Source: a virus | Taxonomy: Duplodnaviria > Caudoviricetes | DNA length: 53,645 nucleotides | IMG/VR virus record: IMGVR_UViG_3300048033_000859 | Span: 1 to 53,645 of that record | Strand: one strand, 5' to 3' | In this document: one piece after another, positions 1-53,645 of the stretch | Layout: each line of letters begins with the position of its first letter | How positions within the stretch are numbered: the stretch's first letter is position 1 | Made by a program: the position numbers and the translations under genes | The notes under the pieces: generated by a model | Databases searched by the model: none | The model's input: only the letters and a program-made list of their open reading frames with translations | What the model was told of the DNA's origin: nothing

Positions 1-181
1 GCTCACCACTGTCATTCTTGCAACGGAACGGGCATGATCCGTAAAGTTAAAAAGGACGGGACCCCTTGGAAAAACCTTACAACCTGCCTCAACTGCGAGG
101 ACAGAGCGGGGGTTATCTACGAAAATACAAAGACCGTCTGTGGCTTTAAGCTTGTACCGATGGGTAGGCAAAATTCATCGT
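1..181. repeat. Terminal direct repeat, copy 1 (matches 53465-53645; circular assembly overlap)
   Basis: 179/181 identical to the window end; mismatches at positions 33 and 54. Confidence 0.95.
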
Positions 182-1215
182 CAGTAAATGGGTTTAAAAC
201 TGACAAGAAAACTTTGCAGCTACTGATTAAACAGGCACAAGCAAAAGGCAAAGTTGATGCGGAGTTGTTTCTAACGAAGTTGATCCGCAAGAATGCTGTT
301 GATGTCTACCTGAATACATTTGTTAAGGGCCTCAACATATACACCAGATCAAGCGATCTAATACATCCTAACTTTAATCAGACTACAACAGCCACGGGTA
401 GGCTATCTAGTAGTGGTCCTAATTGGCAAAATATGCCCAAGGGTAATAAGTTTCCTGTTCGCCGTGCAGTTGTTTCTAGGTTTGAAGGCGGTGAAATCTG
501 GGAAGCGGATTATGCGCAATTAGAATTCACTGGGGCTGGAGAGCTATCTAGGGACCCTGTGATCATACAACAAGTTCTAGATGGGTTTGATGTTCATAGG
601 CAGACTGCATCTATTATAAACAAATGCACCCCAGAAGAAGTAACCAAAGAACAGAGGTCCCAGGCGAAGGCAACAACTTTTAGTCCCCTTTTCGGGGGCC
701 GAGGGTCATTTGAGAAGGAGCACATCAAAGAATATTATGATCAGTATTTTGTGATCTACAAACGTCTAGGTGAGTGGCACCAAGAGCTATTTACACAAGC
801 CCTTGAGGAAGGTTTTATCTCGACCCCCACGGGAAGACAGTTTGCTTTCGATGATGTCAAACGTACTGCAGGAGGGCGGGTAACCAATGCAACAAACATA
901 TGCAACTACCCCGTGCAAAGTTTCAGTACTGCAGACTGTGTGCCAAGAGCCTGTGTGAATGTTCTAAGGTTGTTTAGAGAGGCTGACCTAAAGTCAAAAC
1001 TGATCATTACTGTCCATGATAGTTTGGTGTGTGATGTTCACCCATCTGAAAAGAAACAGGTAATGCAGTTCCTGAAAGAAGGAATGCTGAGTGTTACCGA
1101 GGACTCTAAAACTTTGTGGGATTTTGAGATGAAATTGCCGCTGAAAATAGAGATTGCTACAGGCAAAAACTGGATGGAAATTAATGAAATACCCCTTGAT
1201 AGGGACCCTACTTAA
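1..1215 (+). CDS. polA: Family-A DNA polymerase, C-terminal polymerase part (continues from 52487 across the circular junction; about 730 aa in total)
   Basis: Frame is open from base 1 (AHHCHSCNGTGM...). Motifs TATGRLSS-PNWQN, motif A DYAQLE, motif B RSQAKATTF, NYPVQ, motif C VHDS. Same frame as the ORF from 52487 through the terminal overlap. Confidence 0.96.
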   Translation, partial: AHHCHSCNGTGMIRKVKKDGTPWKNLTTCLNCEDRAGVIYENTKTVCGFKLVPMGRQNSSSVNGFKTDKKTLQLLIKQAQAKGKVDAELFLTKLIRKNAVDVYLNTFVKGLNIYTRSSDLIHPNFNQTTTATGRLSSSGPNWQNMPKGNKFPVRRAVVSRFEGGEIWEADYAQLEFTGAGELSRDPVIIQQVLDGFDVHRQTASIINKCTPEEVTKEQRSQAKATTFSPLFGGRGSFEKEHIKEYYDQYFVIYKRLGEWHQELFTQALEEGFISTPTGRQFAFDDVKRTAGGRVTNATNICNYPVQSFSTADCVPRACVNVLRLFREADLKSKLIITVHDSLVCDVHPSEKKQVMQFLKEGMLSVTEDSKTLWDFEMKLPLKIEIATGKNWMEINEIPLDRDPT

Positions 1216-1224
1216 TCGTATAGT
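1196..1224 (+). promoter_or_regulatory. Sigma70-type promoter with GGGACCCT spacer motif
   Basis: TTGATA-N17-TATAGT upstream of the ORF at 1257. Confidence 0.65.
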
Positions 1225-1256
1225 AGGGGTCTAACTTAAAGAGAAGAGGTTCACAA

Positions 1257-2093
1257 ATGAATCAAGTAGCAGTAACAACAGGCTCCAGTGAAGCAGACCG
1301 ACTTTTGGCAATGGTGAATGGAACGCAATCCGCGCCCCCAGAAACAATAAAAATACCCTTTTTGGGAGTCAACTATCGTCCAGTGGACAAACTTGGGCGA
1401 GAGGTTCGGGCGGGGCGTTTCCGAATAACCGACACAGATGGCGAATATGTATATATGAAGAACCCAAAGCTTCGCATATTGGCTGAATATTTTCAGTTCC
1501 GAGCCCAAGACGAAACTGGTTCTTTACTTAACAAGACTATTCTAATGCCTACTCCTTACGATAAAAATCCACGCGATATGGCTGGCACTCTGCGTTGCGG
1601 AAGACCTGACTCTAAATCCTTAAAGCTTCTGTCAGAGGAAGATCAACAAGCTTGGCGTAAGAAATCTACCTTTACACGCATACTTCGCGGTGTTCTTTCA
1701 GGTGTTGGTGAGGATGCAAACGAAAAAAAGCGAGAGCTACAAAACTATCCTTTTCAGTTGCACTGTAAGGGCCTCAACTACATGCCCTTTGATAAACAGG
1801 TCACTAGGGGCCTACCTCCTAGTAAGAGCGTAGCCACAGTTTGGCTTGACCTATCGACGCGGCTGGATGGTGCAGTTTGGATGGTAGACTTTGCAGTTGA
1901 TCATAATACAGACGCTCCAGTAGATGAAAATATCATTGAGACCGTGAAAGTTTTTGGTCAGATGATGGAGCAAGAGAACGCTGCAATCGAACAGAGCTAC
2001 GTTAAAGCCTTTACCGAGAATAAGGGCATGGACGATGCATTGGAAGCTACTGCCGACTACATGGATGAAGACCCCTCCTTACACATCGGCTGA
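1257..2093 (+). CDS. Replication-module protein, possibly ssDNA-binding
   Basis: 278 aa, GAGG RBS, lies between polymerase and exonuclease, acidic C-terminal tail. Function inferred from position only. Confidence 0.5.
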   Translation: MNQVAVTTGSSEADRLLAMVNGTQSAPPETIKIPFLGVNYRPVDKLGREVRAGRFRITDTDGEYVYMKNPKLRILAEYFQFRAQDETGSLLNKTILMPTPYDKNPRDMAGTLRCGRPDSKSLKLLSEEDQQAWRKKSTFTRILRGVLSGVGEDANEKKRELQNYPFQLHCKGLNYMPFDKQVTRGLPPSKSVATVWLDLSTRLDGAVWMVDFAVDHNTDAPVDENIIETVKVFGQMMEQENAAIEQSYVKAFTENKGMDDALEATADYMDEDPSLHIG

Positions 2094-2158
2094 CCTTTCC
2101 TACTTCATTGGGGGGCTACGGCCCCCTCATTCTTTAACCTTCTTTTTAGGGGGACTGT

Positions 2159-3037
2159 ATGAATTTGTCTTTTATAGAAGTAGCTCTGCGCGGCGTGATG
2201 GAAAAGGTATCCAATTCCGAGCCCATCGATGTAACCAGTAAAATCAAAGAAGAATTTCTGGCAGATATGTCAGAGGCATTTGATAAACAATTCAACAGGG
2301 ACCCTAGTGATCCCTTCCGTATCCGTATGTCCAACATGGGCAAACACTCCTGCCAGCTTCAAATGAATAAAGCAGGGGCTAAGAAGATACGAAAGCCATA
2401 CAATTTCATAATGAGAATGCTCATAGGTGATGCTGTCGAGGCGTGGACCATGGTGTTCCTAAAGCTTGCCAAAGCAGACATTACAGGCGGCAAAGACATA
2501 GTCAGTCTTGATATAGCAGATACAACTATCAAGGGTGAAAGTGACGTAGACATCGAAGGTAAGGTGTTCGACATTAAATCTTCCGCTCCTTGGGCCTTCA
2601 AGAATAAATGGCAGAAGGGTTTTGATGCAGTTAAGCGCACCGATGATTTTGGATATGTCGGACAGCTTTACGGGTACTCAGAGGGCCAGAAAAAGCCTAT
2701 GGGCGGCTGGATTGTTGTAGATAAGAGTAGTGGCGAAACTGTAGTTGTCGAAGCTGACTTGTCAGATGCTGAAAAGCAAGAAATCCGTGGAAACATCGAA
2801 ACCACTATTAACAAAGTAAACTCCGACAGCGAGTTTGAGAGGTGCTTTGAGCCAGAAGATGAGTTCTTCAATCGTAAGCCTACAGGCAACAAGAGGCTAG
2901 GTATAACCTGTACCTTCTGTGATTACAGATCAACATGCTGGCCCGATGCTCAGTACAAACCTCAGACAGGCTCCCAAGCAAAAGAGCCACGGCACTTCTG
3001 GTACTCAGACTACACTCCATGGGAGCCTGTAGAATGA
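2159..3037 (+). CDS. PD-(D/E)XK Cas4-like exonuclease
   Basis: ESDVD...FDIKS nuclease motif, GQL motif, one N-terminal Cys plus C-terminal CTFCDYRSTC (Fe-S cluster pattern). Confidence 0.8.
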   Translation: MNLSFIEVALRGVMEKVSNSEPIDVTSKIKEEFLADMSEAFDKQFNRDPSDPFRIRMSNMGKHSCQLQMNKAGAKKIRKPYNFIMRMLIGDAVEAWTMVFLKLAKADITGGKDIVSLDIADTTIKGESDVDIEGKVFDIKSSAPWAFKNKWQKGFDAVKRTDDFGYVGQLYGYSEGQKKPMGGWIVVDKSSGETVVVEADLSDAEKQEIRGNIETTINKVNSDSEFERCFEPEDEFFNRKPTGNKRLGITCTFCDYRSTCWPDAQYKPQTGSQAKEPRHFWYSDYTPWEPVE

Positions 3038-3582
3038 AAGTAGTAGACAACTTCATCGGGCGTGATGCCGTAATTAATAAAATTAATAGTGCTACCGAGT
3101 GGGCCACCCTACCTCAGAATACTTCATGGTGGTCTGGTTGGTGGGGTGATCTAGGGTCTGTTGGTATAGACGATCCTTGGAAGCACTTGATCTACGAAAT
3201 ATGGAAAGATTTCCCAGAGATTGAAAAGGCCAAGGGATTTGAATATTGGGGTAACACCCTGAATGGATCAACCAATAAAGAGCTTGGAATCCACAAAGAT
3301 AAAGACGAAGCAATCTTTGAGCGCACTGGAGAAATAGTAACTCCAGACTTTGGTGCAGTCTATTATCCATCCCCCCAGACTTATGATGGTGGGTATTTGG
3401 AAATCTACAACGACGATGATTTTGAGAAGACCGAAAGGTTATCTCCCTGTCGTGACCGCCTCGTAATGTTCAACCCTCACTTTTACCATCGGGTCACCCC
3501 TGTGTACGGAGGGGTACGGCGAACCTTTGTTGTAAATTTATGGATGAACGACTTCCCAGAGGTAGCTAGCAAGAATGCGTAA
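3034..3582 (+). CDS. 2OG-Fe(II) oxygenase (prolyl-4-hydroxylase-like)
   Basis: HKD...HRVTPV...R signature and GGYL strand; start moved to the ATGA overlap at 3034. Confidence 0.8.
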   Translation: MKVVDNFIGRDAVINKINSATEWATLPQNTSWWSGWWGDLGSVGIDDPWKHLIYEIWKDFPEIEKAKGFEYWGNTLNGSTNKELGIHKDKDEAIFERTGEIVTPDFGAVYYPSPQTYDGGYLEIYNDDDFEKTERLSPCRDRLVMFNPHFYHRVTPVYGGVRRTFVVNLWMNDFPEVASKNA

Positions 3583-4048
3583 GTACGGCGCAATGCGTAA
3601 TTATCCTGCTCGACAAAGAGCAATACAGGCAGGGTATCGTAGTGGTCTGGAAGAGAGAGTTCAGGAGCAGTTGAGGCTTCTGAAGTGTGATGCGAAATTT
3701 GAGCCATTTAAAATACCATATCTGGTTCCAGCATCAAAACACACTTACCTGCCCGATTTCGTACTGCCCAACGGAATTGTAATTGAAACTAAAGGACGAT
3801 GGGATTTGGCTTCAAGAAAGAAGCATAAATTACTTAAAGAGCAGTACCCAGATTTGGAACTTCGCATGGTATTTTCCAACAGTCGGGCAAAAATTAGCAA
3901 AGGGGCTAAGAGTAGATATTCCGATATCTGTGAGCGTCTTGGCATCCCCTACGCAGACAAAGAAGTTCCCGTAAATTGGGTCAATGAACCCCCAAACAAA
4001 AAGTCTCTTAAAGCCATCAAACTTATACAAAAAGAAAAAGTGAAATGA
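3575..4048 (+). CDS. T7 endonuclease I-like Holliday junction resolvase
   Basis: GYRSGLEE, YLPDFVLPNGIVIETKG, HPD-like YPDLELRMVF motifs. Confidence 0.93.
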   Translation: MRKYGAMRNYPARQRAIQAGYRSGLEERVQEQLRLLKCDAKFEPFKIPYLVPASKHTYLPDFVLPNGIVIETKGRWDLASRKKHKLLKEQYPDLELRMVFSNSRAKISKGAKSRYSDICERLGIPYADKEVPVNWVNEPPNKKSLKAIKLIQKEKVK

Positions 4049-4335
4049 GCGAAAGAAAAGACGAGATTTTAGTGCCAGAAAATAGTATAATGGTAGGTCT
4101 AGCCCTAGTGGAAGACGATCAATTAGCTATCGTTAGGCTAGAACACCTTTCGGATAATATTACCCCAGAACAAGAGGACATTATTCAATCTGTCACTCTG
4201 GGCGTTCTATTTTTGATGCGCCACGGCTTGGGAGCATTAAAGAAGATTGGTGAGCAAGACATGGCACTCGACGCTTTACTGCGAGACTCCGATTTTGATG
4301 AAACCGTAGTCCCGTTTGATACCACTAAGCACTGA
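4045..4335 (+). CDS. Hypothetical protein
   Basis: 96 aa, coupled to the upstream gene by an ATGA overlap. Confidence 0.7.
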   Translation: MSERKDEILVPENSIMVGLALVEDDQLAIVRLEHLSDNITPEQEDIIQSVTLGVLFLMRHGLGALKKIGEQDMALDALLRDSDFDETVVPFDTTKH

Positions 4336-4345
4336 GGAATATCCC

Positions 4346-4612
4346 ATGAAAGCACATATGCCACCCTTCACAACCGTCGATGAACAACAGGACATGGTCA
4401 ACTCGCCCCCACACTACACGCAGGGCGACATTGAGTGCATCGACGCTATAAAAGAAATGCTGAATGAAGATCAGTACCGAGGTTACCTCCGAGGCACAGT
4501 AATAAAATATCTGTGGCGTCTGGACTACAAGAAAAAGCCCCGACAGGACTCCGAGAAAGCCCAATATTACCTCAACAAATTAGTAGAACAACTCCAAGAA
4601 AGTAACGAATAA
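4346..4612 (+). CDS. DUF3310 family protein
   Basis: DMVNSPPHY...IECIDAI...KYLWR...K...D..KA..YL signature; GAGG RBS before ATG 4346. Confidence 0.88.
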   Translation: MKAHMPPFTTVDEQQDMVNSPPHYTQGDIECIDAIKEMLNEDQYRGYLRGTVIKYLWRLDYKKKPRQDSEKAQYYLNKLVEQLQESNE

Positions 4613-4947
4613 TGTCTCTAGATTTTGCAGATTACCAAGCGCAAGCTTCACGAACCCAAATTTATGACGATGCAGATGTTGTCGTGTATCCCTCCATGGG
4701 CCTCTTCTCAGAGGCGGGAGAAGTAAGTGGCCTAATAAAAAAAATAATGCGGGATCAAGGGGGGCAATATTTTCTACCTGAAAACCGCGTTGAGATTGGC
4801 AAAGAGCTAGGTGATGTACTTTGGTATATCTCTGCTTTGTGTACGGACCTAAACCTTAACCTAAGTGATGTAGCAAGCGACAACCTTACTAAACTAAACA
4901 GCCGATTGGCGCGTGGAGTTCTAGGTGGTTCTGGCGACAACAGGTGA
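4612..4947 (+). CDS. mazG: MazG-like nucleotide pyrophosphohydrolase
   Basis: GL.SEAGEV...KELGDVLWY...N..KL..R..RG...GSGDNR signature. Confidence 0.92.
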   Translation: MSLDFADYQAQASRTQIYDDADVVVYPSMGLFSEAGEVSGLIKKIMRDQGGQYFLPENRVEIGKELGDVLWYISALCTDLNLNLSDVASDNLTKLNSRLARGVLGGSGDNR

Positions 4948-5114
4948 CCTCCGACAATGACAGGGTGTTCTGCAAATCAGACTGCGTGAACATGGAGTGT
5001 CGGCAATATTTCGATTCAGGGGTGGAAGTAGACTTAAAAAAGGACGGGGTGACCTTCGTCCTGCAAAACCTGTCTAAATCTTGCCCCAAATATTTAACAA
5101 AAAACGACCAATAA
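4944..5114 (+). CDS. Small Cys-rich protein (56 aa; not in ORF track)
   Basis: GTGA overlap with the mazG stop; MTSDNDRVFCKSDCVNMECRQY...SCPKY; fills the gap to the RNR gene. Confidence 0.65.
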   Translation: MTSDNDRVFCKSDCVNMECRQYFDSGVEVDLKKDGVTFVLQNLSKSCPKYLTKNDQ

Positions 5115-5133
5115 TAAGAGCAAGGATAGCAAA

Positions 5134-6879
5134 ATGAGCAAAGAAGACTACGGACCCACTCTACCTATTTCCCAAAAAATTCACTCCGACAAATACCGTG
5201 GAAAAGGTGAGTGTTTCTATGATGCAATGAGCCGTGTATCAGGCGCACTTAAAGACGATGAATATCACTACAATAACTTTAAAAACATTTTATTAGAGCA
5301 GCGTTTTCTACCTGCAGGGCGCGTTCAATCAGCCATGGGGGCTCCCCGCACCGTCACACCATACAACTGTTTCGTGAGTGACACTATCCAAGATGGCCTA
5401 GAAGAAATCATGGAGTCGGCTAAACGGGCGGCACAGACCATGAAGCTTGGTGGAGGTATCGGGTATGACTTTAGTACTCTTCGCCCCTCTGGCAGTCATA
5501 TTACATCACTAGATAGCTCTTCCAGCGGTCCCATCTCGTTTATGGGAATTTTTGATGCAACATGCAAAACAATTGCTTCGGCAGGAAACCGCAGAGGAGC
5601 CCAAATGGGCGTATTGCGCGTCGATCACCCCGATATCGAAGAGTTTGTTCGTGCAAAGACCAATAGTGACCACCTCACACAGTTTAATATCTCTGTGGGC
5701 GTTACTGATGAATTCATGGAAGCGGTAAAAGCAGATACGGACTTTGAACTGCGCTTTGAAGGAAAGGTTTATAAGGTAGTAAACGCCCGTGCGCTGTGGG
5801 ATGAAATTATGAGATGCACATGGGATTGGGCAGAGCCTGGGATTCTGTTTATTGACCGCATCAACTCAAAAAATAACCTGCATTACTGTGAAACTATCGC
5901 GGCTACAAATCCATGTGGGGAGCAGCCCTTGCCGCCTAATGGTGCATGCTTGCTAGGGTCATTTAACCTTGTGAAGTATATGGTGGAGCATGACGGTAAG
6001 TATGTGTTCAATATGAACCAACTCCGCAATGATATTCCTCATGTTGTACGGGCTATGGATAATGTGGTGGATCGTGCAACGTACCCACTCCCTGAACAAC
6101 AGGAAGAAGCGGTAAGTAAGCGCCGTATGGGCCTTGGTATCACGGGTTTGGCTAATGCCATCGAAGGATTAGGGTTTCCCTACGGAACCGATGACTTTGT
6201 GCGGGTAATGAAAGAGATCATGGGTACTATCAGGGATGGTGCCTATCGTGCATCTATAGCACTAGCGGTTGAAAAGGGTCCTTTTCCTCTATTCCAAAAA
6301 GAGTACCTTGATAGTGGTTTCGCCAAGACGCTTCCCGATGATATCCGTTCCGATATTGCAAAGTACGGAATTCGCAATAGCCATTTATTAAGTGTTGCGC
6401 CAACTGGAACTATTTCTCTTTCTGCAGACAATGTTTCCTCTGGCATTGAACCTGTATTCAGTGTAAAATATGATCGTACAATCCAAGAAATAGACGGTCC
6501 TCATGTTTACGAAGTTGTAGACTATGGATACTCAAAATTTGGAGTGGAACCAAACACTGCAGACGAACTTTCTGTATTTGATCATGTTAAAGTTCTCAAT
6601 GTAGCTTCCTACTATGTAGACTCCGCTTGCTCCAAAACATGCAATGTTGGCGACAATGTTTCGTGGGAGGATTTCAAGAAAATATACTTGGACGCTTATG
6701 AAGGCGGGGCCTCTGGGGCAACTACCTTTAGGGCGTCAGGAAAGCGTTATGGAATTTTAAACGCAACTAATACTGAAAAGGTCACTGAAGACCCTGTAGT
6801 AGAGCAAAACCAAGACTTCGTTGAGGAGGGTGGTGCATGCTATTTCGACACATCCACGGGTCTCCGTAAGTGTGAGTAG
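5134..6879 (+). CDS. nrdJ: Ribonucleotide reductase, probably class II (B12-dependent)
   Basis: NCFV, GGGIG, NPCGEQPL, APTGTIS motifs; C-terminal Cys pair; no beta-subunit gene seen in the genome. Confidence 0.88.
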   Translation: MSKEDYGPTLPISQKIHSDKYRGKGECFYDAMSRVSGALKDDEYHYNNFKNILLEQRFLPAGRVQSAMGAPRTVTPYNCFVSDTIQDGLEEIMESAKRAAQTMKLGGGIGYDFSTLRPSGSHITSLDSSSSGPISFMGIFDATCKTIASAGNRRGAQMGVLRVDHPDIEEFVRAKTNSDHLTQFNISVGVTDEFMEAVKADTDFELRFEGKVYKVVNARALWDEIMRCTWDWAEPGILFIDRINSKNNLHYCETIAATNPCGEQPLPPNGACLLGSFNLVKYMVEHDGKYVFNMNQLRNDIPHVVRAMDNVVDRATYPLPEQQEEAVSKRRMGLGITGLANAIEGLGFPYGTDDFVRVMKEIMGTIRDGAYRASIALAVEKGPFPLFQKEYLDSGFAKTLPDDIRSDIAKYGIRNSHLLSVAPTGTISLSADNVSSGIEPVFSVKYDRTIQEIDGPHVYEVVDYGYSKFGVEPNTADELSVFDHVKVLNVASYYVDSACSKTCNVGDNVSWEDFKKIYLDAYEGGASGATTFRASGKRYGILNATNTEKVTEDPVVEQNQDFVEEGGACYFDTSTGLRKCE

Positions 6880-7057
6880 CATCGTCCAAGTAGCCTCACC
6901 CTGCATAAAACAATGCAAACTAGATAGCAGCGGAATGTGTGCAGGGTGCAGTCGAACAGCCAATGAAATTCGTGAGTGGAGGACTATGTCTGCTCACGAA
7001 CAAACTACGCTTCTAAATGAGCTAAAATATAGAGCCCAGAATGAGCAAAAATGCTAG
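6872..7057 (+). CDS. DUF1289 family Cys-rich small protein
   Basis: SPCIKQC...C.GC.RT..EI..W signature; GTG start at 6872. Confidence 0.85.
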   Translation: MSSIVQVASPCIKQCKLDSSGMCAGCSRTANEIREWRTMSAHEQTTLLNELKYRAQNEQKC

Positions 7058-7766
7058 ACGATTTACCCGTAGAAAAAAACAAACTCAGGACGATCTGGGA
7101 AACAAGACTACCAGAAAGCCCCACATAGAACTAAAGGCCCTCACAGCAACTCAGTCTGTCTACATAGCGGCTCTCAATAGAGACCCCGTTATCCTAGTTA
7201 CAGGGTGCGCTGGCACAGGCAAGACCTTCATGGCGGCAACGCAAGCTGCCAAGATGTATAGTAACAGAAGTGTTACTACTATTGTTATAACAAGGCCCAA
7301 TATTGCGGCAGGGGGTAAGGGCATAGGCTTCTTTCCTGGCTCCTTAGAGCAGAAAATGAGTCCTTGGGTAGCGCCTATCGTAGACGTATTAAAGAAGCAT
7401 CTTGGCAGTGCTGCAGTCGAAATAATGATCAAGCATGGCGATCTAAAGATAGAGCCGTTTGAGACACTACGGGGCAAGTCATTTGAGAATGCATTCATTA
7501 TTCTAGATGAAGCCCAAAACTGCACCTACGAAGAGCTAAAGCTTTTCTTGACTAGGTTGGGCGAGAATACCAAAGCGGTTATTAATGGGGATGTAGCACA
7601 AACAGACTTGGCTGAGAGAAGCGGTCTCAGAAAGGTCATTGGGATAGTTAAGGACCAACTACTGCCATTCCCCGTAATAGAATTTACAGAGAGGGATATT
7701 GTCCGTAGTGATGTTTGCGCGACATGGATACGAGCCTTCTCAAAATATGAAAAGCGAAGGAAATAG
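7041..7766 (+). CDS. phoH: PhoH-like ATPase
   Basis: GCAGTGKT, ITRP, GFFPG, LRG, ILDEAQN, LTRLG, GDVAQ, DIVRS motifs. Confidence 0.95.
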   Translation: MSKNARRFTRRKKQTQDDLGNKTTRKPHIELKALTATQSVYIAALNRDPVILVTGCAGTGKTFMAATQAAKMYSNRSVTTIVITRPNIAAGGKGIGFFPGSLEQKMSPWVAPIVDVLKKHLGSAAVEIMIKHGDLKIEPFETLRGKSFENAFIILDEAQNCTYEELKLFLTRLGENTKAVINGDVAQTDLAERSGLRKVIGIVKDQLLPFPVIEFTERDIVRSDVCATWIRAFSKYEKRRK

Positions 7767-7768
7767 CT

Positions 7769-7951
7769 ATGATACCGATAGAGTGGATGTTCGCCATAAT
7801 TCTTTGGCTTCTAGGGTCTATATTCATCATACTGGTTTTTGAACCTGCAGAGGGTACTCCCCCAGCAAACCTAGTGCTCTTAGCTCTGTTTTGGCCCTTC
7901 TATACTGTCTTTATCATATTACATGAAATATTCACACCTTACCGAGATTAG
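7769..7951 (+). CDS. Small membrane protein
   Basis: 60 aa with two hydrophobic segments (LFWP motif). Confidence 0.7.
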   Translation: MIPIEWMFAIILWLLGSIFIILVFEPAEGTPPANLVLLALFWPFYTVFIILHEIFTPYRD

Positions 7952-7954
7952 GGG

Positions 7955-7984
7955 TTGACCTATAATCCCTAAGTGATCTACCAT
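7955..7984 (+). promoter_or_regulatory. Putative sigma70 promoter for sRNA candidate A
   Basis: TTGACC-N18-TACCAT, overlapping a TTAGGG...CCCTAA dyad. Confidence 0.5.
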
Positions 7985-7989
7985 TAAAG

Positions 7990-8078
7990 AGCATAGTAAG
8001 TTGCTACTCGTTGGTCTGAATGGCAACTCCTTTCGTTAGATACACAACAAGAAAGCGCCCCCTTTTGGGGGCGTTTTT
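7990..8078 (+). ncRNA. Candidate small RNA A (hairpin, anti-SD tract, terminator)
   Basis: No ORF between promoter and terminator; stem AGTTGCTA/TGGCAACT followed by CTCCTTTCG. Confidence 0.45.
8051..8078 (+). terminator. Intrinsic terminator
   Basis: GCGCCCCC-TTTT-GGGGGCGT followed by a T tract. Confidence 0.8.
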
Positions 8079-8100
8079 ACATAAAAGGCCCATAGTCTTA

Positions 8101-8129
8101 TTGACTACAGGCCCTTAAAATTATATAAT
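8101..8129 (+). promoter_or_regulatory. Near-consensus sigma70 promoter for sRNA candidate B
   Basis: TTGACT-N17-TATAAT with no downstream + strand ORF; dyad GGCC-N2-TAGTC-N5-GACTA-N2-GGCC (8087-8113) overlaps the -35 box. Confidence 0.8.
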
Positions 8130-8135
8130 TTGTGT

Positions 8136-8211
8136 AACCAGTGGAGAGTGGTATCCCCACGGGTTAGTGAAAGCGGCCCCTCTTAGAGAAATCTAAGGGG
8201 GGTTTAGCTTT
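8136..8211 (+). ncRNA. Candidate trans-acting antisense RNA B, complementary to early-gene leaders
   Basis: Contains GTGGTATCC-N5-GGTTAGTGAA (8148-8171), the reverse complement of the leader of five early mRNAs; ends in a GAAA-capped hairpin (8177-8202). Confidence 0.6.
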
Positions 8212-8213
8212 AT

Positions 8214-11200
8214 CTACTGCAGGAATGTTTCTGAGAAGGCATCCTTAGTTTGATCCCAGATGTTTCCCATAAAGGTTTTACCGTCACGGGTGTACTGTCT
8301 GACATTGGCTTCAGCTTCTGCCGAGGCAGCAATAATCTCAAAATTCATCTGACGGGCCTCTTCTGCATCCTCTGGGCCAAACATACCTGCGTAGACTAGG
8401 GCGTCTATAGTTGAGGCTACAACCCGCGAAGTGATTGATGGGTTAAATTCTTCCTTGAGAATTATCTCAGTCAACCTCTTAGCAGTTTGCGGGTTAGACA
8501 AGATATCATCCGACATTTGATCCCACGCTGACGCATTAAATTTTTTGTTTATTACTGCAGTACCTGCCCTACGAAGCCTTGCACCAGTACGGTTTAAGTT
8601 ACCGTACACAAAGGTGATAATGTTACCTAGTTGCTCTAGTTGCTGCGCCTTAGTACGGGCTGTGACACTATTTCCACGGTCAGGACGGGCTACTCTGAAC
8701 CCCTGCTCCTGGGCCGCTTTGTTGTACAGATTGATAATCAAATCTGCCGCATCTGGGCGATCCGCAAAGACAATCTTTAGACCATCAATCCACTTACCAG
8801 TTTCCGTACCAAGCTCTTTGGAGATTTGCGCTTGGCTTAGTCCACCAGACTTAGTTGCACCATCTGAAGTGGTCTTTAGAGCAGCACCAAATCTTTTCAT
8901 GTAGGCAGCTTGAAGACCCTCTAAAAGTAAGGGTCTGCCGTTTTCGGCCTCTTCCATGAATTGTTTCGTAAGCGTGTTTAAACGCCCTACGTTTCTTCGC
9001 CCACCTGTCACATAATTGTTAATCAGACCATCAAAAGCATCCATCCCAACTTTCACTGGAATACCTTGGCTAGTAAAGAAATCCTGAATCTCGCTTTCGC
9101 GCAATCTTTCAAGGGTCTTAGTATTGTTGGTCTGAGCCCGATCTAGAGCTTTTAACAAGTCATCTTTGTTGTATGCACCGTTGTATATACTGGTTCCCAA
9201 TTGATCTAGTTCATCTGCCAGTTGGGGGTTAGACTTGCGTAGTACTGTTTCGTACACAGCAAGGTTGTTTAAGGCGTCCATTATCTCTGCCTGTTTAGGG
9301 GCCGCACCCCCTGCCCGTAAGCGGGACATAATTGGCCCAAGGCTCTCAAACAAGACAAAGTCTACTAGTTCGTCAGTACCACCCGCCTCTGGCCTCTGTA
9401 GTAAGGTGACGATAGCTGTGGCATTAGACCTAGTCCTACGACTAAGGTTGTCCGTAATTGTTGAACGGGCTACATCCTGAAATGATGTGTTACGGGACAC
9501 GCCTGTTAGACCGCCACTTGTAGGGTCAATCTTCTCATCATACAACTTAGCGACCTGCCCTAGAGCAGTATCCTGATCTTTAAAATATGGGATGAAGTTG
9601 GCTTGGTCCCAATCAATGGCTCTCGACACGTTCTCTAGTAGTTCTACGTCCCCAGTACTATCTAGCAGTTCACCATCGATGTACTTGATCAGATCGTTTA
9701 TTGAGCGTCCCGCTGACTTTTGTGCATTACCACCTGAGTCAAACAGATCAGATTTTGTACGGGCTAGGTCTGCGCGTAGGTTCTGAAACAGAGAGCCGTA
9801 ATCCACGATGTCAGCATCAGCTAGGGCTCCCTGAAATTCTAAGAATATCTCATCATCAGACATCTCAACAGATTGCTTGCCAGCGGGTACAGGATCAAAA
9901 TTATCTAGGCCACTTACAGTGTCCGTTGAAACTGTCCTGTTTCTACTGGATACGGACTCTAGTAGTTTCTTGAGCCGTGGAGCATAGCCTAACGTGGTTG
10001 CTGCCTCAGATAAATCTGCAGGGTCCATCTCTTTTAGGAATTCAAACAGTCCACGATCATCTAGAGCCCCGCCGTTTACTTTTCCGTACTGCGCGACACG
10101 CTGGCCCTTTAGGTTCCTGTAGGCTGCACTCACGCGGGTAACTACCGTGTCTATGGCGTTGTCAGCATTTCTGTTTAAGTTTATTCCTGTAAGCTGGCTT
10201 AGTCGATTTAAGGTAGCGGATATAGTTCCCCCCGTGTTAATCTCCTCAGTCAGCCGATCATCTAGAGTGTCCAGTGCAGACTCTAATTCTTGTATTTCAG
10301 AACTTGTTCTGCCCACAGTTGCAGCATCTTCCGATCCATCTTGGACCATTTTGGCAGAACGATTGACCGCTGCCATACCACCTAGGTTAGTGTCTGCCGT
10401 TTTCACTGCGTCTGAGAAAGTTTCCTGTGCCGCTTCTGCTTTAATTGCAGTGTTGGTCATTGCAGGGTTATTGATTGCGCCCTGTTGAATTCCCTGCGCT
10501 CTATTCATAACCTGATTGGGGTTCTGCAAGCGATAGGCTATCTGCCCCGCCTGTCCATAGTCACCCGATTCAACCGCCATTAAGAATGCATTCATCGTAC
10601 TCCTGTTAGTTTCTGCGCCTTGGAGTACACTGTCATTTATCGTATTAATTTCTACTGCGTACTTATCCAGAGAGGCTGCAAAAGCTTCCATGAATTGTTT
10701 TCTTTGTTCGGGGGAATTCGCACCCTCTGCGCGGATTAGCTTTTGTAATATGTCGCCCATCGCAGCTTTTTCTTGAGCAGACTTTTTGAATGACCCAAAT
10801 AGTCCACCAATGGTAAATGCGTTAAGGGCTCTGACGCCAGAAATGGCACCCTGAATCGTTGAACTAAACAGTTTACTAATAGCGGCACCTTCGATAATCA
10901 TATTTCTACGATTTTCTAGGCGTTGTTTCCATTCTGCATCTGTGGCGTTGGGGTCTAGCCCCTCAAGAATGGGCATGTAATCTGAAGCTTTAACGAAGGC
11001 ATCTTCACCCAAGAAAAGACCACTAGATTCTCCATCAATAGGCGCTGTAAAGGCTATCGCCTCACCAGTAGCGCCCATAAGACCTCCAACAGCTTTACGG
11101 AGTTTTCCTACTTCCTTTGTAGATTTAAATAGCCCACCGAGCCATTTAGCACCCTTCACAATAGGTCCACCTACACCAATTACCCCAGAGGCTTCTCCTC

Positions 11201-12170
11201 CAAGACCACGCAAGCCCTGACCCTCTTCGCTATATTCAGAGGTGTTGTCTCTTATAAACTGTCCCCAGCTTTCTTCGTCATTGATACCATCATCGCTAAT
11301 TTTATCACGAATGAAATCACCGATATCTGCTACAAATTCTACCGTACTTTTAAAGCCATCTTCTACACCCTCAACCGCCCAACTATCCATGATGTATGGC
11401 GTATTCGACATCTTATCCCACATGATTTTAGGGACACGGTATTGGTCACCTTTTGCATCTGTATATATATGTCTACCGTCCCACCGTTGCTCAGTCCTAG
11501 GGTGATTAATGTACTCGTTCAGGGTGTTAACTACGATATCATAGTTTTGGTCTGGGCTTGTGATGTTATCCATCAGGGAGTCAAACATCCCAGATGAAGG
11601 CGCAGGTAAGTCCTTGGCGTTAGCTGTGGCAGTAGCGACAGAAACACTAGGTTCAGGCTCTGCAGGGGGAATATTCACTGGGGCCTGTGAAGCTACCTCG
11701 CTGTCTGGTTCAGAAACAAGAGCAGTGGGGCTATCTACGGTTGGTACTGTAGGCTGTACTGGAGCGACAGTATTCTCTTTAGCTTGTGGTTCAGGCCCTA
11801 GAACCTCCTCTGTAGGTGCAGAGAACCCGCTCTTAGTATCCGCTAGGGATGGATTAGACATGGCCTCTGGGGACATAGTAGATGGCTGTGCATCAGGTTG
11901 TGTAGCTACGGGGTAAGGTTCTGGGGTTGAATCCGCTCCACTGTAAGGGTTCTCATTATTGAAGAAATAAGAAGTCCTATTATTCTCAAAAAAGCTATCC
12001 TTTGCTTGGGGCGCAGGATTTGGAGCGTTTGCGTTGGGGTCTTCCGCTGCAGGGTTTGTCTTAGCCATAATACTAAGAAAACGGCGCATCTCTTCAGGAG
12101 AGGCTGAGTCACCCTCAATGCCAAATGTCTGAGGTGTACCATCGGGTGCTTGTAGTGTAATATTTCCCAT
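8214..12170 (-). CDS. Large internal virion (ejection) protein
   Basis: 1318 aa, last gene of the structural operon, Pro/Ala-rich N-terminal linker, no Cys. Positional inference. Confidence 0.6.
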   Translation of the reverse strand: MGNITLQAPDGTPQTFGIEGDSASPEEMRRFLSIMAKTNPAAEDPNANAPNPAPQAKDSFFENNRTSYFFNNENPYSGADSTPEPYPVATQPDAQPSTMSPEAMSNPSLADTKSGFSAPTEEVLGPEPQAKENTVAPVQPTVPTVDSPTALVSEPDSEVASQAPVNIPPAEPEPSVSVATATANAKDLPAPSSGMFDSLMDNITSPDQNYDIVVNTLNEYINHPRTEQRWDGRHIYTDAKGDQYRVPKIMWDKMSNTPYIMDSWAVEGVEDGFKSTVEFVADIGDFIRDKISDDGINDEESWGQFIRDNTSEYSEEGQGLRGLGGEASGVIGVGGPIVKGAKWLGGLFKSTKEVGKLRKAVGGLMGATGEAIAFTAPIDGESSGLFLGEDAFVKASDYMPILEGLDPNATDAEWKQRLENRRNMIIEGAAISKLFSSTIQGAISGVRALNAFTIGGLFGSFKKSAQEKAAMGDILQKLIRAEGANSPEQRKQFMEAFAASLDKYAVEINTINDSVLQGAETNRSTMNAFLMAVESGDYGQAGQIAYRLQNPNQVMNRAQGIQQGAINNPAMTNTAIKAEAAQETFSDAVKTADTNLGGMAAVNRSAKMVQDGSEDAATVGRTSSEIQELESALDTLDDRLTEEINTGGTISATLNRLSQLTGINLNRNADNAIDTVVTRVSAAYRNLKGQRVAQYGKVNGGALDDRGLFEFLKEMDPADLSEAATTLGYAPRLKKLLESVSSRNRTVSTDTVSGLDNFDPVPAGKQSVEMSDDEIFLEFQGALADADIVDYGSLFQNLRADLARTKSDLFDSGGNAQKSAGRSINDLIKYIDGELLDSTGDVELLENVSRAIDWDQANFIPYFKDQDTALGQVAKLYDEKIDPTSGGLTGVSRNTSFQDVARSTITDNLSRRTRSNATAIVTLLQRPEAGGTDELVDFVLFESLGPIMSRLRAGGAAPKQAEIMDALNNLAVYETVLRKSNPQLADELDQLGTSIYNGAYNKDDLLKALDRAQTNNTKTLERLRESEIQDFFTSQGIPVKVGMDAFDGLINNYVTGGRRNVGRLNTLTKQFMEEAENGRPLLLEGLQAAYMKRFGAALKTTSDGATKSGGLSQAQISKELGTETGKWIDGLKIVFADRPDAADLIINLYNKAAQEQGFRVARPDRGNSVTARTKAQQLEQLGNIITFVYGNLNRTGARLRRAGTAVINKKFNASAWDQMSDDILSNPQTAKRLTEIILKEEFNPSITSRVVASTIDALVYAGMFGPEDAEEARQMNFEIIAASAEAEANVRQYTRDGKTFMGNIWDQTKDAFSETFLQ

Positions 12171-12184
12171 CTGTGCCTCTACTG

Positions 12185-15127
12185 TTATGGCGTCAAGAAT
12201 TGTTTTACAGGCGAACCTTCAAAGTCGTAGACGATGAAACCCTCTCCGACTTCTAGTATATTACCTAGACCCATGTAGTTTTCCCCTACAGTGAACTTTG
12301 GAGTGGTGGAGGTGCCTTCAGGAGCAACCACTGTAGGGCTACTAGCGGCGTCCACAGTTCCAGAACCTGTGAAGAATTCGTACCCACGTTTTTGATTAGC
12401 ATTGAAGGTGTTTTCATACAGGTCCTTGAGGGGAATAAAGCCACTTTTCTGCCCAAAGAATGAGCCTTCACCGAGGCCCGAGGACGCTTCCCAATCTACG
12501 ATCTTTGAATTGTTCTGCAGTTGGAACAACTGAGTATCAAATCCAGCAATCTTACCGTTAAAGTAGTCGTACAAGTTTTCTACAACGACCCTTGGATCAG
12601 AGCTTGTCATAGATACTTTTAGGCGATCAAAGTCCTTGTTGGACATCGCTGTACCCGACTGACCCTCAAGTGAACCCACACGATAGATCAAGAGCAACTG
12701 ACGGGCCTGTAGAAGCTTAAACTCAGTAAGCTGATCTGATACTCCAGAGGCTTCTAGTTCCCGAATAGCAGCGTCAATACTATTCAACTTGCGCTCAATT
12801 GCAGGGTTACCGTTTAGTTCTACTACCGCATCAGGGCCTTTAGTGGAAAAAATATCCTCAGTAAGCTGTAGTACCGCACTAATTTCGTTGCCGAGGCGTT
12901 TCGCACCAGAAGCAAGCGCAAATGTAGTCGGAGCTTTAATAACCTGATTAAGGTTAACGTCCCTTGCTACATCAATGATCTGTATGGCAAGGCCCATAGA
13001 GTCTTGGAGTGCTAGCCCAGCTTTATTGTACGCACGTTCATCGGTTGTAATGGTAGACAGAATTGCGCTTCGATCTTTAATCATCTCTTCAGTTAGAGGT
13101 AGAATAGACGTAGGATCGATAACGTCCCCTGTGATAGCATTCGTAAATACCTTATCTCCAGTTGTATTCATACCAGTTTCAGCGTTTACTTTCTCAAAGC
13201 CTGTCGGGGTGCCATCAGTATCAAAAGTCTTGACGTAGAATACCTCTGAGCCTGAAGCGGCGCTTGTTGCGTTGTTTATCACCTTCTCGTTTCTAATGGC
13301 GTTCTGTATTTGAACCGTCAATTTTGCATATTCGTCCGAGTCGGGAGCATACTGTTCTCGCTGGTCTAGAAGATAGCCTAGTTTCTTCACAGGGTCAGAA
13401 TCTGGATTATTCAGAATTTCGTTCTTTATAATAATTGGTAAGTCGTTTTGACTATATGCCTTGAAGGCATCTTGTGCGGCTGTGTCAGTAGTGCCGTTTT
13501 GCTTATTAAGTTGTATTTCTCTATCTGCCGCTAATTGAAGTTTAGTAAGTTCGTTCACAACTGGATTTTCCGAGTACTCCTTACCTCTGGCTTCGTTAGC
13601 AGCTTGAAGACTTTGGACAGTATTCCAGTACTGTGCAGGAATATTTGCCTTACGCTCCTCTTCCGACATGGTATTGATAATATCATAAGCATCCTGAACT
13701 TTATCTGGATTACCAACAATATCAGTGAGATTTCTCTCTAGCCCAAACTGGCTAAGAGCGTTTATTTTTACTCCGAGGGCATTGAACCCTGCTTGCCATT
13801 CAGCTTTGGGATTAATCACTCCTGATGTAATCAAAGCGTTAACGTTTTCCCACCCACTAGCGTCTTTAATATCAAACAAGCTGGGCAAGTCCTGCCGCAT
13901 AGTGTTCTGATCAATAGTTAGAGGACTAACACTAGAGATTGGTTTAAATGTTTTAGTACCATTCTGGAATTCTTGATACAGGGCTAACTCGCCACTCTCT
14001 TCAAGATATGAGCGGAACCTGCGTTGGGCCGTAGTGATGTAGTAGTTATCATCTTGACCAAATAGCCAGTTAGTTCCCTCTGACATTTTCTGACCTAGGC
14101 CTACCTCATCGGCATCGCCAGTGAAGCTAGGCAAACCAGACGCGGAGAACCGTGTTCCTGTACGGGCTGTTGGTGATCCACTTGGGTTAGAGTTACGGGC
14201 TGTTCCGCTATAACCTTCTTCGCGGGTTCCCTTGGCTTCGGCATGCCATGCCTCGTTACCTAGTGGGAAATGAATACCCGTACCTGAAGAGGCCCCGTGT
14301 ACCAATTGGATAATATCTGCAGGGGCTTTATCTAGACGTTGACCATTATAGTACAGGTCCACTGCATTACCGTGCGTATGCCGTGATCCCTTTGCAGAGC
14401 CTACCCACTTACCAGCCTCTTTGGATATCTCCGCTGCGCTCCAATCTGGATGTAGTGCTTTAAGTTGACTTTCTTTGTCTGCTCTAAGGGTAGCTTGCAA
14501 CTCAGATGAACGATACCCAGAACCTATTGTCACTTTAGTCCGAATGTCTTCTGGGAGAGCATTGTAGAATGAGTTTAACTGTCCTGTGAAGTCTTCTGTA
14601 AGGCCTGTTAGAGCATCGGGCCGTGCGCCCCCAGTGTTTTCCTGTCCAGCAAAAAACAAAGAAACCGTTTCACGTTCTGCTGCGTTAGGAGCATCTGTCT
14701 CAACAGGAGGTTTGTTAGCGGCTAGGCTATCAATATTCTTGCGAGTACTTTCGTTTAGTTGACTGCGAGTACGCAGCGCCCCATTCCAGACCTGATCACC
14801 AACTTGCGTAAGGGTTTTATCAACATCTCCACGAAGAAGAAGATCAGAAAGAACGTGAGCTTGAAAGTCTTCGCGGGTGTACCCGTTGTTATCAGTGTAT
14901 AGTTGATTTGTAATGGCCTCTGCCTGTCGGATTGTTGCGGCATTTGCTGTTTTGCTAGTTGTCCAATCGTCTTTAAGCTTCGCCCACTGGCCTCTCCAAG
15001 TGTTAAACTGATTTTCCTCTTTTTCACCAAACTTATTGACAGAAGCGGTAATATACGGAGTAACCGTGTTAGCAAAAGAGGTAGCAAATGCCTCACCTGG
15101 ACTTGGTACTGAATATCTGTCTGCCAT
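12185..15127 (-). CDS. Internal virion protein with M15 (VanY-like) peptidoglycan peptidase domain
   Basis: SGYRS...S.H..G.AVD...EAWH zinc-peptidase motifs around aa 200-296. Confidence 0.78.
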   Translation of the reverse strand: MADRYSVPSPGEAFATSFANTVTPYITASVNKFGEKEENQFNTWRGQWAKLKDDWTTSKTANAATIRQAEAITNQLYTDNNGYTREDFQAHVLSDLLLRGDVDKTLTQVGDQVWNGALRTRSQLNESTRKNIDSLAANKPPVETDAPNAAERETVSLFFAGQENTGGARPDALTGLTEDFTGQLNSFYNALPEDIRTKVTIGSGYRSSELQATLRADKESQLKALHPDWSAAEISKEAGKWVGSAKGSRHTHGNAVDLYYNGQRLDKAPADIIQLVHGASSGTGIHFPLGNEAWHAEAKGTREEGYSGTARNSNPSGSPTARTGTRFSASGLPSFTGDADEVGLGQKMSEGTNWLFGQDDNYYITTAQRRFRSYLEESGELALYQEFQNGTKTFKPISSVSPLTIDQNTMRQDLPSLFDIKDASGWENVNALITSGVINPKAEWQAGFNALGVKINALSQFGLERNLTDIVGNPDKVQDAYDIINTMSEEERKANIPAQYWNTVQSLQAANEARGKEYSENPVVNELTKLQLAADREIQLNKQNGTTDTAAQDAFKAYSQNDLPIIIKNEILNNPDSDPVKKLGYLLDQREQYAPDSDEYAKLTVQIQNAIRNEKVINNATSAASGSEVFYVKTFDTDGTPTGFEKVNAETGMNTTGDKVFTNAITGDVIDPTSILPLTEEMIKDRSAILSTITTDERAYNKAGLALQDSMGLAIQIIDVARDVNLNQVIKAPTTFALASGAKRLGNEISAVLQLTEDIFSTKGPDAVVELNGNPAIERKLNSIDAAIRELEASGVSDQLTEFKLLQARQLLLIYRVGSLEGQSGTAMSNKDFDRLKVSMTSSDPRVVVENLYDYFNGKIAGFDTQLFQLQNNSKIVDWEASSGLGEGSFFGQKSGFIPLKDLYENTFNANQKRGYEFFTGSGTVDAASSPTVVAPEGTSTTPKFTVGENYMGLGNILEVGEGFIVYDFEGSPVKQFLTP

Positions 15128-15128
15128 T

Positions 15129-15716
15129 TTATACCTCTATATTTTCGTTAGAAGCATCGCCAAGCATAGTTGCCTGTTCTTGGTCAGATGCAGGTCCTGT
15201 GGGGGACATCATAAATCCAGTTTGTGCAGGTAGCTCTGAGTCACTAGAAACGCTTTGTGCAGCTAGTTCATCCTGCTCTCCAGTTGGACGTAGAGGCTCC
15301 TTTAGGGGGCCTAGTACGTCACCTCCAGATAGGGTACGAACAATGTCAGGGGTCATTGAGAAGTTTTCATCCTCAAGCCCCATCTCAACGGAGATTCCCG
15401 CATCTTTAGCTAAAATGTCTAAAAATCGAGCGTAGGGTCCAGCGGCTAGGATACCCATATCTAATGAAAACTTTCCCTGAGACATCAGAGCCAAAACTTT
15501 AAAGTCTACGATGGATGATAGAGTCATCTCATTACTGAGCATAGACAGTATTCGGCTCATTTCTTTAGGCTTCATGGAGTCCTTAATAAGAGCTTCTACT
15601 ACCTCATCGTAGTCTTGTACGTCAGGGGGCCGATGCCATGGGTAGTTACGAGTATCTGAGGTGAGGTTTTCCCCCGCAATAGGACCTGAGATGACTTTTT
15701 TCTCTGTGTTAACCAT
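15129..15716 (-). CDS. Putative virion-associated protein
   Basis: 195 aa, GPIAGENLT...YPWHRPP N-terminus, coupled within the structural operon. Confidence 0.6.
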   Translation of the reverse strand: MVNTEKKVISGPIAGENLTSDTRNYPWHRPPDVQDYDEVVEALIKDSMKPKEMSRILSMLSNEMTLSSIVDFKVLALMSQGKFSLDMGILAAGPYARFLDILAKDAGISVEMGLEDENFSMTPDIVRTLSGGDVLGPLKEPLRPTGEQDELAAQSVSSDSELPAQTGFMMSPTGPASDQEQATMLGDASNENIEV

Positions 15717-15898
15717 TATTCGTCAGCCTCATCTACTGCATCATCTACGGAGTCCCCGTCTGCGATACTTTTTTCAAACTTATTGAACCACTCAGGGGTA
15801 TATTTGATACCCCCTTCGCTGGCCTCATTCAAAGATTCAGGGATATTTCCCTCATAGAAATTTTGGATAGATTTCTGAATTGCTTGCTCAAATTTCAT
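15716..15898 (-). CDS. Small acidic hypothetical protein
   Basis: 60 aa, overlaps both neighbours in operon fashion. Confidence 0.65.
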   Translation of the reverse strand: MKFEQAIQKSIQNFYEGNIPESLNEASEGGIKYTPEWFNKFEKSIADGDSVDDAVDEADE

Positions 15899-16604
15899 TA
15901 GTAACCCCGTGTACAGCGTCTTTGATTAAGGACCATCTCCGATCAACTTCTGCATGCTGTTCTGGATGGTGTGTTTTTATGTATTCAGTACGAGTTTTAT
16001 ATTGTGGGTATCCCGTACAGTTGCGACAATCTATGGAGGTATCATCAGTGTAAAATCTGGGATCAGTTAGGCCTACATGATCCTTTAAGTAGGCCCGTAC
16101 TTGATCGTCTGTCCAATCGTCTATCGGGTAGAAATACTGAGCCCCCTTTATCCAAGCTCCAGAGGGCCGAGGGTCCTTAGAATGGTCCTGTTTTCTCTGC
16201 CCCGTTAGTACGGCAGTGGCCCCTATTTCCTGTATTAAGACAGGGATCATGTCCCAGATATTAGCCTTGCAACAATCTAAGTAAGAGGAGATCGTTATAG
16301 GAGTCTTGCCGTTAACTTTCTGCCCAAGGGGGGTGTAATCCATTGGGACTACGGGGTAAGGCCAGCCGTTCTCTATCTGCCACTTTTTTGAGTCTGAATA
16401 TACAGTCGTAAAAGACTTAGCTTTTATTGCTGTGGATCGAACAAACTCTTCTATTTCAGGGCAAAAATCATTGGTATGAATCCAGCCTACGTCTAGGCGA
16501 TCCCAATGCTCCTCTAGGTGGTAGAAAGCGGCTACGCTATCTTTACCGCCGTTAAGTAAAAACAGGATTTTTTCGTGGCTATCTAATACATCTTGTATTT
16601 GCAT
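15888..16604 (-). CDS. PAPS reductase-family (PP-loop) protein
   Basis: NGGKDS PP-loop, CC, TGQR..D, YPI.DW....V..YL and C-terminal CRNC. Confidence 0.8.
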   Translation of the reverse strand: MQIQDVLDSHEKILFLLNGGKDSVAAFYHLEEHWDRLDVGWIHTNDFCPEIEEFVRSTAIKAKSFTTVYSDSKKWQIENGWPYPVVPMDYTPLGQKVNGKTPITISSYLDCCKANIWDMIPVLIQEIGATAVLTGQRKQDHSKDPRPSGAWIKGAQYFYPIDDWTDDQVRAYLKDHVGLTDPRFYTDDTSIDCRNCTGYPQYKTRTEYIKTHHPEQHAEVDRRWSLIKDAVHGVTNEI

Positions 16605-16630
16605 ACATACCTCTAGGACCCACCCAGAGA

Positions 16631-18310
16631 TTACATAATTACTGCACCAATTACTGCGCCAGCAATGGAACCAGCGGCACTTGCCCGACCTGCAGATCGT
16701 GTTGCTGCCCCAGTAATGCGAGCTTCTGCCAAACGATACTCGCGGTCTACACCAGTTTCAGAGGACTTCCAAATATAATCTAGAATTGCGTCTGCACGGT
16801 CCCACAGTTGGTTCTGTGCCTCAACAGACATATCAAACATATTCTGTACGTCACGGGATGCTGCCTCAAAGTTCATTCGAGACTCTTCAAGTGTTATCTC
16901 TCTGCGCCAAGTGGTGTTACTGTTGTCAATTGTATACTGCATATCAGCATACCACTTTTCGCGGCTGTCTTCTAGCTCTGCGTTAAATTGATTTGTGGCG
17001 TTAATCTCACCGCTATTGTGTCGCTCCATGGCGTTAAGCTCTGTGGAGTTCTGCATGATAATTTGTGCTGAGATATTGTCGTAGTATTTTTCCATATCCA
17101 TGATGGACTTGGCTGCAAATTGCCGTGCTAAATTTTCTTGCTTGGAGTCCTCTAGAATACTTTGAACGCGGGACTGCATGTCTATCACAGCCATTTGTTG
17201 TTCGCCATCTAGGTTCTTCAGATCAAGGCTCATAAAGTTCTTAGCTGTCTCTACGTTTGCTGTTATCTGAGCACTCTGGTTAGACATCTCAATATTAGAC
17301 AGGACGTTGGCACGGTTGATAGTCATCTCTTGCCTGTTGGACAGATTATCTCGTACCAGTGTTTGAAATAGTGTAGCCTCATCTTGTGCTATAGGTAATG
17401 TAGCTTCCATTATAGCTGTAGACATTACCGCTGTAGCCGCCGTACCCGTTAAGCCACTCAGATTCACACTACGTTTTGTTGATCTTGCAATGCTCTGAGC
17501 CCATGAGGGTATCTTAGGCTGACCATCGGGTCCCACGAAGGACTGCGAGATGATATCCATCTGCCCCATAACAGTTGCTTTACTGTCTAGGTAATTACCT
17601 TCGCCTAGCTCTTGGGCAAGCATCTTACCAGCTACAGTGCTAGTATCAATAATCGTAGAGATGTTCTGAGAGGCAAACTTAGAGGCCGCTTTACCTGTAT
17701 AATTTACCGTCCCATCTGCATTGTAGCCCGTAGCTACACCCTTCATGTCGATTAGAGGGGCTTCTACAACTCCCTCTTCCTTAAACTCACCTTGAGGGGC
17801 TTCACTCTTATCAATAGCCTCGTCAATAGCCTTAGAGCTTGTGGCAGCATCATAGATAGTTGCACCTGGGTTTGATACTACGTTGGGGGATACAGTAGTT
17901 GCCGTTCCAGTGGCTACATCTACATTAAGTCCACCACTACCTGATTCTAGCGCATAATTAGGATTAGAGGCATCCATCATACCTGAACTACCGTCTATTG
18001 TAGTGTCGATGCTGGAGTTAGAAGTTTCAGGAGTTAAAAAACCACTTGGGTTATCTATCAGGTTCTGTGCAGATGCTACGGATGATATGCTCTGTCCTGT
18101 TAGGTCATTAAACTGACTATCGACAGCGTTAATCACGCCTGTAGCTTGGTCAACCCCTGTCTGAGATGTAGCAGTGAGTGGGGAGGGAGCCTCTGTTGTT
18201 ACTACCCCCTCAGATGCCACTACCGCATCGGACGATCCCACTGAAGTACCACCCGTAGCGGGGTTGTTATAAACTACGATACCATTAGATGTAGTAGTGG
18301 TGTTAGCCAT
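16631..18310 (-). CDS. Putative internal virion protein
   Basis: 559 aa; Ser/Thr-rich N-terminus, Gln/Asn-rich coiled coil, small hydrophobic Gly/Ala C-terminus. Confidence 0.55.
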   Translation of the reverse strand: MANTTTTSNGIVVYNNPATGGTSVGSSDAVVASEGVVTTEAPSPLTATSQTGVDQATGVINAVDSQFNDLTGQSISSVASAQNLIDNPSGFLTPETSNSSIDTTIDGSSGMMDASNPNYALESGSGGLNVDVATGTATTVSPNVVSNPGATIYDAATSSKAIDEAIDKSEAPQGEFKEEGVVEAPLIDMKGVATGYNADGTVNYTGKAASKFASQNISTIIDTSTVAGKMLAQELGEGNYLDSKATVMGQMDIISQSFVGPDGQPKIPSWAQSIARSTKRSVNLSGLTGTAATAVMSTAIMEATLPIAQDEATLFQTLVRDNLSNRQEMTINRANVLSNIEMSNQSAQITANVETAKNFMSLDLKNLDGEQQMAVIDMQSRVQSILEDSKQENLARQFAAKSIMDMEKYYDNISAQIIMQNSTELNAMERHNSGEINATNQFNAELEDSREKWYADMQYTIDNSNTTWRREITLEESRMNFEAASRDVQNMFDMSVEAQNQLWDRADAILDYIWKSSETGVDREYRLAEARITGAATRSAGRASAAGSIAGAVIGAVIM

Positions 18311-18560
18311 CCCGTTTTTCCTGTTCTTTATGGCAAGCAGATAATTTGTCTCGTAGTACCATGTAGTCTGTCACAACAGTCTCTATGGCTGATCCCTGAT
18401 TGGGAATTACGTCAATTTCATCGGCTAGCTTATTATTAAACTCTGGAGCGTATTGCCTGATAGGTGGGCAATATATTTCCAGATCAGTTTTATAGACCGT
18501 TGTCCCGCAACCGTTCAGTAAGGCTACGGCGATCCCTAGGAGCATCATTTTCAATTTCAT
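18303..18560 (-). CDS. Outer-membrane spanin (Rz1-like lipoprotein)
   Basis: Signal peptide with lipobox LLNGC; overlaps the 3' end of the upstream gene in another frame. Confidence 0.75.
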   Translation of the reverse strand: MKLKMMLLGIAVALLNGCGTTVYKTDLEIYCPPIRQYAPEFNNKLADEIDVIPNQGSAIETVVTDYMVLRDKLSACHKEQEKRDG

Positions 18561-18747
18561 GGTTGTTTTTATCCATTGAACGGTAAAATTGAGATTTGTC
18601 CTGCTCATTCTCTAGAGCGTCTTTTAGAACTTTAGATTTCTCTAGATTTTTACCGTCTTTGCGCCCAAGAACATACAATACAGGTAGTAGAACAGCTAAC
18701 GCGGCTACGAGGTAAGTCTTGATCTTACCCGTAAGTAGTCCAAACAT
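18490..18747 (-). CDS. Inner-membrane spanin (Rz-like)
   Basis: N-terminal TM helix plus charged helix; lies between endolysin and lipoprotein genes. Confidence 0.7.
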   Translation of the reverse strand: MFGLLTGKIKTYLVAALAVLLPVLYVLGRKDGKNLEKSKVLKDALENEQDKSQFYRSMDKNNHEIENDAPRDRRSLTERLRDNGL

Positions 18748-19475
18748 TAGTGGTCACCGTTCTTATGATCGTTGTACCTCGCCCATGCTGCCAAAGCGAT
18801 ACCGCCTATCGCACAGATTAAGAAGAGAGTTTTTAAGCTAGATGAGTAAGGCATTAGCCCCTCAAGCTGTGAGGACACTTCGTTCATTGCAGTTGCGGCC
18901 CCTGCTATACCAGCGCCAGCCATGGTCTTCGACTTAGTTAAAGGCTTCGTGGCTTTCTGCTCAACCTTCTGTGGCATCAAGTCCCCACCTCTAGCGGGTA
19001 ATGTAGCGTCCATAGAAAACAGCGCAGCCTCTGCAGTACGTCTACGAACTAGTCCTCTTATAACTTTAAGTTCCCCTCCAACTCGCGCTTTATTCCAGCG
19101 TAAAATTTGTTCAGGGACTTCGTCATACAGGCCCTTGTTAATTTTGCGCACAAGGGAAGACTTAGAGAAGTTAGCACCGCCAATGTTGAATACGAGTGAT
19201 ACCAAGGAATCAAATTGATTTTGGGTTAAGGGGACCTGTACATAACGCTTTACGTCATTCTCAAAGGTCTTCAAGTCTTCTGCTAGACGCTCTTCAGCCT
19301 CTTGCTCTGTGATACGCATTCCGCTGCGCACACCCTTCGTACTCCCAAATCCTATCGTCCACCGTCCAGCGATACAACGATATGAGTGGATTAGACCGTC
19401 TTCACCTTTTTTGGCTAGGCCCTCGAATGACTTGATTAAGTTCAGTCCTGTTTCTGAAATATGTTCAGGATGCAT
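18747..19475 (-). CDS. GH24 lysozyme endolysin with C-terminal hydrophobic extension
   Basis: LIKSFEG, WTIGFG, LTQNQFDSLVSLVFNIG, GLVRRR.AE motifs. Confidence 0.92.
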   Translation of the reverse strand: MHPEHISETGLNLIKSFEGLAKKGEDGLIHSYRCIAGRWTIGFGSTKGVRSGMRITEQEAEERLAEDLKTFENDVKRYVQVPLTQNQFDSLVSLVFNIGGANFSKSSLVRKINKGLYDEVPEQILRWNKARVGGELKVIRGLVRRRTAEAALFSMDATLPARGGDLMPQKVEQKATKPLTKSKTMAGAGIAGAATAMNEVSSQLEGLMPYSSSLKTLFLICAIGGIALAAWARYNDHKNGDH

Positions 19476-19518
19476 TTTTTTCCTCTTAGGCCCACCCAGA
19501 GATTAATTACCTACCACG

Positions 19519-20907
19519 TTAGCGACGATATTGTGACCTAGAGTACGGAGACATAATACCACGACGCCCACGGTTGTACGCAGGAGATAGGTTGCCCATG
19601 TTATAATTACCGCCGCCTTGGAATTGCATCAAAGTTGCATTCATTTGCTGCAGCATTTGGTTAATATTGTAATTTTCTTGATTGCGGAGTGCTCCACCAG
19701 CATCAAATTGTGCAATCAGTAGGTTGCCCTGCTCATCAATTGCACGGGCTGTGCGAGTACCCTGATCATCAACAGTATCTGAGATAAGCTCACCACTCTG
19801 ATTGAATGCGTTGGATAGCTGACCATAACTGTAGCGCATTTCTTGGCTCATGTTTGAACCCTGAGTCTGGATTAAAGTACGAATTGAGTTAAGCTGATAT
19901 GCCCACTCTTCTGCATTTTGAGGGCCACGTTCAACTTGCGTACTTACTCCAGTGGATACCTCTTTAGCAATTCGTGCATAGTCGATTTGACCTGCAGCCG
20001 CTGCAGGGTTAGCGTTCTGGACTGCCCGTTGAACTGCCGCCTCTACTTGCTCTAGGGTTAGCTGCCCATTAGCGCCAGAAGCTGCAGCCTGTGATGCAAC
20101 ATCATTATTACGAGCTAGATTTTGTTCAGTAGTCTCAAATCCAGCATTCATGTTGTTAGAGATATCGCCTAAGAAGTTTGACGTTACTGCGTAGTCTGTA
20201 CTGTACTGATCTTGGAATTCTGTGAGGCCTGTTTGCAGTCCTGCTTGCCCCTCTGAGAGGTCCTGTTGACCTGTAACCAGAGAGGAGAGTTGGGTGTTAG
20301 CACTATCCTGAAAGGTGGTTAGGGCGTCATTGATAGTTGTCTGGCCCCCTAAAATAGCTTCCTGCATAGCGGCACGATTGGTTTCTGCACTATCAAATCC
20401 AGTGTCCATAGACTCAAATCCAGTGGTGATGTCAGAACCCATAGTACCTAAAGTAGTTCCTACACCATCTAACTGCGTCCCCAGACCAGTAACACCTGTG
20501 TTAATATCGGCTATCGAACCGTCTAGAGTATCAAATCGTCCACCCATGGTATTAAAGCCTGAAGAGGTAGTACCCTCTAAGGTCCCAATCCGATTTTCGA
20601 TTCCCGATGTATCTACAGTTTGATTTACAACCTGTGTTTGAGGTATTGAAGCAATCTGTGCAGCTATATTTGACTGCCCAGTAGTCAGAGCCGCTTGGTT
20701 GCCAATAATCGTACCTTGATTGTCAGTCATGGTTTGCTGATTATCGGTAATAACACCCTGACCCGTTGTAAGGTTAGCGCCTACCTTTGCAGCCTCGTCA
20801 AATCCTGTATTAACTGCATTTGAGATAGTGGCTTGGTTATTCGTAATTGTAGCGGCCTGTTCATCGCCCAAGCCTGTCTGTTGTACAACTGTTTTTTTCT
20901 TAGACAT
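19519..20907 (-). CDS. Putative virion or ejection protein with low-complexity repeats
   Basis: 462 aa, Thr/Gly/Gln-rich, 7-residue repeats such as ITDNQQT/MTDNQGT. Confidence 0.5.
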   Translation of the reverse strand: MSKKKTVVQQTGLGDEQAATITNNQATISNAVNTGFDEAAKVGANLTTGQGVITDNQQTMTDNQGTIIGNQAALTTGQSNIAAQIASIPQTQVVNQTVDTSGIENRIGTLEGTTSSGFNTMGGRFDTLDGSIADINTGVTGLGTQLDGVGTTLGTMGSDITTGFESMDTGFDSAETNRAAMQEAILGGQTTINDALTTFQDSANTQLSSLVTGQQDLSEGQAGLQTGLTEFQDQYSTDYAVTSNFLGDISNNMNAGFETTEQNLARNNDVASQAAASGANGQLTLEQVEAAVQRAVQNANPAAAAGQIDYARIAKEVSTGVSTQVERGPQNAEEWAYQLNSIRTLIQTQGSNMSQEMRYSYGQLSNAFNQSGELISDTVDDQGTRTARAIDEQGNLLIAQFDAGGALRNQENYNINQMLQQMNATLMQFQGGGNYNMGNLSPAYNRGRRGIMSPYSRSQYRR

Positions 20908-21335
20908 TACATCCTGCCTCTGTGAATTTTTTCGGGGGTTTCTTTATTTACGCGAAGCCAATGAACTTTTTGTGGTCCATACAGTTTTTTGCAATGGTCA
21001 CTCATCTGTCGCCATACGGGGCGTAAATGCCCAAACGGAGCCAGCATCCATATCCCCCAAAGTTGATCCCCGCTTTCTTTGCGGTAATCCTCTAACGAAG
21101 GGTTAAACTCGCCGTTCTCAAATGCTTCAGCTTGTTCATTAGTAAACCAACACCAAGTCGTTAGACCTGCAGGACCAAGTATCCCATTTGGTTTCTCCGC
21201 GTAGTACAGTTTTGCATGTCCTGTGGTCAGCGGATTGATATAATCAGTGCAAAACTCTGCTACTGATACTTCGTTGGCAAAATCTGTGTGAGAGAACAGG
21301 TAAATGCCATCAAATACTTCCTGTGTAGAAGCCAT
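20907..21335 (-). CDS. HlyC/CyaC-like toxin-activating acyltransferase homolog
   Basis: G..TW.W and SGDQLW....LAPFGH motifs typical of RTX-activating lysine acyltransferases. Confidence 0.72.
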   Translation of the reverse strand: MASTQEVFDGIYLFSHTDFANEVSVAEFCTDYINPLTTGHAKLYYAEKPNGILGPAGLTTWCWFTNEQAEAFENGEFNPSLEDYRKESGDQLWGIWMLAPFGHLRPVWRQMSDHCKKLYGPQKVHWLRVNKETPEKIHRGRM

Positions 21336-21356
21336 GAGGTCCCCTTGTACATACTT

Positions 21357-21386
21357 ATTATAACCCCTTATACAGGGTCCTTACAA
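21357..21386 (-). promoter_or_regulatory. Sigma70-type promoter with GGACCCT spacer motif
   Basis: TTGTAA-N18-TATAAT on the minus strand upstream of the acyltransferase gene. Confidence 0.7.
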
Positions 21387-21416
21387 GGAAATACATACCT
21401 CTACACAGGTTTTTTA

Positions 21417-21827
21417 TTACGGAGCCGTAGGCCAATCACTATCCTCAAGGAGAGGCCAGTTGGCATGCTCAGTAATGTCCCGCAAAAAAGCACGATAGGT
21501 AACGTACTCAGCCGTTTCCTCATTAGTCAGTGCTACATCTGCAACCTGAGTCCAATCAGTTTCAGACAAGAGCATATTACGCTTGTGACGATTCATCGGT
21601 TCTGCGGCTGCTATGCGCAACTCTAAGAATTCCTCTTGTTGCTCTTCGTCTGTCATTGCACGGGCGTCATCCCCGTCGAGCATATAGCGTCCACCACACC
21701 CACCTTCAGGTGCGTCTACTAGACGTTGGTTTGTTTCTATTGTTTCAGGCTCTTCCATCAAAAGAGAGACTGATTTTGAGCGATTATCGTCGCCAAAGGT
21801 AATTAAAAGGTGCATTATTTTCTCCAA
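21417..21827 (-). CDS. Tail fibre assembly chaperone-like protein
   Basis: RN.LL..TDWTQ..D...YR..LRDI......WP..P C-terminal signature. Confidence 0.8.
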   Translation of the reverse strand: MEKIMHLLITFGDDNRSKSVSLLMEEPETIETNQRLVDAPEGGCGGRYMLDGDDARAMTDEEQQEEFLELRIAAAEPMNRHKRNMLLSETDWTQVADVALTNEETAEYVTYRAFLRDITEHANWPLLEDSDWPTAP

Positions 21828-21837
21828 GAATTAATAA

Positions 21838-22752
21838 TTATGCGGGGGTACGATCACCAAAAACCTTGGCGCAATCGTTGTACATTCTATAAATGCTGTT
21901 CTGAACGCCGTTGTTGTACATATTAGTTGTGTAAGAATTGTTCATGTACTGCGAGTACACTTGGGACATTTGCTGGTCACAGTGTAGTCCGGCATTAGTG
22001 AAGTTTTGCAGACTATGGAAATGGTTTACGTTGTGAGTTAGTCCACCGTTAGAAGATGAGGTCCACCACTGCGAATTTGCCATAACCATAATTGCCACAG
22101 TTTTGTTTGCAGGGAATGTCACATTCTGAATAGTGTCATTATACCAACTGTTATTGCCCGTCTGTCCCCAAATTTTTAGGTGCTGAACTTCGCTCACTTC
22201 ACTGTTGTTTATGCTGTCAGGAACAAACTGATGCAGGCTGGCACCTTCATATCCATTGTGCCACTTATTTGTGAAAATCATACCCACACCGATAGTAATA
22301 TTACTGGCTGTTGGGTTTCGTATCCACATAACATTGCTGGACCACGGAGTGTAGTCTTCGCCACTATACATAGTCTGGGTGTGTACTGAATGGCCCACCG
22401 TGCCGTGTACCGCTTGGCATTCAGTCCTGTGGGACATCTGTTCGCCAGTGTCAGGCTGGTTGCTACCTCTGGTCTGGCCTGTAGGGTTCCAAAAACCAAG
22501 CAAAGCATCTTGAGTATTATTACCGTAAACATAGAAATTGCCGTACTCAGGAAAACTATTATCCCACCGCCGAGCATCAGAATGATACCGCCTATTTTCA
22601 GAATAAAATGAGACAAAACTTGAAAGGGCTGGATACTGCGGATCAGGAGAGGTTTCTATACCATATTGACCTACAGCCGCTCCTACAGAGGCAGATGAGG
22701 AAGAACCCCCACCTTTAAGTTTGTTAATTTCGTTTAAAATATACAGATCCAT
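21838..22752 (-). CDS. Tail-associated paralog 3 (putative receptor-binding protein)
   Basis: Starts MDLYILNEINKL at a TAATG overlap; shares motifs with the two upstream ORFs. Confidence 0.65.
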   Translation of the reverse strand: MDLYILNEINKLKGGGSSSSASVGAAVGQYGIETSPDPQYPALSSFVSFYSENRRYHSDARRWDNSFPEYGNFYVYGNNTQDALLGFWNPTGQTRGSNQPDTGEQMSHRTECQAVHGTVGHSVHTQTMYSGEDYTPWSSNVMWIRNPTASNITIGVGMIFTNKWHNGYEGASLHQFVPDSINNSEVSEVQHLKIWGQTGNNSWYNDTIQNVTFPANKTVAIMVMANSQWWTSSSNGGLTHNVNHFHSLQNFTNAGLHCDQQMSQVYSQYMNNSYTTNMYNNGVQNSIYRMYNDCAKVFGDRTPA

Positions 22753-23675
22753 TATGTGTACTCCCAATTACCGTACATTCGGCCTATGTTGTTAAAGCAC
22801 TTTATAATGTTTGCGTTCCCACTTGGATTCTGTACGAAGGACGAATCGCACATTTTAGCATAGGCCTCTGTGGCCTTCATGTCGCACTCTACACCGTTAG
22901 TAATAGTTTGTGTTAGGTTGTAAAATCCATTAAAGTTGTAGGTCCATTCACCATTGCTGTAACCCGTCCAATTCTGACAGGAGTTACACAATACAACGGC
23001 AACTGTCCGTTTAGCAGGTATTGCTATACTCTGACCTTGGCTGTCTATCCAACTGCTGCCTGTTTTATCCCACTGAACCGATGAGGTTACACTAGTAACA
23101 TCTGTAAAATTTTCGGCATTCGGGGTATATAGAATAAGCGCAGCGCCATCGTGACCCGACTGCCATTTTATAGAAAAGTAAGAGTTAACATCAACACTTC
23201 TGGCTTGAGGGGTAGTGTTCCGCAAAAACATAATTCTAGAGATAAAAGGCGAGTAACTACCATCGTAGTTTTGGTTGCCGCCCATTATGGGAGACCCTAC
23301 AAATCGGTCACCCGCGAACTCAATCCCGTTAGGTGAGCCATTATTATTAGTGTGAGCCGTTACGTTTCTATATGCCCCGTTTTGGTTTTTTTGCATATCC
23401 ACCTTGGCGCGGGGAGCAAAGAATATCGCTTGCGCACTTTCAGCGTTATTCCCTCTACAGTAAAAAGAACCAATAGGAAGGCTTGATGTCCAGTTATAGC
23501 CTGGACCCGACCCCCGTTGGTTTTGTGCAACTACAGTGGCAACAGGCTTCAGCCTGTCAGTCGAGACAACGGCATCTGTATTATCTATAAATGCTGATCC
23601 TGAACCGCCACTAGAAGAAGATGGGCCATCTTTTAGTTGGCTAAGTTTATTCAGGAGAAATAAGTCCATATCCAT
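22752..23675 (-). CDS. Tail-associated paralog 2 (putative receptor-binding protein)
   Basis: MDLFLLNKLSQL N-terminus; YSPF...FLRN, W.SGHDG, PAKRT motifs. Confidence 0.65.
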   Translation of the reverse strand: MDMDLFLLNKLSQLKDGPSSSSGGSGSAFIDNTDAVVSTDRLKPVATVVAQNQRGSGPGYNWTSSLPIGSFYCRGNNAESAQAIFFAPRAKVDMQKNQNGAYRNVTAHTNNNGSPNGIEFAGDRFVGSPIMGGNQNYDGSYSPFISRIMFLRNTTPQARSVDVNSYFSIKWQSGHDGAALILYTPNAENFTDVTSVTSSVQWDKTGSSWIDSQGQSIAIPAKRTVAVVLCNSCQNWTGYSNGEWTYNFNGFYNLTQTITNGVECDMKATEAYAKMCDSSFVQNPSGNANIIKCFNNIGRMYGNWEYT

Positions 23676-23687
23676 ATTTTATTCTCC

Positions 23688-24569
23688 TTATGGGGTTTCT
23701 TGTGGGAAGTGCTCTGCGCAGCGGTTCCAGTACTGGAAAAAATTGTTGGTTTGACTTTGGTATTGAATACGCCCCTGATGTACTGTTTGGTACATATCAA
23801 GGTCAAACTCCAACCCCGCTCCTGCGAAAGTCTGCATGTTAAAGAACGTAGCAAGATCATTATACCAAGACTGTTGTGAGGTTCCTGACCAATAGTGGTT
23901 AGTGGATGCCATAAGTATTATAGAGGTTTTGTTTGCTGGTAGGTTTACGTTGGTGGCGTGGGTGTCATAATAGATAGACTGACCTGTGCGTTGCTCCACA
24001 CGGGACCAATTTAGGCCCGAAACCTGCGCTTTGTCTGTATCATTAGGAGTACCTATAGCAAGCCCCATTCCATCATGCCCAGAACCCCAATGGTTACTGT
24101 GTGCGTAGCGAAAGGTATGATTAATGTTATTGTTAGTAGGGTTCTTAATAAACAATGCTGTAACCCGAAAAGGGTTATAACTAGCGCCCCTGTCTAGACC
24201 TATGGTGTTATTCCACTCTCCTGCATGAGACATCTTCGCGTATCGTATTTCTGCCGGTCCACCTGGAGTAAAATTGTTTTGGGTAGAATCGTTATAAGCC
24301 ACGTTTCCTGTTAGGGCGTGGGCGTTAAACTCACAGTCATAATCATTTTCCATATAGGTGTAGAAGGATGTCGCTGGACCACTAGAAGACCAATTCCAGT
24401 TATCATAGTCCTGCCGTGCAACCCAGCGGGTAAGTGCGGGGGCCACAAAGGTTCTGTTTGACGTTCCATCCTGTCTGTCAGGAAGAAACATTCCTGCGAA
24501 GCCAGTTGGCCCAGAACTAGCCCCTCCCGATTCTAATTTATTAAGTTCGTTAAGGAGATAAAGGTCCAT
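23688..24569 (-). CDS. Tail-associated paralog 1 (putative receptor-binding protein)
   Basis: MDLYLLNELNKL N-terminus; YNPF...FIKNPT, W.SGHDG, PANKT motifs. Confidence 0.65.
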   Translation of the reverse strand: MDLYLLNELNKLESGGASSGPTGFAGMFLPDRQDGTSNRTFVAPALTRWVARQDYDNWNWSSSGPATSFYTYMENDYDCEFNAHALTGNVAYNDSTQNNFTPGGPAEIRYAKMSHAGEWNNTIGLDRGASYNPFRVTALFIKNPTNNNINHTFRYAHSNHWGSGHDGMGLAIGTPNDTDKAQVSGLNWSRVEQRTGQSIYYDTHATNVNLPANKTSIILMASTNHYWSGTSQQSWYNDLATFFNMQTFAGAGLEFDLDMYQTVHQGRIQYQSQTNNFFQYWNRCAEHFPQETP

Positions 24570-24586
24570 AACATGGTACTCCTATT

Positions 24587-25573
24587 TTATGAAATATCTT
24601 CAATTGCTTCGACCAAACCGTCTGCGTCTGTAATGACGTTATATACTTTAGTGACGGGCAACCCTCCGATCTCCACACTTTCGCGGAAACCTTCTAGGAA
24701 ACCATCTGCGTCATATGTGATGTTCCAAACCAGTTTTCCATTCGCTTTGATGGAAGAGAGGCGACCATCGGAATCATGTGAAATGTTTGTGGAAGAGATA
24801 GCACCTGTAAACAAAGTGGTGTCGATTTGTGCTTTTGTGTAAGAGGCTTCATCGCCTACATAAGTGGACAGACCATCTTCAAGACCTTGAAAACGCGCTT
24901 CAAATCCACCTTCAAATTCAGTCTGCTCTTTAGCAATGTCGCCAGCGAACTTAGTTCCATCAGTACGAATTGACTCTATGGCGGTGTTGATAGCCGCTAC
25001 CACAGTGCCATTGAGGTATGTCTCAAGACCGTCGATGAAGGCATTGACATCGCCCACAACAACATCAGCGAAATTATCATTGATATGGGTTTTAAAGTCG
25101 CTTGCGATAGAGTCTAGCTTTGTTGGAATCTCACGGGCTAGTGTATTGGTAAAGATGCCAACATTAGCAGAAAAGTCTGTTACAGTGATGTCTGCAACGG
25201 CTGACTTATCGGAGATAGGTGTAATTTCCACGCCAGATACGAAGATTGCAGCATTAGCTGCCATGGCAGAGTGCGCGGTACAGTAGTAGTACATTGTTTC
25301 TGGTGCATCAGAAGGTATTACAAAGGTAACTGTGGCCCCTGCAGAACCTACAGTACCAGAAGTTGTTACCCCTGTTGTATAGGCTGTTGAACCCGCTGCG
25401 TCAGCGGCAGTGGCAAAGCCCAGAGTGTGTGTTGCGTTTGAAGCGTCAGACACATCAAAAATGTATGTGTTTCCGCGAACTAGAAATAAATTGGGGGTCT
25501 TAGCACCGTCAACTTGGTAACGGTTACCTTCAGCATACGCCCCAACAGTGACATTATAATTAACCGTCGCCAT
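24587..25573 (-). CDS. Virion structural protein with cupredoxin-like N-terminal domain
   Basis: RGNTY.FD.SD.SN..H...P.DAP...YYYC..H..M motif, then a helical stalk and a small beta C-terminal domain. Confidence 0.7.
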   Translation of the reverse strand: MATVNYNVTVGAYAEGNRYQVDGAKTPNLFLVRGNTYIFDVSDASNATHTLGFATAADAAGSTAYTTGVTTSGTVGSAGATVTFVIPSDAPETMYYYCTAHSAMAANAAIFVSGVEITPISDKSAVADITVTDFSANVGIFTNTLAREIPTKLDSIASDFKTHINDNFADVVVGDVNAFIDGLETYLNGTVVAAINTAIESIRTDGTKFAGDIAKEQTEFEGGFEARFQGLEDGLSTYVGDEASYTKAQIDTTLFTGAISSTNISHDSDGRLSSIKANGKLVWNITYDADGFLEGFRESVEIGGLPVTKVYNVITDADGLVEAIEDIS

Positions 25574-25989
25574 TATGTAGTTTCCTCTGCATAGAATGTT
25601 TCTAAAATTGTGTCCCCGAATGTCTCTAGGGAACGCTCACCAATCTGCACCTGACCGTGCCAATCGATGTTCTCTGAGTCCTTGTGGCGAATTTTCCACC
25701 AGCTTTCGGAACCAAAGGGGATTCTCCCGTAGGAGATAGCCCGTGTGACGTACATCATGTCATCATCTGTAGAGACAACGTCCATAACGTCATTGGCTGC
25801 TTGTGTTAGTTTTTCAACTAACTCATCGTATCCTGTAACTCGCGCTTCATCGTCCATAATTTCTAACGACTTAACGACTACGATTACTTCGCGAACTGAA
25901 GGTGTATCCAGCATTGAAGATAGCTTTGTGATAGCCTTTTCTGCAGTTGCTGTTTTTAAATTCCAGTAGGCTAATGTTTTCTCTGCCAT
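25573..25989 (-). CDS. Hypothetical tail-module protein
   Basis: 138 aa, coupled to neighbours. Confidence 0.65.
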   Translation of the reverse strand: MAEKTLAYWNLKTATAEKAITKLSSMLDTPSVREVIVVVKSLEIMDDEARVTGYDELVEKLTQAANDVMDVVSTDDDMMYVTRAISYGRIPFGSESWWKIRHKDSENIDWHGQVQIGERSLETFGDTILETFYAEETT

Positions 25990-25990
25990 C

Positions 25991-27250
25991 TTAAATTAAA
26001 CTCCCAATTAGACGCTGTGAGTACTGAGAAGAATCATACAAAATAGAGACTTGAGCCGCCTTAGTTACTGCAATGTCTCTTGCTAGGTTCGACTGATCCC
26101 GTGCAGCGAATGTTTCATCACGAAAGCCCTCTGTTTCGTTCCGAAAGTATAAGGTCTCATCACGGTAAGTGAGGGCGTTATCTCTTGCTGCCTCTGCCTG
26201 TGCTAGACTTGATGCAATTCCATCTTCTGATGAACTGAGGACTTGGTTAAAGTAGGCAAGACTAAGGGCGTCTGCCAAATCGACGGGATCAGCAACATTC
26301 GAGATACGAGTGTTTTGGGCGTCTACAGGACCTGTGTGGGTGCCTGTTGAATTGCCTGACAGGTTACCTGAAACATCACCTTGATGAGAACCAATAGTTG
26401 GCCCTGTGTGTGTTCCCTGAGTATCGCCTAGTAAATCGCCTGTAAAAGTTGCTGTGACACTTACAGCGGTGATATCTGTGGCAGTAATATCGCCAAATAC
26501 AGAATCCCCAGTAGATGTAATATTCCCAGTTACGTTGCCTGTTACTGAGCCTATGAAGCTAGCATCGGTGCCATCTGTTCCGTTGTTAAGGATGAGAGTA
26601 TCATCAGGGGAGTATATATCACCTTTAAAATTACCAGTAGCATTACCAAGCAAGTTACCAAAGATGGAATGCCCATTATCTACTGGCGTAGCTGTTACAG
26701 TATCAGCCGTAATATCGGTAGCTGTAATCGCGGCTGGGGTATTAGCCCCTAACTCTCCGTCTAATGTACCAGCAACAAAGGACCCTGACAAGTATAAATT
26801 TCTAAATGGGGAACTAGATGATCCGATATCTGAGGCGGCACCGTCTGGGATTATATGTCCCTGTGGGGTGAACGCGGCAAATTCGTGCCATTGGGCAGAG
26901 CCCACAGTGTTGTCTGTGCAGATGAATACCCGACGAGTAGTCACGTTTATCCACATACTACCAACTGCATACCCATCATCTGTATCATCTAGACCATTAG
27001 GATTTTCAGTGGCAGTGGCATTATTGAGGCCACCAGAACCGCCATGTGTCGCAGGTAGGTATCCATCTACGGACCCTACAAGATTGATCTTTGGTGCATT
27101 ACCCAGAGTGCCATCGTGAGAATGACCATCAGAACCGTCAAACGCTGTTTGTATTGCGTTAAGTTCAGCATTAATTGGGGGAGCGGTAATATTCTCCCCG
27201 TTAACAATGTCGGCAATGGAACGCCGTGTATACCCAGACCCTGCAGCCAT
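25991..27250 (-). CDS. Tail fibre (proximal/adaptor) protein
   Basis: Follows the tail tubular genes; GYTR and H.HDG N-terminus, GxxxG repeats, I.NVADP...DA motif, C-terminal heptad repeats. Confidence 0.72.
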   Translation of the reverse strand: MAAGSGYTRRSIADIVNGENITAPPINAELNAIQTAFDGSDGHSHDGTLGNAPKINLVGSVDGYLPATHGGSGGLNNATATENPNGLDDTDDGYAVGSMWINVTTRRVFICTDNTVGSAQWHEFAAFTPQGHIIPDGAASDIGSSSSPFRNLYLSGSFVAGTLDGELGANTPAAITATDITADTVTATPVDNGHSIFGNLLGNATGNFKGDIYSPDDTLILNNGTDGTDASFIGSVTGNVTGNITSTGDSVFGDITATDITAVSVTATFTGDLLGDTQGTHTGPTIGSHQGDVSGNLSGNSTGTHTGPVDAQNTRISNVADPVDLADALSLAYFNQVLSSSEDGIASSLAQAEAARDNALTYRDETLYFRNETEGFRDETFAARDQSNLARDIAVTKAAQVSILYDSSQYSQRLIGSLI

Positions 27251-28920
27251 TATCTTCTCCCTGCCACGCTGAACTCAAACACCATGCCCTGAATAGAATG
27301 AGGGGCGTTGATGCCTAGAGTAACGTATGTGATTTTTGTTGCGTAACCGCTGCCCTGAATGTCAGTAGTCATAATAGGCTTTTCACTGCCCCCATAGATA
27401 ACTGCAGCGTTACCGTAGGTAATATTTCGTCCGTTATAGACAACAGGAGCACCCTTGGATTCTTCTGCGTAGGACCCAGGCTTTGCTGTATCGGTATCGT
27501 CCCAATCATAAGAGACTGAGATGTTAATTCCGATAGGTCCCTCTGCACGAATAAATGTGTTTAACTTTCTAAGGATTTTTCTGACTTCAGTATCACCGAA
27601 ATCGAAGTAAGGGGTGCTATAGACCCCTAGAATACCCTCTCCGTTGAAGGAGTTTCCCTGCTCTTGGCGATAGACGCCACCGTTATAATCGCCGTGCAAA
27701 ACGAACTCAGTGCGCCCAATATAACCTGACGCTGCACAGGATGCCCGTATACCTAGTAGTTCACCAAATTCCCATCCTAGGGTCTGGTCAGAGGTTCTAA
27801 GCCCTCCTATGATCCCTACGGAGTCCTGTGGCTGTCTTACATCGTCACCAACAAAATATCGAAGCTGAGACTTAGTCCGTATGACGCATCCCGTAAGAAG
27901 GTTGTCTAGGTCAAAATCTGTAGGCAAATCAACGAGAAGAGATTGGATAGACTTGGAAATTGTTTCCAGTTCCACATCTCCTATTCGGGAGGTTCCAGCC
28001 ACAGGACGTATGCCATCTGGGGCAAGAAATACCAAGTCACCACCGATTTCTAGGACGCTATCCTGCGCGATACACCCCACATTGGTAGTAACATTTTCAA
28101 CAGTGAATTCTTGGCTCGACCCAATGTTAAGTAGCAGAATTTTCTTAATGGCGTTTCTGCCAAATACAAACAGGTTTTCACGAAATGGTTTAAACTGTAC
28201 CGCGTCGAAGCCTACGCTTATCTGTCCTGCGTCACCGCCACCTGAGAAATTCCAGTTATAAACATCCTTAGAGTTACTGTGACACATAGTACCTAAGTTT
28301 GCCTCATCCCCTCCAAGAAACACAAAGTTTTGAAATACGTCTACGAGTGAAGGTTGTGGAAGAAGTTGGTCACCCCCAGCGTCTGCCTTTGTACCAGCTA
28401 CGCTAGTTGATGCAGTGGAGGCGGTTAGTTCTGTCCAATCTACTCCATCAAACACAATTGGCTTATTAACGCCATCCACAAAGATGATAGTGTTACCTTC
28501 ACCAAAGTTGAACGATGCATGCCTAATGCGCTCTACACTGCGTAGATTGTCAGTCATGTCACGGGTGTACCCCGTGCTTATTTGCTGCCAGCCTAGGGGG
28601 CCTGTGTTCTTATAGAACGAGTAGGTATCTGCACCCTGATCTTTTCTAGCGCAGATGGGGTAGGTAGTACCAAATTGATCATCCTTAAAGATAGCGATAC
28701 AGAGAATTTTACCCTCTGCTCCATCAGGATTGACTATTTCGTTATCTGTATCATACGGAGCAAACCCATTAATCCTACGATAGCCCCCATATAATGAAGT
28801 CTCGTAGTTAACTAATCGAGTTGCACTCCCTGGAGCGTTTTCAGCTAAATCAAGGTGGTTCTCGTTAGAATTAAGTCCACCAGCCGCAATGACTTTATAT
28901 GACTGAATTCTGTCTGCCAT
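27250..28920 (-). CDS. Tail tubular protein B (nozzle)-like
   Basis: 556 aa, beta-rich, GGLN N-terminus, VGC...S...IGGDLVFLAPDGIR; follows the adaptor gene. Confidence 0.7.
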   Translation of the reverse strand: MADRIQSYKVIAAGGLNSNENHLDLAENAPGSATRLVNYETSLYGGYRRINGFAPYDTDNEIVNPDGAEGKILCIAIFKDDQFGTTYPICARKDQGADTYSFYKNTGPLGWQQISTGYTRDMTDNLRSVERIRHASFNFGEGNTIIFVDGVNKPIVFDGVDWTELTASTASTSVAGTKADAGGDQLLPQPSLVDVFQNFVFLGGDEANLGTMCHSNSKDVYNWNFSGGGDAGQISVGFDAVQFKPFRENLFVFGRNAIKKILLLNIGSSQEFTVENVTTNVGCIAQDSVLEIGGDLVFLAPDGIRPVAGTSRIGDVELETISKSIQSLLVDLPTDFDLDNLLTGCVIRTKSQLRYFVGDDVRQPQDSVGIIGGLRTSDQTLGWEFGELLGIRASCAASGYIGRTEFVLHGDYNGGVYRQEQGNSFNGEGILGVYSTPYFDFGDTEVRKILRKLNTFIRAEGPIGINISVSYDWDDTDTAKPGSYAEESKGAPVVYNGRNITYGNAAVIYGGSEKPIMTTDIQGSGYATKITYVTLGINAPHSIQGMVFEFSVAGRR

Positions 28921-29618
28921 TAGAAGGCAACTCTGCGGTCTGTGACGTATTCGTAGTTATTTATGTATAGTGTCTGCAGGTTTTTAAGCCCCTGTTCAAA
29001 AACGAGTTTTGCAACTTGAGCAGCTTCGACGTTGTCCTTAAACATATAAAGATGCATCAAGGCACCATCGACAACAACACTGGAGAACGACTGTGGGACC
29101 CTAGTCTCATCGTCAAATAATTGAAGGTCTGCGTAGTTAAGGTAAAAGTTGAAGCGTATGGTGTATGCTTTGTCGGGAGAGGGAGAGACAATATACCCGT
29201 TACCATGCGAAGGTGCTATGTAACGTGGGCGCTCAATCCCATCATAATGTGAGTTGTTATCCCTATCTCTGTAGAGATTTATATAGGTATCGCGGTCAAT
29301 ATATTTTAACTTGTAGAACTGACCTGAAGTTAGGTCCTCTTGGTAACTGTCGATAACCTGAAAGGAGTTGTAATCAACAACCTTAAAGAATTCAGGCCAA
29401 TTGTATTCTGTACGACCAATTACCAGAGTTTCTGTGTGCTGTGCTGCGTTGAAGGGCCAACCGAATTCGCTCTGATTGATAGATGCAACGGCAGACCGTA
29501 TAGAGTCCTTCACAAGTGCTTGGACGCCACGGGCGGTAGCGAATTCTGAAGGGGGTATTTCTACCTCGTTCAACCTACGCAGTACTTGGTTACAAAGATC
29601 AATGTAGGTATCAGGCAT
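28920..29618 (-). CDS. Tail tubular protein A / head-tail adaptor-like
   Basis: Y.DL.N.VL.RLNE...WPF...P.PD..Y motifs; directly downstream of the capsid gene. Confidence 0.72.
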   Translation of the reverse strand: MPDTYIDLCNQVLRRLNEVEIPPSEFATARGVQALVKDSIRSAVASINQSEFGWPFNAAQHTETLVIGRTEYNWPEFFKVVDYNSFQVIDSYQEDLTSGQFYKLKYIDRDTYINLYRDRDNNSHYDGIERPRYIAPSHGNGYIVSPSPDKAYTIRFNFYLNYADLQLFDDETRVPQSFSSVVVDGALMHLYMFKDNVEAAQVAKLVFEQGLKNLQTLYINNYEYVTDRRVAF

Positions 29619-29640
29619 TCAGTTAACTCCAACAAGATAT

Positions 29641-29664
29641 GGGGGCCAGTTAAGACCAGCCCCC
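29641..29664 (-). terminator. GC hairpin after the capsid gene (terminator or mRNA stabiliser)
   Basis: GGGGCTGGT-CTTA-ACTGGCCCC on the minus strand; no clear U tract. Confidence 0.5.
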
Positions 29665-29673
29665 AAAGTAGTG

Positions 29674-30723
29674 TTACGCTAAGTTATAATTTGCTGTGAA
29701 CAGCGCCTCTGGGCGAAGAATCTTGCGACCAAAGAGGTTGAGGCCGCGAACAACGTCAGCGAATGTCTCAGGAGAACGGAAGCTCTCTGTTTTTGAGATT
29801 TGCTGGGCTGTTGCAACTGCACCCATATGACCCGCACAGACAACTCCAAAATTAGTCGTTGAGCCGCTTGCCGCTGCAGTTCCAGCACCAGTGCCTTTGT
29901 AAGGCAAGTTGTTGGATTTATACAGTTTAAAGCCACGGATCAGGCCAGATACCACACGACCATTACGGAGCATGTCACCTGCGTCTTGACCACCAGCGAA
30001 GTCATTATTGATGAGCTTGCTGTTTTCGTCTTGAAGAAGCTCGTAAAACACGGGGTCAGCGATCAAATAACGATCTTCTGTAGGCACGTTTGCTTGGTCC
30101 ATCTTACGGGCAATACGGTTAAGTACTGCGAGTGGAGATGTAACTGCGCCAGAGCCACCATTTGCAGCAAGTGGGATAGAGTTACCCGCTGTGCCGCCGA
30201 ACTCACCCGCTTTAATTTTATTGTTAGCCAGTAGTTCATCATTACCCGCCGCTGCGTCTGCTTTATCGCCTGCAGATGCTGTACGAGCGGCCCATGCGGA
30301 ACCATTCCAATCGTAGCCCATCATGTAACCCAATACGTTTTTATCAAACGCATCTTTCAGGTTATAAGCGGCGTTGTCGGACGCTAAAGATAAGAAATTA
30401 TGGTGGGATTGCTGAGTTTCAATGTCATCGACCTGGAACTGAAACGCATTGGCTTGGTCTATAACCAAGGAAAAGTCTGCATCGGTCAATTCCTGAGAAC
30501 TCATCTCAGTGCCGCGTTTGTAGTCCACGATATCAACACTAGGTTCTTTAAGAATGCGAACTGAATCGCCCATGTTGCTGATTTCACCAAAATAATCGGT
30601 GTTCGTGCATGCTTCTACAATAGACTCCTTCCTTAGAGCTAATTGTACTTTTTTGCTGTAAATTACTGGGCTGAAGGCACCTGCCGACAGTTGGTTGTAC
30701 CCATTTGCGCGTGGAAATGCCAT
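29674..30723 (-). CDS. Major capsid protein
   Basis: 349 aa; F.P..YS..., TNTDY.GEI...GD.V.I, F.D.VRG...FG.K.LRP motifs; strong RBS AAGGAG. Confidence 0.9.
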   Translation of the reverse strand: MAFPRANGYNQLSAGAFSPVIYSKKVQLALRKESIVEACTNTDYFGEISNMGDSVRILKEPSVDIVDYKRGTEMSSQELTDADFSLVIDQANAFQFQVDDIETQQSHHNFLSLASDNAAYNLKDAFDKNVLGYMMGYDWNGSAWAARTASAGDKADAAAGNDELLANNKIKAGEFGGTAGNSIPLAANGGSGAVTSPLAVLNRIARKMDQANVPTEDRYLIADPVFYELLQDENSKLINNDFAGGQDAGDMLRNGRVVSGLIRGFKLYKSNNLPYKGTGAGTAAASGSTTNFGVVCAGHMGAVATAQQISKTESFRSPETFADVVRGLNLFGRKILRPEALFTANYNLA

Positions 30724-30729
30724 GATTAA

Positions 30730-30980
30730 ATCTCCTTCGATGGCAATTAGAGGAACCCCTAAATAGGGGCGCTAAAAACCAGAAGTGGATTCAAAGGGCA
30801 GAGAACGAGTAGGGTGCGGGTACGTCTAGTGTGTGAAAGCTAAATACACGCTCTAGAGTAATCGGGCCTAGCGCCTCTGGTAGACTTCTTGCCATATCTT
30901 CTGAATATAAATGAGAAATAGAGGGTGGGCTAATGCGGCCTCAGTTTCCAATCCCCCAACTGGGGGAGAAACCCTTTATA
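30730..30980 (-). promoter_or_regulatory. Long structured 5' leader of the capsid mRNA
   Basis: About 255 non-coding nt between promoter and start codon, with nested stems and two AGGCC...CACCCT modules. Confidence 0.5.
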
Positions 30981-30986
30981 ACTGGT

Positions 30987-31016
30987 ATTATACCATCCTT
31001 TAAAGGGTCCCTGCAA
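30987..31016 (-). promoter_or_regulatory. Capsid promoter with GGACCCT spacer motif
   Basis: TTGCAG-N18-TATAAT with extended -10 (TGG). Confidence 0.7.
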
Positions 31017-31022
31017 GACATA

Positions 31023-31802
31023 TTATCTAGCTGCACCTGAGAGGTCATAATCGAACTGCCCCTTGCGCATAGACTCCATAATAGCTGTCTCGTTCTTTTC
31101 GTACTCTGATTCAGACATCTTAGATACTTGGCTCTCTGAGAACCGCGCTGATCCCCCTGTAGGGGCAGATGCTGAAGTACGCCCTACGGATTGGGCTGCG
31201 CCAGTACTGGCTTTTCCAGACCGCCGCTTCATTCCCGTATCGCCTTTGTATAAATCAATGGCACGGGCCGCTGCACGGGCATCCGTAGAATTCTTGTATA
31301 GAGCGTCTTGTACCCACGATGGTTGTACTGCAACCCAATCATGGAAGCTTTTAGAAGCCCTAATGTTATCAAAATCGGGATGGATGGAGCGTAACTCTTG
31401 CTCTGCCTTTTCCCGTTTAATGTTTACTTCCATTTGCTCAAGATTGTGAATTCGCTTTTCGCCAATCTCTAGGGCTTCGTTTGCACGTTTTTGAGCAATG
31501 GTGTCGATAATTTTAGCAACCTCTGGATACCGCTCACTCCAAGCATCAACTTCCTCGTCTGACTTGGGAAACTTGATTTGTGAACGAGTAGCATCACTTA
31601 GCTGCTCTTTGAGTGCATCAATCTCTTGATCTTTATTAGATTGCACACTTTGTAGGTGTCTACGCAGGTCCCCATACCGCTTTTTAAAGGAGGATTCTTC
31701 TGGGTCCTGCGTAGGAAGTTGCTGTTCTTGAACAGGCGTGGGTTCATAACCTGCTAGTTCTTTTTCTAAGTCTTCGGTGTGTGTACCACGATACTTTGCC
31801 AT
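31023..31802 (-). CDS. Capsid scaffolding protein
   Basis: Coiled coil, FKKRYGDLRRH and HPDF motifs; immediately upstream of the capsid gene. Confidence 0.75.
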   Translation of the reverse strand: MAKYRGTHTEDLEKELAGYEPTPVQEQQLPTQDPEESSFKKRYGDLRRHLQSVQSNKDQEIDALKEQLSDATRSQIKFPKSDEEVDAWSERYPEVAKIIDTIAQKRANEALEIGEKRIHNLEQMEVNIKREKAEQELRSIHPDFDNIRASKSFHDWVAVQPSWVQDALYKNSTDARAAARAIDLYKGDTGMKRRSGKASTGAAQSVGRTSASAPTGGSARFSESQVSKMSESEYEKNETAIMESMRKGQFDYDLSGAAR

Positions 31803-31855
31803 ATAATTTATGTCTCAAATAATTGGGGGCCGTTCAGGGTAGCCCAAGACGCCGA

Positions 31856-33337
31856 TCACATTCCGTAAGGTTTGGATGGCGTATTGAAAACAAGCAAAAC
31901 CTGCTCATCCCCGACAGTGAATGATTGACCTACCTCTTCACTCGGATATGCTTTTATTCCCTCGGAGTCCTCTTTCATGGGGTACTCCTCTTCTACAACG
32001 GTTACTTCGGCAGTTTCATAACCTTCGCCCAAGTCTCCATCATCTGAGTATTCGTCTTCGCTGTGGTGTCCACCCATTCCATTGCAAGCTTCGCATTCGC
32101 CTTCATAGCCGCCGCAAATTGGGCAGGTAGATTCTCCATAATTTCCATCTTCTTCTAATCCTTTTATTTGTCCTATAGATGCCATTGCCATAAGGCCCAT
32201 CTTGGCTTCTTGTTGCATTTCAACGTAAGTTTTTAATCCATGCCAACGAACAACATCGGCTGGGGCGACATACTCTCCCTCGGACAGAGCGGCAGGGATG
32301 TCATCACGAACATTTTCTGCAGTTGATCCTAGGGGAATGGGGTTTCCAGAAACGGGATCAAACCCAGTGACTACATCGGGTGCCATAATACCCATTGCAA
32401 GGCCACCATGGTTCATACTGATGGCTTCTGGTAATTTTTGTGATTTTGCTAGCTGTATATCCTGTTGGGCAGGGGTCTTAGGGTTTTGCGCTGGAATAGC
32501 ATCTTCCATGGCGGGGAGCTTATTAGTCTGTACCCTACGGCGATCTGATAGCTCTTTTGGTGTCTGAATAATTTCGTCGGTTTGCTTTAGGGCAGCTTCA
32601 GATACAGGTTTGCGGGTTTGCTTGTCCTTAATGCCCAGAGTATCATCAACGGCAACGTCTTTACGTTTGTCTTCTACAGACCTAGAGACCTCTTCTACAG
32701 ATTGGTCCTGCTCAGAAATCGCTTCGTTTTTTTCGTCCTCTACGCGATCAGAGTAGCCCTGAATTGACCGCAGAAACTCTTTGCGTCTACCTTTGCGGCC
32801 TCGCTCATCGGGCTGGCCCCCTCTACGGAAGTTTTGTACTACCATGGTTTCCTCGTCTGGATAAGTTACTGAAATGTTATGCGAAAAACTTGTATCTATG
32901 ACAGGCTCCTGATCCTCATACCCGCGTGTGAAGGTATGTCTCCCAATTACCAAAGGGTCTGGACCTGAAAAGTCGGTTCCACGGGATTCAGTCGTGGCTA
33001 CGTTTTGAAAAAAAGTACGCCCACCGACAGCATCATTGCCTATTTGATAGTAGTCAGCAAATTCGTTATGGCCCTGTTGAAGCTCCTCATCGGTGATAGG
33101 AATGGAGAGTGCGTCCCCATATGTTCTAACGGGCTCAAACTCCCGCCCTAGGACGCCATCTACATCATTTGGAAATCTAGAGGAGCCAAGTCGGTTAAAG
33201 ATAACACCTCTAACAGCATCCCGACCCTCTACACCTTCTCCACGCGCTTCTGCCCACACCACCCGTTCTATCTTTTCAACGTCATCGGCTGAAATTTCTA
33301 CTGTTGGGCGCTCTCTGGGGCGAATTGACGAATCCAT
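31856..33337 (-). CDS. Virion protein with N-terminal SleB-like cell-wall hydrolase domain
   Basis: AEARGE...G..AV..VI.NR....FP...IGRH.F; C-terminal DDIPA.LSEGEYV.PADVV block and a CxxC...CxxCxGxG cluster. Confidence 0.78.
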   Translation of the reverse strand: MDSSIRPRERPTVEISADDVEKIERVVWAEARGEGVEGRDAVRGVIFNRLGSSRFPNDVDGVLGREFEPVRTYGDALSIPITDEELQQGHNEFADYYQIGNDAVGGRTFFQNVATTESRGTDFSGPDPLVIGRHTFTRGYEDQEPVIDTSFSHNISVTYPDEETMVVQNFRRGGQPDERGRKGRRKEFLRSIQGYSDRVEDEKNEAISEQDQSVEEVSRSVEDKRKDVAVDDTLGIKDKQTRKPVSEAALKQTDEIIQTPKELSDRRRVQTNKLPAMEDAIPAQNPKTPAQQDIQLAKSQKLPEAISMNHGGLAMGIMAPDVVTGFDPVSGNPIPLGSTAENVRDDIPAALSEGEYVAPADVVRWHGLKTYVEMQQEAKMGLMAMASIGQIKGLEEDGNYGESTCPICGGYEGECEACNGMGGHHSEDEYSDDGDLGEGYETAEVTVVEEEYPMKEDSEGIKAYPSEEVGQSFTVGDEQVLLVFNTPSKPYGM

Positions 33338-34024
33338 TTAGGACTTTCTCCAAGTGTGTAGGGGAGGTAAACCTATCTCCCAATCGCTAGCATTCTTCAG
33401 GACGCACATAAGGTCTGTTGCGATAGAGTACCGTGACTCTGTGCTTTGACTTTTCCCTGTGCGGTGTGCTGTTTTGGACGGGAATATAATTAGTAAATCG
33501 TCCTCTACCCTCAAAGGTAGTTCAGCGGTACTGTGGTGCATGCCAGCCTTAACCGCACCCTTTTCATAGTATTCTGGTCTAAACAGACCCTTTATGATCT
33601 CGTTCTGGTGATCATCTGTAGCAATGTAAAAGTCACCTGATCCTTCTGGAACCCTAGGGTAATACACTGCGCTAATATGGGACTGATCATGCCTGTGATG
33701 AGCAATCATTCGGTCTTGAATTTGTTTAGTGGCCCAAGATCGTGTGTAGTAATAATCGAAGGCTTCGGTAGCAATATTAAGTCCTGTGACGTACTCTTTG
33801 ATTTGCTCACCAATGAGACCAAACAAACGTAAATAAGCAGGATTATTGTGAAGCTCATGGAAGCCGTGTACGTCCCCTGTCCAAGTGCTTTCAGAATTAC
33901 TCTCATCGTTTTGGTTCTGAGAAGCGTCAATATGCTCTATAATCCTCTGACGCTCTACGTCCGATAGGCCTAACTTCACCGCGTAAACAGACACGGGTAG
34001 ATAGTGAAAAAACTTACCTGTCAT
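33338..34024 (-). CDS. Putative 2OG-Fe(II) oxygenase (TIGR02466-like)
   Basis: SW...H.H..S.ISAVYY...G.F...LIIFPS...H...R.SIA signature. Confidence 0.85.
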   Translation of the reverse strand: MTGKFFHYLPVSVYAVKLGLSDVERQRIIEHIDASQNQNDESNSESTWTGDVHGFHELHNNPAYLRLFGLIGEQIKEYVTGLNIATEAFDYYYTRSWATKQIQDRMIAHHRHDQSHISAVYYPRVPEGSGDFYIATDDHQNEIIKGLFRPEYYEKGAVKAGMHHSTAELPLRVEDDLLIIFPSKTAHRTGKSQSTESRYSIATDLMCVLKNASDWEIGLPPLHTWRKS

Positions 34025-34236
34025 TCTGCAGCCGCCCGTACTTCATCCTGTACAAACTTCAATCTACGCAACTCAGCGATAGCTCCCTGTAACTCGCTAA
34101 CACGTTCTATCGTTTTGGCAGACTCTAGTGAGAGTCTATGATTTTCAATCTTGCTATCAATTAGGGCCTGTAGCCTATCTAGCATTTCTTTGTCGTTAAC
34201 GAGCAGGAGTAGATAACGTGCTAACTCTCGTTTCAT
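34021..34236 (-). CDS. Small helical protein downstream of portal
   Basis: 71 aa with LQGAI.ELRRL motif; ATGA overlap with the next gene. Confidence 0.7.
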   Translation of the reverse strand: MKRELARYLLLLVNDKEMLDRLQALIDSKIENHRLSLESAKTIERVSELQGAIAELRRLKFVQDEVRAAAE

Positions 34237-34239
34237 ATA

Positions 34240-36351
34240 TTATCCTTGGGGTGGTTGTTGGGGAGGTGCCTGTTGTGGCTGTGGTTGCCCCCCATTATCT
34301 CCCCCACCCGTTCCAGTGAAACCTTGTTCATCTGGTACTGGCGCTGTTCCCCCTTGTGGTGGCCCCATAGGACCTTGCCCTTCTGGCTGTTGCTGTTGGG
34401 CAGCTTCAGGCTCGACACCCATAGCTTTCTGCAATTCAGCAATCATTTTAGCCTGTAATTGTGCTTCCCGTGCGTCATTCAAAATTAGGTCTTCGTCTAA
34501 ATCCATGGACGCTGCTAACTCCCGTAGGATGTAATCATAGCGCACAAACGGTGCCATCATCTGGTTAGACGATAGTTGCATGAACTGCAGGAGCCGCTGG
34601 GAGCGCACTTCGTTGCGCATAAGGCTCTCTGTACCCTTCGATACAACCTCTAGGTCACCTAATAGGTCCTGCGAAAAGTTGAATTGCATGTTAAAAGCGA
34701 ACATGGATTTGCCAAGAGGACCTAAGAGATAGTCATCGATGTTTTTAACAACAGCTTTGATGTTTTGAGCGGCAGCACCCATCAACATCGACATTCCAGA
34801 AGCGGTACGCCCCGTACTCATAATCCCAGTTGACCCGTGAGCGTAAGAGGGCATCCCTGTAGATTCATCTGCAAGTTGACGCGCCTTGTCGAACATCATC
34901 ATAAGCTCGTTAGATACGTTGGGGAACTTGGTTCCAAACACGGCCTGTCCTGGGGACCCGCTCTGTCTCCGAAACACACGGCCTGGGTAAATATCCATTG
35001 ATTGGCCTGGAACCAAATTGGTTTCATCGATCTCAATAAGGAGGTTTCCACTCAACGCAGAGTTGTCCACAGCCATCCGCATAAAACCGTTCATTAACAA
35101 CTGTGTATCAGCCATATTCTCTGCAATACCTACGCCAAAGAAGCTGTAAGGATTGGCTTCATATGGGGCAGCGTGATATGGAATACGGGCAGGTACGAAG
35201 GGGTTTACTACAAGTCGAAGGGTCTGTCCGTTGCAAACCCAAGAATTGACCTGAACCTGATCTTGATCTGAGAATTCCTCTGGTAATTCGATACCTGCCT
35301 GTTCAGCAATATCGGCATCCATCATACCCCAGAACTCTAATACCTCGTAGCGTTCAGTTTCACCTGAATTTACAGTACCATCCTCAAGAACAGTTTCCCA
35401 ATGTTCAGGGGTGTAATCTGGACCAAGTGAGACCGCCTCTTCAATGCTTTCTTCACGAAACATGGGGCGTTTTTTAAGTGCGCGTAGTTGGCTTCGACTC
35501 ATACGATGACGATGCACAACATAGTCTGCTTCAGACATGGAACGGGCTTCAGGGTCTGGATAGAAGTCCCAGACGCTGCAGTGTTCTACCTTTGCGATAG
35601 TCTCAAAAATAGGATCGTATTCACCCTCTGGATTCCAGCGAGGATACTCTTTTTCTTGAGCAAAGGGACCCTTACAAACACCCGTTCCAAAGAGGGCCAT
35701 CTCAAAAGCGATAGCTCGGAGGTGTTTGCTAGCTTCGGACTCTTCCAACTGATCGTGGATGAGCTTTTCCATCTTCTTCGCGGAAGCCTTTGCAGGTTCC
35801 CACACAAGCGCCCCTACAGCACCTGAAGCCCCGTCTTGGATATCTTCCTCTACTTCTTTTAAGATGTCAGCATAAGGGCCTGTTTCTATCAACTCAGGAC
35901 GTTTTGCAGTTGAGGTGGACTTCTTTGGTGACTTCTCTTCAGGTTTATCGTCCATACGCATGTGGACTGCGTCCTTGGCACCTGTAGATACTGAGGTTGG
36001 CTGTATGCCAATGGGAAATTTGCCCCCTGCAAAAAGAACGTCTGAAATCTGCGCGTATGCAGCTAAAGTCTTAGTCTTTGTAATCTTAATAAACGCTTTA
36101 GACTTCTCGTTGTCTGTGAAGGCTACATCAGGGCCGTAGAGGCCACGGTAGTTTCGGTAGTTTGAAAGCCACCGCTCTTCATCGTCACTACGCGAGTCTT
36201 TAGCGCGATTGTAACGCTGGGTAACCCAAGCAACAAGGTCCGATAACTCTCGATTCTCTTGCTGTACGTCAGAACCTTCTGCAGCAAACGACATAGGTGT
36301 CTCTGCATCGATATCTAAGTTCAAGTTTTCTGGGGGTGTTAATAGGGCCAT
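34240..36351 (-). CDS. Portal protein
   Basis: 703 aa directly after terL; FGTG..K, WDFYPDP, FFGVG motifs; Gln/Pro-rich tail. Confidence 0.88.
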   Translation of the reverse strand: MALLTPPENLNLDIDAETPMSFAAEGSDVQQENRELSDLVAWVTQRYNRAKDSRSDDEERWLSNYRNYRGLYGPDVAFTDNEKSKAFIKITKTKTLAAYAQISDVLFAGGKFPIGIQPTSVSTGAKDAVHMRMDDKPEEKSPKKSTSTAKRPELIETGPYADILKEVEEDIQDGASGAVGALVWEPAKASAKKMEKLIHDQLEESEASKHLRAIAFEMALFGTGVCKGPFAQEKEYPRWNPEGEYDPIFETIAKVEHCSVWDFYPDPEARSMSEADYVVHRHRMSRSQLRALKKRPMFREESIEEAVSLGPDYTPEHWETVLEDGTVNSGETERYEVLEFWGMMDADIAEQAGIELPEEFSDQDQVQVNSWVCNGQTLRLVVNPFVPARIPYHAAPYEANPYSFFGVGIAENMADTQLLMNGFMRMAVDNSALSGNLLIEIDETNLVPGQSMDIYPGRVFRRQSGSPGQAVFGTKFPNVSNELMMMFDKARQLADESTGMPSYAHGSTGIMSTGRTASGMSMLMGAAAQNIKAVVKNIDDYLLGPLGKSMFAFNMQFNFSQDLLGDLEVVSKGTESLMRNEVRSQRLLQFMQLSSNQMMAPFVRYDYILRELAASMDLDEDLILNDAREAQLQAKMIAELQKAMGVEPEAAQQQQPEGQGPMGPPQGGTAPVPDEQGFTGTGGGDNGGQPQPQQAPPQQPPQG

Positions 36352-36354
36352 GTA

Positions 36355-38223
36355 TTAGTATCCAAATATTGAGTCACTAGGAGTGTACCCTTTATTAAAA
36401 TCTGTACCCATTTCTTCAAATATGGACTTAGACCTTGGGCGAGACATAATAGCGTACCTTACGGAGTCATACGCATGGTCACTCTTGTATCGGCTGTCGA
36501 TATCATCGCTTCCTTTTGGGTCACTAGGAATTGTAGGCAAATCAGATATAATTTGTCGGCAGGTATCAAAAAATACTATCCCAGACAGTTCTGTAGTCTG
36601 ATCCACTTTTAACAATTCATGTAAGCGGTTTTTACCTGCAATTCGTGATCCAGCCGACCTATCGGAGGGCTTCCACCGACAACCTTGTGAGATCATTTCT
36701 TCTGCGATTGAGGGTCCCAATTGACCCCGTACATGCCAACAAGAAGAGTCCAGTATTCCGTAGGAAATATTCTCACCTTGTTCCGCGTCAAGTACAGCTT
36801 TAGCTAAATCCCGACCTGTATGCTTGCTGACGTATAACTCTCTGTAACATATCAGAGTTTCATAGGCGGGGTCAATAGCAAACCAATGAACTGCACTAAA
36901 ACTAGAGTACCCGTAATCGCACGATCTAAACCTCCTCCAATCAGGGGGGATAGTAAAGGGCTCCACAACATGATCTTTTAGTCTAAACTCAGAAAATGCG
37001 GCCCCATCGGCAACATTCCAATCACCTTCTAATAACTGCCGCCGTTGTGTTTCAGGGAGTGCTAGGAGGTTGGCTTCATACTGCCCATCTGCGTTAAGGT
37101 ATGGGTTATCTTTAAGTGAGGCAGGTATGAATTTTCGGTAGAATAGGGGTTGCCCTGCTTTTTCATGCCCCTCTGGGTATACTAAAGTTTCACCAGTTTC
37201 TAGGTCTGTGGCGGGGAACGCCTTGTTAGGCGGTGAGGGGTCAATATAGAGCTTGCGAACCCATTGATGGCCTGGCCCACCAGGATTTGTAGTGGCACGA
37301 ATAAAAATAGGAAGCGTAGGATCAGTGGTTCTCAAGCGACTGCGCATGTAGGATAACGCGAAGCTTGTGGGGTGTTGAGTCAGTTCATCGAAGCCTATGT
37401 AGCTAAAGGCTTGTCCTTGATACCTGAGTACATCTTCATCGCGTTCTAGGTAGGTTAACCATAGACGCGCACCCGATGGAAATACCCACTGAGACTTGCG
37501 TTCTTGCCACTTAGCGCCCTTGAAAGCTTTTGGGTAAAGCTCTTGGCACTTCCAGATGATTTCACGAAGTTCATCGGTGGTACGCCGTAGTATTAACCCA
37601 TTGAAATTAGGGTTAGAAAAGTACCTCATGGGGTCTGCGATCAGGGCCATAGTTTTTCCACCGCCCGCGCTCCCGCCATATAGGACTTCACGCTCTGATG
37701 CGGCGAGAAAATCTGTTTGTGGCCCTTGATTGGGTTTAAACAGAACCTCTTCATTGTCGGCGTCATTGGCGGCAGAGAAGTCGAGGGTATCTGAGAAGCT
37801 AGACTCTGGCTCTTCTTTTATTTTTTCTTTTACTTTATTTTCTGCCATGGTCAGTCTGCGTCTTGCTTGTGACAACCGCTGGCGAAGAGCCGCTTCTTCT
37901 TTTTCTTCTTTAGTCTTAGGTTTCCGCTTTCGCTTATCCTTATCTAGCTTCTTAATTCGATCTGTTTTGTTGGCACCCTGACGATGCTCTTTCCAAATCT
38001 TAGACAGACCTTGATGGGATATTTTGCGTCCCACCTTATCAGTTACCCACTCTGCAGTTTGGCGAAGGGAATGCCCTCCATCCAAATAGGTAAAGGCTTC
38101 CTCCATGAAAGGAGTTACCTGATCGTCTGGTACGAGAACTAAAGGATCGTCCTCGCAGGGCTTGTACCCATACGCTACTCTTGCAGTGGCGTTGGGCCGT
38201 ACCTTATTCTTCCATTGTGTCAT
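36355..38223 (-). CDS. terL: Terminase large subunit with an extra N-terminal domain
   Basis: P..GPQ, YGGSAGGGKT (Walker A), FDEL (Walker B), TTNPGG, nuclease DYG and DH.YD..RY. Confidence 0.95.
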   Translation of the reverse strand: MTQWKNKVRPNATARVAYGYKPCEDDPLVLVPDDQVTPFMEEAFTYLDGGHSLRQTAEWVTDKVGRKISHQGLSKIWKEHRQGANKTDRIKKLDKDKRKRKPKTKEEKEEAALRQRLSQARRRLTMAENKVKEKIKEEPESSFSDTLDFSAANDADNEEVLFKPNQGPQTDFLAASEREVLYGGSAGGGKTMALIADPMRYFSNPNFNGLILRRTTDELREIIWKCQELYPKAFKGAKWQERKSQWVFPSGARLWLTYLERDEDVLRYQGQAFSYIGFDELTQHPTSFALSYMRSRLRTTDPTLPIFIRATTNPGGPGHQWVRKLYIDPSPPNKAFPATDLETGETLVYPEGHEKAGQPLFYRKFIPASLKDNPYLNADGQYEANLLALPETQRRQLLEGDWNVADGAAFSEFRLKDHVVEPFTIPPDWRRFRSCDYGYSSFSAVHWFAIDPAYETLICYRELYVSKHTGRDLAKAVLDAEQGENISYGILDSSCWHVRGQLGPSIAEEMISQGCRWKPSDRSAGSRIAGKNRLHELLKVDQTTELSGIVFFDTCRQIISDLPTIPSDPKGSDDIDSRYKSDHAYDSVRYAIMSRPRSKSIFEEMGTDFNKGYTPSDSIFGY

Positions 38224-38590
38224 CGGCTACCTGCTTGGGTGGCATTATGAAAATACCCCCTTCTGGACCCTTGACTTCAATTTGTTCTTTCTTGACCAGC
38301 CCTGTACGGTCAAGGATTTCTTTTGCTGCCGAAACAGCGTTCCTAGCCCCCATAGCGGAGGGATCATCTAGGACGTTAAGCATGCCAAACGCAGCCTTTG
38401 GAGCGTTCATAGCCAGTAACATCTGGCTGCGCTCAATAATCTCACCTTTTAGGGGGTCTACGACTTCGCTGGTACGGGTATTATCTGAATATCCAGCTTC
38501 CCGCATAGCTTCTCGAATGTTTCCCCGTGCGGAGCCCACTAGAGCATCCAAAAAGGCAACCTGCTTGTCTGTGTAAGTCTTATTTTCCAT
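38204..38590 (-). CDS. terS: Terminase small subunit
   Basis: T.KQ..FL..L...GN...A...AGYS HTH pattern, AAKEILDR.G; adjacent to terL. Confidence 0.75.
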   Translation of the reverse strand: MENKTYTDKQVAFLDALVGSARGNIREAMREAGYSDNTRTSEVVDPLKGEIIERSQMLLAMNAPKAAFGMLNVLDDPSAMGARNAVSAAKEILDRTGLVKKEQIEVKGPEGGIFIMPPKQVADDTMEE

Positions 38591-38592
38591 GA

Positions 38593-38859
38593 CTACCTCA
38601 TGTAGATAAATGCGAGGCCGACTGCGCCAGACAGGAGCATCCAAAATAACCGCTCTGCAAAGGCGATCTTCTGTTCCCGCTGTATTCCCGCCTTTTCCAT
38701 ATCATCTAGTCGCTCATCAAAACGCTTCAGAGAATTATCTAGGTGATCCATACGTTTGAATGCAGAAATTTGACGTTCTTCCATACGAGCCATAATTATT
38801 ATAGCTTCTGAAACCCTGTCTATTTTCTCTTCCAATCGGTCCAACCGTTCTTCTACCAT
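38593..38859 (-). CDS. Coiled-coil protein with C-terminal TM helix
   Basis: RLDRLEEKID...ARMEER..., hydrophobic C-terminus. Confidence 0.7.
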   Translation of the reverse strand: MVEERLDRLEEKIDRVSEAIIIMARMEERQISAFKRMDHLDNSLKRFDERLDDMEKAGIQREQKIAFAERLFWMLLSGAVGLAFIYMR

Positions 38860-38860
38860 C

Positions 38861-39328
38861 TTACCACTTGCCCTGACCTTTTCCGATGTAATATATGATG
38901 GTTCCAAATAGTCCTGCCGCCACAAGGGTAGCTAAGAGCCCACCTACAAGTTCTAAGGTCTTGCGCATAAATTCAGCTTTGGCGTATTCGGTCTTTTTTT
39001 TATGCTCCCGCATGCTACGGAGAGTGTTTTTGTATTCTTTCAAGCCTGATGGTCCATATATAAACTGAATTGCATCTTCCAATTCTTTTTTTAATTCCAT
39101 AGACTTGCGCTTTGAAGAGAACGCTAATGCTGCGCGTTCCTCAAAACTGCCGCTGAATCTATCGGTTATAGTGGGGTTGTTAGCCCTACGCTCGGCTTCG
39201 TTAATATCAGCCCATGCCCCACTGAATTTTGTTAATGCTTCTGTCGTATCTCTACCTGCGTTTACCAGACTTTTAAACTGGGATACGGCTGTTGTAGCCA
39301 CAGATAAAGCAGTTAACGGATCAATCAT
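38861..39328 (-). CDS. Membrane-anchored hypothetical protein
   Basis: MIDPLTAL N-terminus and C-terminal TM helix. Confidence 0.7.
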   Translation of the reverse strand: MIDPLTALSVATTAVSQFKSLVNAGRDTTEALTKFSGAWADINEAERRANNPTITDRFSGSFEERAALAFSSKRKSMELKKELEDAIQFIYGPSGLKEYKNTLRSMREHKKKTEYAKAEFMRKTLELVGGLLATLVAAGLFGTIIYYIGKGQGKW

Positions 39329-39479
39329 ACTTAAAGTCCCCTGATCAATATGCGTGATGGGGGACGTAAAATATGCAGCCAGAAAGCTGACCGTCTATGT
39401 CTCTATTATGAGACCAACCGTTATATGCCGCTTGGTTAGTACCATCATATCCTTACCTCCCCAGTAGGATACGACTGAC

Positions 39480-39623
39480 CTAAGATTTCTTGGTAGTTTT
39501 CTTCTTCTTTTTAGGCCAACCTGCTTTCATGTCAGCGTAGGCTTTGTCACTAACTGTGCTCTTTTTCTTAGAGCGACTAGTTCCATTCTTTTTCCGCGCA
39601 TTCATGTTGTTTACTAGGGACAT
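39480..39623 (-). CDS. Small Lys-rich basic protein (start uncertain; may extend upstream in frame)
   Basis: MSLVNNMNARKKNGTSRSKKKST...WPKKKKK. Confidence 0.6.
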   Translation of the reverse strand: MSLVNNMNARKKNGTSRSKKKSTVSDKAYADMKAGWPKKKKKTTKKS

Positions 39624-39696
39624 TTTAAAGCTTTCATAAATTCTCTTGTCGGATGTAATTAGAAGTAATTGCCCAGTGTCAGAATATACTCTGTAC

Positions 39697-39987
39697 TTAC
39701 CAATCTCTGCACGACCAATGCTTTGCTGAGAGTTTGTTTTTAGCAGCATCAGTGTCACACCCATGACGCGCCCTGAAAGACTTACGAGCCGCCGCATTAT
39801 TCGGGCGGTTCTTCATGTCTGGGTCCCCAAAGCGAACAAGTTTAATTTCATCACCTTGTTTGGCTAGCACTGCCTTAGCTTTCGCACTCCCAGGAGTCCG
39901 TTTAGGCTTATTATATCCTGCAAAGGTTTCGCCGCGATATTTAATACGCCCACTAGGCAGACGTTCAACGTCCTTCGTACTCGCCAT
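39697..39987 (-). CDS. Basic phage protein (DUF6321-like)
   Basis: GYNKPKRTP...KLVRFGD...RKSFRARH.C...A..WSC..W. Confidence 0.75.
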   Translation of the reverse strand: MASTKDVERLPSGRIKYRGETFAGYNKPKRTPGSAKAKAVLAKQGDEIKLVRFGDPDMKNRPNNAAARKSFRARHGCDTDAAKNKLSAKHWSCRDW

Positions 39988-40129
39988 AGGTAACTTCTCT
40001 GATTTGACTGCGACCAATCCCTATGTCTCTTAGCTCTCTATCTGAAAGCGTTTGTAACAAGATGTAGTCTGCGCGTTTTTGTTGATACGCTTCAAAGCTT
40101 TTCCAAGCTCGGTGTAGTAATGATACCAT
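39965..40129 (-). CDS. DUF1127 (YjiS/CcaF1-like) small protein, 54 aa (not in ORF track)
   Basis: AGGAGG RBS; MVSLLHRAWKSFEAYQQKRADYILLQTLSDRELRDIGIGRSQIREVTYGEYEGR with L..LSD.EL.DIG..R..I signature; upstream extended -10 TGGTATAAT (40163-40171). Confidence 0.85.
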   Translation of the reverse strand: MVSLLHRAWKSFEAYQQKRADYILLQTLSDRELRDIGIGRSQIREVTYGEYEGR

Positions 40130-40212
40130 TATAACCTCCTGTAAGTGGTATGTACAGAGGATATTATACCATCACTGATTAAAGGGTTGTTCCCATTAAA
40201 TGGGCATACCCG

Positions 40213-40887
40213 CTAGTCCCTAGCCGAAAGCCTCGCAACAGTCCTGTTGAGTAGCCACACGACAAACTTTGAATGCCAAGTCTTCATCTTTCGCTCGACA
40301 TCCAGAAATAAAATAGAGCGCGGATAGAAAGTGCCATTTACGACGTAGTGCTCGTAGGTATCATCGAATGCTAATACCTGCCCGTCACGCCAAAATTGCA
40401 GTTGCTCATCGACCATAATAAAGCAGTTTTTACTGTTGGGTGTCTGTAGCCCGATATGGACTCTTACACTCCCTCGCCATGGCCCACTGTGAGCTTCTAT
40501 CCGCGCCTTTGGTTCCAAATGTGAAACCATAGCTAATCTAATATCTTTGTGGCGACCCAAAATTTCTAACGTCCTAGGGCATTGAACACGGGCGTTAGGG
40601 GTAGGCTTTGAGTACCACTTTAAAATAAACTTATGCCACTTCCCATCTTTGGTTATGTCCTCATCAAAGAACAGGTCACCTTGGATTGGAGTGGCATACT
40701 GTGCAGCTTGCAATAATTCTTGCTGCACCTCTTCAAAATTATCTAACAGGTCTGTTACGCAAGCTCGTTTTGCGAAGGTCTCTGTTAGATTGGCATGCAC
40801 AGGATCAAAAGAATTGTTGGCTATATAATCGTTGATACGATCAAGCCCTTTATAAAATATGTCTGTGCTAAAAATTCTGGATAACAT
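40213..40887 (-). CDS. Aspartyl/asparaginyl beta-hydroxylase family dioxygenase (LpxO-like)
   Basis: F.LKWY, CP.T, H.GP..G..R.H.GL.TP, WRDG....FDDTY.H...N...R..LF.DVER. Confidence 0.88.
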   Translation of the reverse strand: MLSRIFSTDIFYKGLDRINDYIANNSFDPVHANLTETFAKRACVTDLLDNFEEVQQELLQAAQYATPIQGDLFFDEDITKDGKWHKFILKWYSKPTPNARVQCPRTLEILGRHKDIRLAMVSHLEPKARIEAHSGPWRGSVRVHIGLQTPNSKNCFIMVDEQLQFWRDGQVLAFDDTYEHYVVNGTFYPRSILFLDVERKMKTWHSKFVVWLLNRTVARLSARD

Positions 40888-40891
40888 GATA

Positions 40892-41092
40892 TTAAACAGG
40901 GATACCTTTTGGAATACGGATACAGAACGGGACGTAGCTATAAACGTCCCCAAACCGCTTCTTAAAGCCAAGGGCAGCAGATGTTGATTTGTCTCTGCAG
41001 GTGATCTGATCAGTAAAGATGCGCGGGGAAGATGAGTAAAAACACTGACTTTCCACAGCCATCGAACACATAACGACCAGACCGATAAACAT
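40892..41092 (-). CDS. Small Cys-containing hypothetical protein
   Basis: 66 aa, hydrophobic N-terminus, four Cys. Confidence 0.65.
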   Translation of the reverse strand: MFIGLVVMCSMAVESQCFYSSSPRIFTDQITCRDKSTSAALGFKKRFGDVYSYVPFCIRIPKGIPV

Positions 41093-41271
41093 TAGTATTC
41101 CATCTTTTTCTTGGGCTTTTTAGCGTATCCACCTTTTGAGTAACCAGCCTTGGGTTTCTTTAGGTTAGTGATATCGATACCATTACCCTCAACCGCCATA
41201 TACCCACCGCCAGCGGCCTGTACGGAGGCACCGCAATTGGACTCTTTAACTTTTGCAACTTTATAACGCAT
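41092..41271 (-). CDS. Small basic protein, 59 aa (not in ORF track)
   Basis: MRYKVAKVKESNCGASVQAAGGGY...GYSKGGYAKKPKKKMEY; TAATG overlap with the next gene. Confidence 0.7.
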   Translation of the reverse strand: MRYKVAKVKESNCGASVQAAGGGYMAVEGNGIDITNLKKPKAGYSKGGYAKKPKKKMEY

Positions 41272-41280
41272 AGCTATGTT

Positions 41281-41559
41281 CTACCTGTCTTCATGGAGTT
41301 TCTTTGCAATCCTCGCCGCATCCCTAGTAGCTTTAGGGGGCGAAGAGCTTATTTCTGTGTCGAAGAAATCTGCATACCCTGTGAAGGGCTGGGCGTTCCT
41401 ACGAGCTTGATCTTGGGTGATTAGGCCCTCTTCTACTAATAACTCCCTCGTCCTAGCTAGGGACAGCCTGACGCCTGTGTTGGCCTCAATAGCTGCGCGA
41501 ATGTAGTGGAGATTAATTGTGTACTTGTCGGAGCCTGTACTAGATGGTGCTCTAGTCAT
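41281..41559 (-). CDS. Hypothetical protein
   Basis: 92 aa with its own upstream promoter-like TTGACT-N18-TATAAC (41579-41608). Confidence 0.7.
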   Translation of the reverse strand: MTRAPSSTGSDKYTINLHYIRAAIEANTGVRLSLARTRELLVEEGLITQDQARRNAQPFTGYADFFDTEISSSPPKATRDAARIAKKLHEDR

Positions 41560-41621
41560 ATATTTCCATCTTCTAATCGTTATAACATGGAGATTATCTG
41601 TTAGTCAACTAAAAGAACCCC

Positions 41622-41650
41622 TAGACAGGGACCCTTTTATATGGTAAAAT
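41622..41650 (+). promoter_or_regulatory. Promoter-like element firing antisense to the endonuclease gene
   Basis: TAGACA-N17-TAAAAT with GGGACCCT spacer motif and extended -10. Confidence 0.5.
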
Positions 41651-41671
41651 CAGATTGTCCTCTGGGGGTTA

Positions 41672-42082
41672 CTATATATACAGAGACAGTCTTTCCTTTA
41701 CCTCGCCATACGGAACATCAAGTCGATAGGCGAGTAGCCTGATAGCATCAGATACCGTTGCATCTTGTTTAAGACGATTAGCCCTCTGAGAGATCACCCG
41801 AACATTTCCCTTAATATAACCTTTGGTAGGATTAATCCTGTCAAGGGATGGACTATTATTGCTCCCACCCTGCCCCTTCTTGAAGTAATCAATTGGGGTA
41901 TTCATCACAGGGCAGTTTAAGGGGAAGGGGGATAGGTCATCGACTTCAAGATCGAATTCTATCCCCTCCTGTTTTGATTTGTTCTGGACTACCGATAGGG
42001 TCTGTCTGAACTTTAATCTGCAATACGCATCAAATAGTTCAGGTACGTTAAGGTGAGTGAGTTCATCTGGATCATACTGCAT
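41672..42082 (-). CDS. HNH-like (His-Me finger) endonuclease
   Basis: CPV...PSLDRI.P.KGY..GNV.VIS..AN..K signature. Confidence 0.8.
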   Translation of the reverse strand: MQYDPDELTHLNVPELFDAYCRLKFRQTLSVVQNKSKQEGIEFDLEVDDLSPFPLNCPVMNTPIDYFKKGQGGSNNSPSLDRINPTKGYIKGNVRVISQRANRLKQDATVSDAIRLLAYRLDVPYGEVKERLSLYI

Positions 42083-42416
42083 CGCCATCACCCTCAAAGA
42101 AGCGCATCAGGTGGTCTTTACCGTTGACGTAGTCTTCTTGGAGTTCTGCAGCCTTTAATACACGCTTAGAAGCTTCTGAAAGGGCATGCCCCATAGTGTA
42201 CAGAGAGCTATATCCCTCGTACCCTAAGTCATCACGGCAAGTCTCTATTGCGGAATCTAGTAATTCCCCAAAAGGTACTGCCACGACATTAGCATCGTCC
42301 TCATCTATGGGAGTATAAGTGAAACAAGAGATGGTTAGGATACCATCCTGGTCTACTTCTAGTTCATGTTCGATGTCCAACTCAAAGTCGAACCGTATTG
42401 TTTCTGTGTTCGTCAT
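42072..42416 (-). CDS. Acidic hypothetical protein
   Basis: About 114 aa from the ATG at 42416; first gene after the promoter at 42477-42505. Confidence 0.65.
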   Translation of the reverse strand: MTNTETIRFDFELDIEHELEVDQDGILTISCFTYTPIDEDDANVVAVPFGELLDSAIETCRDDLGYEGYSSLYTMGHALSEASKRVLKAAELQEDYVNGKDHLMRFFEGDGDAV

Positions 42417-42476
42417 ATCACCACTGCTCTTATAGGTGACCCTACCCAATCAGCCGTTATTATTATTATTGGGAGT

Positions 42477-42505
42477 ACCCTACAGCACCATATCTGGTAT
42501 GTCAA
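42477..42505 (-). promoter_or_regulatory. Sigma70-type promoter at the head of the packaging/structural arm
   Basis: TTGACA-N17-TAGGGT. Confidence 0.55.
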
Positions 42506-42509
42506 CTCT

Positions 42510-43050
42510 TAGGGGTACTATTACAACCCCTATTACGTTTACAATCTCCACGGGACCCCTATTCTAGCCATACTACGGAGTTTACATACTAATTAATTCT
42601 GGTCCGTATCCCCCCATGCTAACCCTAGGCGGTTTACTGTCCAATTTTCCTTATTTTGTGCATAGACTGTATACGATATCGTACCCCACCCCCCATGGCG
42701 CTTGGCCCCCCCGATTTCTTTCGAGCATTGCTAACCTTCTGATTTTATTAGGGTAATTATCTTAGGAAAGATACGAGAGAGGGAAAATCTTCAGGGAATT
42801 TATAGAGAAAAGAAATGAAAGAGAATTTCTGCAGGTTTATCAAAGAATTAACCCTGTGAAACTCATAACTTTTTGGTAACAGAATAAGAAAAAAGGGCAG
42901 AGATTTTGCGTGTGACAGAAAATTTAAGTCGTGTGGTGCCGCATGGCGATGCACTCTATTAAACCTGAGATATCTCTAGGACTAATCTACAGGGATAACT
43001 AGGGGGGGTTTAACTCTTTAGGCCACTACCCTAGCCAAACTACAGGGGCT
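42510..43050. other. Largest non-coding interval; candidate physical terminus or packaging-initiation region
   Basis: No convincing ORF; palindrome TACGATATCGTA (42672-42683), C runs, IHF-like site (42732-42744), purine-skewed tract. Confidence 0.4.
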
Positions 43051-43102
43051 AGCTTGTGTGGCCCTCTCTCTGGTCTATCGGCGCGGGATATAACAGGGCA
43101 AT

Positions 43103-43130
43103 AAAAAAGACCCCCAAGAGAGGGGGCCTA
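43103..43130 (-). terminator. Repeated early-region terminator, copy 1
   Basis: TAGGCCCCC-loop-GGGGGTCTTTTTT on the minus strand. Confidence 0.85.
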
Positions 43131-43151
43131 GATATTGTTAAGGGGGAGAGT

Positions 43152-43352
43152 TTAGAAGGGACCGTATGCAAGCCACAGGGCTTTATCAGGGTAATGGTCA
43201 CAGTCTCCAATTGCGTATTCGTAATAGATGTTAGGGTGTCTCTCTGAGATTGCTTTTCTAGCTGCATCATTACAATTAAACACCCTGTTATCTACTACGG
43301 TCCAAGGGTAGCTTGTATCGAATGACGCTCTAAATTTTAAGAAATAAGACAT
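43152..43352 (-). CDS. Early hypothetical protein
   Basis: 66 aa, TAATG coupling, GAGG RBS. Confidence 0.7.
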   Translation of the reverse strand: MSYFLKFRASFDTSYPWTVVDNRVFNCNDAARKAISERHPNIYYEYAIGDCDHYPDKALWLAYGPF

Positions 43353-43636
43353 TAGGCCACCTCTGCAGTCGAGAGCTTTTTAATTAGCTCTATGGTCTCT
43401 CTGGCCCGTCCTAATCTGTAACGGGAAGTTGATATCTCACTTGTTAGCCTATCCCTTTCCTTTTTTAATTCGTGGACGGTGTTTAGCTCTTGTTTGAGGC
43501 ATGCAATAAGAATGTGAATATCTTTGCATGTTTCTACCATCCCATCCTTGTGCAGATCAGCGGCAATCAAATGCATCAATTCTATTTGAGCCCAAGGGTC
43601 TAGTTCTTGGGCGGTGTTTTGATTTTCGGTATTCAT
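43352..43636 (-). CDS. Early hypothetical coiled-coil protein
   Basis: 94 aa, preceded by the conserved leader motif. Confidence 0.75.
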   Translation of the reverse strand: MNTENQNTAQELDPWAQIELMHLIAADLHKDGMVETCKDIHILIACLKQELNTVHELKKERDRLTSEISTSRYRLGRARETIELIKKLSTAEVA

Positions 43637-43639
43637 TTT

Positions 43640-43663
43640 GTGGTATCCTTTTAAGTTAGTGAA
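43640..43663 (-). promoter_or_regulatory. Conserved early leader motif, copy 1
   Basis: mRNA sense TTCACTAACTTAAAAGGATACCAC, 3 nt before ATG; preceded by a GC hairpin with CTACGG loop. Confidence 0.85.
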
Positions 43664-43687
43664 GGGGGACCGTAGCCCCCCGATTGA

Positions 43688-43978
43688 TTATTTGCCTAGT
43701 CTCCAATCATGCTGGACTGCCATGATTTTAGGGGAACTGTGGTCCTCTACGTTAACGAAAACGAATCCCCTATCAGTTGCCCCCATTCGCCACATTCCAA
43801 GCCAATCTAGACGGTCTAAGAGCTTTTGGGCTGCATAGGTATGGTTACCCTCTACGTTTAAACTATCGTCCCAAGTTGTGGTATAAGTTGACCCCTTGTG
43901 ACCGCTGGAAGTCATGGCCTTGACCCTTGGGCCTTTTGTATCTGTAGGGCCTAGATATTTTGTGAGGATAGTTTGCAT
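43688..43978 (-). CDS. Early hypothetical protein
   Basis: MQTILTKYLGPTDTKGPRVKA..., 96 aa. Confidence 0.75.
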   Translation of the reverse strand: MQTILTKYLGPTDTKGPRVKAMTSSGHKGSTYTTTWDDSLNVEGNHTYAAQKLLDRLDWLGMWRMGATDRGFVFVNVEDHSSPKIMAVQHDWRLGK

Positions 43979-44227
43979 CTATTTGCCCCCCGATGTTTTC
44001 ACAGATTGATAATTCTTGTCCCAAATTTTATCCAAATAAAAATGATAGTGGGCACGGGAAACTGTGATTGTGCGATGCTTCATAGTTCTTTGATAGGGGG
44101 TCCCATCACTCTTATATGTTTGAGGGTATTCAGGGCGGGGAGCTTCTAGCGTCAAAGTATATTTGCCGCTGTCAGTTTTACCTACGGCAGAGACTGCCCA
44201 GATATTAGGGTTGAAAAGTTTCTGCAT
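43979..44227 (-). CDS. Early hypothetical protein
   Basis: 82 aa, abuts both neighbours. Confidence 0.7.
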   Translation of the reverse strand: MQKLFNPNIWAVSAVGKTDSGKYTLTLEAPRPEYPQTYKSDGTPYQRTMKHRTITVSRAHYHFYLDKIWDKNYQSVKTSGGK

Positions 44228-44407
44228 TTATACACCCCCCGCCAAAAAATCACCGAGCTTGCACGATAACCATGGGCCAAAGAATAGCCCTAGGACAAGC
44301 CCAGAGGCCCCGAGAGCAGAGTTGATAGACCAGAAGGCCCAACAGATTAGAAAGGGGCTCGATACTGTTAGCAGAGCAGAAAATATGGAAATGATTAAAA
44401 GTTTCAT
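44228..44407 (-). CDS. Early small membrane protein, 59 aa (not in ORF track)
   Basis: MKLLIISIFSALLTVSSPFLICWAFW...LVLGLFFGPWL; follows leader motif copy 2. Confidence 0.75.
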   Translation of the reverse strand: MKLLIISIFSALLTVSSPFLICWAFWSINSALGASGLVLGLFFGPWLSCKLGDFLAGGV

Positions 44408-44410
44408 AGT

Positions 44411-44435
44411 GTGGTATCCTTTTAAGGTTAGTGAA
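44411..44435 (-). promoter_or_regulatory. Conserved early leader motif, copy 2
   Basis: mRNA sense TTCACTAACCTTAAAAGGATACCAC; preceded by a GC hairpin with GCAA loop. Confidence 0.85.
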
Positions 44436-44460
44436 GCCCCCCTTGCGGGGGGCCTAGGGT

Positions 44461-44679
44461 TTAAAATCCGTTAGAGGTCTTTTCTTCTAGTTCCAGTGCA
44501 TCAGATAACCAATCTATCACACGCTCCCACTGTCTAGGGAGGTCAGTTAAAGAGATATCAAAACCAGCGGCAAGAATTTCACCCTCTAAGAATATCATCT
44601 TATCTGCGCCAATTTGAGCGTACTGGTCTGCTAGTGATTTAGTTGCTAGTTTTTCAATTTCTGATTTAGTAATTTTCAT
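44461..44679 (-). CDS. Early hypothetical protein
   Basis: 72 aa starting MKITKSEIE after leader motif copy 3. Confidence 0.75.
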   Translation of the reverse strand: MKITKSEIEKLATKSLADQYAQIGADKMIFLEGEILAAGFDISLTDLPRQWERVIDWLSDALELEEKTSNGF

Positions 44680-44682
44680 AGT

Positions 44683-44743
44683 GTGGTATCCTTTCGGGGT
44701 TATAGTGTAGCCCCAAGCTAATAGGTTACTTGTAAATTTACAA
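44683..44743 (-). promoter_or_regulatory. Early promoter plus partial leader motif, copy 3
   Basis: TTGTAA-N17-TAGCTT (44715-44743); TAACCCCGAAAGGATACCAC (44683-44702). Confidence 0.65.
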
Positions 44744-44760
44744 GAGAAAATATTTAGCAC

Positions 44761-44787
44761 AAAAAAAGACCCCCAAAAGGGGGCCTA
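44761..44787 (-). terminator. Repeated early-region terminator, copy 2
   Basis: TAGGCCCCC-TTTT-GGGGGTCTTTTTTT. Confidence 0.85.
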
Positions 44788-44807
44788 ATATTTTAAATCT
44801 ACGGGGA

Positions 44808-45137
44808 TTATTCTTTTGTTTCTATACAGACCACAACGGGAATGGCCTCTTTGTCACCTTTAAAGAATAGCAGATAATCCCCTGCGCTTGCTTTTTCCTT
44901 TAGTCCAGAAATCCACATGCGCTTCTCTTTTTTACTCTTGGGCCTGTACAGTTTCAAAGTTGTGGTGGTGGCATGCTTGCCTAGCTCCAGAATGCACTTG
45001 AATTCAACCCCATGCTTTCCACCTTGGGGGATATCTGCAAAATTCACATTTAAGAATTCCCCGAAAGTTTTTTCAAAGGCCCCAGCGTTTAGGGTGGAAT
45101 GCGAAAGGTGGGTTTTTGTAAGTTTAATTTTTAGCAT
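44808..45137 (-). CDS. Early protein resembling a stand-alone restriction-enzyme DNA-recognition (B3/EcoRII-N-like) domain
   Basis: IKLTKT.L...N...LYRP.....R.WISGL...A.AGD.L pattern; no nuclease domain. Confidence 0.5.
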   Translation of the reverse strand: MLKIKLTKTHLSHSTLNAGAFEKTFGEFLNVNFADIPQGGKHGVEFKCILELGKHATTTTLKLYRPKSKKEKRMWISGLKEKASAGDYLLFFKGDKEAIPVVVCIETKE

Positions 45138-45138
45138 T

Positions 45139-45246
45139 TTAGTACCCCATTCCATAACCGATAAACAAGAAAATCCATCCCGCTGCAAAAAGGGAGAGCG
45201 CGCCAAGCGCATCCCCCAGTATCTCCACAATTTTGCGCCAATCCAT
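45139..45246 (-). CDS. Early small membrane peptide, 35 aa (not in ORF track)
   Basis: MDWRKIVEILGDALGALSLFAAGWIFLFIGYGMGY; TAATG overlap upstream; ends 1 nt before the next ATG. Confidence 0.7.
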   Translation of the reverse strand: MDWRKIVEILGDALGALSLFAAGWIFLFIGYGMGY

Positions 45247-46223
45247 TACGCTGCAATCCCTGTTAGGGAAGCCCAAGCGGGGCTTGCTAGCCAATCGCTA
45301 ACTTGATTTTGGCGGCGGTCCAGAGTTTGGGCCACATTGTCTTTCTGCTCACCTCTGGCATGCACGGGAAATAGCTCGCTGTCATGACTTGAAAAGTGGG
45401 TGAGACAGCTATGCAAGCCCCAAACTGTGAACCCTCTGCTCTGGGCCTCTATATCCAGTTGCTCCATAAATTTTGCAGTGAGGCGGCTAGCAATTCCCAT
45501 GCCCTCCAGAGTTTCTTGGGCTTGGGCTGGGGTTATCTTGGCTTGAGCCCATGCATTCCACACTTCGATTTTGCTTTCATATTTTTTCACCTGCTCTTTA
45601 ATGAAAGGAATGAAATACTCTGGGGTGTAACCTGAAGTATGGCGGCGCGATGATTTACCCCCAAGGATATCTAGGACCATGCCATTGTCACAAGCTAAGT
45701 CTGTCACAAGTGAACGGATAATCACAGGGGACTTGCCGCCGAAAGAGTTAGTGACCCCAAAGCCTAGATTTAAGAGGGTGTTTTCTCCCCCGTTCCACAA
45801 CTTGGAATAGCCTGTATTCTTTACAAGCTGACGGATTTCCTTGCCGCTATCGGCAAAGCGAACGGAAAAGCTTGTGAAAGCTCCCCCGTGGGATTGTTTT
45901 TCGTCCAGCTTTATTTCTGCCAAATATTCTTTGGGAAGGGCGCTTTCGCATGCCTCTTGCAATACATCCCGCAAGTCTGAATTTTGTGCGATTGCATAGC
46001 CAGCCCCACAATCCCCTAGCCATTCTTGGGTATCATCCCGAAAGATAGGACGTTTTTGCCATGGCTTAATGAGCGTGGGGGTATTTTCTGGAGTGGTCAA
46101 CATTGCATACTGTCCAAACTTAGCTTGCCAGTTTAAAGCATCCAACTGGGGGAAGCTCTGGGCCTCTGGGGCGGTAGTTTCTGGAGTAGTTGCAAAAGCA
46201 TTCGGGAAAGTAACGATATTCAT
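45246..46223 (-). CDS. DUF932/DUF945 family protein
   Basis: R.D....LG.....Y...QN, NSF.G, L.C.NGMV...RH, T.WGL...LT...SH. Confidence 0.82.
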   Translation of the reverse strand: MNIVTFPNAFATTPETTAPEAQSFPQLDALNWQAKFGQYAMLTTPENTPTLIKPWQKRPIFRDDTQEWLGDCGAGYAIAQNSDLRDVLQEACESALPKEYLAEIKLDEKQSHGGAFTSFSVRFADSGKEIRQLVKNTGYSKLWNGGENTLLNLGFGVTNSFGGKSPVIIRSLVTDLACDNGMVLDILGGKSSRRHTSGYTPEYFIPFIKEQVKKYESKIEVWNAWAQAKITPAQAQETLEGMGIASRLTAKFMEQLDIEAQSRGFTVWGLHSCLTHFSSHDSELFPVHARGEQKDNVAQTLDRRQNQVSDWLASPAWASLTGIAA

Positions 46224-46226
46224 AAT

Positions 46227-46308
46227 TGGTATCCTTTTGAGTTAGTGAAAAGAGCTAGACCACCTAGCTAGTGGTTATGATGTTACCCCTTGTGAAATTA
46301 TAACGCAA
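46227..46308 (-). promoter_or_regulatory. Early promoter plus leader motif, copy 4
   Basis: TTGCGT-N17-TAACAT (46280-46308); TTTCACTAACTCAAAAGGATACCA (46227-46250). Confidence 0.75.
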
Positions 46309-46309
46309 G

Positions 46310-46339
46310 AAAAAAAAGACCCCCAACAAAGGGGGCCTA
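46310..46339 (-). terminator. Repeated early-region terminator, copy 3
   Basis: TAGGCCCCC-loop-GGGGGTCTTTTTTT. Confidence 0.85.
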
Positions 46340-46420
46340 ATATTTATGTAGTATATTTGAGAACTAGCCACATCACACCGAGCCAAAATGTGAAGTAACC
46401 ACAGAAAAGATAAATTATTT

Positions 46421-47227
46421 TCATCGGGGAGCACTCGCCACGGCGTCAGCTTTTTTGACGCTAATCCCATGGGCGGGAAAACCCACAATAGTCTCTCTCT
46501 TATATATGCTGCATAAACCACAGTCCTTGCAATTTGTGTCCATATAAGTTGCGGGGCAAATTGTCAGCTTGTGGCCCATCGGGGTTACAGTTGGTTTTCT
46601 CTTTTTATAATCTGCCAAGCTTTCCCCGTCCTGAATTCCCATTTTTTCAGGCAATACAGTTGCAAGAGGAATGCTAGGAAACTTACTTTTTGCGGGGCTG
46701 GCCTCCCAATTATAATATACAATCTCTGCCAATTCATCGGCATGGTCTAACCCGTTACATGAGGCGTTAATAGTTAGGCCATTCAAGTTTGCATCCATTA
46801 CAGCGTTAAAATTGTGTGTGTCTTCTATACTATAATGCGTGAACCCAAAGCCCCGCTTTCCTTTGTTAGCCTCTACTAATTCAGAGAGGGCCACAGGGTC
46901 TATTTGTTCATCATTACATTCTGCAATATTTGGCGGTAAATCCCCAACTTGATTTAATCGCCACAACTGGCCCTCTTTAATTGATAAGACAGCCCCTAGA
47001 AATGCAAGCCAAGTCCCCCCAGCTTTCCCTGCAGAAACTTTATCCCAAAATCTACGGATGTGGCCCCCGTCCCCGTAGCATCCATTTTTTTTAAATAGGC
47101 AACTATTGGGACAAGTCCCATTGTGGGAAGTTGACACAGGTATAGGCCCTGTCTTTCTGTTTCTACTTTTCATAGTCAAAGCGAAAAAACCTGTGACATT
47201 AGCGACAAAATTAATTTCATGTTTCAT
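46421..47227 (-). CDS. Cys-rich early protein (Gp88-like / radical-SAM-like Fe-S candidate)
   Basis: N.KTG, CPNSC......CY, R.N..GD, CPA....CKDCGLC...GF.AHG. Confidence 0.65.
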   Translation of the reverse strand: MKHEINFVANVTGFFALTMKSRNRKTGPIPVSTSHNGTCPNSCLFKKNGCYGDGGHIRRFWDKVSAGKAGGTWLAFLGAVLSIKEGQLWRLNQVGDLPPNIAECNDEQIDPVALSELVEANKGKRGFGFTHYSIEDTHNFNAVMDANLNGLTINASCNGLDHADELAEIVYYNWEASPAKSKFPSIPLATVLPEKMGIQDGESLADYKKRKPTVTPMGHKLTICPATYMDTNCKDCGLCSIYKRETIVGFPAHGISVKKADAVASAPR

Positions 47228-47230
47228 TGT

Positions 47231-47311
47231 GTGGTATCCTTTTAGGTTAGTGAATAAGAGCGTCTGGCCCCTATAACCCCTAGCATAGGGTCAATTAACT
47301 ACCCCTTGCAA
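47231..47311 (-). promoter_or_regulatory. Leftward early promoter plus leader motif, copy 5
   Basis: TTGCAA-N18-TATGCT (47282-47311); TTCACTAACCTAAAAGGATACCAC (47231-47254); dyad ACCCCTAGCATAGGGT over the -10 box. Confidence 0.72.
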
Positions 47312-47443
47312 GATACTTTTTTTCTGAAATTTTTTTAGATTTTTGCTTGCGCCAACAAGAGTCAGTATATAAGGTCCCTTCCATTGACCCCGCCAAAGCA
47401 AGTCTAAGTTATATATTACTCTTGACGCGCCAGTAGCTAAAAA

Positions 47444-47665
47444 TTGAAGGGACTATCAAAATTGAACTATAAAAGAACAAGAGCAGAAGTACACCAATGG
47501 ATAGAGGGCCTTCAAGAGCTACTGGAGTACGAAGATGGGACCCAACAACTAATTCTTCTAAAGTCAGGCGAACTAGTGGTCATTCCTTGTGGCGAAGAAG
47601 AGGCTGACGGGTTGAGCGTTACTATCGCTACCCACAGTGCTGACATTATTAAGCTTACAGGGTAA
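47444..47665 (+). CDS. Small hypothetical protein (start uncertain)
   Basis: 73 aa from TTG; followed by a bidirectional terminator at 47703-47740. Confidence 0.5.
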   Translation: MKGLSKLNYKRTRAEVHQWIEGLQELLEYEDGTQQLILLKSGELVVIPCGEEEADGLSVTIATHSADIIKLTG

Positions 47666-47702
47666 AGGTTACGTTATATCTTAACGCGCCAGTAATTAGA
47701 AT

Positions 47703-47815
47703 AAAAGAACCCCCCAAGGATTGCTCCGAGGGGGGTTTTTGCTGGCTAAGACAGGGAGGAAATTCACCAGCAGCATTAACAGAAGTCGGGGTGGGTCATT
47801 AGCAACCTCTGTTAT
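47703..47815 (-). ncRNA. Candidate small RNA C with three hairpins and an anti-SD loop
   Basis: Promoter TTGACC-N17-TAAGAT (47820-47848); 11-bp stem with a C-rich loop; stem with TTTCCTCCCTG loop; terminator with GCAA loop. G-U pairs only work on the minus strand. Confidence 0.7.
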
Positions 47816-47872
47816 ACATATCTTACACAAGGTCTACACAGTGGTCAACTACTAATTGTGTATCAAAAGGTC

Positions 47873-47901
47873 TTGCTTATACCCCTAACATAGGGTATTT
47901 A
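47873..47901 (+). promoter_or_regulatory. Putative integrase promoter containing an operator-like dyad
   Basis: TTGCTT-N17-TATTTA; ACCCCTAACATAGGGT at 47881-47896. Confidence 0.45.
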
Positions 47902-47933
47902 CTCTGATACTGATAACCTTGGAGGATATAAGA

Positions 47934-49046
47934 ATGGGAAATATGTTAGCACCGTACATTCAAGTGTACAAAAAGAAGGGGAAATCTGAGTACAGGTTTC
48001 AACCAAAGAAAGACATGCGGATAGCCTTGGGAGTGCATGGATTTACAATGCATGATGAACAAGAGGCTCTAGCGTATAGCGCAACCGTTCAACAACTGTA
48101 TTACGACTACAGTCGCAAGAAAAAGAACGCTATTGCGATCAACGAAAGGACTTTGTCTGGCCTTGTTCATTGGTTTTATCAGACCAGTGAGTTCAAAGAG
48201 CGTAAGCCTAACACGCAGAAGAGCTATAAGGAGCAGCTAGGTCTGATATGTAAGGTCACCCTGCCGCGCAGTAAGACCCCTCTAGGTGCTTTGATGGTAT
48301 CCACGATGGATCGGGAGAGGGCTGACGCTTTAAAACAGTTCTTGACAGAGCACTACTCATATCACCGAGCTTATATGTGCATAAAGACAATTCGTCGGTT
48401 GTTCTACGTTGGCAGCGTTTATGGGAAGGGCATCAAGTTTAACCCGTTTGCAAAGATGGACCTGAAAACACCCGCTAGTCGCAAGGAACGCTGGGAGCAG
48501 GGCGACATCTATCGTTTTATAGATAAGTCTGACGAACTAGGGTTTCACGGTTTAGGTACACTAGCTCTAGCTTGTTATGATTTAGCTCAGAGGCCTGGAG
48601 ATATACGCCAACTGACTTGGGAAAATGTTGTAGGCAATCGATTGATCTTCACCCAAGAGAAGACCGAGCAGCCTATGAATGTTGTTATGAGCGACGAACT
48701 AGTAAAACGCTTATCAACAATCAAACGTGTCAACAGTACCAACAGGATTGTGTACCATGTAGACCCACGAAATAAAAAAATCTGTGAGTATGATAACAGA
48801 AATTACAATTGCCACCGCAAGTTAGTTTTAGAGGCACTGAACCTCCCAGAGAAATTACAACTACGGGACCTTCGTAGAACTGCAGCGTCCGAGATGGCTA
48901 ACGCTTCTTGCACCGATGATGAAATCCGAGAGGTCACTGGACACAAGACCCGTGACGTTCTGTCTATCTACCTAGTTCAAGATGGAACTGCAGGGGACAA
49001 CGCCCAAGATAAACGGAGGCAGAAGTATGGACAAAAAGGTGCCTAG
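47934..49046 (+). CDS. int: Tyrosine integrase
   Basis: Catalytic pattern QRPGD (R), QEKT (K), RDLRRT, TGH and Y; GGAGG RBS before ATG 47934. Confidence 0.93.
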   Translation: MGNMLAPYIQVYKKKGKSEYRFQPKKDMRIALGVHGFTMHDEQEALAYSATVQQLYYDYSRKKKNAIAINERTLSGLVHWFYQTSEFKERKPNTQKSYKEQLGLICKVTLPRSKTPLGALMVSTMDRERADALKQFLTEHYSYHRAYMCIKTIRRLFYVGSVYGKGIKFNPFAKMDLKTPASRKERWEQGDIYRFIDKSDELGFHGLGTLALACYDLAQRPGDIRQLTWENVVGNRLIFTQEKTEQPMNVVMSDELVKRLSTIKRVNSTNRIVYHVDPRNKKICEYDNRNYNCHRKLVLEALNLPEKLQLRDLRRTAASEMANASCTDDEIREVTGHKTRDVLSIYLVQDGTAGDNAQDKRRQKYGQKGA

Positions 49047-49176
49047 TCCCGCTCTTGATAGCTTCATTCGAGAAATGTTCGGGCCAGATAAGGACCCTAT
49101 AGATACCCCTAAAATGGAAATCTATAAGCATGTTGGGTGGAAACCCGCCTACCCTAACCAAGAACCCCCCTTCTAG
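49027..49176 (+). CDS. Small hypothetical protein ending in EPPF
   Basis: 49 aa, GGAGG upstream, fills the gap between int and thyX. Confidence 0.6.
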   Translation: MDKKVPSPALDSFIREMFGPDKDPIDTPKMEIYKHVGWKPAYPNQEPPF

Positions 49177-49184
49177 GAGAAAAT

Positions 49185-49859
49185 ATGGATTACTCAGCTA
49201 AAATCGTAGGCAAGACTATGCCCTTCAATATTGATGCAGACAACATGGAGGAGCTAATTGCATATGCAGCGAGGGTGTCTAACCCATCAAACCAATCTAA
49301 CCATGATACTGCACAGAAGCTTCTAGCCTACTGCGTCAAACATAAACATTGGAGTGTGTTTGAGACTGCTAACTTCGTAGTCGAAATTAAGGCACCTAGA
49401 GATATTACGCGCCAGTTGTTGAGACACAGAAGTTTTACGTTTCAGGAATTCTCTCAGAGGTACTCAGACGAAATACAGTGGACCGAAAGGGAGTTCCGTA
49501 GGCAGGACACTAAGAACCGTCAAAACAGTCTAGATAACTTCGATAAGGAGACACAAGAGTACCTACAGAGGTTGTGCAGAAATCACATTGAGAACAGCCA
49601 AAGACTGTACAAAAAGCTCAGGTCCTTGGGGGTTGCAAAAGAGTGCTGCAGAGGGGTCCTACCAGAGGGCTATGCCATGTCCACCATGTATGTGAATGGT
49701 ACAGTAAGATCGTGGCTACACTACCTAGACGTTAGGGATGATGAAGGGGTGACCCAGTTAGAGCACGTTCAGCTAGCCCGTGCGATAAAAGATTCGCTAG
49801 CTGCAGAGCTACCCCAAATCATGCAAGTTTGGGAAACTAACAGAAACGAAATGAAATGA
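49185..49859 (+). CDS. thyX: FAD-dependent thymidylate synthase
   Basis: ARVS, HWSVFE, RQLLRHRSF.FQEFSQRY, RSW.HY...R, Q.EH motifs. Confidence 0.96.
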   Translation: MDYSAKIVGKTMPFNIDADNMEELIAYAARVSNPSNQSNHDTAQKLLAYCVKHKHWSVFETANFVVEIKAPRDITRQLLRHRSFTFQEFSQRYSDEIQWTEREFRRQDTKNRQNSLDNFDKETQEYLQRLCRNHIENSQRLYKKLRSLGVAKECCRGVLPEGYAMSTMYVNGTVRSWLHYLDVRDDEGVTQLEHVQLARAIKDSLAAELPQIMQVWETNRNEMK

Positions 49860-49890
49860 GTATTGCTAACCCATTGATTTACTTAGATTT

Positions 49891-49928
49891 TGGTTGCGGG
49901 AGTAGGATTTGAACCTACGACCTTCAGG
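49891..49928 (-). mobile_element. attP core: 38-bp copy of the 3' half of an initiator tRNA-Met
   Basis: Reverse complement CCTGAAGGTCGTAGGTTCAAATCCTACTCCCGCAACCA has the T arm, acceptor strand and CCA; 5' half and anticodon absent; adjacent IHF consensus AATCAATGGGTTA (49867-49879, minus). Confidence 0.88.
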
Positions 49929-50063
49929 GTCTAAGTAGCACTTTATAAAACAACAACGTATGGTGGGGGTATTTCTGATACCCCTACCTTTTTTTTATTT
50001 AGGGGCTAGACAGATGCCCCATCAATATGTACCCTAAACCCTGTTGTGACAGGGGTTATATAT

Positions 50064-50846
50064 ATGAGTTACTATCAGGATCAGTTAAGTACTATCAGTA
50101 ACTATAGGGTCAACTCAGGAGAAACTATAAGGGTTAACTGTCCGTTCTGTGGTGGTAACAAAACCATGAGTATTACCCAGATCGATGGTAACCTTAAATG
50201 GAACTGCTATAAAGCTTCATGTGGCTCCCGTGGAATAAATAATGTGGGTAGAAATATTCTTGAAATACGGAATGCTCTAAACGGCATTAAAAACGTACAG
50301 AAACGTAAAACTTCAGACATTCCAGAAATATTATCATCGCCGCTACTGCGTGAGGATACCTACAATTACCTTCTAGAAAATAATTGCCTTCAAGCATATC
50401 TAGATGGTGCTTGCAGAATAGAATACAGCCCCAAAGAACACAGAGTATTGTTCTTCAATTCTGATAGTAGTGGATGTGTCGGTAGATCACTAAAAACGAG
50501 ACTGAAACCTAAGTGGAAGGTTTACGGTGAGACTACAAACTTATTTACAGTGGGGCATTGTGATCCCGTAGTTTTAGTTGAAGATGCGGCATCCGCCTGT
50601 GCGGTTTATGCCACGAAGAAATACACTGGGGTGGCTTTGTTAGGAACAAATCTGTCGTACAAACAGAGAACATCCTTAAAACAGAGAGATAATATCACAA
50701 TCGCCCTTGACAAGGACGCCTCAAGGAAGGCACTACAAGTAGCGGCACAACTAAGAGGGGGAAGAAAGTGTGCTGTAAGGTTCCTTGCAAGGGACCTCAA
50801 GGAGTATCCCCCAGAAAGGTTATTAAGGGTGATTGAAGATGGGTAA
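50064..50846 (+). CDS. DNA primase (zinc finger plus TOPRIM)
   Basis: CPFC...WNCYKASC; VLVED..SA, ALLGT, ALDKDA. Confidence 0.9.
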   Translation: MSYYQDQLSTISNYRVNSGETIRVNCPFCGGNKTMSITQIDGNLKWNCYKASCGSRGINNVGRNILEIRNALNGIKNVQKRKTSDIPEILSSPLLREDTYNYLLENNCLQAYLDGACRIEYSPKEHRVLFFNSDSSGCVGRSLKTRLKPKWKVYGETTNLFTVGHCDPVVLVEDAASACAVYATKKYTGVALLGTNLSYKQRTSLKQRDNITIALDKDASRKALQVAAQLRGGRKCAVRFLARDLKEYPPERLLRVIEDG

Positions 50847-51045
50847 AAAACTCAGAGCAATTTGTTTGATTGATATTGATGTGGACAGCTTCCGTGAGGC
50901 TGGCGAAGAAGAAGCGAAGATAGAGACACTTCTGAACGGATATATGAAAAGTAACGATGCCGTAACAGAAGTAACTTTTGATGTTCGTGACCGTAGAGGA
51001 ACCCAAGTTCCAGACCTAAAGCAAATGAAATTAAAGAATGCGTAA
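50839..51045 (+). CDS. Small hypothetical protein
   Basis: 68 aa, overlaps the primase stop. Confidence 0.7.
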   Translation: MGKKLRAICLIDIDVDSFREAGEEEAKIETLLNGYMKSNDAVTEVTFDVRDRRGTQVPDLKQMKLKNA

Positions 51046-51056
51046 GGACTGACAAT

Positions 51057-51161
51057 ATGTGGCACTTCAGGATTACCGATTGGCCTAACCCGCCCACTGG
51101 TTCACCGAGAAATGACAAGTACTTAGCTTGGAGCTTCTCAGGGATAGAACCCCCAAAGTAA
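51057..51161 (+). CDS. Possible 34-aa peptide (not in ORF track)
   Basis: AAGGA RBS; MWHFRITDWPNPPTGSPRNDKYLAWSFSGIEPPK; ends at a terminator. Confidence 0.45.
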   Translation: MWHFRITDWPNPPTGSPRNDKYLAWSFSGIEPPK

Positions 51162-51162
51162 G

Positions 51163-51191
51163 ACCCGCTCTTTTTTGAAGCGGGTTTTTTT
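51163..51191 (+). terminator. Intrinsic terminator
   Basis: ACCCGCT-loop-AGCGGGT followed by a T tract. Confidence 0.8.
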
Positions 51192-51276
51192 ATGTATGGG
51201 GTCTCATAAAGACCCTTGGTTTTTATTTTAAGTCGTGGTACATTCGGACCCCTAAAGCTTTCGCATAGGGAAAACC

Positions 51277-52497
51277 ATGGATACCACAATATTAAAGAAG
51301 ATTCTGAACAACGAATTCTACGAGTCTAACAAGGCCAGACTCAATCCTAAACTTTTCGAGCATGAAGCGCGTGACGTTTTTCTTACAATCAAACAGGCGC
51401 AGGAGTCCTATGAAAAGGACTTAACAATCTCAGAAGTAGTATCTCTGTATGATGCAAACAATCCTACGAGCACTAGGTCTCAGAAGGATGAAGTAATTCA
51501 GTTTCTATCTGATGTAGCCGCCGAGTCTGAAATTTCAGATGATATCGCCAATGACATTATTGTTAAGTTAGACCAGCGTTATGTTGCGCAGGTCATAGCA
51601 GACAAAGCTGCCTCCATTTCACTTGGAGAGAGTGATGGATGGGAAGAGCTAGTTAATCTTGTAGACGAATATCGTGATGGGTTTGGTAAAGACGAACTAA
51701 TAGATTTTGAAACGGCAGACGTTTATCAGATAATTGAAACTCTTTCCGATAAACAACGCTTCAAGTTTAACCTGCCCACACTTAACAAGAAAGTGTATGG
51801 CATCGGGCGTCAGGAATTCGGTGCAGTATTTGCCAATACAAATGTTGGTAAGTCTGCATTTATGATCAGCCTATGTTTTGGGCCTGATGGATTTGTAGAT
51901 CAAGGTTTACGGGTTCTGTTCGTATGTAACGAAGAGCAAGCCATCCGCACCAGACAACGTGCAATGTCAGCCTTTTCAGGCATGTCCAAGGATGAAATGA
52001 TACTGGACCCTGAGAGTGCAGCTATACACTGGAACAAAGTTAATCATTTGGCTTTCTTCAAAGATTGCCAAGACCTGATGCTACCTGAGATTGAGAGTAT
52101 TATAAGTAAGGTTGGTTTCGATGTAGTCGTTTTTGACCAGCTCGACAAAGTTCACATTGCTGGAAAATTTAATGCTTCCCATGAGAAATTTGGGGAGCTG
52201 TACAGGCAAACCCGTGAGGTTGCCAAGAGAACCAACACAGCGGTCTTTGGTGTTACCCAAGCTAGTGCAGACGCCAGAGACAGTACTGTAGTAAGCCACT
52301 TCGATATGTCTGGTAGTAAGGTTCACAAGGCGGCTGAGTTAGATTTAGCAATCGGAATAGGCGCGAGGGAACAGAAAGATGCCCAAGCCGAGCCTGATTT
52401 CACACGCTGGATAAATATAAGCAAAAACAAACTTAACGGATGGCACGGGACAGTTGTGTGCATGCTCGACCAGAAGGCGAACCGCTATGTTGTATAA
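51277..52497 (+). CDS. SF4 (DnaB/T7 gp4-like) replicative helicase
   Basis: ANTNVGKS Walker A, NEE, FDQLD, TQAS, GS...KAAE.D, KNK..G.HG. Confidence 0.92.
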   Translation: MDTTILKKILNNEFYESNKARLNPKLFEHEARDVFLTIKQAQESYEKDLTISEVVSLYDANNPTSTRSQKDEVIQFLSDVAAESEISDDIANDIIVKLDQRYVAQVIADKAASISLGESDGWEELVNLVDEYRDGFGKDELIDFETADVYQIIETLSDKQRFKFNLPTLNKKVYGIGRQEFGAVFANTNVGKSAFMISLCFGPDGFVDQGLRVLFVCNEEQAIRTRQRAMSAFSGMSKDEMILDPESAAIHWNKVNHLAFFKDCQDLMLPEIESIISKVGFDVVVFDQLDKVHIAGKFNASHEKFGELYRQTREVAKRTNTAVFGVTQASADARDSTVVSHFDMSGSKVHKAAELDLAIGIGAREQKDAQAEPDFTRWINISKNKLNGWHGTVVCMLDQKANRYVV

Positions 52498-53645
52498 TGA
52501 TGATGCCCTAATTTATGACTTTGAAGTTGGAACTAGCTGGGTTGCGGAGGGGGTCAGAGATAATACCCCACATAACCCAGACAACATGCTCGTAACCGCA
52601 CAATACTGTCACTTAACTAACCTTCAAGACAAAGAGCAGTGCCTGGAGGAGCTACGCACCAAGACCAAGACAATTGTAGTATATCATAACGAAATGGATA
52701 AGTCCGTTAAGCCTGATATTAGCCCTTTCGTTGAGCTTTATAATAAAGTTGGTGTGGTAGTTGCACACAATAACAAGTTTGATGAGATGTGGAGCCGTGC
52801 GCTAGGTATACCTTTACCTAATAACAGATTCTGCACCATGATATGTCAGTACTTGTTAAATAAAGGCCAGAGAAAGCCTTTGAGCCTCGCAGAGGTAGTC
52901 AAAGTGTACGGCCTCACAGAGAAGAAAACCGACCTTACCCACGATGAATTTAAAAACGGTAAAGAGTACTATGAAATAGCACTTGATAACGTGATTGAGT
53001 ATGGTGAAGGCGACATTCAAAGTGCTGGTGAGTTGTTCTTGGCACAGCTAGAGGAGCTAGAGAAGGACTCTAATAAATCCCTAAAGGCTGTGGTGCTAGG
53101 TACTAATGATATGACTGATGTAGTCATAGAAATGGAAATGAACGGCATCAAGATTGATCGTGAAGCTCTAGACGCTGTAGAGACTGAATTTCAACAGGAG
53201 TCAGATCAACTAGAACGCGACATTCAAAGAATGACTAGAGAGGTTATGGGGGATAGGCCCTATAAAATGTCTTCTGGGCAGGACTGCTCCGTAATTCTCT
53301 ACTCTAGAGACTTCATAAGCAAACCTCACAAGGCATCGTGGAAAAAGATAATGAACCTTGGTGTGGATGAATACACTAAGAAGCCCCGATATAGACCCAC
53401 CATGAAGGCCTCTCAATTCTCCCGCGAAGTTCAGGAACACTTTAGAGTTGTGAACAGAGAGGTAGCTCACCACTGTCATTCTTGCAACGGAACGGGAATG
53501 ATCCGTAAAGTTAAAAAAGACGGGACCCCTTGGAAAAACCTTACAACCTGCCTCAACTGCGAGGACAGAGCGGGGGTTATCTACGAAAATACAAAGACCG
53601 TCTGTGGCTTTAAGCTTGTACCGATGGGTAGGCAAAATTCATCGT
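52487..53645 (+). CDS. polA: Family-A DNA polymerase, N-terminal 3'-5' exonuclease part (not in ORF track; runs off the window end and continues at base 182)
   Basis: ATG 52487 MLYNDDALIYDFE (ExoI), AHNNKFD (ExoII), YGEGD (ExoIII), MEMNGIKID; no stop seen before the window end. Confidence 0.93.
   Translation, partial: MLYNDDALIYDFEVGTSWVAEGVRDNTPHNPDNMLVTAQYCHLTNLQDKEQCLEELRTKTKTIVVYHNEMDKSVKPDISPFVELYNKVGVVVAHNNKFDEMWSRALGIPLPNNRFCTMICQYLLNKGQRKPLSLAEVVKVYGLTEKKTDLTHDEFKNGKEYYEIALDNVIEYGEGDIQSAGELFLAQLEELEKDSNKSLKAVVLGTNDMTDVVIEMEMNGIKIDREALDAVETEFQQESDQLERDIQRMTREVMGDRPYKMSSGQDCSVILYSRDFISKPHKASWKKIMNLGVDEYTKKPRYRPTMKASQFSREVQEHFRVVNREVAHHCHSCNGTGMIRKVKKDGTPWKNLTTCLNCEDRAGVIYENTKTVCGFKLVPMGRQNSS
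53465..53645. repeat. Terminal direct repeat, copy 2 (matches 1-181)
   Basis: See copy 1. Confidence 0.95.

Follow-up and report, generated by a model that had tools for sequence, protein, structure and literature searches.

Genome Organization and the Convergent Junction

The locus studied here lies in a complete phage record of 53,645 bp, which was analyzed over its whole length and is referred to below as the window. The phage is a marine podophage of the HMO-2011 type with a G+C content of 45.4%. Its portal and terminase DNA is 64-68% identical to that of the Roseobacter phages CRP-212, CRP-3, and CRP-235 and of the Puniceispirillum phage HMO-2011, and its gene order is the same as that of CRP-212. 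The two ends of the window (1-181 and 53465-53645) form a direct repeat of 181 nt with 99% identity, which points to a circular assembly or a terminal repeat, although the record is listed as linear; the polymerase ORF runs across the record ends. A tRNA scan of the phage genome returned none.

The genes are arranged in a plus-strand block, which opens with the integrase, and a minus-strand block, which runs from the small genes of unknown function to the structural genes (Table 1). Since the plus block ends at 7951 and the minus block ends at 8214, the unit described below sits in a convergent junction of 262 bp (7952-8213). A Pfam scan of 40 phage proteins detected no HTH, repressor, or RNA-binding regulator family, and many small ORFs had no family at all. 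At the Pfam level, this agrees with an earlier interpretation made from the sequence alone (hereafter the sequence-only reading), according to which the phage has no recognizable repressor.

Several other parts of the genome also carry candidate regulatory or structural elements. On the minus strand, about 640 bp (42470-43105) contain no ORF and include a G-rich stretch, cgggggggccaagcgccatggggggtgg; this region is partly conserved (68% identity) at positions ~1200-1870 of the closest relative, L091, and its possible roles are those of an origin, a packaging site, or a structured RNA. In the divergent region, a 23-nt repeat on the plus strand (47420-47442 and 47679-47701; TCTTGACGCGCCAGTAGCTAAAA / TCTTAACGCGCCAGTAATTAGAA) flanks an ORF of 73 aa between the integrase and the first leader gene, and its copies may be promoters or operators. 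In addition, the motif AAGGGGT(A/T)A occurs near candidate promoters at 47300-47260, 46290-46270, and 21400-21340 on the minus strand, and at 70-90 in L091.

Table 1. Positions of genes, leader copies, and predicted signals in the window. Folding energies are given in kcal/mol; hairpin assignments are predictions.
Feature	Position	Strand	Remarks
Integrase	47919-49046	+	Start of the plus block
ThyX (thymidylate synthase), primase, helicase, polymerase, endonuclease I, MazG		+	Plus block, after the integrase; polymerase across the record ends
RNR	5134-6879	+	
PhoH	7041-7766	+	
Last ORF of the plus block	7769-7951	+	60 aa
Hairpin D	8054-8080	both	GC-rich bidirectional terminator closing the plus (replication) block; -22.2 on plus, -16.0 on minus; found by the terminator scan on both strands
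Hairpin C	8087-8114 (8079-8114 with UUUUAUGU)	-	-19.5 on minus, -13.7 on plus
Sigma-70-type promoter, TTGACT-N17-TATAAT	8101-8129	+	11/12; predicted start near 8136
AT palindrome, 14 nt, AAATTATATAATTT	~8117-8130		Contains the -10 hexamer; not folded
Predicted small RNA, ~70-78 nt	8136-8213	+	Hairpin B, single-stranded GUGAA, hairpin A
Hairpin B	8137-8164		Formed by the replaced spacer and flanking CCAC/GGTTA; -11.6 on plus, -14.1 on minus
Anti-leader block 1, GTGGTATCC	8148-8156	+	Complementary to GGAUACCAC between target SD and AUG
Anti-leader block 2, GGTTAGTGAA	8162-8171	+	Complementary to UUCACUAACY
Hairpin A	8172-8209 (tail UUUAGCUUUAUCU to ~8211)	+	GAAA loop; -22.7 on plus, -15.2 on minus
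1318-aa gene	8214-12170	-	Last of the minus block; 3'UTR exactly complementary to the proposed RNA
Minus block	47227 downward	-	Small function-unknown genes, terminase, portal, structural genes, 980-aa then 1318-aa protein
Leader copy	47231-47254	-	Spacer TAAAA, then ACA and ATG 47227; DUF7227 gene 46421-47227, 268 aa
Leader copy	46226-46249	-	Spacer CAAAA; block 1 ends in A, not C; 2 nt to ATG 46223; hairpin directly upstream; gene 45246-46223, 325 aa, weak DUF932 match
Partial leader	44683-44691	-	SD and block 1 only, hairpin replaces block 2; ATG 44679; ORF 44461-44679, 72 aa
Leader copy	44411-44435	-	6-nt spacer TTAAAA; ATG 44407; hairpin directly upstream; ORF 44228-44407, 59 aa
Leader copy	43640-43663	-	Spacer TAAAA; ATG 43636; hairpin directly upstream; gene 43352-43636, 94 aa
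Three near-identical strong intrinsic terminators	43097-43134, 44756-44793, 46308-46345	-	AGGCCCCC..GGGGGTCT and T run

A Two-Block Leader Shared by Five Small Genes

Five small minus-strand genes located between 43.6 and 47.2 kb are preceded by a leader of 24 nt that reads TTCACTAACY-N5/6-GGATACCAC and is followed, after 2-3 nt, by ATG. Read as the plus-strand pattern GTGGTATCC-N4-7-GGTTAGTGAA, the two blocks have three exact matches in the window (8148, 44411, and 47231), and the same pattern in 100 dinucleotide shuffles gave a mean of 0.00 matches and a largest value of 0. A looser minus-strand form, TTCACTAAC-N6-GGATACCA, matched four times on the minus strand and never on the plus strand, and its reversed control had no match. 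The recurrence of two blocks before five distant minus-strand genes, as claimed in the sequence-only reading, is thus beyond chance, with five copies at gene starts and an orphan copy in the junction. The same reading had counted two copies preceded by hairpins; in fact, hairpins directly precede three of the five leader copies, in addition to the orphan. An additional look-alike at 41135-41172 lies inside an ORF of 59 aa and was dropped as a chance match.

The products of the five leader genes are a DUF7227 protein, a protein with a weak DUF932 match, and proteins without a family; that these genes are early is an assumption. The three near-identical terminators split this small-gene region into separate units, and downstream of two of them come a CTTGYR-type promoter candidate and then a leader. 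Candidates of the form CTTGYR-N17/18-TAnnnT were picked out by eye upstream of three leader copies and in L091, and none of them reached 9/12 in the promoter scan. After the end overlap, the leaders and the three terminators rank highest among the repeat families found in the genome, and CRP-212 has no comparable repeat family. The leaders share the features of PeSL-type elements, namely a repeated intergenic stem-loop with an SD and a start codon before ORFans, here in five copies, three of which stand directly behind a hairpin. They look like portable PeSL-like regulatory cassettes.

Evidence from the closest relative bears on this portability. L091, whose terminase is 86% identical in protein sequence and whose DNA is ~73% identical, is a fragment of 26 kb that covers positions 42711 to 26435 of the window plus 1.6 kb upstream, the junction being outside it; searches with junction-flanking and early proteins gave no contig of this lineage that extends to the junction. 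Its record contains one copy of the leader, cttaacttaacAAAAGGATACCACgctATG, which has the same SD and block 1 as the present leaders and departs from them in block 2 at 3-4 bases. When the L091 leader gene and two of its neighbors were compared with the window by tblastn (E up to 1), no match was found; the leader thus stands before a gene that has no homologue here, as would be expected of a portable module placed on different ORFans. The retention of block 1 and the SD in L091 suggests that selection acts on the leader itself.

The Orphan Copy and Its Surroundings

In the junction, an orphan copy of the leader (8171 to 8148 on the minus strand) has both blocks exact, a spacer that reads CGTGG, and no start codon after it. 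All 19 block bases of the leaders are kept in this copy and none of the five spacer bases, which means that the Shine-Dalgarno sequence is gone. By hand count, contiguous placements represent 20 of the 42,504 ways in which five changes can be distributed over 24 positions. The new spacer also creates hairpin B, and a contiguous change of five bases that brings a new hairpin is not what random decay gives.

The orphan is preceded on the plus strand by a promoter-like sequence, TTGACT-N17-TATAAT, whose predicted start is ~12 nt before block 1. The sequence-only reading had placed it among the closest-to-consensus promoters, and with 11 of 12 positions it proves to be the sole sigma-70 match of at least 11/12 on either strand of the genome. 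Shuffled sequences lead one to expect 1.15 matches of at least 11/12 genome-wide; within the 262-bp junction, a match this good occurred in 0.64% of 5000 shuffles (0.0064). No ORF of at least 30 aa was found in 8119-8209 on either strand, in keeping with the observation that this promoter drives no ORF. Its -35 hexamer lies inside hairpin C, which is better suited as a terminator of minus-strand transcription, and its -10 hexamer lies in an AT palindrome; minus-strand signals could therefore account for part of the promoter match.

A second promoter-like site, TTGACC-N18-TACCAT (9/12), occurs within 7955-8084 on the plus strand. It is followed by a hairpin, a single-stranded CUCCUUUC that resembles an anti-SD, and terminator D, and this structured stretch has a z-score of -4.3. 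The stretch may encode another small RNA, or it may be no more than the PhoH operon's 3'UTR; for the plus-strand stretch 7990-8084 with its anti-SD CUCCUUUC, duplex ranking did not single out the leader genes.

Four hairpins structure the junction (Table 1). Hairpin C, together with UUUUAUGU, is a predicted intrinsic terminator of the minus (structural) operon, and two G-U pairs of its minus form become A-C mismatches on the plus strand. Hairpin B shows a similar asymmetry, with a G-U pair in the minus form and an A-C mismatch in the plus form, and the minus form is favored by 2.5 kcal/mol in B and by 5.8 kcal/mol in C. Hairpin A, the GAAA-capped closing hairpin of the sequence-only reading, is present; it is 7.5 kcal/mol more stable on the plus strand, where its U-rich side also lies, and is proposed as the predicted terminator of a small RNA, although the strict terminator scan did not list it. 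The idea that promoter and hairpin form one transcription unit is thus borne out in part: the promoter and hairpin A both fit the plus strand, and TTGACT is at the same time embedded in a better minus-strand terminator. As hairpin A lies downstream of the strong plus-strand terminator D, a plus-strand terminator at this place is most readily understood if transcription begins between the two.

Folding of the plus-strand RNA 8136-8218 gave a minimum free energy of -39 kcal/mol with a z-score of -5.0, and none of 200 shuffles folded as well; the minus-strand RNA from 8213 to 8045 reached -72 kcal/mol with a z-score of -7.8. A search of the whole window against Rfam at the gathering score yielded no hit. 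When 7700-8400 was submitted to cmscan with E up to 1, four weak hits were obtained, none of them C4. Among the Rfam families, the trpB motif (RF04312) matched 8161 to 8076 on the minus strand with 37 bits (E 0.0007), without reaching its gathering score of 59, and this match simply reflects hairpin B, the AU spacer, and terminator C, a generic likeness of hairpin plus terminator.

Predicted Pairing with the Leaders

On the plus strand, the orphan is complementary to the leaders of the five minus-strand genes, as had been proposed: blocks of 9 and 10 nt flank the SD at four full targets, and block 1 alone matches the fifth (ATG 44679). The variation between C and U at the last leader base of block 2 keeps a G-C or a G-U pair. 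In the folding prediction, GUGGUA, which represents 6 of the 9 bases of block 1 and is the complement of leader UACCAC, is unpaired with a probability of 1.0 in the loop of hairpin B. The sequence-only reading had the fold expose a seed in a loop, and the computed structure does so. Block 2 is partly held in stems, and opening the RNA costs 3.1 kcal/mol for block 1 and 8.2 kcal/mol for block 2 (3.1-12.3 kcal/mol overall). The target leaders are largely unstructured, with opening costs of 0.5-4.7 kcal/mol, and the helices formed by the two blocks are worth -13.8 and -12.9 kcal/mol. Set against the 3.1 kcal/mol of block 1, the target cost is 0.5-2.9 kcal/mol. According to these models, pairing between the RNA and the leaders is thermodynamically easy, and the computed combination of an accessible seed and favorable pairing with the targets is the one sought in a trans-acting small RNA. 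The sequences, the promoter match, the computed folds, and the complementarity are, as such, direct observations.

When 61 start regions were ranked by duplex energy, the five leader genes came out on top (-30 to -37 kcal/mol), a ranking that is circular and not independent, because the motif was found by similarity. The next positions were held by the start at 4316 (sixth, -27.9 kcal/mol) and the helicase start at 51277 (seventh, -27.5 kcal/mol).

The short sequence GATACCAC is also present at the start codons of these two plus-strand genes, the helicase gene, which starts at ~51277 (51277-51288, ATGGATACCACA), and the DUF3310 gene, which starts at ~4316 (4316-4327, TTGATACCACTA). These starts could be weaker extra targets, or chance matches.

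Distribution of the Junction in Relatives and Metagenomes

The same junction is short in distant relatives, with 70 bp in CRP-212, 45 bp in L161, and 62 bp in L219, and the 262-bp unit is therefore an addition in this lineage. The L161 junction contains one bidirectional terminator, and the last minus-strand gene of that genome is not homologous to the 1318-aa gene. Among GenBank phages, no match to the 262-bp junction was found, and the 1318-aa protein had one match, at 22% identity.

Other searches for relatives gave a similarly sparse picture. No close relatives were found for the C-terminus of the 1318-aa protein or for the DUF7227 protein, and the 980-aa protein had matches only at 24-44% identity. 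A search with the hydroxylase retrieved L091 and three distant loci, and among the best 80 of at least 598 loci obtained with RNR, nucleotide identity was ~65-70% over RNR only. Against bacterial genomes, the terminase had one match (66%).

As for the motif itself, a search of L091-L151 that allowed two mismatches per block gave seven weak matches, none of them at a gene start. Exact matches elsewhere (five loci in IMG/VR and at least 80 in JGI metagenomes) consisted of one match each, none in a sequence similar by blastn, and were read as chance. In IMG/VR, AAAAGGATACCACNNNATGA occurs at 42 loci, one of which is L091; the others are mostly in-frame coding sequence of a small protein in other phages, and none has a leader with block 2.

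The stretch 7000-10000 is present in 24 listed runs from 23 studies. In two marine DNA runs, contigs are 100% identical to the window over 7933-8437 and 7994-8289; as these two metagenome runs belong to different studies, this exact genotype is widespread. In two RNA libraries, contigs cover 7000-7057, 7636-7786, 8238-8511, and 8702-8866, leaving 7787-8237 uncovered, and such contigs show neither strand, nor ends, nor absence.

Interpretation of the Junction Unit

The single most likely explanation, which we put forward tentatively and at somewhat less than an even chance, is that the junction unit is a plus-strand gene for an antisense small RNA. Host RNA polymerase would start near 8136 from TTGACT-N17-TATAAT, and transcription would stop at the GAAA-capped hairpin with its U-rich tail, giving an RNA of ~70-78 nt. 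The GUGGUA loop would first meet the unstructured GGAUACCAC between the SD and AUG of five mRNAs (47227, 46223, 44679, 44407, and 43636), and pairing would then spread to block 2, where GGUUAGUGAA would pair with UUCACUAACY; the two helices would bracket the SD, and ribosomes would be kept off. Because the RNA is a perfect complement of the structural-operon 3'UTR, late transcription through the junction should both interfere with the small-RNA promoter and soak up the RNA. That this RNA is made, that it pairs in vivo, and when and in which direction it would act are what we infer from the sequence features. The leader is carried by five genes only, and the proposals of the sequence-only reading that the RNA may be a master regulator of the whole early set and may serve lysogeny or immunity are unsupported. 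A more elaborate version, a "leader-cassette regulon" in which a portable 5' leader on unrelated accessory genes, shut-off by one junction RNA of ~75 nt, and a 3'UTR sponge would together make an all-RNA timer, appears decidedly improbable.

Part of the evidence can also be read on the other strand, in line with the alternative already offered in the sequence-only reading, a minus-strand signal at the end of the late operon. The structural-operon 3'UTR would then carry a leader look-alike without SD or start codon, held in hairpin B between hairpins A and C, which could compete for a leader-binding protein or a host RNA, or could be an element of RNA processing or stability. The orphan resembles the working leaders in its orientation and in the hairpin that precedes it, hairpins B and C favor the minus strand, the minus stretch folds with a z-score of -7.8, and the loss of the SD with both blocks kept would suit a decoy that does not load ribosomes. 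Hairpin A, moreover, is a poor minus-strand terminator, and structural transcripts should therefore run through the copy to C. The weak trpB match of hairpin, spacer, and terminator (37 bits) lies on this strand as well; however, it stays well below the gathering score of 59. Such a minus-strand role would make the sole 11/12 promoter, suitably placed and oriented, a matter of coincidence and leaves the 7.5 kcal/mol advantage of hairpin A on the plus strand unexplained, and the Pfam scan of the 40 proteins offers no candidate for the binding factor. We consider this alternative unlikely, although not negligible. A comparable weight is given to the possibility that the orphan is a non-functional scar, left when a PeSL-like cassette (terminator, promoter, hairpin, and leader) lost its gene at the end of the structural operon, with the spacer rewritten in one event such as template switching across a nearby inverted repeat. 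A single multi-base event would explain the contiguous 5-nt change; three near-identical terminators and five near-identical leaders make up the top repeat families; the L091 leader precedes a gene without homologue here; the orphan stands behind a minus-strand hairpin, as three leader copies do; and the PeSLs of T4-type phages are recombining stem-loop, promoter, and SD cassettes before ORFans (PMC2839356). However, a scar would hardly be expected to keep 19 of 19 block bases beside the best promoter of the genome and a plus-oriented terminator, unless it were very recent or the blocks were under selection, and terminator C is unlike the three cassette terminators.

A sequence-specific protein could also recognize the two blocks, either on DNA or on RNA. 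The stoperators of mycobacteriophage L5 are sites for a DNA-binding repressor, and RegA of T4 is a translational repressor; by analogy with these, the blocks would be a stoperator-like or a RegA-like site, of which the junction would hold a further copy. All six sites are asymmetric and face the same way with respect to transcription, the blocks persist where the SD is lost, and block 1 is conserved in L091. However, the blocks show neither dyad nor direct-repeat symmetry to one another, the fixed distance of 2-3 nt to ATG points to a function at the RNA level, and Pfam recognized no HTH, repressor, or RNA-binding regulator family in the 40 proteins. A protein site is accordingly regarded as very unlikely.

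If the junction RNA is made, as the small-RNA explanation holds, it would represent a phage riboregulator that acts on several unlinked targets by recognizing a shared portable leader. This would link two subjects that are usually studied apart, mobile cassettes that shuffle ORFans and antisense control, and would mean that newly acquired genes can come under phage control without a protein regulator. The idea is easy to test, since sequence alone specifies the RNA, the leaders, and the compensatory changes. Should the orphan be a scar instead, PeSL-like cassettes would be documented outside T4-type phages.

Comparison with Known Systems

HMO-2011-type phages are a widespread marine group whose gene regulation is poorly known. 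Among the titles and abstract openings retrieved in a literature search on promoters in this group, none dealt with regulatory RNAs. On the minus strand, the likeness to the Rfam trpB motif consists of a hairpin, an AU-rich spacer, and a terminator hairpin with a U tract, and the trpB context is lacking here.

The lambda OOP RNA is short, is transcribed from a strong promoter of its own up to an intrinsic terminator, and is read against an oncoming operon. In cis, it targets the cII coding region at its 3' end. A promoter and a terminator of its own, directed against an oncoming operon, are what the predicted junction RNA has in common with OOP. In contrast, the overlap here would concern only the 3'UTR and the stop codon of the 1318-aa gene, and the blocks match distant leaders.

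The leaders themselves recall the PeSLs of T4-type phages, described by Arbiol et al. as repeated intergenic modules in a variable region, in which a stem-loop and a sigma-70-like promoter are combined with SD and start codon before ORFans (PMC2839356). In related phages, according to the same study, PeSLs are attached to non-homologous genes (PMC2839356). The present leaders differ in that they belong to a podophage of the HMO-2011 type and that their conserved core is the 5' leader, not the promoter. A copy that has lost both SD and gene, with a consensus promoter facing it from the opposite strand, has no PeSL counterpart in the abstract and PeSL section of that study (PMC2839356).

The parallel drawn in the sequence-only reading was with the C4 RNA of P1 and the CI RNA of P4. 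These are trans-acting phage RNAs of ~77 nt in which two short separated blocks pair with a region that includes a ribosome-binding site, so that synthesis of the proteins encoded downstream is repressed (see also PMC8546580). In its logic, the parallel stands: like P1/P7 C4 and P4 CI, the junction unit has two blocks that cover a ribosome-binding region. Family membership does not, as the plus strand has no covariance-model match to C4 or to any other Rfam family, and the unit is not a member of the C4 family. C4 is cut from the same operon transcript as its targets. In contrast, the junction unit comes with a promoter of its own and is separated by ~35 kb from its targets, which are on the opposite strand; whereas C4 is directed at one operon, the two-block logic would here be applied to five separate targets.

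Follow-up and report, generated by a model that had tools for sequence, protein, structure and literature searches.

Lysogeny region of the phage genome

The window, i.e., the whole stretch of 53,645 nucleotides analysed here, is the complete genome of an HMO-2011-type marine podovirus, a temperate phage whose lysogeny corner is arranged in the order small open reading frame (ORF), small RNA (sRNA) unit, integrase, thyX and attP. The sRNA unit lies on the minus strand and is the divergent neighbour of a tyrosine integrase gene (47919–49046, plus strand), the likely true start of which is the ATG at 47934, preceded by GGAGG at 47921–47925. On its other side it is faced by a small convergent ORF (47444–47665, plus strand) that ends at a terminator common to both. 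This ORF is a weak homologue of gp01 of phages CRP-212 and CRP-3 (21–26% identity), and no Pfam or PHROG family was found for it. A preliminary description of the locus had proposed an independently bounded, phage-borne small RNA unit divergent from the integrase, a reading that is supported by the present analysis. Its statement that the region holds no ORF is essentially right as well: a mechanical ORF list contains two 44-aa ORFs overlapping the sRNA region, but the one on the minus strand begins upstream of the −10 box, and an internal AUG frame of ~26 codons lacks a Shine-Dalgarno sequence and had no counterpart by eye in a comparison with CRP-235 only.

Promoter, fold and terminator of the sRNA unit

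The minus strand carries a sigma-70-like promoter (47820–47848; 9/12 consensus matches) composed of TTGACC at 47848–47843, a 17-nt spacer and TAAGAT at 47825–47820. The two boxes and their spacing were thus described correctly beforehand, whereas the extended −10 element postulated with them was not, as the TG abuts the −10 hexamer directly and falls outside the extended −10 register. Within the window alone the promoter does not rise above chance: one promoter-like site was found in 46900–48300 versus 2.5 ± 1.8 in shuffles, 16.5% of shuffles of the 95 nt upstream also reach 9/12 matches, and simple scoring over 12 positions does not separate the AT-rich regions found here from shuffles. At the level of the family, TTGnnn-N16–18-TAnnnT occurs in 25/30 distinct relatives versus a shuffle mean of 3.7 (maximum 10), with the box required to end 5–65 nt upstream of the conserved motif described below.

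From this promoter a transcript of ~110 nt is predicted (47703–47813, minus strand), its 5′ end placed by the −10 box and its 3′ end by the U tract. The predicted fold begins with hairpin 1 (47777–47814), which has a 12-bp stem and a 14-nt loop, CUAAUGACCCACCC, with CCCACCC in it. Hairpin 2 (47740–47772) follows with a 7-bp stem and a 19-nt loop, GAAUUUCCUCCCUGUCUUA, which contains AAUUUCCUCCCUGU and would present the seed. The unit closes with an intrinsic terminator (47703–47737), identified both by folding and by terminator calls, in which a G+C-rich hairpin is followed by UUCUUUU. Terminator-like sites at 47710–47736 were called on both strands, and this bidirectional hairpin can therefore also end the convergent ORF at 47444–47665. 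The minus-strand fold (47815–47703) has a minimum free energy of −43.0 kcal/mol (z = −4.5; 0/200 shuffles as good), versus z = −1.95 for the plus strand, where 8/200 shuffles were equal or better. Several stems in the family, moreover, include G-U pairs that are compatible with the sRNA strand only. The two hairpins and the terminator are confirmed on the minus strand, and the earlier argument that wobble pairs fix the strand is supported.

A conserved seed, predicted to be unpaired, on changing scaffolds

The loop of hairpin 2 holds the 9-mer CCUCCCUGU (47751–47759, minus strand), which has no second exact copy in the window. Together with its 5′ flank (47753–47762, minus strand) the seed reproduces exactly the 10-mer UUUCCUCCCU of the bacterial alpha-r8 sRNAs. 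The predicted probability of being unpaired is 0.95 for CCUCCCU, rank 1 of 108 heptamers, which supports the exposed anti-Shine-Dalgarno loop that had been suggested from inspection of the sequence.

Comparable units are found in the Roseobacter phages CRP-3, CRP-212 and CRP-235, in which gp01 and the integrase are separated by a promoter-like box, CCUCCCUGU and a terminator, all on the opposite strand to int as in the window. A scan of IMG/VR with a single integrase protein gave no match; an integrase profile retrieved 80 loci, and the 66 with at least 400 nt of upstream sequence were used for counts. The exact 9-mer is present on the sRNA strand in 30 of these 66 relatives and on the other strand in none, and the CCUCCC core in 46 versus 6. 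Lineages bearing the 9-mer have integrases with 29–46% identity to that of the window. The 9-mer was found in 20 distinct contexts, among which seven unrelated stem sequences place it in a hairpin loop, and in the remaining contexts it is located between two hairpins. Its mean predicted probability of being unpaired is 0.88 across 22 representatives, versus per-sequence means of 0.36–0.56. Stems and terminators vary across lineages while the motif remains unpaired, and a motif predicted to stay unpaired on changing stems is the signature of a putative trans-acting seed. Most relatives retain 8–9 of the 10 bases of the alpha-r8 10-mer, and the GU that follows the seed is invariant in 30/30 phages bearing the 9-mer.

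The scaffolds themselves could not be aligned: MAFFT left the stems out of register whether hairpins or entire units were used, and per-sequence helix tests with shuffled flanks returned individual p values from 0.001 to 0.98. The refutation test named beforehand, loops and stems that are not conserved in relatives, does not refute the sRNA: relatives keep the C-rich motif, and keep it unpaired, while the stems change. Conservation of the first loop is not supported, a 16-mer from it having no match elsewhere in IMG/VR. A search of IMG/VR for the seed plus a C-run gave just two unrelated chance matches, blastn of 47400–48000 against phage records gave no match, and IMG/VR yielded no close homologue of the sRNA that the window encodes. 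Among 185,579 species genomes, the integrase profile identified one locus, a 2.3-kb contig of an alphaproteobacterial metagenome-assembled genome (MAG), with a variant unit whose loop reads UUUCCCUCAUU. Two further candidates were discarded as chance occurrences: second copies of CCUCCCUG in CRP-3, CRP-235 and G004, which are located in open reading frames, and a complement of loop 1, GGGGUGGG, at 42684–42692 (11 found versus 9.1 expected).

The general features of trans-acting sRNAs, i.e., promoter, terminator, an accessible conserved seed and a variable scaffold lacking a conserved ORF, are all found here. Judged from the sequences, the unit probably represents a real, previously undescribed family of phage sRNAs with an anti-Shine-Dalgarno mechanism.

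Comparison with known sRNA families

A gathering-threshold Rfam scan of the whole window gave no match, and neither the window nor 19 relatives' loci attained the cut-off of any family. The Infernal/Rfam search suggested in the preliminary description thus assigns no family at threshold, and points below threshold to ar14/cuckoo as the nearest. The ar14 model (RF02344) matches with 21.0 bits (E = 0.023, 141-nt slice) versus a gathering score of 58.8 bits, and the cmscan alignment spans the whole model and the whole unit as hairpin, hairpin and terminator. Cuckoo RNAs are defined by two to four adjacent hairpins with CCUCCUCCC in each loop (PMC4615179, available part). The ar14/cuckoo RNAs (RSs0680/CcsR, SmrC14) and the phage unit share adjacent hairpins with C-rich loops, variable stems, a conserved loop motif and an intrinsic terminator. 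They differ in that neither loop of the window has CCUCCUCCC: CCUCCC is found in loop 2 alone and loop 1 has CCCACCC. Most phage relatives, furthermore, have a single hairpin bearing the seed or place it, unpaired, between hairpins. The neighbourhoods differ as well, since the unit is phage-encoded and flanked by phage genes, whereas cuckoo RNAs have a conserved chromosomal neighbourhood (CIN1) adjoining the orthologous gene OG1, according to the same part of PMC4615179.

The second resemblance is to the alpha-r8 sRNAs (MmgR, SuhB, SisA–D; RF00519), with which the window shares the exact, unpaired 10-mer UUUCCUCCCU upstream of an intrinsic terminator. SisA represses many targets by means of this internal single-stranded 10-mer, which acts as an anti-Shine-Dalgarno seed (PMC12559287, available part). 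At E ≤ 10 the alpha-r8 model (cut-off 41 bits) gave no match in the window, nor did it match any of 15 relatives' loci at E ≤ 1; the CRP-212 unit has a weak match of 20.3 bits, below the 41 bits. What comes after the seed differs: 25 host alpha-r8 genes have AA, AG or the like and then ACUUGGGCC, never GU, and all 25 genes read continue with AAACUUGGGCC into the terminator, whereas the phages continue with GU. In the host genes a weak hairpin immediately precedes the seed. The seed of the window sits in a 19-nt loop, is followed by GUCUUAGCC, and its hairpin comes after the strong 12-bp hairpin. The previously noted likeness to alphaproteobacterial C-rich sRNAs is borne out by both comparisons, through ar14/cuckoo as the best match below threshold and through the alpha-r8 10-mer in the loop.

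Weaker matches concern ErsA/Pseudomon-1 (RF01719; L061 unit, 30.1 bits versus a cut-off of 50) and anti-hemB (RF02837; CRP-212 unit 22.5 and CRP-3 unit 21.9 bits versus 49.5). Both share with RNAIII, a further C-rich anti-Shine-Dalgarno RNA cited in the available part of PMC4615179, the exposed C-rich seed ahead of a terminator. The hosts of ErsA and anti-hemB are unrelated, and the resemblance is one of design and not of demonstrated descent.

The tail-fibre gene as candidate target

Candidate targets within the phage were ranked by pairing a 16-nt seed with candidate start regions. This ranking replaced a genome-wide duplex search with the complete 24-nt loop, which returned many loose matches and left the tail-fibre site outside the top 15. 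Rank 1 of the window's 810 candidate starts (−18.4 kcal/mol) is GGCAGGGAGAAGAU (27252–27265, minus strand), which covers the Shine-Dalgarno sequence of the tail-fibre gene (25991–27250, minus strand). The predicted duplex has 13 pairs and one mismatch, and the site lies 2 to 15 nt before the AUG. It falls within the last codons of the upstream 556-aa gene (27250–28920, minus strand; named 'nozzle' by position only), which overlaps the tail-fibre gene at TAATG, so that translating ribosomes could strip the sRNA off.

A homologous tail-fibre site is present in CRP-212, CRP-3, CRP-235, G001, G002 and G004. In each of these genomes CAGGGAG followed by ATG 3–12 nt later occurs exactly once, always at the 'nozzle'/tail-fibre junction, and the window has CAGGGAG-ATG at the same junction. 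With each phage's own 16-nt seed, the site ranks 1/810, 4/1025, 2/1109 and 3/984 in four lineages, and 30, 36, 60 and 7 with reversed-seed controls. The phage-specific seed extension, UGU after CCUCCC, matches the tail-fibre ribosome-binding site in the four lineages, and self-regulation is therefore at least as well supported as mimicry of host sRNAs. The clade-specific UG pairs with CA in an Ala/Ser codon whose C is dictated by the protein sequence; the tail-fibre site does not account for two bases of the invariant 9-mer, its first C and its last U.

By predicted pairing, two cases do not fit a tail-fibre target. In a fifth lineage, G004, the sRNA has CCUCCUCCC as its seed, and the tail-fibre site, although intact, ranks only 91 and 319 of 963. 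CRP-738 has the C-rich motif and the terminator, but its tail-fibre Shine-Dalgarno sequence, GGGAAGG, is mismatched to the motif. In an attempt to link seed and site across IMG/VR, 9/10 long contigs tested lacked the gene that precedes the tail-fibre gene. At codon −4 the third base is a purine in 58/60 sequences versus a background of 43%, GGG is present in 48/60 versus 12%, and AGA in 50/60 versus 22%. The RNA-level constraint on CAGGGAGA is real, but it is accounted for equally well by ordinary pairing with 16S rRNA. Among specific targets that can be named, the phage's own tail-fibre gene is perhaps the best.

We envisage that host RNA polymerase would start at TTGACC/TAAGAT and stop at the terminator, yielding an RNA of ~110 nt whose role would be to display (U)UUCCUCCCUGU, the C-rich seed, in single-stranded form in the hairpin 2 loop. 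By pairing with CAGGGAG(G)-type, purine-rich Shine-Dalgarno regions, the seed would block the ribosome-binding site, and translation of the target would fall. The specific target would be the tail-fibre gene, reached through pairing with GGCAGGGAGAAGAU; host mRNAs like those under alpha-r8 or ar14 sRNAs could form a second, non-exclusive target class. We favour, with reasonable rather than high confidence, the reading that the unit is a real small-RNA gene whose seed occludes Shine-Dalgarno regions, with the tail fibre as its best candidate target. More tentatively, this sRNA of the lysogeny corner might serve as a virion riboregulator that curbs fibre translation during lysogeny or at the start of infection, up to the point at which it is outnumbered by late mRNA, its seed being borrowed from the host alpha-r8/cuckoo type and possibly also tapping the host regulon.

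RNAs from immunity or lysogeny regions that base-pair with mRNAs of their own phage include c4 of P1/P7, the CI RNA of P4, sar of P22 and OOP of lambda, and c4 pairs at a ribosome-binding site. These RNAs control antirepressor or early genes, whereas the candidate target here is a late structural gene.

Mimicry of host sRNAs and host targets

Alternatively, the sRNA could be purely a host mimic that copies the alpha-r8 or ar14/cuckoo seed and acts only on host mRNAs, e.g., those of transporters or carbon metabolism. The cell would then be reprogrammed during infection or lysogeny, and the tail-fibre match would be a by-product of Shine-Dalgarno-likeness. We regard this as unlikely, although the exact alpha-r8 10-mer and the ar14-like architecture both speak for it, as does the CCUCCC core, which is common even to relatives whose seed misfits the tail-fibre site. 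Alpha-r8 exceeds its Rfam cut-off in 43/101 sampled alphaproteobacterial genomes, so the regulon is widespread, and relatives infect Rhodobacteraceae and SAR116, the former being a family in which cuckoo RNAs are common and abundant (PMC4615179, available part). On the other side, the GU that is invariant in the phages and absent from host alpha-r8 genes points to a phage-clade-specific target, and the lack of any Rfam family at its cut-off, in the window and the 19 relatives' loci alike, also speaks against pure mimicry.

Genomes of one candidate host family likewise yielded no target. The pattern ACAGGGAGG, sought 3–10 nt ahead of ATG in 41 genomes from the family of the MAG, matched 19/41 genomes with 32 sites listed, versus one for the reversed pattern, a control that is unfair because any Shine-Dalgarno-like pattern is enriched. 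No recurrent gene emerged among the 12 loci read, and the specific host target initially envisaged, a receptor or transporter, is not borne out by this one host-side pattern search. The preferred reading of a Shine-Dalgarno-occluding sRNA with the tail fibre as candidate target accommodates host mRNAs as an additional class.

Implications for HMO-2011-type phages

HMO-2011-type phages are a dominant and widely distributed group of marine viruses (PMC9038755, available part). In the available text of papers on their genomes, a term search showed no mention of promoters, intergenic elements or non-coding RNA. An sRNA conserved beside the integrase would provide the first entry point into how lysis-lysogeny behaviour is regulated in these phages, and cultured pairs of CRP-3, CRP-212 or CRP-235 with strain FZCC0040 allow direct testing. 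Should the seed act on the tail-fibre gene, a structural gene would, unusually, be under RNA control from the lysogeny module; should it act on host mRNAs, a virus would have copied a widespread alphaproteobacterial sRNA seed. With either target class, the seed and terminator beside int would provide a sequence signature for annotating many metagenomic phage contigs.

Cis-acting and DNA-level readings, and the attachment site

The position of the unit between convergent and divergent lysogeny genes, with a bidirectional terminator common to the plus-strand ORF, could also suit a cis-acting element that tunes int or gp01 by promoter interference or as antisense to read-through, the motif being incidental or a protein site. 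Next to the unit, in relatives as well as in the window, there is a conserved box, ACTGGCRCGTYAAG, which on the plus strand reads as a TTGACG-type −35 and would fit such a role. We nevertheless consider it quite improbable, since cis-antisense action has no need of an invariant 9-mer and everything but the 9-mer and its unpaired state diverges. In CRP-3, CRP-212 and CRP-235, moreover, the plus-strand ORF has its own separate terminator, so that the transcripts need not overlap.

At the level of DNA, the 9-mer might be an attP core, an integrase arm site or an operator, with the hairpins as inverted-repeat binding sites. A short invariant motif between inverted repeats that adjoins an integrase gene would be in keeping with this, particularly as CRP-3 is known to integrate (PMC6918029, available part). 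This reading is very improbable and largely refuted. The attP core lies elsewhere, in the 3′ part of a tRNA-Met(CAT) gene (49888–49928, minus strand; tRNA confirmed by ARAGORN), outside 47703–47848, which rules out the sRNA unit as attP, and at 2.1 kb from the motif it is too far away for arm sites. The strand asymmetry of 30 versus 0 and the G-U pairs favour RNA, and a search of 401 alphaproteobacterial genomes with the intergenic 701 nt for attB-like sites gave AT-rich chance matches only (best E = 7e-4). A mere bidirectional terminator with chance hairpins and a chance promoter match, to which the non-significant promoter in the window alone and the lack of a close IMG/VR homologue of its sRNA would lend themselves, is hardly credible given the fold (z = −4.5) and a 9-mer that keeps both its position and its strand in lineages with such divergent integrases.

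The tRNA-Met fragment occurs at the same place in CRP-3, CRP-212, CRP-235 and G004, is 98% identical over 41 nt in G015 and has matches in 46/61 sampled alphaproteobacteria, and CRP-3 has been reported to integrate into tRNA-Met(CAT) (PMC6918029, available part).

Anatomy of the predicted sRNA unit

We conclude that the predicted sRNA unit on the minus strand at 47703–47848, divergent from the tyrosine integrase gene (47919–49046, +), is a real feature. Its promoter-like boxes, TTGACC (−35; 47848–47843, −) and TAAGAT (−10; 47825–47820, −), stand 17 nt apart as the preliminary description had it, but the extended −10 also claimed there fails because a scan shows no TG in that register. A promoter match of such quality is not above chance when the window is taken alone. 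The 113 nt at 47815–47703 (−) fold as two hairpins and a terminator with a U tract; hairpin 1 consists of 12 bp with a 14-nt loop, and hairpin 2 of 7 bp with AAUUUCCUCCCUGU inside its 19-nt loop. The minus-strand fold (MFE −43 kcal/mol) reached z = −4.5, with 0 of 200 shuffles as good, vs. z = −1.95 for the opposite strand. T runs flank the terminator hairpin on both sides, so that it is bidirectional and also closes a small convergent ORF (47444–47665, +) ending there.

Several smaller features surround the unit. The most likely integrase start is ATG 47934, 8 nt past a GGAGG (47921–47925, +), and the TTG at 47919 in the ORF list is probably not the start. A box, ACTGGCRCGTYAAG, occurs as a direct repeat on either side of the small plus-strand ORF (47421–47434 and 47680–47693, both −) and is also found in the phages CRP-3, CRP-212, and CRP-235 and in most IMG/VR relatives. 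Read on the plus strand it is a TTGACG-type −35 with a conserved extension, and at three related loci (L016, L029, and L090) one copy faces the integrase from a position immediately upstream of the sRNA promoter. The box may represent a phage promoter class or an operator. Loop 1 opens, at 47795–47804 (−), with UUGCUAAUGA, similar to the UUGCUAG loop of an extra small hairpin in the units of L016, L017, L052, and L090, the stem of which covaries (CUUCA/UGAAG vs. CCUCA/UGAGG). The loop-1 word of the window has no other occurrence in IMG/VR, and the window's own copy of the sRNA is without a close relative.

Counterparts in related phages

The window spans an entire IMG/VR virus record, 53,645 bases in length, which CheckV rates 100% complete. 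Its integrase is 32–36% identical to those of the Roseobacter phages CRP-212, CRP-235, and CRP-3 and farther from those of HMO-2011 and the remaining CRP phages, which makes the phage an HMO-2011-type podovirus. RCA roseobacters and SAR116 are the hosts of cultured relatives of this type. Genes for ThyX (49185–49859), a Toprim primase (50046–50846), a DnaB-like helicase, a family-A DNA polymerase with a DnaJ-type insert, ribonucleotide reductase, and PhoH are also present, and a structural block on the minus strand encodes the major head protein, adaptor, a 556-aa protein, and tail fibres.

The records of CRP-3, CRP-212, and CRP-235 begin with a small gene, gp01, a weak homologue (21–26% identity) of the window's small ORF, and the integrase follows about 250 nt further on. 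In each of the three gaps the strand opposite the integrase shows the words CCUCCCUGU together with a TTGnnn/TAnnnT pair and a terminator rich in G+C. With a profile built from four integrases we retrieved 80 loci from IMG/VR; 66 of these extend 400 nt or more upstream of the integrase match, and there we sought the conserved C-rich 9-mer of the hairpin 2 loop within 600 nt. The exact 9-mer was found opposite the integrase in 30/66 loci and on the integrase strand in 0/66; for its core, CCUCCC, the numbers were 46 and 6. Most loci lacking the 9-mer bear, as judged by eye and without a formal count, variant C-rich units, for instance CCUCCUCCC, CUCCCUG, CCUCCCCCCUG, or CUCUCCU, each followed by a terminator.

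We found the 9-mer in 20 different sequence contexts. Seven unrelated stems hold it in a hairpin loop, among them GUAGAC/GUCUAC, GUAGG/CCUAC, GCACGG/CCGUGC, CAGUACA/UGUACUG, AGAAGCAC/GUGCUUCU, and the window's UGCUGGU/GCCAGCA, and units of the CRP-3, CRP-212, L031, and L015 types leave it unpaired, with a hairpin on either side. Single-sequence helix tests were individually modest (p = 0.001 to 0.98), and MAFFT alignments across sub-families did not bring the stems into register. The predicted probability of the motif being unpaired averaged 0.88 over 22 representatives, vs. per-sequence means over all heptamers of 0.36–0.56. Of 30 distinct sequences, 25 have a TTGnnn-N16-18-TAnnnT box whose end lies 5–65 nt upstream of the motif (shuffles: mean 3.7, maximum 10); on the opposite strand of these 100 nt, 15 of the 30 have such a box, presumably as the integrase promoter. 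An invariant, accessible word in a changeable scaffold, bounded by promoter and terminator and confined to a single strand, is what a trans-acting sRNA seed would look like. The unit is one of an undescribed family found widely among HMO-2011-type phages that carry an integrase.

A C-rich motif, CCCUCCCCAACUGGCC, and a terminator also lie directly 3′ of the gp62 stop codon in phage CRP-738 (51840–51883, −). This module resembles the 3′ half of L038- and L061-type units and may be a 3′UTR-derived sRNA.

Relation to known RNA families

Against Rfam, a 141-nt slice matched best to ar14, a cuckoo-family RNA, with 21 bits against a cut-off of 58.8 (E = 0.023), and no Rfam family reached its gathering score anywhere in the window. 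The unit aligns with ar14 hairpin by hairpin and through the terminator, across the whole model. Cuckoo RNAs are defined by 2–4 hairpins with CCUCCUCCC on each (PMC4615179), and neither of the window's loops carries that word. The seed loop also contains the exact 10-mer UUUCCUCCCU, which in the alpha-r8 family (MmgR, SisA-D) is the single-stranded anti-Shine-Dalgarno core beside a Rho-independent terminator (PMC12559287). The alpha-r8 model RF00519 scored above cut-off in 43 of 101 sampled alphaproteobacterial genomes; in each of the 25 host genes read, AAACUUGGGCC or a close variant of it comes next after the core, whereas in the phages the next bases are GU, a continuation seen in none of those host genes. 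RF00519 had no match to the window at E ≤ 10 or to the loci of 15 relatives at E ≤ 1, and scored only 20.3 bits with the CRP-212 unit. Sub-threshold matches linked the L061 unit to ErsA (30.1 bits) and the CRP-212 and CRP-3 units to anti-hemB (about 22 bits), which are likewise C-rich seed RNAs.

By analogy, the phage units would work like families of the ar14 and alpha-r8 type, yet membership tests place them in none of these. The core of the preliminary description, a phage sRNA with an anti-Shine-Dalgarno loop and a design akin to alphaproteobacterial C-rich sRNAs, stands; we infer the putative anti-Shine-Dalgarno mechanism from anatomy and analogy. A full-text search, with most subscription journals outside its reach, found no paper on an sRNA in these phages.

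Candidate targets

Host targets are plausible by analogy with alpha-r8 and cuckoo RNAs. The integrase profile found a sole bacterial locus, a 2.3-kb contig of the alphaproteobacterial MAG G015, which carries a variant unit. Among 41 genomes of the family of G015, which may well not be that of the host, ACAGGGAGG before an ATG marked no recurrent gene in the 12 loci read.

The most interesting possibility is that the tail-fibre gene is self-regulated from the lysogeny module. Elsewhere in the window the perfect complement of the seed does not occur. The 7-mer CAGGGAG is found within the last codons of the gene upstream of the tail-fibre gene (25991–27250, −), 6 nt from the latter's AUG; the tail-fibre gene has weak matches to PHROG tail-fibre and to the Pfam T7 tail-fibre N-terminal family. 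We call the 556-aa product of the upstream gene the 'nozzle' from its position between the adaptor and tail-fibre genes; its sole named family match is PHROG 'amidase', and Pfam gave none. CAGGGAG followed by ATG at 3–12 nt occurs exactly once in each of CRP-212, CRP-3, CRP-235, and three further genomes (G001, G002, and G004), always at the homologous junction between a nozzle C-terminus (A/S)GRR and a fibre N-terminus MAGYTRQS or a near variant; a reversed-pattern control gave 1 match in the first five records. The tail-fibre site alone recurs across the five lineages when all 7-mers that complement the extended seed and precede a start codon are considered; CRP-738 has no such 7-mer.

Scoring the 16-nt seed of each phage against all ATG, GTG, and TTG starts that open 60 codons or more placed the tail-fibre site at rank 1 of 810 in the window (−18.4 kcal/mol; 13 pairs, one mismatch), 4 of 1025 in CRP-212, 2 of 1109 in CRP-3, and 3 of 984 in CRP-235, vs. 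ranks of 30, 36, 60, and 7 with reversed seeds. Because both seed and site are passed on by descent, these four ranks are not independent events. In the seed, CCUCCC is followed by a phage-specific UG, which pairs with the CA of an Ala/Ser codon, of which the C is fixed by the protein. CRP-738, HMO-2011, MW202701, and G013, which have no integrase-adjacent unit, differ at the homologous junction in both their codons and their Shine-Dalgarno. Against a role as target, G004 has an intact site but CCUCCUCCC as its seed, and its site comes 91st and 319th of 963; the tail-fibre Shine-Dalgarno of CRP-738, GGGAAGG, does not fit its gp62-adjacent C-rich motif; and the first C and last U of the invariant 9-mer are unused by the site, which a scan with the whole 24-nt loop does not place in its top 15.

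A further 80 IMG/VR loci (L170–L249) gave 60 distinct junctions, of which 58 have a purine as the third base of codon −4 (background 43%), 48 have GGG (12%), and 50 have AGA (22%); 79 of the loci reach the nozzle stop, and 48 of those contain CAGGGAG. The site is thus clearly under RNA-level selection, which ordinary pairing with the 3′ end of 16S rRNA explains equally well. Regulation of the tail-fibre gene by the sRNA seed is a tentative proposal that we consider less likely than not. The last nozzle codons (27248–27275, −, in the window) double as the tail-fibre Shine-Dalgarno under strong synonymous-site constraint, and the nozzle stop often overlaps the fibre start codon (TAATG).

Likely attachment site and other non-coding features

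For CRP-3, integration is reported to occur at a tRNA-Met(CAT) gene whose 3′ end overlaps the core (PMC6918029); a short conserved word beside the integrase could therefore have been an att core. This reading was rejected, as the tRNA-Met fragment sits 2.1 kb from the sRNA. The attP-like fragment, a 3′ part of a tRNA-Met(CAT) gene, lies between thyX and the primase gene at 49888–49928 (−), with T-arm, acceptor strand, and CCA at about 49886–49923 (−), and occupies the identical place in CRP-3, CRP-212, CRP-235, and G004. It is 98% identical over 41 nt to MAG G015, and likewise to tRNA-Met genes of several alphaproteobacteria, and was matched in 46 of 61 sampled alphaproteobacterial genomes; ARAGORN called tRNA-Met(CAT) at three of the matched places. 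The Rfam tRNA model gave its T-arm 15.7 bits, below cut-off, and the whole window has no tRNA. In the integrated state the sRNA, integrase, and thyX would lie at one prophage end. CRP-738 has a different tRNA-like 3′ fragment at this position.

Type II hammerhead ribozymes were not found at gathering score in the window; related phages have matches between minus-strand genes at 1121–1192 (−) and 470–545 (−) of CRP-3 (L004) and at 145–208 (−) of L049, with scores of 37.2 (at the cut-off of 37), 32.9, and 29.9 bits. Amid the window's minus-strand gene block, roughly 700–900 nt at 42450–43150 (−) are without a long ORF and contain a terminator-like hairpin near 43110–43135, C runs, and G runs (G7, G6-T-G4, and G6) with quadruplex-forming potential; this stretch could be an origin or a regulatory region.
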